Source of the DNA: Gordius albopunctatus
Taxonomy: Eukaryota
Direction of reading: 5' to 3'
NCBI GenBank assembly: GCA_964276515.1
Contig: OZ193909.1
Coordinates: 17,236,001-17,300,000 of the forward strand
Length of the DNA stretch: 64,000 nt
The translations under genes were made by a program, and so were the position numbers. The notes under the pieces were generated by a model. The model did no database searches, was not told where the DNA came from, and was given only the letters and a program-made list of their open reading frames with translations. Position 1 is the stretch's first letter. Each line of letters begins with the position of its first letter. This document shows, piece by piece, positions 1 to 64,000 of the stretch.

Positions 1-1609
1 ATAAAATAAATGATACATACAAAAGAATATCTAGTAGAAGTACAATCAATTATATCTATTTTTATATAAATATTTCCTTTAAAAATTTAACTCTTGACAA
101 TTTTGAATAATCTTAAATATTCTCTTTTAAAAATTGAATTTTTTTCCTTTCTCTTGCAAACTTTGTTTTGGCCATAAAAATCATTTTTTTCCATGCGCAA
201 TAATGAACAAAGCCTAAAATTAATATTATTATTAATCATTTATACAAATTTTGCCTCTAGTCTAATTTCAACCATCATTTACAATTTTTTGATTTGTTTT
301 GGCTATATTTTTATATTAATTTTACTTATCTTCACCCGAAATAGTTCTTATTTATCAATGTTTGACATACAACAATGTGAAAAGTAATTGTAGAGATATT
401 ATTCGAATTAAAATTTAAAAGCAGACGATTTACTCACGTGATTAAATGAGCGCGATTGGGTGATTGCAGATAGTGCAAACCAATTCTGAAAAATATTAAC
501 ATTCGTGATTTTAGCCAAATAAGAGCCTTAATAGCGAAGTCAAAAAAAAAGTTTATGATAGAATATATAAAAATATACCAAATAGCACTTTTACTTTAAA
601 ATTTTCAAAAATTGCAGATAGAGAACTCAATTCTCAGGTAGCGATTTGTTGATACCATTGAATTTTGAAAATAAAGCAAAAAAGTGTAGCCAACTTTGCA
701 CCTTCTAGTTTTGCTTTTTCACAAACTGCTTAACCAGCTTGAACGGCGACCGCTTAGTAGTGACCATCGCAGTCACTAGTTTTATACTGACAAACTTTCT
801 GGTCACCATTGACTTGTGGATACCGATGCCTTCATTAGCGTATTTCTTTAAAAAAAATGAAAGCCCTTTACCTGGACTATTTCAATAACAAACTAACAAT
901 AGTTACATTAAAACTTAAGGCCAAATTTATTTTTCATCGAATTTTAACCTATGGAAAACCTTAAGGTGAGATTCTAAAATCGTAACCCTTAGATTCACTC
1001 ATTTTTAAGACAGATTTTATTATTTTTTTTAATTTTCCGGTAGATCTAAGATCACCTTTGTCTCCCGAAAAAGGTGTCAAGTGGTATGCCCACATCAACG
1101 ATATCTTTGAAAACTGGTGTTTTTACAGTACACAAATAGACGTATAACCAATTCCCTTAAGTAATAAAGTCCTTCAATTACAGAACTTAGGTTCATGGAA
1201 CAGTCCATCATATCTACACTAAAGGTACTTCGAGCTATAAAAGAAAATTAAAAATTAGCATTCGCAAATTAGCTGGGCCTCACCATTGCACATTGCTCGA
1301 ACGAAAATAGGGCGACTTGTATTGACACCTTAGACTAGATAGACTGCTCATCGAAGTGGCATTCATTTGAAAATTGTGTACCCAATACTCCGCCATTTAA
1401 ATAAGTGAAAATTTGGCAAAGACATAGGTAACTTATATGTTTTGTGTATATATTTGATTATTTATTTACATCCCTATATCATATTATATGAATTTAAACT
1501 TGCTTATTAATTAATTAAGTGCTTACAAATACCATTAAGTCTAATTGTGACATCATGATGCTAGGTGTTCAATTATTTTAAATATAATAGGAATAACTCA
1601 AATAATATT

Positions 1610-2730
1610 ATGGCTTATTGTGCAGCTTATGGATCCAACAACTCAAAACCTAAAAATAAGGAGCTTTCCTTCCACAAGTAAATTTAAAAATATATCAATC
1701 CATCATACATTTTAATATATATTTAACCTTTTTTATATATTCTCATGTTATTTTTTATATATTTCTTTGCTCATCAACTAACCAATTAGGTTTCCCCTAA
1801 AGAACAAACCACTTCTTAAGAATTGGCTTCATAATGCCAAAAGAGATTTTATTCCAGCCAAAAACTCCCTACTGTACAGTGCTCATTTTACTCCTGATTC
1901 ATTTTATGCCACCCCCAATAAATATAAGCAACTTAGAGAAGGTTCAATGCCTACAATTTTTAATTTACCAGAGCATCTTCAAAAATTATTATTAAATCAA
2001 TTATAAATTATACAATCTTAGAAACCTTCACCTACAAGGAGGACTAACAATTCTTTAGTCAATCCACTTAGAGATTTCACAAATCAATTATCCACAAAAA
2101 GAAAAGAACTCTCAAAACTGCCCTTAAACAACCTTGACAAGGACAATACTTTTCTTAGGAAAAAGGCAATGACTACTAGCGAGTTAGCTGCTGAAAATCT
2201 AAAATTGAAAAGCACTATTAAACGACTAAGAATCTCCAATAAGATGTTTAGAAATAGGATTTTAAAGCTCAAGGATCTTATATCAGAATTAAAGAAAAGC
2301 AATTTTTTCAATAGAGATGAGGACAAGATAATTTCAAATTATTTTGAAAATGACTCCCTATTACTCGTGGATACTCATATGAAGGCTAGAGGCATTAACA
2401 ATCCCAAGAATGTCCAATTTACCCAACCACTCAAACAATTAGCCCTAACATGGAACTATTATTCAGCTAGTGCATACAGGCACCTTAGGAATATTATTTG
2501 CCTCCCTTCAGAATCATCATTAAGGTAGGTGGAGCATTTGTCTCGATGTTAATCTTGGTAAATTCTTCAATAATGAGTTGTTAATATTTTTAGGGTTCAT
2601 AAAATGTTCCATTGAGAAAATCAAAGATCTAATTTTGAAATCCAAATCACCCGTATACGTAGCACTATCTATGGATTAAATGGCTATTTGAAAGAATATT
2701 CATTGGGATGGCAACCAATATCATGGGAAT
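1610..2730 (+). pseudogene. Decayed intron-containing THAP-domain P-element-type (THAP9-like) transposase
   Basis: Exon 1610-1677 (MAYCAAYGSNNSKPKNKELSFH) spliced to the exon at 1790 (FPLKNKPLLKNWL...LLYSAHF...GSMPTIF) gives a THAP domain with two Cys ligands lost (C>S, C>Y). Downstream, LALTWNYYSASAYRHLRNIICLPSESSLR and VALSMD*MAI*KNIHWDG match P-transposase motifs but carry stops. The 3' part is missing. Confidence 0.85.
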
Positions 2731-3045
2731 TTTTTTGGTAGAATTATTCTATGCTTAATAAAATTGGCACCTCTCTTTTTGATGATTTGTCTCAACATAT
2801 ATTGGAGCAAGATATTGTCATCCCATTTTTATATATTAATTTAACTTATTACATGTAAATACCTAAAAATTTGGATTAATTTTATGGTGAAGTAATAAAA
2901 TTATTAAAAACTTGGCTTAATGCCACAGCAATTAAACTTTAAAATTAAAAATTCATAGGGGAATAATATATTTTACTATGTGATTATTTACAATCTTCTA
3001 TTAATTAGGTTATATTTTTTAAATGAAAAAATATATGAATGTCCA

Positions 3046-3490
3046 TTATAATATTAGAAATTATTAACTGAATTGCGGGTTTATGATATAATTCAGAAGA
3101 TAATAATAATCTCTTTCAGGAGTGCCTGCAATTAAAAGAATACTCTAATTAGCGCCATCTATAGGCAATTTTAATTAGAGACTAATTTGAACTATGTATA
3201 TCCTTATCTTTTTTAGTATGTGACTCGAAAATGATAACAGATATATAACGTTTTCGCTCTTATTTAGAGCTCATCAGTATGCCATAGTTAATTTTCTAGT
3301 CACATACTAAGCGAGATAGGTATATATAATGCACAAATTAGATTTAATCCATTCTTATGGTAGTTATGAAATAACCCCCATAATTATGGTAGTAATAATT
3401 ATTTTGTTTTATTATATTAGAAATAAAGGGGTTATTATTATCTACTGAATTATATCATAAACCCGCAATTTAGTTACTAATTTCTAATAT
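3046..3490. repeat. Foldback/inverted-repeat patch that received the RTE insertion; it resumes at 6581-6660
   Basis: 3050-3112 is the reverse complement of 3431-3490 and of 6614-6658. An inner inverted pair tagtatgtgactcgaaaat / attttctagtcacatacta lies at about 3213-3231 / 3291-3309. Confidence 0.7.
3240..3283 (-). ncRNA. Minimal type I hammerhead ribozyme-like motif
   Basis: The minus strand reads GGCAUA-CUGAUGA-GCUCU-AAAUA-AGAGC-GAA-AACGUU-A-UAUAUC. It has the core CUGANGA/GAAA, a perfect 5-bp stem II, a palindromic stem III, and stem I with 5 of 6 pairs. Confidence 0.6.
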
Positions 3491-6400
3491 CTTCTTCTTC
3501 TTTATCGTGTTGAAAATCCCACAGACGTGGGGTACGTTTTCAGCAGCCTCTTCCATCTGAGTCGTGTGAATGCCATGCCAATTTCCATCTGTTTGACGTC
3601 CATCTCCTTTTCGACCAGTCGTTTCCAGGTGGCACGTGGTCTGCCCCTTCCTCTTTTTCCAGGCACGTCCATCTCCAGCGTTCGGCGTGTGACATCGTCT
3701 TCGTCTCTTCGTAATACATGGCCGTACCACCGCAGTCGATTTTCTCTTAAGAAGTCCTTTGTCGCTTGTATACCTATCTTTGTCATCAAGGATTCGTTCG
3801 TCATGCGATCCAGCTTGGTGTAGCCTAAGCTCCATCGCACCATTCTCATTTCCGTGACTTGCAAGAGTTTCTCCTCCGCGGTGGTTACAGCCCATGTTTC
3901 GCTCCCGTAAAGCAAGACCGGTCGCACGATGGTTTTGTACGCCTTGCTTTTCAACCAAATTGGTATCTTTTTGTCACACATGACACCGGAGATGCTGCCC
4001 CACTTGAGCCATGCTTTCTTGATCCGAGAATGGACTTCGGCGGTGCATCCTCCCTCTTGGTGTAATAGCGAGCCAAGATATGTGAAATTATCAACCTCCG
4101 TGTACCTTGGACCATCAATTTTGAGCATTTGCGGACTACCGCCCATCGTTTGCATGTAAATCGTTTTCTTCTCGCTGACCTTTAACCCGAATTCCGAGAA
4201 AAGTTCTGACCATTTTTTCGCCTGATGAAAAACCCCTTCTCTTGTTTCATCGCATAGGACAATATCGTCGACATATAGCATAGTCCAAGGGGCTGGCTTG
4301 TGCAAGTCCTTTGTTATTGTATCCATAATTAGATTAAACAAGAATGGGCTTAACGCTGGTCCTTGATGTAGTCCGATTATTATTCGGAAGGGTTTCGTTA
4401 CTCCTACGGTAGTCCTAACAGATGTAAACGCGCCATTATACATTTCCTTGATAAGTCGAACATATCCTTCGGGTATATTTCTGGCTCTAAGGGACCACCA
4501 TATTAAGTCTATCGGAACCGTATCGTAGGCCTTTTCTAAATCGATGAATACCATGTGTAATTTCTTTCTTATGTCGCCATATTTTTCCATCGTCTGCTTC
4601 AACGCAAAGATTGGGTCCATCGTTGATTTACCGGCCACAAATCCAAACTGATTGGGCGAGAGACAAACTTCGTCATTGAGCCTTTTCACTAGCATCCTTT
4701 CTAGTAGTTTTAGTGAGTGGCAGGTCAACTTGATACCTCTAAAGTTGCCATATTCCTGCGCGTCTCCTTTGCCTTTGTATATGGGTATGATCGTACTTTC
4801 CCTCCATTGGTCAGGGATACGACTCTCATACAACATAGCGTTAAATAGGCCTGTCATTATATCGATTCCTTCTCCTTTGCACCCAAGCCAAGCTTCGATC
4901 GGTAGATCATCGGGACCTAGCGCTTTCCCTTTCCGCATCTTCGTTAGTTGCGCTCTTATTTCATAAGCCTGAAATGGTAAAACCAAGTTCGAGTTCGGTT
5001 CCACCCTCTCTAGCGGTCTTCTATCATTCTTTTTGTTCATCATATTTTGGAAATAATCTTTCCATCTTTTGATGACTTCCTTCGGTTTGCACAACGTTCG
5101 TCCCTCTTCGCTTTTAATGACTTTTAGTGTCCCGACATCTCGACTTTTTTTCTCCCCGATCTTTGCGAGTTTATACATGACTAAGTCGCCGCCCTTGGTA
5201 TCGAGCTTGTTTGCCATCTCGGTGTAAGCCTCGTTCTTCGCTAACGCGACCGCTATCTTAGCTTTGCGTTTCGCTTCACGATATGCCTCGTAGTCTTCTC
5301 CTTTCTTCGTTTTGTACCATCGTAGGTACAACGCCTTCTTTTTTCCTATAACCTCTTTGACTGAGTCATTCCACCACCATAGTTCACGCTTGTGAGCTCT
5401 GCCGCCCTTAGTTCGTCCCAATATTTGAAAGGCCGTTTCCTTTAGAACATTTGCAACGGTGCCCCACCTTTTGTTAATGTCGCCCTCCAAGCCTGCAACC
5501 TTCAAGAGCTGAGTTGCTCGAGCGTGAAACATTTCATTTGCATGATCATCCTTAAGCTTTTCGTACTTTGTCCTTGGTGTGTAGACTTTTCTCCTTACAG
5601 GAAAAATCTTTCTTGCTATATCGAGGACAACTGGCCGATGTTGTTTGGCGATTTCTTCCCCCGGTATAACCTTGCAATCTTTAACTTGCCACAAATTTTT
5701 ACGCTTCACTAATATGTAGTCGACCTGTGTAAGGTGATTTCCACTACTGTACGTCGCTAAATGTTCGGTACGCTTCTGAAAGAAGGTATTCACAATGGCC
5801 ATATCGTAAGCTTGCGCCATCTGTAGTAACTTCTCTCCCTCTTTATTTTTCACTCCATAGCCATGCCCGCCGTGATTTCGTTCGTACACGCCCCTTTCTT
5901 TCCCAACGTGCCCATTAAAGTCTGCTCCGATGATGAGATTCTCATCAGGCTTCACGTAGCGTATTTCTTCTTCAAGCTTCTCATAGAATTCGTCCTTCTC
6001 GTTTTCGGAACATCCAACCTGGGGCGAATACGCACAAATAACATTGACAAGGCCGCCTTGATCCGCCAGCTTTATGCACATCAGTCTATCTGAGCATCGT
6101 TTGACTTCGACTACCTTGTCCTTAAAGGAATCGCTGAGCACTATACCGACCCCGTTCTTCCGTGATGGGGAACCCGAGTAGTATAGCTTGTAACCATCTC
6201 CTAGCTCCCTGGCTTTTGTTCCATGCCACCGCGTTTCTTGTAGACACGCTATGTGTATCCTTCGCCTTTTTAGCATCTGCGCAACCTCGATGCTCTTCCC
6301 CGTCAGCGTGCCCACATTCCAGCTAGCCACTCTTGTCCGTTCGACAACTAGGTTTCTTAACCGCCTTCGTTGTGAGTGAGGCGGTGACCCTTGTATACTT

Positions 6401-6581
6401 TTCACATTGCACGGGCGGATGATGCAATGCGCGTCGTTTGGGGAGGACGCCCTAGCATTCTGGTATAAGTTCGTATTTGAAGCTACCATGGTGTTTGGAG
6501 TTGCTTTTTACAGCCGGCTTCCGACCTGACGCCAACCCTCCACTTTTTTCACACGGACTTGGGACCGTCGTTGGTAGTGTT
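3491..6581 (-). mobile_element. Full-length RTE-clade non-LTR retrotransposon (family A)
   Basis: Single APE+RT ORF, (GAA)n 3' tail at 3491-3500, short 5' UTR. TSD ttactaatttctaatat (3474-3490) / ttactaatttcttatat (6581-6597), one mismatch. Confidence 0.95.
3502..6489 (-). CDS. RTE ORF: AP-endonuclease plus reverse transcriptase, 995 aa
   Basis: APE motifs SWNVGTL, ACLQETRW and GADFNGHVG; RT motifs FIDLEKAYD, QGPALSP and YVDD; C-terminal RLRWYGHV and RGRGRP. Confidence 0.93.
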   Translation of the reverse strand: MVASNTNLYQNARASSPNDAHCIIRPCNVKSIQGSPPHSQRRRLRNLVVERTRVASWNVGTLTGKSIEVAQMLKRRRIHIACLQETRWHGTKARELGDGYKLYYSGSPSRKNGVGIVLSDSFKDKVVEVKRCSDRLMCIKLADQGGLVNVICAYSPQVGCSENEKDEFYEKLEEEIRYVKPDENLIIGADFNGHVGKERGVYERNHGGHGYGVKNKEGEKLLQMAQAYDMAIVNTFFQKRTEHLATYSSGNHLTQVDYILVKRKNLWQVKDCKVIPGEEIAKQHRPVVLDIARKIFPVRRKVYTPRTKYEKLKDDHANEMFHARATQLLKVAGLEGDINKRWGTVANVLKETAFQILGRTKGGRAHKRELWWWNDSVKEVIGKKKALYLRWYKTKKGEDYEAYREAKRKAKIAVALAKNEAYTEMANKLDTKGGDLVMYKLAKIGEKKSRDVGTLKVIKSEEGRTLCKPKEVIKRWKDYFQNMMNKKNDRRPLERVEPNSNLVLPFQAYEIRAQLTKMRKGKALGPDDLPIEAWLGCKGEGIDIMTGLFNAMLYESRIPDQWRESTIIPIYKGKGDAQEYGNFRGIKLTCHSLKLLERMLVKRLNDEVCLSPNQFGFVAGKSTMDPIFALKQTMEKYGDIRKKLHMVFIDLEKAYDTVPIDLIWWSLRARNIPEGYVRLIKEMYNGAFTSVRTTVGVTKPFRIIIGLHQGPALSPFLFNLIMDTITKDLHKPAPWTMLYVDDIVLCDETREGVFHQAKKWSELFSEFGLKVSEKKTIYMQTMGGSPQMLKIDGPRYTEVDNFTYLGSLLHQEGGCTAEVHSRIKKAWLKWGSISGVMCDKKIPIWLKSKAYKTIVRPVLLYGSETWAVTTAEEKLLQVTEMRMVRWSLGYTKLDRMTNESLMTKIGIQATKDFLRENRLRWYGHVLRRDEDDVTRRTLEMDVPGKRGRGRPRATWKRLVEKEMDVKQMEIGMAFTRLRWKRLLKTYPTSVGFSTR

Positions 6582-6587
6582 TACTAA
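6531..6587 (-). ncRNA. Twister ribozyme (P1-type) at the RTE 5' end
   Basis: The minus strand reads UUAG-UAAA-CACU-AC-CAACG-ACGG-UCCCAA-GU-CCGU-GUGAAAAA-AGUG-GAGGG-UUGG. P2 is CACU/AGUG, P4 is ACGG/CCGU, and the pseudoknots are AC/GU and CCC/GGG. Confidence 0.85.
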
Positions 6588-6754
6588 TTTCTTATATAAT
6601 AAAACAAAATAAGTTATTATTATCTTCTGAATTATATCATAAACCCGCAATTTAGTTACACTTTTTGCTAAATTCCAATCATATATTTTCAAACATAGCA
6701 AATGCGAAACTACGGAATATTTGTATGCATTTAGTTAGTAACACATCTAAAAAT

Positions 6755-7610
6755 ATGATTTGCCCTCGCCGGGATTCGAACCCACATTCATACAATTATG
6801 AGGCATAGGATTTTGTAGGGGGTGGGCACAGGGACCCTTATCAGTAGAGGCAAGGACTCTTCTAGGGGAGGGTATAAGGTAATTATCAATGTCAACCTAA
6901 TATTTTAATTCAAAAACAAAACAAAAAAATTTATGATCACAATTTGGCCAATGGTCATTTTTTTTATAGTTCAGCACGAAGAGACGGTCTATAAATAAAT
7001 ACGAGTCAAAAAAAATTAAAAAAATTTTGAATCACATTTTGGCCAATGGTCATTTTTTTCAATTGGTCAGTACCCAGAGACGGTCTATAAATACATACGA
7101 GTCAAAAAAAACGAAAAAAAATTTCGATTTACATTTTGGCCAATGCTCATTTTTATCATTGGTCAGTAGCCAGAGCACGGTCAAAAATTCATATTATCAA
7201 TGGTATTAACAAGAACAAAATATTAATTTAATTAAAAAAAATAAAAATTTTGCCCTCTCCGGGATTCGAACCAACATCAGTAGAGGCATAGGCTTTTGTA
7301 GGGGCACAGGGACCTATATCAGTAGAGGCATAGGCCCTTGTAGAGGAGGGCATAGGTTAATTATCAATGTTATTACCCAATTCAAAAACGGAAAAAAAAA
7401 ATTTGATTTATTTGGCCAATGGTCATTTTTTCATTGGTCAGCAGCCAGCGGAAGGTCCAAAAGTCATATTATCAATGGTATTAACAAGAACCAAATATAA
7501 ATTTAATTAAAAAAAAATTGTCATCTCCCGGGATTGAATACGAACCTCCAGGTCGGGAAGCTGGTGAAAATACATTGGAGGGTAACGGACAACGGACGGA
7601 CAACAAAAAA
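6755..7610. repeat. Imperfect tandem repeat array with tRNA-like B-box heads, probably an internal part of a non-autonomous TE
   Basis: tgccctc..cgggattcgaacc occurs at about 6761 and 7251, with a degenerate copy at about 7520. The module tttggccaatggtcattttt recurs. A GGAC-type microsatellite lies near 7585-7602. Confidence 0.6.
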
Positions 7611-7804
7611 CGAGCCCATAAATTGCATAGCAATTAATAATCCAATATATTTACGATTTGGGCCCATAAGCACTAATGGACATAATAAATATCACATTAA
7701 CCAACTAGATGCAAAATCGTAAAATTAAATTTCAAAAATAGCAAATATACAATAACATATATATTTTATATAGTTTTTAAATATAATGCATGTTCAAAAG
7801 TTCC

Positions 7805-8215
7805 TGTATAGCAAATAAATAAACATATGTGTGTTATTAAGTAATACATATAGATGCGTTTAATAAATTAAAATTTTATAAAGTTTTTTAATCACTAATA
7901 GGATAAAAATGTCTTCAGCCATACTAAAACCTATATAAAAAAGGATTAAATATAAATTTGTTATTAAGCGATACATATAAACCCATTTTATAAATTTTGA
8001 TTGTATAAAGTTCTATATTTGCTATAATATACAATGTCTTCCGCCATGCTAGGATAAATAGTATAGCAAATAAGTAAACATAAGTTTGTTATTGGGCAAT
8101 ACATTTAAGCAAGCATATAATAATTAAAACCTGTATAAGATAAATGTGGATACATTTGTTGATTATTGGGCAATATTATTATAAGCATTTATTTAATAAA
8201 TTAAAACTTTACACT
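7805..8215. repeat. Diverged AT-rich tandem repeat of about 130 bp, 3-4 units
   Basis: Recurrent aaacata..tttgttatt..gcaatacat, and aatgtctt(c/a)gccat motifs. Confidence 0.5.
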
Positions 8216-8739
8216 GCATAAATAAATTTGCATTATTATGGTTAGGACAATAAATATAAGTAACATATATTATGGGAAAATTTATAGCATAAAGGATAAA
8301 TTAGTTTGATATAAGACAGTATATATGAGGAAACATGGTACAGTAATGAATGCTTTAATAATACAACTATACTAGACATTTATGTGTATAAAATACAATT
8401 TTGAGTTGCCTATGAGAATTCTTAATACCTATTTTTATTACCCTACAATTATTTTTTATATTAGAAGAAAAATTTAAATTTTCTTTTACAAATATACTTA
8501 TAAGCTTCTGATTATGTATATGTGATTTATGAAAAATCCATCTTTCTCAATCTTATAAATTTTTACTTTCTCATCTGTCTTGGTAAGAGTTAACTACTTG
8601 AGAAATATAAACGGTAATTACTATGGATATTTTAATCTCTAGTTGAAAACAAGTAGGTAACCCTATTTTTATCGATATTTTTTAGAGCTATTGAGTCACT
8701 CATGGCAAGACCTTCATTTTATTAATTTATATTTAAACA

Positions 8740-9195
8740 TCAAAACAAATATGTACTTACATTCATTGCTTAAATAAACTCCAACTTACTCAAATAAATT
8801 CCAACTTAAACATATATTAGTATATTCAAAATATTTATTAATATGAGTAAACTGAGACAATACTGTCATTGGCTTTGTTAATATATATATTCTTTTCCTA
8901 TCTTTCTTGGTTTCAAATACCTAAGAGATATAAACATGCTAGGTAAATAGATTATTATGCAGATTGCACTTTCAAGTCATGATCCCATCATTACTGTTTT
9001 ATTTTAACCATTGAAACAAATACTTACATTCATTGCTCAATTAAATTCCAACTCCAAAGTGTATTCAAAATGTTTATTTAATATGAGTAAACTGAGATAA
9101 TAATGTCATTAGCAGTTTTAATATATATATTATTACTTTCCCATCTTTCTTGGTGTTAACTACCTAAGAGATATAAACATGCAAGGTAACAAACC
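8740..9195. repeat. Tandem duplication of about 250 bp
   Basis: tacttacattcattgct...aatatgagtaaactgaga...cctaagagatataaacatgc occurs at about 8753-8945 and again at about 9021-9190. Confidence 0.75.
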
Positions 9196-9341
9196 ATTAT
9201 TCCAGCATCACTGTTTTTTGAATTAGATTGATACTTGGCAGATAACTAGACTGCATAAAGCATTATGATAATATAACAGAGGATTTTAAATGTCATGCAA
9301 AGTAAGGTTCATTGAATAATGTAGGAATTGATTATTTTACG

Positions 9342-9682
9342 ATTTATACTCAATGCACAAAAATTGTAATTTAAACATTATTAGATAAGTATATCTCTAA
9401 CCCTATAAAGTATTGTAAATGCATATTAACTTATAAAGCATTTAATCTAACCTATGAAAGAAAATAATAAAAAATTTGAACTTCATATATTATATGCTTA
9501 ATATAAAAGAAAATATATATGCAGCAATAAAAAAGATAATCTTCATATATTATATGCTTAATATATGTTTTTGCAACCTTTTAAAGCGTTTTTAACATGA
9601 TTAAATATAAAATTAATTAGATATAAGCATTCTTTGCAAATTTTAGATTACTTGGGCATTAGATCACTTGAGCAAATACGTT
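9342..9682. mobile_element. Truncated copy of the MITE found at about 40130-40535
   Basis: Near-identical to 40166-40535 (aatgcacaaaaattgtaattt...cacttgagcaaatacgt). Confidence 0.75.
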
Positions 9683-10019
9683 ATTTTACATTAATATATT
9701 GCCTATGCGACATAAGAAATAATTTATATTACAGCGTTTACCTCAACTTTTGCACTTCGTATGGATCTCCTGCTGACTAGTAGGAGAGAAAAGGGGTAAT
9801 CAATCATAGCGTCTAACATGTATCGCTCATTCCTTCTCTCCCCTTCGCATGTAACACACTCCTTCCCCAACCTTACATGTTATTTTGCAACTCATACATC
9901 ATATTTCGCACTTTTTTTTTATAAAATGGTCGTTTTTTGTATAAATTAGTGATTTTTTTTTCAAATTTTATTTAGTATAGTTTAAATTAATTAAACTTAA
10001 ATTTTTTTAATGTTTTTTT

Positions 10020-13000
10020 AATACTCGTGAATTAATTGAATAAATCAATTAAGTTTAGTGGTACCTCCGCGAGGTATAAATAAATCAATTACATTTAGTG
10101 GTGAATCCGCGAGGTATGCTTGATTGGTCAATTAACGTCGCGAAGTAGTAAGGTAATGTAAATGAGTCAATTTAGCTTCAAATCAATTAAGACAATGGAC
10201 GCAACAAATATTCCGCTGGGTAAAAACGGAGTTCATATAAAATTAACAAACTTTTTGGGGCAATGAACTTGGATTGGGAAGTGGTACGCTAGGTTTTGTG
10301 GAAGGTTTTGTTGAAGGAACAATGGTGGGTTGGTTTGAATTTTGAGTCGGTGAGTGATCGTTTGGTTTGGTGAATTTGGGTCAACTGATGAATTCTGGTT
10401 ATCAACTTTAGGCTCGAGGAAAGCTGGCTTTAATCGATAAATCGAGACAGTGTCTTTCCTACCATTGTGGTCTATGATAAAAAATTTAGTATGTTTTTCA
10501 ATCACTTTGAAAGGTCCTTCATAAAGGGGAATCAAGGCTTTGCGTAGCCGATCAGTCCTAATAAAAACATGGGTTGATGTAAATAAATTTTCGGACATTT
10601 GTTGTTTGATGTTCGATGGTCTGGAAGGTGTAAATCGTACATCATCGAACTTCTGTCTATGGCGTTGAATGTAATCGGCGGCGTTTATGTCGCGATCCGA
10701 AGGTTGTAAAAAATCGCCTGGGAGTCGTTAAGAAGTACCGTATACCAACTCCGCGCTTGAACATGCGAGGTCTTCCTTAACGGTGTTGCGAATCCCTAGG
10801 AGTACAAGAGGAATAAGTTCAGACCAACGGGTAACGTCACCTTTTGTCATGATTGAACTTTTGAGCTGTCGGTGAAATCGTTCTACCATCCCATTGGCTT
10901 GTGGATGGTAAGCTGTCGTAGTGATATGATGATACCCTAATAAAATAGATAATTGTTTAAAAAGGGCAGATTGGAATTGCGGTCCCCGGTTCGTGGTTAA
11001 GGTCGCCGGAACACCAAAGTTGGCTATCCAGTGTGTCAAAAATTTGCGTGCAACGGTTTCGTCTGTTGCGTCAATAATGGGAATTGCAATCGGCCATCGG
11101 GTGAAACGATCAACGGCAGTAAAAATATAAATGTGGCCGTAAAAAGGTGGTAAGGATCCGACGAGATCTACATGTACGTGGCTAAACCTTGCGTCTGGTT
11201 CAGCGAACGTGTCTGGGGTTGATATTACGTGTCTATTTACCTTGCATTTTTGACATTCAATGCATTGCTTTGTTCAATCGCGTACATCTTTGTTCATTCC
11301 CGGCCAGACGAAACGTTGGGTAATTAGTTTAAGTGTTGGGCGTAAGGCTGGGTGAGAAAGACCATGTAGTTGATTAAAAACTATGCGTCGGAGCCTACTA
11401 GGTACTAAAGGTCTCGAAGTCGATGTAGATGTATCGCACGTAATAGTTAAATTTGTACCTGGAATTACGCGTTGTTCCAGTTTAAGACATTCGAGCTCTT
11501 CTAGTTGATATTGCTCTTGTTTTTGTGTCATAGCAATTCTTTCTGTGATGCATGTGTTCGGTTGTTGGATAAAGTTTGGTTGCTGTATGGAATCGATAGA
11601 GATTCGGGACAAAGTATCTGCTACTATATTCGCTTTACCTTTAATAAACTGTATATCTGAAGTGAATTGGGAGATATAGTCTAATTGTCGTATTTCGCGC
11701 GGTGAGTATTTATCGGATTTAGAAGTGAGAGCATAAGTTAACGTAAAAACTGTAAAATAGCGACCTTCTAAAATATGTCGGTACTGTTTAATTGAAAGAT
11801 AAATTGCTAGCAGTTCTCTCCCGAATGTACTGTATCGAGTTTGTGTTTTGCTCAATTTCAGGGAGAAAAAGGATAAAAGACTAATTTCCCCTTTTACGAT
11901 CTGATGTAGAATGGCTCCAATGGCAGAGTTTGACGCTTCGGTTGTAATAGAGATGTTGGCACCATCCACTAAATGATTAAGTGTCGAGATTTCATCGAGC
12001 ATTATTTTAATCTTGTGGAATGCGTCGTGTACGGTCTGCGTCATGTCCAAAGATCCTTTTGCGTCGTTGAGGAGATCAGTCAGTGGTTATAGATGGAGTG
12101 CACAGTTGGGTATCAAACGCATGTAAAAATTTACTATTCCCACGAAACGACGTAGTTGTGTCATAGTAGTCGGGGTGGCAAAATTCTTGATGGCTGAGAT
12201 CTTCTCCGGTATTGGCTTTAAACCTAGTGGGGAAACTTGATGTCCTAGGAAATCCAGAGAAGAACGTCCCGATTGGCACTTGTCCAGGTTGATCTTTATA
12301 TCAAAATCTCTTAATCGTGTAAAAACTTGACGTAAGTGGTCTAAATGTTCACTAGTTGATGTACTTGCGATCAAAATATCGTCCAAATATGCAAAGGCGA
12401 AATTGAGACCACGGAGAGCTTGGTCAATGAAGCGTTGGAATGTTTGAGCAGCATTTCGTAAACTAAAAGGCATTCGCAAAAATTCATAAAGACCGAAAGT
12501 TGTGGTTATTGCAGTCTTTGCGATGTCCTCCAAGGCTACGGGTATTTGATGGTAAGCTCTGAATAGATCTATTTTTGTATAGATGGTTGTGCCAGCTAGG
12601 TTGAGTGAGAAATCGTGCAGGCGTGGCAAGGGGTAATGATCCGGTATCGTTATAACGTTAAGGGCTCGGTAATCTCCACACTGTCGCCAATCTCCGGGAG
12701 TTTTTTTCGGAACCATGTGCAATGGAGAACTCCAGGAGCTTTCTGAAGGTTGAATTATGTTGAGTTCGAGCATGTGAGTAAACTCCTGTCTGGCAATTTT
12801 TGGCTTGACAGGGTCTAAGCGTCTAGGTCTGGCATAAACTGGTGGTCCTAGTGTACGTATGTGGTGGACTACTTGGTGGCTTACGCGTGACCTGTAATTT
12901 GGAGGGGCATAAATCTCGGGGAACTCTTTCAAAACATTTTTAAAATACGGTGAATCGATCTTTATTACGAGTTGTCAATTGTACAAGTTCGAATCAATAT

Positions 13001-14015
13001 ATCGCCCATAAGACTTTAAAGTAGTCTTAGGGTCTAACAAACATTTGCGGCGTATATCAATGAGGAGGTTATAATGACTTAAAAAATCAGCCCGATTATG
13101 GGTGTCTTAACGTCGGCGATGGTAAAAACCCATTGAAAACTTCTCCGTAAGTTAAGGTCCAGTTTCATTGATTTCTGACCATAGGTCAGTATGGAACTAT
13201 TGTTTGCAGCTTGGAGTGGTTACGTGGGGGTGGTATGACACTTAGTTCCACGCCTGTATCTATTAAAAACGAAATTTGGTTGATTTATCGTAAATAAAAA
13301 ATAAGCGACGGATGTTATGGCCTGAACCAGGTGTCGGGGATTCTGGCAGGCCTATGGGCTTGACAAATAAAGCGGGGTATAATTACAAGGTTGTCGGCAT
13401 TGCGTGGCCTTTTCCTTATATCTTTGGTGATGCCAACACGAATCCTGGGGAACTTCTGCGCGGGGTTGAAACGGGGATCGAAATCGCCTTGTTATAGACC
13501 TACTTCTCGACCGAAAACGATTTTTTTGACTGACCTCTTGCCGTAATGTCTCGATGCTCACGCTCAGTCTATTGACTATGTCTCTGAGCGTCTCAATATC
13601 GTTGCTTGATCTCTGTGTAGCAGGGGCGACGTTGGATATTTGAGGCATATGGTATGTTTCCAGGATTACAAGTTTGCGTATAAAAAGGGTTGGGTAAGAG
13701 AAGGGTAGAAGAGGGACGTATAAGAAGAGTGGGTCACCAATATCGGGAAGTAAATACCATTATTGTATATCCAATTAAAGTAAATCGTTTGCGAGAAAAG
13801 TGAGTAAGAAGTGTTTTAAACTCCTTTATATACTCATGAATTAATTGAATAAGTCAATTAAGTTTAGTGGTGCCTCCGCGAGGTATAAATAAATCAATTA
13901 CATTTAGTGGCGAATCCGCGAGGTATGCCTGATTTGTCAATTAACGTCGCGAAGTAGTAAGGTAATGTAAATGAGTCAATAAAGCTCAAAATCAATTAGG
14001 ACAATGGACGCAACA
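10020..14015 (-). mobile_element. Decayed Gypsy LTR retrotransposon, CsRn1 lineage
   Basis: 5' LTR 13741-14015 starts TGTTG on minus; 3' LTR about 10020-10206 is truncated at its outer end. PBS TGGTGACCC (13731-13739) is complementary to the tRNA-Trp 3' end. Gag has CX2HX9CX3C (CWHHQRYKEKATQCRQPC). Domain order PR-RT-RH-IN. Confidence 0.92.
10233..13648 (-). pseudogene. Frameshifted gag-pol
   Basis: Protease FLIDTG near 13260, RT YLDD (12087-12932), RNase H (11274-12050), integrase TTAYHPQANGMVERFHRQLK and a GPF motif. Broken into several ORFs; most of the gag N-terminus is absent. Confidence 0.9.
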
Positions 14016-14185
14016 TGTGCACGCACATAGATTGGCTTAAATAAAGTCTTTGTGTACTTTTAATTAAGGTTAGATGATAACGCCTGTACATATGATTGCA
14101 ACGAGTTGGAAATATTCGTACACTTGATATAAATTTAGACAACTTGTCGATTTTGCTCTACTCACCTGTTGAAAGCTTATTCAAT

Positions 14186-17100
14186 ATGGCTTTCAATAAA
14201 AAATATGCAAAACCAAACATTTTGGATGGCATAGATGTACTTAAATTATTTAATTTTAGAACCGTATTCTTAGGATTATGAAGAAATTTGGGTTGAAAAA
14301 GATGTTCAAACTGACAACGAACCTGTTATGTACTCCAAATCTGATAATTGTGAAAATGATTTTGATGACCTCATGTCAAAGTATGCCACATTGGATAATA
14401 AAAATGATCGGCTGAATCAAAAAATTGCTAAAGAAAAAGAATTAGAAGTAAATAAATGAAGTTATACTATAAATATTTGTATAGAATATAAGACAATCAA
14501 GAGAGCTGAACCCAAATTTCAAATCTCAGTCTCTCAATGATGGAAAGAATTCAGGTCTTTCAAATATAACTGCTGGAGATGGTGGAGCAAGTTGGCTAAG
14601 AAAATCATTTAAAAGGGCAAAAGAACAAGCCATAGAAAGAGGATGTTCTTTGGATCAAATTATATCTGAAAGATGGGGAGTAGGTATCATTTTGATGTCC
14701 TTCTAGTTTGTTAATTTGGATTTGTTATTTTATCTTCAAATAAGTCTATGCATAAGTCTAGTTATAAATTATAACGTCAGCTTAATAATTTCTTCTTCTT
14801 AGGTTCTTTCCTTTGATTTATGTCAACTATAATTATAGTTCAATATATCATAAAAGCCTTATTAATTTTAATAAATATTTTGCTTTTGCTAGTCCTTAGA
14901 AATTTTTAAAAATTTGTTGGAAGAAGCTGAAAAGAAGGAAGACCTATTTTTGCAAACAAAACAACCACATGAGCAAATAAATTATTCTCGTAATTACAAG
15001 AATAACAGGTATAACCAAAACAGGGGCTACGATAAAGAAAGGCCACAATTTATTAGGCCAAATATCAAGGACAATGGCCATAATAATGGATCTGATTTGC
15101 ATCAAAACAAATCTTTATCATCACAATCACATAATGATAGAGCTCAAAATTGGAGAAAGAAGAATAACATTAATAATGATGATAATATAAATATACACAA
15201 AGAAATTAGATTAGAGCAAAGCCAAATTTTATCTTCTAAAGGTATTAATACAATAAATTTTATTTTGACCATAAAAGTTACTTGTGTCTTAAAAGATGTT
15301 TTTAAAAGTAGCAACATTGTTAATGCTAATTAAATATTTAATTTTTGTGTATCTGTATAATAAAACTTAGTTTATATTTATTAAGTGGTTATTTTTCTTT
15401 TAACTTTCATAAGATCATGATACTGAATCAATGTCAGAGCAGGCTAAAGAAAATAATGAAACTCGCAGTTTATATGAAATATATCAAAGTGCCGTCTTCA
15501 ATCCCAATCAACCTTTAACACTTTACACTTTAAACAAAATTGGAGCTGAACGCTTGAGGTGCATCATCGATAAAGATCAATCTGGCCAAAACAAATGGGA
15601 GTCAATTTTAAAACCCGCTAGAGAAAAATACCTTGCAACAGCTAGTAATAGGACACCCCGAACCAACAATTATAACAATTATCAAAACAAGAGAACCTAT
15701 CAAGGAAATGTAATACTCTTAACTCTGACTTTTGATATATATTTATAATATAAATCATTTTGGGCAAACGTTGAAGTTCTACATGCATATATGATTAATG
15801 TATATAATTGCAAAGGGTTAAGACTCTTCAGCAATTTCATTAAATACCAACAAAGTTACGACATCGGCGCATATACTACACATTTGCTCACTGGGCAAGT
15901 TTTACCTATTGCCTAATATTTTGCAGGAAAATCTTTACGACACATTACTATTAATAACAACCTACCCTACCTATAGACCTTCTTACCATCACTACATACA
16001 AGTTACGATGTTTATTATTTCCCAATATCCCATCCTTAAAGCGGCGCCCGGGTGAAAAAAATCACCGCGGACCAGGGGCACCCTTTACAGACCCCGACCT
16101 GAAGACCATGGTGGCGCTTGAGAAGAGGCAAACGGGGCGGGATGCAGAGGCAGATTTTATCAATATGGGCATAACTTTTGGCCATCACCAGAAGCCTTTC
16201 GGTGGGCCCGATGACGAATTAAGCTTGGACGAGCCGCTAATGCCCAGCTCAGACTCGCGCGAGGCTAAGCGAATCAAGGTGGAAATGGAACGGTCGATTC
16301 AACGCGGCCGTGATCATACCATTAAAAGTGAGCAAATTTTGATGTCTATTTTTGCATAGCATAGATAGACTGATAAATAAAATAGACTGACTAATAGCCG
16401 ATAATAATTGATAAATAAGGGATGTAGGTTGCCATCTTTGTGGAATACCTTAATTATTGAACCTCTAAGGGCTTGTCTTAATATCGGATTTTGCGACGCA
16501 GCAAAAATCGTCGTACGGGTTATAACGTAGCCGTCTCTTAACTTCGAATCCACAGTAGCAGATTTTGCATATCAAACGCGTAACATAACAACGATTTCGT
16601 AAGATGCAAAATTTTTTGTAAGCTTAAATGTTGTACGTTTGTAAATTTTTAGGTATCAGCAAAGTTTAGATTTAATTTCAAGAATTGAAATAAACAAAAA
16701 AATAGGTTTTTAACTATCAAAAAAACAAAATATTAATTATCACAACCGAGTTTGACCCATGAAATTTAATCGGATTTGACTCTGAACCCAATGGTGAGAC
16801 AAGCCCTAAGGCATTTTGTTGAATAATTGCACGTTAAGACTACCTATGGAAGGATGATCCTTTTATCTTCTCCTTATTCTTTCTTTCATGACTTTCCTGC
16901 AATTTTTAACTTGCATTTAATAGCGGCTTACGTTGCTTAATAAACTTCAACGCCAAAACGAGGTGTTCATCATCATCAGTCAATCATACCATTAGCCGTC
17001 TATGTTGTATATTACGTGGAAAATAGGCTCGTTTAATTGCACTGTTGGACAGCTGCTACCAGCTTTGTGGCTTAAAGGGATCGAAGGTTGACCAGAAAAT

Positions 17101-20100
17101 TTTAAGAGGCGGCGGAAAATTTTGTGTAGAAAATATCTTTAAGCCCAAGCGTTTCGGATGGGGTTCTAGTAAGATAGCGATGAACGGCGTGCGTTTACAC
17201 AAAAATTGGAAAAACATTTTTACCCCCAGATGCTAGTATATATGAGAGGTCATATAGACTCCAAGGTTAGCTATTCGGGTATTTAAGTTCTTTAGAATTT
17301 GAGGCCATTGTTAATTGCTTGGGACCCGCAAGGTAGGTATACATTATAGATGATATATAATTGCCACAATCATTCCATATTATGATGATGTTGGTAATAT
17401 TAATTTTACATCATTACGCGTTTACCTCGCCGCTTAGATTACAAAAACGCCTTGTCTTCCATCGAAAATTGCTACTTGTGTTTCGATAGCCCGCTCCTAG
17501 TCAAGCACGCTATCGCCTCGTACGGGCTTAAGGTAACAACTTACATCTATCTACCTACCCACTCCCCCTTGTCCAGAAGGCAAAATCGTGTTTAAAGTTT
17601 AGATGCTTTAATGTTATTGCCCCAATGTCACTTTTATATGTGACTAATTTTATTTCTAACGGGAATTGCTACATTTTGATGGTTATAAGTTTATTTGATG
17701 AATTTTGTCACGGGAAATTCATTAACTGCTAAGAGCTTGACATTTTAGAATTATGGAAATTATAGAATTTATAAGCATGTGTTTCAATATTTTTATTTTG
17801 CCCCTTAATTTTAACGGGTATCCAACTTCGATTTACGGATAAAGCCATCTTTTATCGCTGTCTAAAGTACGGGAATCTTTCGCCTATTGACGCTTTAAAT
17901 GTAAGCGTTAAATGGCCTCGAAATAGTCGATTCACAAACCTTTATTCTATAATCCTGTTCTTCGAAACTAGTTTATTTACTTTGGATAATATCATAAGTC
18001 AAAAACACAAATTTTTGAAGGATAAATCTTTACACCCGTTTAATTACTATGAGCTTAGATTAAACCCTTGAAAGCACCTTAATTTAGCGTAAACCTGACG
18101 TCTTTATACCCAAAAAATACGTTGTGATGTTAGGTTTCTTTGTTATATACAATTATTTTTGAGCCGAAACTGATATATTCCATACCTGAATATCATTCCA
18201 AAAATATAACTTACCCTAATATAATCCTTAACACTTCCTTAAGTTAGAGTTCAGACCATGGGCGTAGCTAGCATTGGGATTACAGGGGGGGGCAATAATG
18301 ATTTAGAGAGGGGCAAAATGATCATTTTTTGAAATTTTAGCCATGATCTTAATAAATTTTTACTCTTTGCCCCCCCCCTGGCTATGCCTATGGTTCAAAC
18401 ACTTTTTAAATAATTTCTTGAATACTATATGTAATAGCTGATTGACTTTATATTTTACCTGTTTGTCCGGTCTTGACTTGGCAGAGTTACATAGCGTTGC
18501 CGGTTTACACGCCCCTTGTGCCCTGGGAATGCTACATATGTCCCATGAATCATTTGACTAGCGATCACGACTTAGATACCGAAACCACCAGGGAAATTAA
18601 GGTTAGCTTTTCAATTATTTATTTATTAATCGTGTGAAGGTCACGGAAAATTTTATCATCAGGCAAAAGATCACTATGGAAATGGTCAAATCCAACACGA
18701 TTTCCATACACGGATCAATACCATCCAATTAGTTTTTAAAATTAATTAATTGGCTTTCAATATTTTAAAAAGTGTTTTCGACTTTTAATTTATTATGAGT
18801 TTAATCGACAAAAATCTGACAGTTTTCACATGTTTTGCCCTAGGTATTGAGAGTTTATTTATATGCATTATGGTGATAAGTTAGTTCGTGTTTTATGGGG
18901 ATAACAATTTTAAGAAATTCTTCTTTTACGCTGAAGATACTCAGCTTAGGGTAATAAATTGTTATTTTGTGGCCTGAAATTTTTCAGTTGTCCAAAAGAA
19001 AAAGAGGTTAACTAAGTATTAATTACTCAGTGTTGTAAGAACGGGTGGGTTGTGTTCACCAAAAAGCCTTTGGTCTATTAGATGCGACTGAAAGCGACTC
19101 AAACCTAAGGTGAACCAGGGAAAAACCAACCGTTGGTTACAGCACTAAGGAATTAATTTAACATAGGGATCGATGTTTATCAATAGCCTTTGCTTTTTCA
19201 GAATTTTCAAGATTCGTTATGCCAGATGTTTGGGAGGCATGGTATGGAGGCGGTTTTTCTTTACGGATCTTTTAATGCGAAAAAGTTTTTCCACTACAAA
19301 ATAACTTGCATTCCGCTCCCCTACAAAACGGCTAGTCAGGTTCCTATGTACTTTAAGGTAACAACGCAAAAGTTTGGCATCCGCGTTACATTTGTTAAAC
19401 TGTTTTGCCTTGCCATTATAAATTGAACGATTCACTTTCGATGAGACATTTTTAATCCGATAAAAGTTTCGTTTTCAATTCACTTCCTTTCATACATTAA
19501 TTCGTACCCATAATTATAAACTATGCCGATTTCAAAAGCTATTGCACTGCTTATTATAACTAATCAATAATATTCCAAATTTTAGCTTGCCATAAAAAGT
19601 TTATACTGATTAATCATTTGCCGGTCTCCGATGAATCAAGGAACGTAAACCATAAACCTCCAAATTGTTTATGAATTGCGCCCGTTTCTATGCATGCTTA
19701 ATTTTTTTTTAATCCCTTACTATACGCGCCCGTTACGCAGAAAGCTATCATGGAATCGGAGTACGAATGGAGCGATAACAAGAAAATAATCGAAATTTCG
19801 GGGTCTGATGGACCGCAAAAATGCGTGCCCAAAGGCTTTCCTTACTTCGCCTTCACCCTGGGATCCCCGCTTCAAAACGGCAAGGGCTATGCTCACGTCA
19901 TCGAAAATAAAGCGGGTTTTCCCCAATCCTTCGGCAAAGTAGGAACTATGGATTAGAATTTATACTACTACAAGGTGTTTACCCATGATGTACTCAGTTT
20001 GGCGAAGATATCTCTATGGTGGCCGGGGGGGGTGGTTGGGAAGAATATAGTTATTATTTTATTAAGAATCGTATTGCGTATAATGATTTAACCTACGAAT

Positions 20101-20617
20101 AAAGATTTCTTAATTACACTTTTAGGGAATCCGTTCGTATTTTTGTATTGCCCACTCCTACTACCATTGATTCTTGTTGCATACTACTTGTTTGATGTCA
20201 GCGACAAATTTTTAAATGGCTTTAGAAACTTTGTAAATGTATATTTTGCTCGAATCATGATGCGAAGCTGTTTACAATGACAAAAAATTTAATTTTTTTC
20301 TCTCGTGCTAGGTAATGTTTAATAATGCCCATAAGCACAACCAATAAGTAAGTTATTGATATAGTTTATTATGAGATTGTCATTTGGAAGACCGTATATA
20401 AAACTGATTTTTAAAATTAAGCTCCCGTTAAAATTATTTAGAAATGTATAATCTTTTCCCTTGATTATTTATGCAGGAAGTGATTGGTGGTATAATAGAT
20501 GCGGATCCTAGCCTATATAGGAAGCCCCGTAATCGACCATTTGATGAGATATCAGATGCCATGCTTAAATTTATGGAGGCCTGGAAACCGTTTGATTTCA
20601 CCAAAAATGCCGAATGA
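14186..20617 (+). CDS. CWF19L2: CWF19-like protein 2 (spliceosome-associated, CwfJ C-terminal domains), 11 exons, about 685 aa
   Basis: Exons 14186-14236, 14274-14447, 14485-14679, 14893-15241, 15414-15709, 16042-16327, 17438-17532, 18485-18601, 19202-19357, 19741-19938, 20477-20617. All introns are GT-AG and in phase. Motifs RELNP, GDGGASWLRKS, CYLCFDS, PMYFKKAIMESEYEWS, VPKGFPYF, GYAHVIE, WKPFDFTK. The first exon is the least certain. Confidence 0.92.
18257..18392. mobile_element. hAT-type MITE (CATGGGCGTAGC TIR family)
   Basis: TIR catgggcgtagc / gctatgcctatg; 8-bp TSD gttcagac / gttcaaac. Confidence 0.8.
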
Positions 20618-20953
20618 CAATTTTTAAGTTAATTTAAATCGTGAAATTGTGAAATTACCTTACAAATGTCGATTTGTTGCTTTATGCATATAATCCTAAT
20701 AAATTTTATATATCATGGCGATTGTGTTTGTGTATATCGACAATAAAGGAGTTATATTGTTTTTTGATTTATAAGCAACATATTTATAAGCAATGATTCA
20801 TTACTATGTGAAACGTGGTATATTAACACTATTAATAATGTGATCGCTTTTTTGACCCTTGCAAAAGCTTGAACATCTAATTATATGCAAAAAAATTAAT
20901 ATTTTAAGGGCGTATTAAGAATTTTAAGTTTGATTTTCTTAATGTATTTCACT

Positions 20954-21856
20954 TAGAACCCTGCATGGGTGACCCGATCCGGGTTGAAAATTTTAAAATG
21001 CCTACGTGTTGGGTTCGAGTTAAAAATTATTGACTCTGGTCCGGATGGGGTTCAAGGTTAAGGATCTTATATTGCAGAATAGACATCCTTTAAATTAATG
21101 CGATTATATATAATATTTTATAATTAATATCGAAATGTATGATTAATTTTTCTCACATTCAAAATTAATTTCTTTTAAGTTATATCTGAATTTTGGATTT
21201 GCGCAATCAAAAACTCGGATAGGTAGAATATCTTCATTGATGCTATTAGGGTAAACATTTAATTGATATCACAAAACTTATGATTTCTAAATTCTTATTT
21301 TTCATTTTTAAATATTAATGTCTCAACTTGTTTTACCGCCTAACATATACACTAGAATAAAATTATCATAATTATTTATTAAACGAATGATTAAATTGTA
21401 TAAAAAATATTATTTTACAAACTTGATTTTAAAAATTAGAGTTTTTTGAAGAAAATGATCAACTTTCTCCTTTCATTTTTGCACAAATGCCACAACCATT
21501 ATTAGCATTAAAATAGAAATTGCTTGATAACACAGACCTACTCATTTTAATTTAGCAAAAGTTCAAGAAATCTGAATTTTTATGGTGCCTACTGAAGATA
21601 ATGAATGGCTTGTTAAGAGAGATACTTTAGGTGAAATATACTAAAAAAAACTTTTCTAAATTAATATCTGCTTTTTTTCCAAATAATACTTTCACTTCTG
21701 GCAAAAATCTTTTATGTTGTTGTTGTTTCTTGGGAGATAACATTTTGTTGCCAACCATCAAAATAAATTTTACACCAATCACATTTTTTACTTTCGGGTT
21801 GAAAAATTCAAAACGCTTTCGGTTCGGGTTGAACAAAATGACTTTGCAGGGCTCTA
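20954..21856. mobile_element. Non-autonomous DNA transposon with TAGAGCCCTGCA-like TIRs
   Basis: Ends tagaaccctgca / tgcagggctcta, with subterminal cgggttg repeats. A related partial copy lies at about 22703-22910. No clear TSD. Confidence 0.65.
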
Positions 21857-21959
21857 TGTTTAAAAATTATAGTAATCTATATAGCGATTAAATGGGTTAT
21901 ATAAACAAAGGTATAGAGGGATAAACAATATGTAGTTCCGATTCAAAGAAAGTTGATTG

Positions 21960-22195
21960 TGAGAAGATTGAGATGGTATGGCGGCCATTTTGAAAGACGT
22001 GAGGAAAGTGACCTGGCAACGCGTATCAAGAAGGTGCAAGTCGAAGGTAAGCGAAAGAGGAAAACTCAAGCTGTCATGGAAACATAAAATAGATATGGAA
22101 TTGAGGGGGTACGAGCTAAAGCGAAGCTGGTGTAAGTGCAGGAATTCTACTTCAACAAGCTAACCATAACCATCAAGTGTGAAAAACAGCTATAG
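21960..22195 (+). mobile_element. Old 3' fragment of an RTE-like LINE
   Basis: Translates as RLRWYGGHFERREESDLATRIKKVQVEGKRKRGK, the RTE C-terminal signature. Confidence 0.65.
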
Positions 22196-24215
22196 GAAAA
22201 AATTATTTATTTGTTAATAAATAAATAAACATATAAGAGTAATGATGACATTTTAATAAAAATCGAATTAATATATAAACGATGGCATTTAGGTATATAT
22301 AATAGCATTTCATCAATATTTAAAGTTTTAAAAATTAATCCCTAAAAGTTTATTTTTGTTTTATAAGTTTTATTAATAAAGTTTTTTTTGTCTATTAATC
22401 ATTTGTCATAATAACATATTGCAAAATTTAATCTCGAAAAGATGGTGACAAAGTTTAAATTTTTGAGAGGATGTTTCAACTTGATTTTAATCATCTTTTA
22501 GACCTTAAAAATGTTAATCAAAAAGCGATGATCCATAAAACTCTTCGTGAGATTTAAACAGCTTAAATCATTTAAAATGTGTTTTTATGTTACAAAAATA
22601 TAGAAATTCCATCTATTTTGGTAATCCCCACATGTTTACTAGAATTTTATTTTATTAAAGATGAATGTCATCAGCTTAAAATCTTAAAAAACATACTCTA
22701 TACTAGAGAACTGCCCGACCCCGGGTTGAAAATTTTGGAATGTTTTCGCATCGGGTTCGGGTTGAAAATTTTGAAATGCTTTCGGGTCAGGTTGGATTCA
22801 AAGTGTGGGGTCAAAGGTTATGAATCTTAGATTGCAGAATGCACCTGACATATCTTTAAAAATAATGCTATTATATATAATATTTTTTAATTAATATCGA
22901 AATTTATAATTGAAGATCATTCATTAAGTTAATTAAAATTCCTTTTGTTTTTTTAAATTTGGACGCAAATTTAAATTTGACTCGTGATGGGTAAAATATA
23001 TCAACAAAATAAATAGCAATTAATATTTTTATTTTGTATTTAAATAGTGTGAAGTGGTAGTTCATTAAATATATATTCATAGAACAAATAAGTTTATGTT
23101 TAAATTTATTAATTGATCCATTTGCAAAACTCTATATTTCGAATTGAGTGTGACCAGATATTGTATCCTATCATATATATATCTCTATAATAAATCATTA
23201 AAATAAATTTAGTAATCGAAATCTGTGGAATCAATTATTTTCATAAATCGCACTTTGTCGATTAAATTTTAAACACCCTCATGGGAGTAGCCAGGAAATG
23301 GAAATTAGAGGTGGGGCAATAATGATTATGCGATCATTTTTTTAATTTTAGCCATAATTTGATAAAATATCTAAGATTTTTTGGATTTAGAGCTTCGATT
23401 TTGGCTTTATTAATAATATTCATGGCTGATATCATATTAGTAGCATTATCAGTGGTAATAGCCACCACTTTATTGGATATATTAAATTTGTTTATTATAC
23501 TTAATATTTTTTTGCCTATATTATTCCCCGTATGTGGGTAGGGGATATTTGTTCATTTTCACCCATACCATACCCATAGTAGAGCTAGAGTTAGAGTCGA
23601 AATCGTAACAATTCGTAGAAATGTTAATGTTATACGTGAAAAAAAAGAAATGAATTTAAAATGGTATGATAAAGAGCCTAGCGAGCAACCATGCCGCCTT
23701 GTTGTGCCATAATTTATATATTTAGTTTAGATTTAGAACTTAACTTAAATCTGATATGTTTAAATATGGTATTGCTATTGCACATTGCAACGAGAGAAGG
23801 GAGAGAGTGGAGTGGGTGCATTAGTTTTAGTATATATATATATTATATCTACATGGGGGTGGTGATATGTCCGAGTCGCGCGGGATGTTGTTCTCTGATA
23901 TTGAAAATAGAGTTTAATAATATAATTTTAATTAATACAATTAATTTAAAATGCTACAAATATAAAATAAATAAGTCTTTATCTTTTACAAGAGGCGAGG
24001 AATTCAAAACATATTTAATATTAAATTTTGTGAATAAAATTGCTGTTGATTATTTTTAAAAAAAATGCCGGGAATATTTAGAGGAGGATCTGTTAGCTGT
24101 CATTAATTTAGAATAAAGAATTTTAAAAAATATTAATTTTTAATTGAATTCAAAATCTGCTCTCGAATGGCCAGATAAATCTCACTTTATAATCCTTTTC
24201 TATTTATTGTCATTT

Positions 24216-24718
24216 AAAATGATAAAAAAAGGGGCGGGGGTCAAATTACCTACCCCCATTCCCCCCCCTCCCCGGGTAAGAAAGAGTGTAAAAAATAGGG
24301 GGGGGGCAAAACACCCTCCTGACCCCCCCCCCTTCCCCCGCATCAAAAAGAGGGTAAAAAATAAGGGGCGGGGGCAAAACACCCACCATGCCCCCCCTTT
24401 CCTCCCCATCAAAAAGAGTGTAAAAAATAGGGGGGGGGGGGCAAAACACCCTCCTGACCCCCCCCCCCCTTTCCCCGCATCAGAAAGAGGGTAAAAAATA
24501 AGGGGGGGGGGCAAAACACCCTCCTGACCCCCCCCCCCCTTCCCCCGCATCAAAAAGAGGGTAAAAAATAAGGGGCGGGGGCAAAACACCCACCATGCCC
24601 CCCCTTTCCTCCCCATCAAAAAGAGTGTAAAAAATAGGGGGGGGGGGGCAAAACACCCACCATGCCTCCCCTTCCCCCGCATCAGAAAGAGGGTAAAAAA
24701 TAAGGGGGGGGGGCAAAT
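24216..24718. repeat. G-run/C-run minisatellite, about 60-bp units with a higher-order repeat
   Basis: About 8 units of aaaaatagggggggggcaaaacaccc...ccccttccccgcatcaaaaagag. A related reverse fragment lies at about 53875-53970. Confidence 0.9.
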
Positions 24719-25068
24719 CTTCACAAAAAATTTTTCATAAATAAAACATATAATGCATAATAATAATTAACTATAATTTACTAGAGATTAGATTATAATA
24801 CTTTTCACTATGACGTCACAATGGGAAAAGTTTCCAATCAGTGACGTCATGATACATCTATTTTTATTTTCTTAAATTAAAAGTTCATTACCTAAATCTA
24901 TTTATTATTTCGAAATAGTATTCATAATTATAACGTAACAACATGATTATTTTATCTTCCATAAAATGTTATAATATAGAATAGATATTAATATTTCATC
25001 AATTAAAATATTTTAAATGTATTTATATTTCAAACTATTACTCATAATTTTTTAGCCTTTTAGCTAAA

Positions 25069-27124
25069 ATGAATAAGGAGATCGTTGTTGTCCCTGGCAA
25101 AAATTGGAATGAAAAGTGTCAAAACGCATTGAAAGATGAGCTTTTGATAGATGTCCATTTTTTGGTATGTTTTGATTATATTAATTTTTTTATCTTTTAT
25201 AGTTTGAAGAAGATGGCAAAGCTGTAACTCACAAGGCTCACAAGTTTTTATTAGCAATGAGTAGTCCCGTATTTCACGCAATGTTTTATGGGCTTACATC
25301 TGTTTCTAAACCCGCGGAAGAGATTACTGTTGTGTCAATTGAAGATATTTCTTCCCAAATTTTTGCTATCTTATTGGAGTAAATTAAATATTATAATAAT
25401 TAATTTTATCACCATAATTTCGTGATTCTTTATTTATTGTGCCAATTTAGTTTTATATACCACCAGGATAAATTAGTGAACATGAACATTGGTAATTTGG
25501 AAGGCTTAGAACGTGCCCAATTTTTAAACGACCTTTTATATGCTGCAAAGAAATATATGTTAGATGACATTAGAAGAGTAATTGGGAATAAAATAGATTC
25601 CGAAATAGTGTTAATAAACGCTTATTATCTTTTGCGTCAAGGAAAATTATTTCACGATGAAATTAGTTGCAGTACATGCTGGAAGGTATAAAAAATTATA
25701 ACACAAATACTTTGATCTAACTATTTTCTATAATTAATTAAATCAATAATGATTAAAAACTTGTAGGGGAAACCGAGGATAGAAGAGCCATATAAAATTA
25801 AAAATATATTTTTTTTAATTTTCCGCTAGAATATATTTTCACGATGTATTTTTAATCTAGGCAAAATATTATAAAACTTTTTATATATTTCTTCCATAAA
25901 TTGGGTTAAAAAGTCAAAATCCCCAGGTAATTCATATTCTTATTTAAGGGATAGAATGACCTTAATGTTTCCACTTTATTTTTATAAATGATTATTTTAC
26001 TATAAAAAGATAAAAATAATATAGGTTATATTTTACGGATTACAACTAAATATAACATGACATGGGGGTAGCCAAGGGGGGCAGGGATGGGGGGCTGCCC
26101 CCCTCTAAATCTAAAAAAATGTTGAAATTTATTAAAATTATAGGTCCAAATTTGAAAAAATGTTCATTTTGCCCCTCCCTAAATGATTATTGCCCACTCT
26201 AATTCCAAAGCTGGCTATGCCCATGTAACATGAGTTAAGATGACAACCTGATTTGTGTGAAAAATTTATTACTTGTAGGTATTGTGGGAAAATGGTGAAA
26301 AATATATTAAAACTGATTCATTCTTGAATATGACGGCAGAAGATTTATTGAGTTTTCTGATCGCCGATGACTTGATTGCACAAGATATTGATTTATTTCA
26401 AGCCGTACTAAAATGGGCTAATTATAACATTAAAAAAGGAGACGAAATCATCACGCCCAACCATATCAGAACATTCTTAGGCGAGGATATTATCAAAGCT
26501 ATTAGGTATCCGCTCATTAGTGTAAACGACTTTAAAGATATAATCGTTAAATCTGGCATACTTAATCAAGAAGAAATAATAGAAGTCCTTTTTTCTTATT
26601 TTGGAAAAAGTGAATCGAATAAATTAAGCAAATTTATTACCAAGTCTCGAAAGCGAAACGTGGAATCATCTATTTTTGTTACTGTAACTTACAATCAGGG
26701 AAGGTTATATTCATATTCCCCACAAGATTACTTTTCGATTCAAAGTCATGCATTGGTGAGTATAAAAATTCATGGCATCTACATACTAACTCCTTGGACC
26801 TCATCATCAGACTATCATTCAAATTATGGTTCTAGAACTAATTATGTGATTGAGTTATATGATCAAAAGGAAGATCTTTTAACTTCCGCCATTTTACAAC
26901 ATGGTTCTTATAATAACAGCGAATCCTATGTTAGAGTGAATTTTATAAATCCTGTACTCATTGAATTTAATGGGCAAACGAAGTGGTTCAAAGTGCAAAC
27001 TAGTTCGCCAATAACATCTCTCTATACAATTGAATCTTGTCATAGCATACAATTTGGATCGGCAGTTTTTAGTCTAAATGTCGCTAGGCCTAATAAATAC
27101 TTATGCGGAATAATTTTGGAATAA
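25069..27124 (+). CDS. BTB/POZ-BACK domain protein (BTBD1/2/3/6-like N-terminus)
   Basis: Exons 25069-25164, 25203-25378, 25451-25685 and 26279-27124 are in phase. Motifs DVHFL, AHKFLLAMSSPVFHAMFYG, LLYAAKKYML, DLFQAVLKWA, IRYPLIS. Confidence 0.9.
26061..26225. mobile_element. hAT-type MITE in BTB gene intron 3
   Basis: TIR catgggggtagcc / ggctatgcccatg; perfect TSD taacatga. Confidence 0.85.
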
Positions 27125-29091
27125 ATCAAAGAGTGAAGGAAAATATGCAATGTTGATCTTAAAAAATTGGAAATAAAAAATTGTATTTCATTACTGTCAA
27201 ATAGATCCAATTATTATTGAGAAATTATTGAATAAAAATGCTTTAGTTATAAGAAGCGATTATAATTTTTAAATGTTTTAAAGCACACAATCTCCACTTG
27301 TTGCCATATCAGGGTTTTAAACTAAACAACATGGCCTGATTAGTCTAAATTAATTTAAATTTTACTTAAATAATATAATTCTTTATGTCAGGATTAACTT
27401 GAAATAATATAAATTAATTGCGACTCTCCCTGTTAAAAAATGTTGCTAGATTCAAGTTACAAAATCTTTGCTGACTTATAATTGAATTACATACCATGAT
27501 AGAGTATATTTCATTCTTGTGACCCCCTAGGTAAACGGGGTCTTAACTAAACAAACATCAGTTAAATAATAAATTTTTTGCATAAAATTTCTCACTTCTT
27601 TAAATATTTAGTCTTATTAATGTGTTAATGGTAAGCAATCGAAACACATAAAATCTTTAATGTAAAGAAATCTAAAGAAGAATATTCTTTACTTTTATAG
27701 GCACGTAGCCGGAATTTTCTCAAGGGGGTGGGAAAAGATTTTAAAATTTATTTTCTAAATTTTATTAATAATATAATAAAGATGAGCGATCAAAAAAATC
27801 CGACCCATTCTGCCCATGGGCCGCGTCATCGTCTTAAGGTTAAATTTTCTGGTGGGCCCGAGCGGGACCTCAACAAGATTCGAGCAACTCGGGCCTATTA
27901 AGATTTTTATAAAATGTATTATATTTTGGGGTATTAATTTGCCTTTTTTCTGATCGTATATAATTTAATAGTCGTATTTGTCATCTTAAAAAAACGAAGA
28001 TTAAATCTATAATTTTTCGTAAATATAACAAAATTACTGCTAAAATTTTTAGAAATCAGGCAGTTTGAGCAGCTTTAATAAGTCGTACATGGCAGGGAGG
28101 ACTCTAGTAGGCCCTGGCGGGTAATTTAGTTTTTAAATCGGACCTGGCCAGGTTCAAGTTCATTTTTTTCAAAAATCTGGCTTCTAAAAGGATATGAATT
28201 CTGTGTATAAAATATAAAATGCTATAAAAAATTGACATCATAAAGCGAGGTTGATTTATTTTTTATTTATAATTTCCCCCGAGGTGGGAACTATTAAATT
28301 GTTAATAATACCAATCCATATTATCGATGCACTTAATGGGGAGTCCAAAAGGTTTATTTATATTACGCAGTGACTTTAATAACATTTTATAAGTTGTTAT
28401 GGTGTCGACGAGAGGATTCTTGGGACGACAGGTCTCTGAAGTTTGAGACAAAGCCATGAATTATAAGACATCTTATTTTAGTTGATGTTTGTGTCATTTA
28501 AATCACTTCAGTGCCAAAGTAAATTCCTGAATTTCTGGCACAATAATTGGCGGATCTTCAAGTTAGTTAAAACTTATTTTTATCGAAAACGAAGGATTCG
28601 ATCAAGGAGATTAAAATTGCTGATTTATATAAAGCTTAATGGATGTTGTGAAAATAAGTACGAAAGGTTGCCTCATCTAAGTTAAGAGTCAATATTAAAA
28701 TTTTGCTTTGACTTTCGAAGGATGTATAGCTGAAAAATTTATCAATATATGAAAGGTAAATCCTTAGGAAACTACACCTACAATTTTTAAAAAACATAGT
28801 GTGAGAGGGCCAGGTAATATTGTGGGGAAGTTGCTCGATTAAATTTTTTTGACAAATGAACAAGTGAATTAGGAAAAATGAAATTAATGATAATAACTCT
28901 TTTTATCGAAATAAAAGAAAAAGTATCCATTAACTTTTAGAGCAATTATAAGTTTCTTAGTCTTTTATGCAGCTAAATCCTCTTAATTCATTAATTTATT
29001 CATTTTTTTAAATTTTTTGCTAGGGGGGGGGGATTCGCGCCCCCCCCCCTTTGCTACGCGCATGCGGTCGAGGTAATGGGCTACAAAAACT

Positions 29092-31971
29092 CTCTTCTTC
29101 TTCGGTATCAGTTATTTGGTCCCACATTGGTGGGGTTTGTTTTGATGAGTCTCTTCCATTAACTTTATCGACTTGCCCTTTCCACGTGACACGGGGTCGT
29201 CCTCTTCCTCTCTTCCCCGGTATTTTCATGTCTAGCACTTTTCGATTTACGTCATCCGGGTCCCTTCTTAGTATATGCCCATACCACCTTAGCCGATTTT
29301 CGTTAATCATGTCCGCCATAGGTTGAATACCCATTTTTGTCATGAGAAAGTCATTCGTCATATGGTCGAGCTTAGTATACCCCAAGCTCCACCGTATCAT
29401 TCTCATCTCCGTGGCTTGTAATAGCTTTCCTTCCCTGGTGTTTAATGCCCATGTTTGACTTCCATAGAGTAACACCGGTCTTACGATGGATTTGTAAGCT
29501 TTGCTCTTCAACCATATTGGCATTTTCCTGTCGCACATTACACCGGATATACTTCGCCATTTAAGCCATCCTTTTTGGATCCGGGCATTGACTTCTGTTG
29601 TGCAACCTCCCTCTTGATGTAACATCGAGCCGAGGTATGTGAACCTGTCTACTTTTGGGTACTTTAGATGGTCATCCAGCGATGGGGTGCCTGTACCATT
29701 CATTTCCATTTATACCGTTTTTCGATCGTTGACCTTTAAACCATATCCAGCTAAGCGCTTTGACCACTTTTCTGCTTCTTCGAATACCTTCTCCCTTGTT
29801 TCCTCTCATAGTACTATATCATCGGCATATAGCATACACCATGGCGATGGCTTTTGAAAGTCCCTCGTTATCGTGTCTATAATTATATTAAATAAAAAAG
29901 GACTTAAAGCAGAGCCTTGATGTAATCCAATATTAACCCGAAAAGGTTTAGAGTCTCCAACTGTCGTCCTAACGCAGAGTTTGAGGCTTCATAGATATTT
30001 TTCATAAGCCGTATATATGCGTCAGGGATATTTTGTTTCCTCAGGCACCACCATATTAAATCGCGGGGGACCGTGTCCTAAGCTTTCTCCAAGTCGATAA
30101 AAACCATATGTAGGTCTTTCCTCTTTTCACCATACTTTTCCATCATTTGTCTTAGGGCGAAGATTGGGTCGATTGTGGATTTGCCGGCCACGAATCCGAA
30201 TTGATTAGCCGATATTTCCACCTCGTTTTTCAGCCTTGTTACTAAGATCCTTTCCAAAAGCTTCAAGGAGTGGCAAGTTAGCTTGATACCTCTGTAATTG
30301 CCGCAGTCCTGAGGGTCTCCTTTCCCTTTGAATAAGGGTATAATCGTGCTTGCTCTCCATTGATTAGGGATTCGCTCTTTTACCAATATCTTGTTAAGGA
30401 AGTTCGTCATGGTGGTGACTCCTTCTTCACGACATCCGAGCAATAATGCTTCCATAGGTATTCCATCTGGGCCATTTACTTTTCCTTTTTGCATCTTGTT
30501 CATTTGTGTCCTAACTTCATCCTCCTGAAAGAGTTCGACCATACTTATATTTGGTTCAATTTCGGGAAGGGAATCCTTGTCATTTGCAATATTCATAAGT
30601 TTCTTAAAATATCCTTCCCACCTTTCCATCACTTCCTTCGGCTTGAATAAGGTTTGACCCTTCTCGCTTTTGACTATTTTAAGAACTCCGACATCTCGAC
30701 TTTTCTTCTCCCTTATCTTGGCCAATTTGTACATAAGCCTATCGCCCCCTTTATGATCCAGTTTGTTTGCCATCTCGGTGTACGCAGCATTCTTCGCTTT
30801 TGCAACGGCCTTTTTTGCGGCCCTCTTTTCGTGCCTGTACTCTTGATAATCCTCCGACTTTTTTGATTTATGCCACCGTCTATATAGATTTTTCTTTATT
30901 TCGATGAAATCTTTAACCGATTGATCCCACCACCATAGTTCCGTACCCTATTCATAGCTTTGCCTCCTTTGGTCTGTCCTAGAACACGAATCGCTGTTTC
31001 CTTAATGTCCTTAGATAGCGTTTCCCAATCTTCGTCTACGTCCCTTTGCAACTTCCTTGCACCCAAGAGTGAGGAGGCTTTTTGATGGTATTATTCGTTC
31101 GTCGACGTATTCTTTAGCCTTTCGTATCGAATTCGAGGTTCATATACCTTTCTTCTTTCGGGAAATACTCTTCTGTCAAGATCCATAACAAGGGGACGAT
31201 GTTGCCTGGCGATTTCTTCTCCCGGTATTACTTTGCAATCTTTGATACTCCATAAGACCTTTCGCCGTATAAGCAAATAGTCGATTTGACTAAAATGCTT
31301 CCCACTTCTATAGGTCACAATATGATCTTCGCGCTTTTGAAAATAGGTGTTAACGATCGCCATGTCATATGCTTGGGATACTTGGAGAAGTTTTTCCCCT
31401 TCTTTGTTCTTCAGACCATGCCCATAGCCACAATGATTGCGTTCATACCCGAGGCGATCTTTCCCTACGTGAGCGTTGAAATCGGCCCCAATAATTAGCC
31501 TTTCTTCCTGTCGGATTCCTTGTATTTCCTTTTCCAATGATTCGAAGAATATGTCTTTCTCTGATTCCGAACACCCAATTTGGGGAGCATACGCGCACAT
31601 AACGGTTAGGAGGCCCCCTTGATCCACAATCTTCACCCACATTACCCTGTCGTAACAACGTTTGACTTCCACTGAACGATTCGCTTAGAACGATACCGAC
31701 CCCGTTTCTACGATTTGGTGACCCACTGTAGAAAAGCTTGTATCCTTCTCCTAATTCCCGAGCTTTCGTTCCGTTCCACCTCGTCTCTTGTAGGCAGGCG
31801 ATGTGTACCTTTCTTCTTTTTAACATCTGTGCGACCTCGATGCTCTTCCCCGTCAACGTTCCCACATTCCAGCACGTAATTCGCATTCTTTCCACAACTA
31901 GTTTCCTTAACCGCCTTCGTTGTGAGTTGGGCAGTAACCCTAGTGTATTTTTCACATTGCACGGGCGGGGT
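29092..31971 (-). mobile_element. RTE LINE (family B), frameshifted; its 5' end runs into the gap
   Basis: APE/RT ORF pieces at 31443-31955, 31091-31672, 30078-30773 and 29020-29709; (GAA)n tail at about 29092-29103. Confidence 0.93.
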
Positions 31972-32171
31972 NNNNNNNNNNNNNNNNNNNNNNNNNNNNN
32001 NNNNNNNNNNNNNNNNNNNNNNNNNNNNNNNNNNNNNNNNNNNNNNNNNNNNNNNNNNNNNNNNNNNNNNNNNNNNNNNNNNNNNNNNNNNNNNNNNNNN
32101 NNNNNNNNNNNNNNNNNNNNNNNNNNNNNNNNNNNNNNNNNNNNNNNNNNNNNNNNNNNNNNNNNNNNNNN
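31972..32171. other. Assembly gap (200 N)
   Basis: Run of exactly 200 N. Confidence 1.
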
Positions 32172-34194
32172 TTTAAATTATATAAGAAATTAAATATTGA
32201 GATTAGTAGTTGCGTTTGTGTTAGTTCCTTCCATACATCGTTTACATATCCTCTGTACACTGTACTGTTGATTAATAATGAGTTTTTATGTGGGTTGAGG
32301 CCAAAGAATAGCAAAATATTTTAATTACTAACGTTAAATACGGAAAAAAGGTCTTGGCGACCTTTTTTTTTTTTTGCTCTCACTTAGTCTCGGCGATTTT
32401 TTTTGCTTGCCCCCCCCCCCCTGATCCGAAAGCTGGCTACGCCCATGAATGTTCTGTTAATATTATTTAAGTAAACAAACCACATATAAATAGATGTTAG
32501 ATTTTATAAATCACTTTATCCTTTGCATTTTCGCATTGAGATTTGTTTTTCAAATTCAAATGAGCATAGAGGTGGACTAAGATTGGTGTAGTTATGTTTA
32601 GTCGACTTAAACCAAAAGGCGACTTAACGAAACATAGGTCTCTTTACAACACTATTGTCAAATATTTTTCTTTTAACTTTGAATTTTTTTCTTCCCCCTC
32701 CAAAGAAATTAATAAATTTTAAAACAAAAACATTAACATTTATACTTTTTTCCAATAATCTTAAATGCTTATTTTAATATTTTATTTTTTCAAACTAATA
32801 TAAGTAAATAACATTTAAAATTAAGATATATACATACCATAGATAATTTTTGTATTATATTTTTGGTCAAAGGAAATATGATTGCAAGTTTATTTTGTCA
32901 TTGAAGTAATAAGCATTTGAGTTAAGTTCAAACCAAAGAAATATCCTCTAATCAAAAAAAATATTTTCTTTCCTTGGAATACTTAATGAGATCATCTATA
33001 AATTATTTAAAAAGACATGATGAATATTTTATACTATGATATGATTAATTATATTCGTGTGGCATTAGGCCAATGTTTAGGAATTTTTATTACCGTGGCA
33101 ATGATTTGCCCTTTTTGATTTGTAAAATTAAAATTACCCTTGGATTAATTATTTGGATTTTATGATCTCGTTTGGTTGTTCAAGGCCATGCGTTTATTAA
33201 TAGATGGTAGAATCACGATGATTGTTAATTTCGCTATTTGTTAATTTATGGTTAGCTTCGCTGTTTATTACTATTGATGCGTCATCTTTGTTTACACCTA
33301 ATCTGATTACCTCATCCATGATCTCCATAACTGTGTATTTATCATTATTGTTACTACTTCACGGTTTATTATTATTATTTGTGCGGTATCGTTATTTACG
33401 TCTAAGCTGATTACCTCATCATCATTATTATTTTTACTTTAAAAAAAGGATTGTTAGTGTAAATCTTCTTTATTTAGGACAGATAAATTGTCATATCGGA
33501 AAGCCCTCATTCATTAATTGGGATATAGGACATTTCATTCTTTACAATATAAAAATATGTAGTATTCAAATCTAACATGTTTTATCTTAAAAAAGTATTA
33601 AATTATAAGATCGGATAAATATGTGCGTTTATTTCTTTGGTCGAAATATGGGAATAAATAATAAGATAAATATAATAAACGTCATGATGGTAAACTTTTA
33701 CAGGCCATAAAGTGTAAAATGGTGTAAAAAAATATTATTTTATTACATTTGCCCTATTCTATACTATTAAGAAGATCGTTCAAGTGTTTTATGTATATAT
33801 TTGGAATGATGACTTCACTCTTCCTCTGATATTTATGGATTAGGGCTGCTTTGTTTTTTGTGGATCAAGTAAAGATGAGTATATAATAAGAAAAGGGACC
33901 GAAAATGATAAACGTGATTTTAATGAATTTTAACAAATTTTTGGATTTAGAGGGGGGGGGCAGCCGCCCCTCCCTGCCGTCCCCTGCCTTCGCTACGCCC
34001 ATGCGGTCTGTCATTATTAGGGACATGACTATCTTTGGGACTTTTATTGATCCAAACCGTGTTTTTTAAGGCTACAGTGATTTAAAACAGATATTAGATT
34101 AAAATAATGCATCCACTTAATTAAAGTTAATCAATTTGTACTCTGCTCTAATTAAAATCGAACTGGATTCTTTAATTATCCCCACCCTCCCTAT

Positions 34195-34332
34195 CATGGG
34201 CGTGGCGAAGGGGTGGCAGAAAGGAGCGGCTGCCCCCCCCCCCTCTAAATCCTAAAATGCTTTAAATATTAATAAAATTAGGGTTAATTTTGCCCATGCC
34301 CCTCTCTAAATATAATCCTGGCTACGCCCATG
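34195..34332. mobile_element. hAT-type MITE
   Basis: TIR catgggcgtggc / gctacgcccatg; TSD ctccctat / cttcctat. Confidence 0.8.
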
Positions 34333-35627
34333 CTTCCTATACTAATTTATGTCTTTAAAATAGAATGGATTTTGCCGTTTATAACTGTAGACAAGGGGGC
34401 CTGGCAGGGAACTATTTCATAAATTTTCAATACAAAACCCTTAAAAATAATAAAAAATTATGTTTTGCCCCCCCCCCCCCAATCTAAAACCTGGCTAGGC
34501 CCATGGGAAATTATATTTTAAATTCCTAAAAAAAACCACCATTTTGCTCCTAAAGTTTAAATGATTAAGTAGTAACACCGTCTACTCGATTAATATGCAA
34601 AATGTGTGTCGTAATCAGAAATTGTCCAAGTCGCCGCCTCACTGATTACACCTAAGCCTATATGAAGAGTTTTGCTAATTATAACGAAATTTCTCATTAG
34701 AACCAGTCATTGTTATTCTACTATTTACCACTACTTTCCCATCCATGTTGGCACGTTCTCAATTCCCATGATAAATATTTGTTGAATGAGGTTTTAGGAA
34801 ATAAGAAGTGGGTTATTGAGTAGCAATCAGTAGCTAGGGGCGTGGGATTATAGGGGGGGGGGGCAGCTGCCTCTCACTGCCCCCCTCCGGCTACCCCAAC
34901 GCTTAGTTATATACTGACTAAACAACTAAAATCCATTTAATTTTATGAATAGAAACCATAGCAGACCGGACAGGTCTTACAAAAAAATATCTTATTTTTA
35001 AACAAACCTCTGGCTAAAATATAGTAATCCCCTAATTATTAAACTTTTAGGACCCCCCCCCTCTAATATAGATCCTGGCTACGCCCATGCTTGTACTTAA
35101 CACACGTAAAATTATAACTTTTCGATTAAATCAATATTTATTTAGGGGTTAGAGACACACTTATTCGGTTAAAAGATCTTGTCCCACTGAAAAAATGTTT
35201 ATAAGCATTAATGTTCCTGCGAATAAATCTCTTGAGAGATATAACTTATTCATAGTAATAACGATTTCAAAATTAGACTTTTGAATAGCTAGAGTTTACC
35301 AACTCGTCTATAAATTATGTAAAGTTTTTTTTGCATTAATTATCATCAACCTAAATATATGTATAAAGGGAGCTAGAGACCTAAAGTCTCTACATGACAA
35401 ACATTAGGATAAGAAGGAAGAGAATAAAGATGTTATGTCGATGGAATATTTAATTTGTCACCGGCTAGTAGACATCGGGAGTGTGGCATCATGATGTGTA
35501 ATAGTACTAATTATTTTGCTTCAGCCACCCTTAGTCGATAGGTGACTTGCTTCTAGGTGTGACTTTGTAGAGTTTAATAAAATTTGCTTACATTTACTAA
35601 TAAGGGTCGCTTTGAAATATATTATAA

Positions 35628-35748
35628 CATGGGCGTATCCAGGGGGGGGGCAGTAAGGGGCGGCTGCCCCCCTTTAAATCCCAAAATTATGGGTAAAATT
35701 ATTATTGCCCCCCCCCCCCCCATAATCCCAATGCAGGCTGCGCCCATG
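35628..35748. mobile_element. hAT-type MITE
   Basis: TIR catgggcgtatcc / ggctgcgcccatg; perfect TSD tattataa. Confidence 0.85.
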
Positions 35749-37333
35749 TATTATAAATTATAATTCGAACCGTAGCTTGGCCGCCTTTAAGTTATGTATG
35801 GACATTAGGTTTCAATAGTTTAAGACTTCTAAGTTAAAATTCGTAAAAGTTTTTTTTTTGAAAACATTGGGACTAATCTAATTTTCGTTTCAGCCTTTGA
35901 AATTCGAACTTATACAATTGTAAAGGCCAAAGTTGAAACACATTATTTCTAGAAGTTATGTCATGATGGCTCTTTTCAATTTGAATTATTAAGAAAAAGG
36001 ATTTTTAATTCAATTATGGAAATGGAAGAACGACGTTTAAAAATAGATATACATACGAAAGAGAGGTCCTACGTGTTACCTGTAATTATATCAGCTAGGT
36101 TTAACAAGGTGTGAAAGATGATAATTAAATTAATCCATGCAAGGCATTGTAGCCATTAGAAAATTTTGATATTGATTTTTTTTACAGAAACAAAATTCTT
36201 ACAGATGTTTTCCGTGGGATTTTGACGAATTCAGACATCTCTTTTTGAAATTAATATAAAAAATTAATTATTTAATGTTAAATTTAATGCAAATTGTAAA
36301 AAATCTATTCCACAATATTCGACATTAAACACATTTTTCTATTCGTTGCTTATATACCAAGTTAACTACAAATTTTACCGATTTTATAAGCATGAATTTG
36401 AGCTTAGTCAGGATTTAAATTGGACTAAAAAACATGGGAGTAATCTATGGAGGGGCATAATTCGCCCTGGCTAGTCCCATGTAAATTATAACCATGAATA
36501 TCAAAAAATATATTAATAAATGTTTTTTAATGAAATTTTAATTCGAATTATAATAAAATTTAAATATTTTTAAATTTTTATTTCATATTGGAGTATCTTT
36601 TTTCCTGATATAATATCTTAACCTACAATTTTTTGGTAGTAGAAAGTTTACATTAATCAATCCAATCTATCATTGAAAAGACCTAAATTAGGGTTAAAAG
36701 TTTTCTTTTGAGTTATTATTCTGTTAATCTAACACTAAAGACTTTATCCATTAGAAATTTGAAATTTATAAAATGATGAGGTAAACGCATGTTGACACCG
36801 ATTTTTCATCGCATTTGACTTTAAAATTTAAACTCTGCTTTTATTTAAAATCATCTTAAATATTTTTTAATTTAATTTATTCTAGTTTAAATCAAAATTG
36901 CTATATTTTAATTAATTTTTAATTTCTCTCTCGCTATCTAACTTATGCATAGCATATATAATATTTATTTGAACATAAGCTTCAAAGAATGATAAGGCAT
37001 AAATTGATATAATAGTATAGTAGCTATAAAAAGTATATTATTAACTCTCGGTTTATTCTTTTATAATTTTGAGCGATGGGCGGGCGGCTTAACTGTATTA
37101 GGGGAATTATCGATTCAATAGCTAACTCTATACATTACATACGTAGCCCCCCCCCTTACATTTATATATGTTTTTTCCCCTATTTTACCTCGGAAAAAAT
37201 AGGTTGTTAAATGTTTTTAAGAACTTTTACCCGCTAAAATAAAAGAAAAAAATTGACGAAAATTCCAAATTTTTTAATATAAAATTAATTATAACCTAAT
37301 TTTCCGTGTTTTTTAGCCTTAAAAACTTTCAAA

Positions 37334-40300
37334 ATGTCGCAATCGGATGACAAAGTTCCTAATACTTTTTCTTTCGATCATTTTTTAATGAATTTCTCCA
37401 GTTTCGTCTACATGAAATTATTACCGACCGTTATAGTGATCGGGATTATAGGAAATGCATTGATTCTTATAAATAGTCATTTCAATCCCACCAAATCTAC
37501 CGGATTTAGGTATTTTGTAATGTGAATTAAAATAAAAAAATTACATTTAAAATAAATTTTTTAAAATAAATTTTATCATTTACTCATCATGAAATAGTAA
37601 TTATTTAGTTATTGATGTAATTAAAAATTCGCATTATCACGATAAACTTAACATATTGGCTTTCGTTAATATCTCTAAACCGTGATTTGAACTAGATAAT
37701 GAATAATAAGGTTAATATTGTGAGGAGAGTATACCCATAAAACATAAGTTTGGTAATAAATTACCTGGAATAAAATAGAATAATATATCTGGTTTCGTTT
37801 TAACAAGCGGTAATTCCTATAGGTTTTTAACCAAATAAAAAATCAACAATGTCAAAATGTAGTGGCTTTAAAAAAATTATATTTTTAAGTTCAAATTATA
37901 ATGATTTATAGGTTAAAGTTTTATTTATTCGCGACCATCAATTTGTTAGGTAATTAAAAAAATTAATTTTAAAAAATTACAAAATAAATTTCCTCCACAA
38001 ATTGATATATTTAAGGTAATTTTAGTTATATTTATACCATATTAAATAGACTTTTATCTCACATTCAAATAATGTTCATCCGGTTTAATTATTCATTATA
38101 ATAGATATTTGCATTTAAATGACTTCAACTTCATCTCGCTTTTTAAATATTCTCTGTGGCTTTTTAAAGTTTAAAAAAATATCCTGAAAGGCCAAAATCC
38201 CCTCAATCCTTGAGCCGTCCGATCCCTCCCTTGAAGGTAGGATGCGCCCTGACGGCTCTTCTCTAGTCCCCTGGCAAAATGACCTATCCCTCAAATGGGA
38301 TTTTACTCGTATTCACCTTTTTGCACCTTCCCATTTTAATTACGACCCTATCGCTACAGAAGAAGGGTGTAAAACTACAAAGTATTCTGCCCTTTTGGCA
38401 TCCAATATTTTTATCCCTGTCGTTGCCACGTGCTCCGGTTCCTTTGGCAAACAGGCAATGGGGTTTTTTAAAGAAATCGGAAAACGCACCCCGAAATCTA
38501 AAATTTCTGCGTCCTTTTTACTCAGGCAACAACTAGGGGGGATTCTTGTTGCACGATACAACTTTAAATCCTTTGCCGACTCATGGCCCATTTTAGAAGA
38601 CAATGATATAGATCTTTGTATTTAACCAATATGTCTTTATTTTTGTATTTCGCTTATTAATGTAACTTTGTTTCTAAAAACAAAAAAAAAAAAAAATTAA
38701 AACAAAATTTTGTTATTTAAAAATTAAATTTTTTTATTATCTATGACTAAAAAATATTGAATATATTTATGCAAAAATAAATTTAATTCCATTAATTTGA
38801 AGATTTAATTTAATTCTATCGTTAATTTAAAAATTTCAACAAAAGATTTAAATTTTAATTTTTAAAAACTATTTTAATAGGCCTACAAGTTTAATCTACA
38901 TTATGTTTCTAATTAAAAAAGTACATGCACTTTCATCGCGTTTGAAGTCTGAAAAAAATTAATTTAAAATTATAGTTTTAGGAGTTACATGATTTTAAAT
39001 GGTTTGTTGCTAAACGTGAAAAAGTGGTTTTAAATTTAATTTTAATTAGCCATTTAATATTTATCGAAAAATTAAAAAAAATCTTTTATAATAATTACCT
39101 TTTTTTTTAAATTATCTGCCATGAATTAAGTATCAATATCAACGGGATTTATTATAATTTTAATTATTATGCAATACAAGAAATCAAAAATAAACTCTAG
39201 TTTTTATATAACCTAAATTTGCAAAATTTACGTTTTATTTCAGAAATTAAGTTCTAAAGAAATACAATTAAAATTTTATTTTCTAGTTTACAATTCCATA
39301 AATAGTTTTTTAATTTTAAATTACAGATTTTGTTTAGACCTTCTTATTTCAAAAATCAATTTTTTATCGATGTGAGATGTAAAACATCATTTTAATTTTA
39401 GTGTAAGTTTGATTCCTATAAGTTTCACGTGTTAATTCATTCGGAAATCTTTACTCATGCATATAAGCATGGGCTACATTGTTTCATATGGTAAAATTTT
39501 GTACCAATCCACCATTTTGAATTTGACAATCTCCCATGTCTTTCTGCAACCCCATTGTTAAAACGGGAAAAGGTGAATTTACCTTGCTCATTAGTTAATA
39601 AATAAAAATAAATATTAATAAATGATTCTTTGATAAAATTCAGATGGTTCGTTTTTATGAATTTTGTAAATCTTATATATAAAAATGAAACCATGTGTGT
39701 ATGCCGCCGCCAATTTTGGAAACAAGTACCAGATCGATTTTGCTCAAAATTTCCCAGTTTATTCCTGCCTACACTCCGGAGCATGTTTTAAGATTTGTTG
39801 GGGCCAAATCGGTCTAGTAGTTTTCGAATATTCGTACGCGTTGCACTGTATACGGAAATAGAACATATAGAAATATCAAACTTTATTTTTACTTCAATAA
39901 CAGCTTTATCATCACAACGATTGCCGGCTGGTTCATCTAGTAATGTATATATTTTAAAATGGTTTTTTTAATGTTTAATTAGTTCAATATTTTTTGTCAT
40001 TACATTTTAAAACTCTTTAATTAAACAAAATTACTATAACCTATCTACTTACTATATATCCTTCCCTTATTTTTGCACATTTGAAAATGGCAGAAAAATG
40101 ATACGCTTATTATGAGCAGTCTATCTACTGATTTATACTCAACCGGTCTAATGCTCAAGTAATCTAATGCACAAAAATTGTAATTTAAACATTATTAGAT
40201 AAGTATATCTCTAACCCTAACCCTATAAAGTATTTTAAATGCATATTAACTAATTATAAAGTATTTTAAATGCATATTAACTAATTATAAAGCATTTAAT

Positions 40301-42543
40301 CTAACCTATGAAAGAAAATAAAAAAAAATTTGAACTTCATATATTATATGCTTAATATGAAAGAAAATATATATGCAGCAATAAAAAAGATAATCTTCAT
40401 ATATTATATGCTTAATATATGTTTTTGCAACCTTTTAAAGCGTTTTTAACTTGATTAAATATAAAATTAATTAGTTATAAGCATTCTTTGCAAATTTTAG
40501 ATTACTTGAGCATTTGATCACTTGAGCAAATACGTATCTACTATATGCATATAACTTACCTTTTAAATTGTTCTTGAAACTTTCAATGTAAGAAATTTAA
40601 TATTCAGGAATTAACTTTGCTAAAAATATATTAAAATTAGAATATTTTTTAGTAACTGTCAGGGCCATGTTGTTAATAAAGTTAATCCTGAAAGACCATC
40701 ACGAGAGAGCTCATTAATATAGATAATTTTGTACTTAAAATCGATGATCGGTTTGAAAAATACAATATTCTTCCCGAAAAATATGCACTTTTATACGAAA
40801 ATTAGGCTTGAAAATTATGTTATCCCAATTTTTATTAAGAATTTTAGCAATGTTATTAGCTATTAATATTAAATTTGTATATGAGGGGGGGGGGGATAGC
40901 CAGAATTAAAATGAAGAATAATGATTTAAATAGGGGAAAAATAATAATTTTCGTAATTTCCGCCGAGGCAATTAAAATTTTAAAATACTCGGAACTTAAC
41001 AAAACTCTAATTTTCCGTCCCATTGCGACAAACACTTTAACAACCTGCTGCCCCCAAGCCTTTAAGAAAGATTTTTAAAAAAAGGAAACAAATTTCTTTG
41101 CTATTACATGATAATCGCGAATCTTTTTTTATAAAACAGAAAATCGGCATTCCTATTTGTATATATAATTCCATAGTTATATTTGGAATGTTTTCCAAAT
41201 ATTCATATTACTTAACTTTTTTATTTTCATTTAGCTTCACAAATTATTTATTTTTACCTTAATAAATTAAATTGCGAATTTAAAATAGTTTTATATTAGT
41301 TGGTATTTTATAAAGCGGCACATTTTTTACAAATTGATGATCTATCATTCTAATACTTTCTAATAAAATATTAATAAACTCGTCTTTAAAAACGGATAAA
41401 TTATAATTATACTTTTATTATCGTGCTTGCTAAAAATTGTCAAATTTGTAAAAAAAAAAATTAATTTCTATTTTACAATTAAAAAAAACTTATTTGAATC
41501 ATTAAAATTTACGCTTTATCAATTCCTTCTTCTTCATAAATGATTTATTTATAAGTGAAATGAGTTAGTCTTCACTGTCACCTATAAAATTTTTGACAAG
41601 TATAATTTGTGACAAATTTGTGACAAATTACTATGTAGTTAATTTGATGGGGAGAGGAACAGAGATTAGAAGAAGGTTAAGGAAAAGAGGAAGAAGAGTT
41701 AGTTAGTTTTATTAAATAAACATAAATCTTATATCTCGAGATGATCAAATATTGTGATTGTTGATCTTAAAGCTTGGATTCGCTAAGCCTCAAGGTTAAA
41801 GTTCCTCAAGATATGTGTTAGTCTAATCAATTAATTGAATTACAAATTGGAAATTTTTAATTTACCCTCTTAAAAACATATGTTCTAGTGTTGTAAAAAG
41901 ACATGGGCTTCATTTGGACGGCCTTTAGTCACTTTTTCGAATTTCGACTCGAGGTCGCCTAAACAAAACTCAGTCTTTATGCAACCCTAAATGCCATTGA
42001 TTTTTCCTAATTTCTGGCTAAAGTCTATTTTTGCGGAGGGGGGAAGCGATTTTATTTAAATTTATTTGATTTGGGGTATTTTGAGTAAATAGTATTTATT
42101 GTTGTGGTATTGGGAAATAAATGTGATGATTTTATAATAAATCCTCATATACAGATATGCATCTAAATTATTGATTAGATTTAATTTATTGATTGGATAT
42201 CGCCTATGAATTGATCGCTTTTGGTCATGATAATAGTGGAATATTTTTAACAAAAGGTTCTTATCTATTCATTTTTTTTCTTCAATGTATGAGATGAAGG
42301 AAATTCCGTGTGCTAATAGGGAAGATGTAATTTAATTAAATTACCTAGCAGAAATATTTTTTTAATCTTCACCCTTTTTAAATAATGAAAATTTAAAGTA
42401 GGTTTTGACATTTCACAAAAGGACTGATGAGGAAAAAAATATAATTAAATTAATTTTTTTGCAGCAGCCTAAGGGTAAAATATCGTAATTATTTGGTCTC
42501 AAATTAATTTATTTAATACCTAACTTCCTCATTAATTTATTAA

Positions 42544-42575
<32 letters not shown>

Positions 42576-45500
42576 ACTAAATATATTAAATGTTTTATTA
42601 TTACCCTCATTAAATTTAAACGGTGAAGCAAGGGGGAAGGGGGGATATACTGACTGACAGTTTATTTTTCCAATTTTTTTAATGGAAACCCCTGAGAAGA
42701 GCACTAGAAATCTCATTATGCCTACAGTAATTGTGGAAGATGGCGGAAGATGGCTCCTCTGCTAACCGGTCATTAATATTTCCTAGATTACCATATTAAT
42801 GATTGGTCTGTCTGTATAGAGGGGCAACACCTTTCGGACTTGGCATACTAATAATATGCTAACCACTCATTTTTTGCCCCTTCAAATACTACATTCTAAT
42901 GTACCCCCCCCCTTCCTCATATATCTAAGGGGTCATTAAAGCAGAAGATTTGGTTGGAATTTGATAATGATTGGATGTTAAAATTGCGTTCAAAGCTTAT
43001 TTTTATACGTGAATAGTATAATTTTAAAAAAAAAATTGATTTTATGGATTACACAATTTTTTAAAATAAATTATACTATTAAACAAAATATACAAATTAT
43101 AAACATAAAATATCTGCGACGGTTTTGGCTGAATATAATCTCTTTAGAATTATTATGTTTATATCTAAAAAATGCAGTAAAAGTTAATTTATCTAAATTT
43201 TGTGACTCACTTCCTTCTGTGGGTCCTGCAAAAACGCAATATTTTAAAAGTTCCTTTCAATTTTTTTGAAAAGACCGATTAGTGGCATTGTCTGATAGGC
43301 AACGATCGGCCGGTCAGTACTAAAAATTTAAAAACTCGGCCCGGCCCAAGCCCATTAAGATTATAAATTATAGACCCGAGCCCGACCCGCTAATACTTTA
43401 CAAAGCCCGGGCCCAGCCAAGAGCTCCCAAAAAACCTAAATATTTTGCTAATTTTTAACGCAATTTTTTTTGTCAATTTTTTCTCTTGCTCAGGGGTGGT
43501 TTTTGTTCCACAAGCGACTCGCCCCTGAATTTTTTACTTTTGGACTTGTAATTGTAGCCCAGCATAAAATTATTTATAAATTTGGTAACTTTACGCTAGC
43601 TAAATTTTTTCCTTAAATTCAAACCTTAATAAAAGGATCAATAATTTTGGCGCGTGGGTTACTAATTAAAAATTGCAAAATGTATGAATAAACGATAAGG
43701 AAATCTTAAATCATTATTGCGAAAGTTAAATAAAACAAAATATTATTTAATGGATTTAACGGCCCAAAACTGCGCCTTACTTATACCTAGTGCCATCGCT
43801 AAGCCCATCCAAGCCCGGCCCGCAATTTATGATTAAACAAAAAGCCCGATTGGCAAAACAAGTCTCTAGTTTGAACCAACTAAGCTTATGAGTTTCACCC
43901 TTAAGAAAATTATAATTTTTATTATATACAGTTTCATTTTAAAACTTCAACTTTGTCTTAGCCAACTAGGATCCTGCAACGGGCCGATTTAGGTGAGCCG
44001 GGCTGCCCCTTACAAAAATGTAATAGCCCGGGCCCGTCAAAATAATATTTAGGTGCGCCAGCGGGCCGGGCCGGGCCATCCAGGTCTGTAATGCTAACTA
44101 TGGTTGCGTTCGCTATGTCGTGATCATTTAAAAGTAGACTTTGAAAAATGATTTGCCATACCATGTGGAGAATTCGGTTTAAATCTTGTAAAAACGAAAT
44201 TTTTAGAGTAATTTAGAATAAGCATGTTAAAATTGGAAAAAATGAATTATAGCCAGTTGCGCAACAAAAAAATCAAATAAAGGTAATCAGTGCGACACAA
44301 AATCAATTATGGAATTTGTGGTTAGGCGAGGTTGAAAAAAGTAAAGACAATTAGCTGTCATTTTATTTGGGAAGGAGGTAAAATAAAAGTATTTTACACA
44401 AGCATAAGTCCACCCACAGCCATTAGAGACCCGTACAAGTTTCCCCATCGCAATTATTGAAAAATTAAAAGTTAGACACAGGACGGATAATCAAATCCTT
44501 AATAGAAAAATTAAATTTCTTTTCATTTTAAAACACGCACTATGGCCGATGACCAAATTATATAAAATAAAATTATTAGATTTAAATACTATATCAGTGT
44601 TGTTGGGTGGTAAAGAGGTATATTTTGTAATAACTGTAATTTATATGCACATATAACTTCGCCTAAATATTTGTCGTCCTCCTTTGAACTGCTGCCTATA
44701 TCCGGATTGGATGGTTATATATTATGTTGTCCCATTTAATTGGAAAATGATGAAATTAGGGATTGTGGTGTCATTTGCCTCACCATTACTTACCATAATA
44801 TTCTGTAAATTAAATTGAAGTAGATTAAATCCAATATAATCCTTTGCTTTGCTTATTGCAGCCGTCCTAACTTGTCACAATATTTTTGGTAAAGTGTTTG
44901 TAGAGTTTCGTTATGGTAAATAGAACGTTTACTTACTGCGGATAAATATATAATAAATTCATATAATTGGTGTGGTGGCACATGAGAGTTGGTAAAATAA
45001 TTCATCATGCCACCTTAATGTTATTTTGAATTATAAACTCTTACTAGAATATATAATTTTGGATTACAATAATATTAATTATATAGCACAGCCACCTTCT
45101 AAACTCTATTTTAATATAACTATACCTCTAAAAGCAAAAGTATTTGCATTATCTATAAAATTTGCGAAAAAGTATGCTCTTTAAAATAGCCCATGGTATC
45201 ATCTTTCAAAAAGGATCCATTATTCTTGTCTCCAGATTTTAAAATACCTTTTTTCTAATCATATTAATAAAAGTAGCCGTTACCAAAAAACATCTAAAAC
45301 CTTTAGGTTTTTTTGTTATTATTTCTCAATAGCTGCATAGGAGGAATGTTCTTAATACATAGTACTAAAGGTACATTTCAAAATGGCCAAATTATTTTAA
45401 TTGCCCCCTTTATCGTCCCACTTTAAATTTTAAGAGAACTTATATTTCAACTTTTGAGTTTGATTCCATAAAAAGCAACAAACTCTAAATTTAATCATTA

Positions 45501-48500
45501 GATATAATCGTTTATGTTAAAAGTTTTTAATGAAATTTTGCATTATTTCATTTTTACTCGTTAGCATCGATACCAAAGTAATAGAGCAGCTACCAGCCAA
45601 TTCTAATCTATTTAATACCATTGAGGCATTTTCGGTAATTGAATTGTGAAAGAAATATATATGAATCCCTGAAAAAGAATTATAATTTAATATATTATTT
45701 TTTGATGGGAAATGACGTTAGGACATTTACACGAATAGATTGTCCAGTTAATATTCCCTTGTGGCTAATTATTTTTTAATCATAAAGTCCCAGGAAAAGA
45801 TCTTCGTATTTTTAGCGCAGTTTATCCATGGTAACCATGATTTACCTATCGATCCTACAACACCAAGAGTTCATTTCTCGTTTCCAATATAAAATTACAA
45901 CAAAAAACTAATGATTATAACAAATGACTTAAATATAGACGATACATGGGCGTGGCCAAGGGGGGGGGGGGTCAGGGAGGGTCGGCTGCCCCCCCTCTAA
46001 ATCCGAAAAAATTGTTGAAATTTATTAAAATTATGGCTAAATGTTCAAAAAAGGATCATTTTGCCCCCTCTAATCCCAATGCTGGCTACCCCGATGCTTA
46101 TTTACTTAATGTTATGGTAATATATGTAATAAGCATGTATGGGTAATATAAGCTTGGAAAAATACTATTTCATACTATTTTTGAAATAGGAAACTTTATA
46201 TATTGAGGAGGTAAAAATACATATTCTGTGAAAATGAATGAAGTAAATAAAAAAACTAGGTGTTATAAATATTTGGAAAGTTGCTAAAAATTATGTATAT
46301 AACAAAATTACTTTGATGCTGAGCATTTAGGGAATTTGTTGTTTAAAACATCTTATCTTTTATCAGGTCAGGCAATATCAAATTTCATCTCAAGTTAGCA
46401 ATGATATTAGATTTTTCTATTAGACTCAATGTTTGAATCAAGTAAGTGCTCATGAGAAATTAAATTGAAAATACTCTATGACCTAAAATTTTGCCCCCGT
46501 CTTTTCCTGTATAGCCAAAAGTTTATAGCTTTTATCATAATCGACACAAATAAGTTTTATGCCGAAGCATTATAGCTGTAATTTTGAACTTGCAATAGGC
46601 AGAGTTATGAGAATCAAAAAAAGTAAAGAACTTTGAACCAAATTTCTTAACCTTTTAAACGCTCAACCATTCATGACACTTTGAATAGTAATAACGGCTT
46701 AAAGAATATTTCTTTTCTTGTACAGCATTTAATATAAAGTAAACTTAGATATTTTATAATCATATAAAACTTCCGAATTCAAGCATATGAATGGCAAGCT
46801 TAATCATTTATCTTCAATTTTTTGGGGTGAGAATATAAATAAGTCCAACCTTTTTGTGATTTAATTATGTTACTTTGAGATCTATAGAAATATTATAAAG
46901 TAATAAAAATTAACCACCGTTTTAAAAAACATGACAAACTTCTTATTACTAAACTAAACAACGCTTTCTTGAAAGTTTTTTTTAGTAATTCCTTAAAAGA
47001 GAAACGGATGACAATTTATAGATTTTTAGATGCAATATTGACTTACTACATCTTCATTGTTATGTCTCTTTTGAAAAAATATATATATTTAGGCGGATAA
47101 AAATTAATTATTTTTGCACATCAAGGCCATTCAGTTACCAGTATTCTGTACAATTTTAAAATAACTGTAGTGTAGTAATAAATTTATCTCCACCTCAAAA
47201 GTAATGCTTTAAATTGCATGTTGTGAACAACAGTAATCTTATATTGTCCATAAACCTTTTTCTCTGCCTTTTTTAATTAATTAATTTTTACACGCTAACA
47301 TAGCGATTATTACATCTCAATCTATACCTTAAATTAGTTAAATTTATGGATGTCGGGTGTTTGGTCATTTTAATTAATGAAATAATTACACGTGGTAAAT
47401 AAATTATAAAAAATATTTTTTTATATATTAATTTATCTATCTTTCCCTCCCTAATTTATATGGTTATATTTAAAGCACGTTGCGTTTTAATAATAATCCG
47501 ATGGAATTAGACTTATTAAAGATTGAGGGTGTAACTGTGGTAATAGTTAATTTTCATTAGCATTTTGATTTAGTGTGTTATGTAATGTACAACGTGAAAA
47601 GATTAATGAAATTTTGACGCATAAATCATAATTTACTATAATAGAGGTGGTCGCGTGTCTGGGTTATGGCAAAAACTTTAACTTATAAATTAAATTATGG
47701 TGTGCCAATAGATTATCAACAGTTGACAACTAATGAAAACATGTACGAAATTTTTTCCTCTCCAGATGTTTGGTGAGCTGAAATTATATAAGGTTAATAA
47801 GTTATTTATATAATCACTTAATAACATATATAGTTCGGATAATTAAAGGTGGTTCTGCAGATCTAATTTAACATTTGAAGTAATCTAGCCATTCAAAGTT
47901 GAAGCACTTAATATATATATGCTATACACTTATAATATCTAAATGATATTTGTTCATTATATTTATTTATTTGTTAAAACATTTATGAATATATTTATAG
48001 TAGAGTCTTATAAACGAATATAACCTAATGCTAAAAAGCTTGCTTGCACCGTTAATATCACATATAAGCAATAATTAAAACATTTGTACAAAAATTACAA
48101 ATATTATTAATATTACATCGCAGCGGCAATCGTTTTAACTAATAAAGAAACATAAGTCAACAACATATCTCATAAGATTTTGCCTGAGCTATATTATAAA
48201 TATGCATTTACAACGCAGATATATATGGTTCTTGGCTGTGTCGGATTTGGGTGCCTGCCTGATGGTCATATTTTGGCCTGTACTACATGTCATGGCCAAT
48301 TACTACAAATGGTCATTCCTATACACCTACGGCTGGAACGCCTTTCTCATTTATTTCGTAAACGTAATCGTCAACGTTTTCATGAAGGCTAGTACCCTGT
48401 TGACTTGTTCCTTAACCATGGACCGATACGTGGCTTTACACCTACCGTTAAGGTACCGCAAATTCAGTGTGCCCAAGATGGTAAATTCAGCTGTTTTAGT

Positions 48501-50250
48501 ATCCTTTGTTGTGCCATTATGTCTCATGATACCCCGTGTTCTACAATATCGAATAGTCCCTATGCTTCCACCACCATTGAGCGTTTCAGTTTCTGCCCCT
48601 TCGCATAGGACTACTGCCCTGGGCTCAGACATTAACTCCACCAAACTAAAGGATGCGTCAATATTTAAGTATGAGGCTTGGCGCAACATGGATCAAGCCA
48701 TAAAAAATCCCAAGTTTAGGGCTTTTTTCGGACCTCTCACGTCCCAATCGAATCGTTTAACTAGGGCGGAGCGCAACATTTCAAATCGCCCTTATCCTAA
48801 GGGTATAAAACTGCGAAAGGGTAAGAAGAAGTTGAACACACTTAAGCTCAACCTCAGAGATTCTTTTAATACCAGCAACATATATGAGCCCGTAAAAGCT
48901 TTTTATCAAAATAGAGGCTTCAATGCGTCTTACATTTACTTGAACGGTAGTACTATGAGCGATGAGGCGGCGATAGATTATGGCAAAAAGATTTCCAGCG
49001 GTGCGACTTTGACAAGCAAGGAATACCACTTCGTCCCAAACTTGGAATTTACAAGTTTACCATCTCACACGGCGTACCAGTGGATTAGGGAGATATCCCT
49101 TACTTTCGCACCCTTAGTCCTACTTATAATTCTCAATATATCAATCATTCAACGCTACAAGGTAAACATGCAAAAACGTGCTTCCATGATTAACATCAAA
49201 AAAGCTATACCTAACAAGGTTGAAGTTTCGACAGCAGCTTTAACGAGTTGTGACACTTCAAAATCTTCAGCAACGGGTACGCCTGATAATATTAAATTAG
49301 TCATGAGAAACAAAAAGTCAAAAAATTCCAAGTCTGTCTTAAAAACTGAGCCTTTTAATAATCGCCATTTTTTAACACTACCCCGAAATAAGTTTCTGAA
49401 ACTTAGAAGCTCGGACCAAAATGTCGACGCATCAACAACCATTAAGCCTTTCATTGAAAAAGACGATTGCTCCAACGAAGTTATTAATTTAAAGGTAGTG
49501 AGGGATTATAGTGGGAAAGAAAGACCGACCGCTCAAAATTCACATTGTACCACATCTTTGCTTAATGGCCAATTGACCCTAGACCAAGTCGCTGCTAGGA
49601 ACGAACAAACTCAGGAAAGTTTTCATAAAACGGCAAAGCATTTAAATGACGCCAATGGTGATACAATCTGTATCAAGCCAGTCAAAGGATGGAATGGGAT
49701 AATGCGGGCAAGGCGAAAACAAAACTCCATACCTGTACTGTTCCCCAGAAAAAAATGTTACAATGGCATTACAACCGGTGAGACGAGTAAATGTTTACTA
49801 ACTCCTGATAACGCGCCTGCCTCAGATTCGTTCCTAGGTGCCCATGACGATACGATTGCATCGACTTCGCATAAAAAGACGTCAAAATCCAACCCCCCAA
49901 TTCGCGATATGAAAGCGGAAAAAGCTAGGAAACATTTGAAAGACGAAAGAAGATTAACCATCATGTTAATAACGGTAGTTAGTTTACATTTTGTGTGTAA
50001 CATACCGCAAGCCATCGTAACGATCCTTGATACCAAGTATCATGGTACACCGACGGGGAGTAGCTTTTACTTTCAACTTGCACTGATTTCAACCAACGTT
50101 TTGGAAGCCTTAAATTTCGCCGCCAATTTCTATCTATACTGCGTTTTTATTAAAGACTTTAGGTCTCAGGTCAAAAATATTTTCTCCAAACTATTCCGTA
50201 AACCTGTTATCATCCCTATCCCTGACAGATCTAGGTCTCAGATGACTTAG
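37334..50250 (+). CDS. Class A GPCR, FMRFamide/sex-peptide-receptor-like peptide receptor family; 2 coding exons
   Basis: Exon 37334-37509 (TM1 IGIIGNALIL) joins in phase (AG|A) to exon 48219-50250. Motifs: TM2 LAVSDL, TM3 MDRYVAL, TM6 FVCNIP, TM7 NFAANFYLY, and helix 8 FR. Confidence 0.9.
38180..38696 (+). mobile_element. 5'-truncated non-LTR retrotransposon with a restriction-like endonuclease (CRE-like)
   Basis: Translates as EP...RPDG..LVPW....LKWDFT...E..K..KY..L...FIPVV....G..GKQA..FFKEIG, followed by a short 3' UTR and a poly(A) tract at about 38676-38696. Confidence 0.75.
39671..39940 (+). mobile_element. Short non-autonomous Helitron
   Basis: Starts A|TCTTATATATAAAA and ends CTAG|T after a GC-rich degenerate hairpin; no TSD. 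Confidence 0.6.
40130..40535. mobile_element. MITE with about 30-bp inverted ends
   Basis: ctaatgctcaagtaatctaa versus ttagattacttgagcatttg; a second copy lies at about 9342-9682. Confidence 0.65.
43305..44090. mobile_element. Decayed DNA transposon with GGCCC/GCCCG subterminal repeats
   Basis: Clusters of cggcccggccc and gggccgggcc at both ends; a similar decayed element lies at about 27795-28160. Confidence 0.5.
45945..46096. mobile_element. hAT-type MITE
   Basis: catgggcgtggcc ... ggctaccccgatg, with a body matching 26061-26225. Confidence 0.75.
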
Positions 50251-51909
50251 TTTTCCCCTTTACAATAGCTTAGTGATATTTTCTAGGCGTTTATAGAGAC
50301 TATGGATAAAGAGATAAAAATTAATAGTGAAAATTTACTTTGATGCTTTTGAAAGTTATAATATACCATGTTGAATGTTAATAATGTTCGTAAATTGTTT
50401 ACGATGTCCGCTGTGATACGTATAAACATGCAAAAATTTTATGAAATAGGCATTTTTTATTTGTTATTTTTTTCATTCATCTAATTTTTACAACTCGGGC
50501 TATTAAGTTTTAAAATATAATACAATATATAAGAAATAATGGTCATTTGAAGATAACAAAATGGATCTAACAAAATGAATAGCCAGAATTATTCCGATGT
50601 TTTGCTAGTCACTCTTGATGATCGGGACCCAGCGGCTTCTCAGCTAAGAAAAATTTTAGCAATTAATATATTTTGTTAGCAATAAAACATGCAAATTTTT
50701 ATGATAAAATTTTTAAAATTGTAAGATATTGGGTGGAAACAACTTCAAAAATATAGAATTACAAAAAATCATTATTTAGCAGCCATCTTAGATGAAAAAT
50801 TTATAAAAAACATGAAAATCTATATTAACATAAATAAATTACTTGAGATTTCCTTCGCGATTAGTGCCCTAAACTCATAAATGCATAAGATGCAAATGAA
50901 TAGACGAATAATTATTATTGATACAATTCTAATATCCATTTCACTTTAATTATTAAAAAACTTTGCAGATTTATTAATTTTTGAAATATATAAGGTTCTA
51001 CCATAAGATATCATTCATAAAATATTCGATTTGATGGATTGCTTTATAAATATTTATCTAAACGCCTATTTTTTGCATATCATTCAAGGCCTAAATTACA
51101 ATTGTTTATACATTTTTTAGTTCTTGCATAAACATAACAATAATAATAAATAGTCTCGCAAACTATTTTAAAAAATTTTTGAACTTTAGTCCTTTAATAT
51201 AAAGCATAATGACCTATGATATAAGTTTTAAATACTTTTTAAAAAATCTCACTGATACACTTTATGTAAGACAAAAGGATGGATATTATTGAAACAATAA
51301 TTTAAGGTAATTTAAATTATTTTAGCTAAAACATATAATAAATTCTTAACAAAAATCGGCCAGAAAATGCGTAGTAGCGAGATTCAACCAGTTTTCATAA
51401 CAATTAAATTAAATTATAAATATATTAACAAAATAGAAAGAAGATAAAAAATCACTATAAGGCCTAGCCCTAAAGAAATGATAGAAAGACATGACTACCC
51501 TATTAAAATTAATTGCACTATTGTGTTTAAGACTTCTATTTTAAAGTCAATTAGCTTAGATAATGAGCAATTTACTGAAGAAACGCAGCGAAACCAGTGA
51601 AGCGGCTGAAGCATTTTATTAGGCGTGGCCAGGAATTTATTAGATCGATTCCTTTTTGTTGTATGTTTTATTAATATTGGAAGAAATGTTAGCCTTTTTG
51701 ATATGAATATTAGCCTGCTCGTTGAAATTCTTTGGTCTTTTAATTATGATATATATTTTTGTCGTGTTGCCAAAATATTTTATATCTAATGCCGTATTAT
51801 TATTAACCCGAATCATGACCATATTAAATATAGCCCTACCGAGCGAGGCACGTGATTTAGATAGCGAAAATATAGCGCGCTACTTTTTACAGTGTAATTT
51901 ATCCCTTTA

Positions 51910-52300
51910 TCTATATATATAAAATTCCCGTGTTACGGTGTTTGTGGTTAAACTCCTCCGAAACGGCTGGACCGATTTAGATGGAAATTTCTGCGAATGA
52001 TTGGTAGGTCTGAGCCTAGGTTTTTTAAACTATATTCCAAATCTCTAAGTCATAAGATGGTCAAGTTATTAAGTTTTATACGTCTTGACGTTTAATAAAA
52101 TGTCACTCAAACGCAACCTCATGACGTACTGCGTATCTATCGTGATTCGTGTTCTTTTAAAATTTGAATATACAGTGCTTTAATAAAAGTGTATCACTTA
52201 TAGTATTTTCTAGACCGTCATATCAAAGTCATTTTTTTGCTTATTTTTCACGTCAATTATTATTATAGGACGGTCGTGTCCCCTCCTGCGTGGCTAATTA
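51910..52300 (+). mobile_element. Probable non-autonomous Helitron; 3' end uncertain
   Basis: 5' end A|TCTATATATATAAAA...aactcctccgaaacggctggaccgattt; possible ggac...gtcc hairpin near 52270, with no perfect CTAG. Confidence 0.45.

Positions 52301-64000: not shown

What the first reader, a model, noticed from the sequence alone, without database searches (positions are those of the whole stretch)
6531..6597. Twister ribozyme fold defines the 5' end of a full-length RTE; the target-site DNA supplies the missing P1 strand
Seen: the minus strand reads UUAG-UAAA-CACU-AC-CAACG-ACGG-UCCCAA-GU-CCGU-GUGAAAAA-AGUG-GAGGG-UUGG, and the element/TSD junction (6580/6581) falls within the UAAA stretch. Established: this is colinear with the rice P1-type twister as I recall it (CCGCC-U^AA-CACU-GC-CAAUG-CCGG-UCCCAA-GC-CCGG-AUAAA-AGUG-GAGGG-GGCGG). 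The paired differences are compensatory: P4 CCGG/CCGG becomes ACGG/CCGU, and the pseudoknot GC/GC becomes AC/GU. Twisters at RTE 5' ends are known from Schistosoma. Inference: the element is excised from read-through transcripts by self-cleavage, so each new copy starts at the cleavage site. Its activity would then depend on the flank; here only a weak UUAG/UUGG P1 is possible, with one extra A in L1. Protein-based annotation would miss this.
Basis: partly seen in the sequence, partly recalled or inferred. Interest (0 to 1): 0.9.

Follow-up and report, generated by a model that had tools for sequence, protein, structure and literature searches.

The report
Twister ribozyme heading an RTE retrotransposon
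A full-length jumping gene, likely from a horsehair worm, starts with an intact twister-ribozyme fold, and many of its family's copies begin at the base where that RNA is predicted to cut itself free; the same set-up is already published for a blood-fluke element, so this is a clean further example rather than a new principle.

Summary
Observation confirmed. Minus strand 6581-6532 is a type-P1 twister fold: Rfam hit 36.3 bits, E 1e-5, below the gathering score; 13 of 13 core pairs Watson-Crick; catalytic G and A in place. It heads a 3.09-kb RTE-type LINE with an open 995-aa endonuclease/RT frame, a (GAA)n tail and a 17-bp target-site duplication. Twister hits also precede the endonuclease in 12 of 26 related loci, in plant-like and animal branches. 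The whole model, including P1 supplied by the target site, was published for Schistosoma Perere-3 (Liu 2021), and a 2020 review states it for RTEs generally. This scan found it before on other DNA (six notes). The flank-dependence claim is weaker than proposed: flank pairing is at chance level across ten loci, and twisters cleave without P1. Cleavage and expression were not tested. New member of a known kind, probably in a new host phylum.

The parts
6532..6581 (-). Element-encoded part of the type-P1 twister fold: two A's 6581-6580, P2 6579-6576 with 6544-6541, T2 6575-6574 with 6558-6557, 5-nt linker without P3 6573-6569, P4 6568-6565 with 6556-6553, T1 6563-6561 with 6538-6536, 8-nt L2 strand 6552-6545, predicted general-base G 6540, orphan P1 3' strand 6535-6532
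6581..6582 (-). Predicted scissile bond (after 6582, before 6581) and 5' boundary of the element family
   Evidence: Position from the Rfam alignment and the cleavage rule in PMC8501958; loose ends behind 6581 in 57, 49 and 60 contigs of X1, X3, X4 and one each in X8, X10
6581..6597 (.). Target-site duplication at the element's 5' end; supplies the base before the cut and the 5' strand of P1 (6586-6583 in register, 6587-6584 shifted by one)
   Evidence: P1 gives 2 wobble pairs in register, or 1 Watson-Crick plus 3 wobble pairs shifted
3474..3490 (.). Target-site duplication at the element's 3' end
   Evidence: 16 of 17 identical
6490..6531 (-). Rest of the 5' UTR: short hairpin (about 6527-6513), in-frame stop 6510-6508 inside an A-rich motif; start codon 92 nt after the predicted cut
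3502..6489 (-). Single open frame, 995 aa from the ATG at 6489: APE-type endonuclease plus reverse transcriptase; two RT motif positions deviate from nearly all homologues
3491..3501 (-). (GAA)n tail directly after the stop codon

Best explanation
This is a full-length RTE-type non-LTR retrotransposon whose first 50 bases form a type-P1 twister ribozyme fold, which likely cuts the element's RNA out of longer host transcripts at the bond before base 6581, so that new copies would start at that base. Shown: the fold, the intact catalytic positions, the element's anatomy, and the clustering of family 5' ends at 6581. Inferred from Perere-3 and from twister biochemistry: transcription from upstream host promoters, cleavage leaving a 5'-OH-AA end, translation of the uncapped RNA from the AUG 92 nt downstream, and target-primed reverse transcription to that end. 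Each insertion puts random target DNA in the place of the 5' P1 strand; this likely tunes the rate but is probably not needed for cutting. This copy has three A's at the site (Liu's 3A class) and is predicted to cut at reduced rate; its RT carries two off-consensus residues, so it may no longer be a source copy.
For: Rfam twister-P1 hit; 13 of 13 core pairs; 1 descriptor hit against 0 in 200 shuffles. Open APE+RT frame, tail and duplication. Summed contig depth falls 16-, 34- and 94-fold from bin 6551-6581 to bin 6582-6612 in X1, X3, X4, with loose ends behind 6581 in 57, 49 and 60 contigs at consensus agreement 0.45-0.47, i.e. unrelated flanks. Within 6532-6581 only place 6549, in the unpaired L2 strand, is listed as variable. 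Protein-first scan: 12 of 26 loci carry a same-strand twister-P1 hit about 200-490 nt before an endonuclease match and none elsewhere in 77 kb. P4 and T1 pair in 95% of cells over 12 sequences, with 3 P4 pairs changed on both sides. Published precedent with cleavage data: PMC8501958.
Against: Cleavage was not tested. The Rfam score is far below the gathering threshold, and L2 is 3 nt longer than the model. Nearest-neighbour folding, which has no pseudoknots, does not favour the fold (z +0.82 and +1.17 for the two short segments) and shows a competing pairing of the linker with the P1 3' strand. One search lists only 24 loose-end rows (634 not shown) and 40 of 70 variant rows, so the share of copies that start at 6581 is unknown; X2 shows no listed end at 6581 (3 contigs at 6571), X3 has 19 at 6582, X10 has single ends at 6548, 6572 and 6576. 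X1 may be the window's own source. 14 of 26 related loci had no twister hit, and whether they are 5'-truncated was not determined; L023's hit is weak (E 0.26) and L006/L018 are one insertion.
Confidence: 0.85

Rival explanations
1. Strong flank dependence: only copies whose target site restores P1 cut well and become source elements.
For: The P1 5' strand is target DNA by geometry. Liu et al. report lower efficiency for 3A, 4A and 7A variants and propose this model. This copy can form four pairs in the shifted register, which 12.5% of window 5-mers reach in one of two registers.
Against: Flank pairing is at chance over 10 loci: 17 of 40 in register, 23 of 40 shifted, control 1.79 of 4; this does not test the model directly, since most copies need not be sources. 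P1-less twisters cleave at almost wild-type rate (PMC5408937).
Confidence: 0.3
2. The element has an internal promoter that starts transcription at 6581; the twister fold is kept mainly as a structure for translation or RT binding, and cutting is incidental.
For: No read-through transcript was seen here. Further conserved leader features lie downstream of the fold. Liu's reporters tie the cleaved ribozyme to translation.
Against: The 5' end coincides to the base with the predicted scissile bond here, within one base in L001 and in Perere-3; the catalytic G is kept in all 13 sequences parsed.
Confidence: 0.1
3. Chance resemblance or a decayed relic with no function in the family.
For: Score below the Rfam gathering threshold; no thermodynamic signal.
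Against: All core pairs intact, 0 of 200 shuffles, boundary coincidence, conservation in four coded organisms and in distant RTE branches.
Confidence: 0.03

Closest known systems
T-variant twister ribozymes at the 5' end of Perere-3 (RTE), Schistosoma mansoni; Liu et al. 2021, PMC8501958 (read: abstract, introduction, results, discussion; parts 1 and 3-7 of 9)
   Same: Twister at the 5' end of a single-ORF APE/RT element; duplication next to the AA at the cut site; target DNA forms the 5' P1 strand; the same four-base 3' P1 strand as in most rows of their Table 1; extra-A variants; AUG about 100-150 nt downstream.
   Different: No P3 (5-nt linker), different P2, P4 and T2 pairs, 8-nt L2 strand, (GAA)n tail instead of GTAA repeats; host probably a nematomorph; two short core motifs of this sequence were not found in the one supplementary file held.
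Twisters conserved at RTE 5' ends, stated as 'in preparation' in de la Pena et al. 2020, PMC7761336 (read: passages)
   Same: Truncated but catalytically competent twisters at the 5' end of RTE-superfamily elements, proposed to process the RNA from upstream transcripts and aid translation.
   Different: One sentence without data; searches listed no follow-up paper in the library held.
Rfam RF03160 twister-P1; mini-twister without P1 (PMC5408937, read: passages)
   Same: P2, P4, T1, T2, conserved loop letters; P1 dispensable.
   Different: Score 36.3 against a gathering score of 67.2; P1 half supplied by the flank; three extra L2 bases.
HDV-like ribozymes at the 5' ends of R2, L1Tc and some RTE elements (as reviewed in PMC6765202 and PMC5786205, read: passages; the primary paper PMC3308841 was not held)
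   Same: A self-cleaving RNA defines the 5' end of a non-LTR element that is co-transcribed with host RNA.
   Different: Unrelated fold.

Membership tests
Twister ribozyme, type P1 | Stems P2 and P4 | tested here: met
   4/4 and 4/4 Watson-Crick
Twister ribozyme, type P1 | Pseudoknots T1 and T2 | tested here: met
   3/3 and 2/2 Watson-Crick; one T2 pair changed on both sides against the Rfam consensus
Twister ribozyme, type P1 | Conserved loop letters, with the A after the cut and the G opening the 3' side of L1 | tested here: met
   Present at 6581-6580, 6564-6559 and 6540-6536; catalytic roles taken from PMC8501958
Twister ribozyme, type P1 | Terminal stem P1 | tested here: inconclusive
   2 wobble pairs in register, 4 pairs (1 Watson-Crick) shifted by one; P1 reported dispensable
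Twister ribozyme, type P1 | Rfam gathering score 67.2 bits | tested here: not met
   36.3 bits, E 1e-5; all 12 RTE-linked hits in related loci are also below it, 24.5-59.4 bits. Filed therefore as a twister variant (T-variant), not as an Rfam-threshold member.
Twister ribozyme, type P1 | Site-specific self-cleavage | not testable with these tools
   Needs an in vitro assay
T-variant twister of RTE elements (Liu 2021) | Conserved core, 2-7 A's at the site, duplication adjacent to the AA, APE/RT frame downstream | tested here: met
   Three A's 6582-6580; duplication from 6581/6582; ORF 92 nt downstream
RTE clade of non-LTR retrotransposons | Single ORF with APE endonuclease followed by RT, about 3 kb, no separate ORF1 | tested here: met
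   the feature list is from PMC8501958 and from recall
RTE clade of non-LTR retrotransposons | Short-repeat 3' tail and target-site duplication | tested here: met
   (GAA)n tail, 17-bp duplication
RTE clade of non-LTR retrotransposons | RT phylogeny with curated RTE references | not tested
   No curated references at hand; homologues at 39-45% identity from insects, nematodes, fish and plants carry no RTE label. The label RTE rests on architecture and recall.
Perere-3 family itself | High sequence identity to Perere-3 | not tested
   No Perere-3 sequence was compared; no Schistosoma name among the 120 of 387 hits listed. Not filed as a member.

The most novel reading that the evidence does not exclude
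Twister heads are an ancestral, cross-kingdom feature of this RTE branch (plant, fish-related, flatworm and horsehair-worm elements), and their orphan P1 strand has been selected to consist of U and G, the two bases that each pair with two partners, so that almost any insertion site rebuilds part of P1. 41 of 48 positions of that strand are U or G in 12 sequences, and it gains a mean 2.0 pairs from random window DNA against 1.67 for the Rfam consensus letters. The sequences are related, so common descent could explain it equally.
Probability: 0.3. Interest if true: 0.5.

Novelty: new member of a known kind. Interest (0 to 1): 0.27.

Why it matters
It extends the twister-RTE link, tested so far in one flatworm element, to an abundant family in a probable nematomorph and, by a protein-first sample, to plant-like and fish-like RTE branches. 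That suggests many eukaryotic twisters are retrotransposon heads. A high-copy family with hundreds of different natural flanks on one ribozyme core is a ready set for testing whether the insertion site decides which copies stay active. The principle itself is published.

Tried and rejected
No whole genome is held, so no genome-wide junction count was possible. No RNA holder listed; X10, an RNA guess, has contigs ending at 6579-6581 but contigs end at branch points anyway and it is one study; nothing was laid for X14 and X20. Single-strand folding gave no support and cannot model the pseudoknots. A pairing of the ribozyme 5' part with the start-codon region appears in one fold but the family majority differs at 6485: rejected. 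The parser mis-anchored L009 and L012 and chose P2 by optimisation; its pair counts were discarded and redone with anchors from the Rfam alignments, leaving out L018 as a duplicate, L019 for P1/P2/T2 and L008 for P1. MAFFT misaligned the 5' strands, so only P4 and T1 were counted. The two other RTE copies in the window give no second ribozyme: one ends in a run of N, one is 5'-truncated, and no duplication of 7 bp or more was found for either. The sigma-70 promoter scan is not relevant to an animal. No earlier finding resembles this sequence. No paper held twister, ribozyme and Nematomorpha together. Roth et al. 2014 and Ruminski et al. 2011 were not held. Whether the rice twister itself sits in an RTE was not tested.

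Full report
Observation. Rfam's twister-P1 model matches 6586-6532 from first to last model position with 36.3 bits, E 1e-5 in a 2-kb search and 3.2e-4 over the window, below the gathering score of 67.2. Parsed on that alignment, P2, P4, T1 and T2 give 13 of 13 Watson-Crick pairs; P3 is replaced by a 5-nt linker and the 3' strand of L2 has 8 nt instead of 5. Against the Rfam consensus the outer P4 pair and one T2 pair differ on both sides and still pair. A descriptor written from this fold hits once in the window and never in 200 shuffles. Folding without pseudoknots gives no signal. The recalled rice sequence was not checked.

The element. The fold heads a 3,091-bp, 46% G+C insert in 33% G+C DNA. 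One frame is open from 6507 to the stop at 3502; its first ATG is at 6489, 92 nt after the predicted cut, giving 995 aa with Pfam Exo_endo_phos and RVT_1. A (GAA)n tail follows the stop directly. The duplication is 17 bp with one mismatch, 6581-6597 and 3474-3490. Homologues at 39-45% identity come from insects, nematodes, fish and plants (120 of 387 listed); solved relatives are R2 and LINE-1 proteins. The label RTE rests on this architecture and on recall, not on a curated tree. This copy has P where 103 of 103 matched homologues have S in the QG motif (17 of 120 did not match the pattern) and V where 112 of 115 have A before the DD (5 did not match), so it may be an ageing copy. A neighbouring receptor gene has a single homologue, from Gordionus (36% identity, E 8e-92), so the host is likely a nematomorph; this rests on one hit.

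Where copies start. By Liu et al., cleavage leaves a 5'-AA end whatever the base before it, which puts the cut between 6582 and 6581. No genome was held, so public contigs were laid on the region. Summed depth drops 16-, 34- and 94-fold past 6581 in X1, X3 and X4, and 3.6-fold in the shallow X2; 57, 49 and 60 contigs run into unrelated A/T-rich flanks directly behind 6581 (agreement 0.45-0.47), 19 more behind 6582 in X3. X8 and X10, two further coded organisms, each have one such end, and X10 also has single ends at 6548, 6572 and 6576; X14 and X20 laid nothing. Base 6581 thus belongs to the family and matches the duplication only as a one-base overlap. Limits: 634 loose-end rows and 30 variant rows were not shown, depth is no copy number, and X1 may be the window's source. 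Inside 6532-6581 the only listed variant is at 6549 in the unpaired L2 strand, where the family majority differs from this copy. Contigs that share 6494-6581 and then diverge into another ATG-led sequence (43-62 per run in X1, X3, X4) suggest a sister family with the same head.

Related elements. Rfam found twister-P1 in 12 of the 26, always on the coding strand and about 200-490 nt before an endonuclease match, and nowhere else in 77 kb; 11 have E below 0.01, L006 and L018 are one insertion, and the other 14 loci were not checked for 5' truncation. In the endonuclease tree five twister-bearing loci sit in a 99/97 clade with Glycine and Orobanche proteins, L012 groups weakly (86/93, long branch) with fish proteins, and the window's element lies apart from both (13 of the 26 loci were long enough to include). 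L006 and L018 lie beside a snoRNA Z102/R77 match. Full-length L001 has a 7-bp duplication ending one base before its AA. Across loci P2 pairs at 38 of 44 positions, P4 at 43 of 47, T1 at 35 of 36, T2 at 17 of 22, but P1 at 17 of 40 in register and 23 of 40 shifted, against 1.79 of 4 for arbitrary flank. P4 plus T1 exceed shuffles (0 of 500 for paired cells, 1 of 500 for covariation score) and all slid controls, with the tool's caveat on relatedness.

Mechanism. Shown: fold, anatomy, boundary. Inferred: a host read-through transcript is cut before 6581; the uncapped RNA is translated from 6489; APE nicks an A/T-rich target and RT copies to the cut end; the duplicated target then forms the new 5' P1 strand. 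Here P1 has 2 wobble pairs in register or 4 pairs (1 Watson-Crick) with one extra A; 12.5% of window 5-mers reach four pairs in one of two registers. Since P1-less twisters cleave at almost wild-type rate (PMC5408937, passages) and 3A variants cleave less efficiently but at the same site, the flank most likely tunes the ribozyme and does not gate it.

What is known. Liu et al. 2021 (PMC8501958; parts 1 and 3-7 of 9 read) report twister variants before all 113 full-length Perere-3 copies, duplications adjacent to the AA, target DNA forming P1, cleavage in vitro and in yeast, and the model that the insertion site sets activity. A 2020 review says truncated, active twisters are conserved at RTE 5' ends, as work in preparation (PMC7761336, passages). 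Reviews describe HDV-like ribozymes in the same role (PMC6765202 and PMC5786205, passages). Searches listed no paper with data on twister-headed RTEs in plants or nematomorphs; subscription journals are mostly not covered, and only one supplementary file of Liu et al. was searched, for two motifs. This scan holds six earlier notes of twister-headed RTE derivatives in other genomes, which I did not check.

Verdict. Real feature, correct identification, known arrangement. What this case adds is an intact head on an open-frame element in a probably new phylum, a one-base correction of the junction, a cross-kingdom sample, and the observation that the orphan P1 strand is mostly U and G. Interest 0.27; new member of a known kind.

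Noticed in passing
window 29093-31971 (-) and 56778-59599 (+): Two broken copies of a sister RTE family, 93% alike and 67-69% like the main element; the first runs into a 200-N gap at its 5' end, the second is 5'-truncated; a small fragment lies at 53049-53234.
   Followed up: partly
window about 6455-6435 (-); columns 118-138 of alignment A3: A hairpin in the first codons of the ORF is kept in related RTE loci (77% of cells paired, 3 of 7 pairs with a change on both sides), and a 3-pair hairpin follows the ribozyme. Structure was drawn from these sequences and protein constraint could contribute. Plant-like loci repeat the unit in tandem.
   Followed up: partly
window 6494-6581: Many contigs share only this head and then diverge into another ATG-led sequence: a sister family appears to keep the same twister head.
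   Followed up: partly
window 3065-3477 and 6587-6658: The target lies in a small repeat nest: a 45-47-bp unit occurs three times, direct and inverted, and a 26-bp inverted copy covers part of the duplication.
   Followed up: partly
window about 1600-2530 (+): P-element-like transposase remnant: Pfam Tnp_P_element with a THAP-like exon pair upstream (THAP label recalled).
   Followed up: partly
window 10233-12974 (-): LTR-retrotransposon pol region (RT, RNase H, integrase) broken by in-frame stops.
   Followed up: no
window 48139-50250 (+) and 26279-27124 (+): Host genes: a rhodopsin-family receptor with very long loops whose only homologue found is from Gordionus, and a BACK-domain exon.
   Followed up: partly
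L006:659-861 and L018:2115-2317: A twister-headed plant-like RTE inserted about 40 nt downstream of a snoRNA Z102/R77 match, a plausible read-through source; the two A's at the site are altered in this copy.
   Followed up: no
L004:250-330: Near-full-length RTE-like locus with the conserved post-ribozyme motif but no Rfam ribozyme hit; may carry a divergent head.
   Followed up: no
window 24224-24717, 33946-34249, 54842-55047: A tandem-repeat block and two long inverted-repeat-like elements that draw sub-threshold Rfam hits.
   Followed up: no
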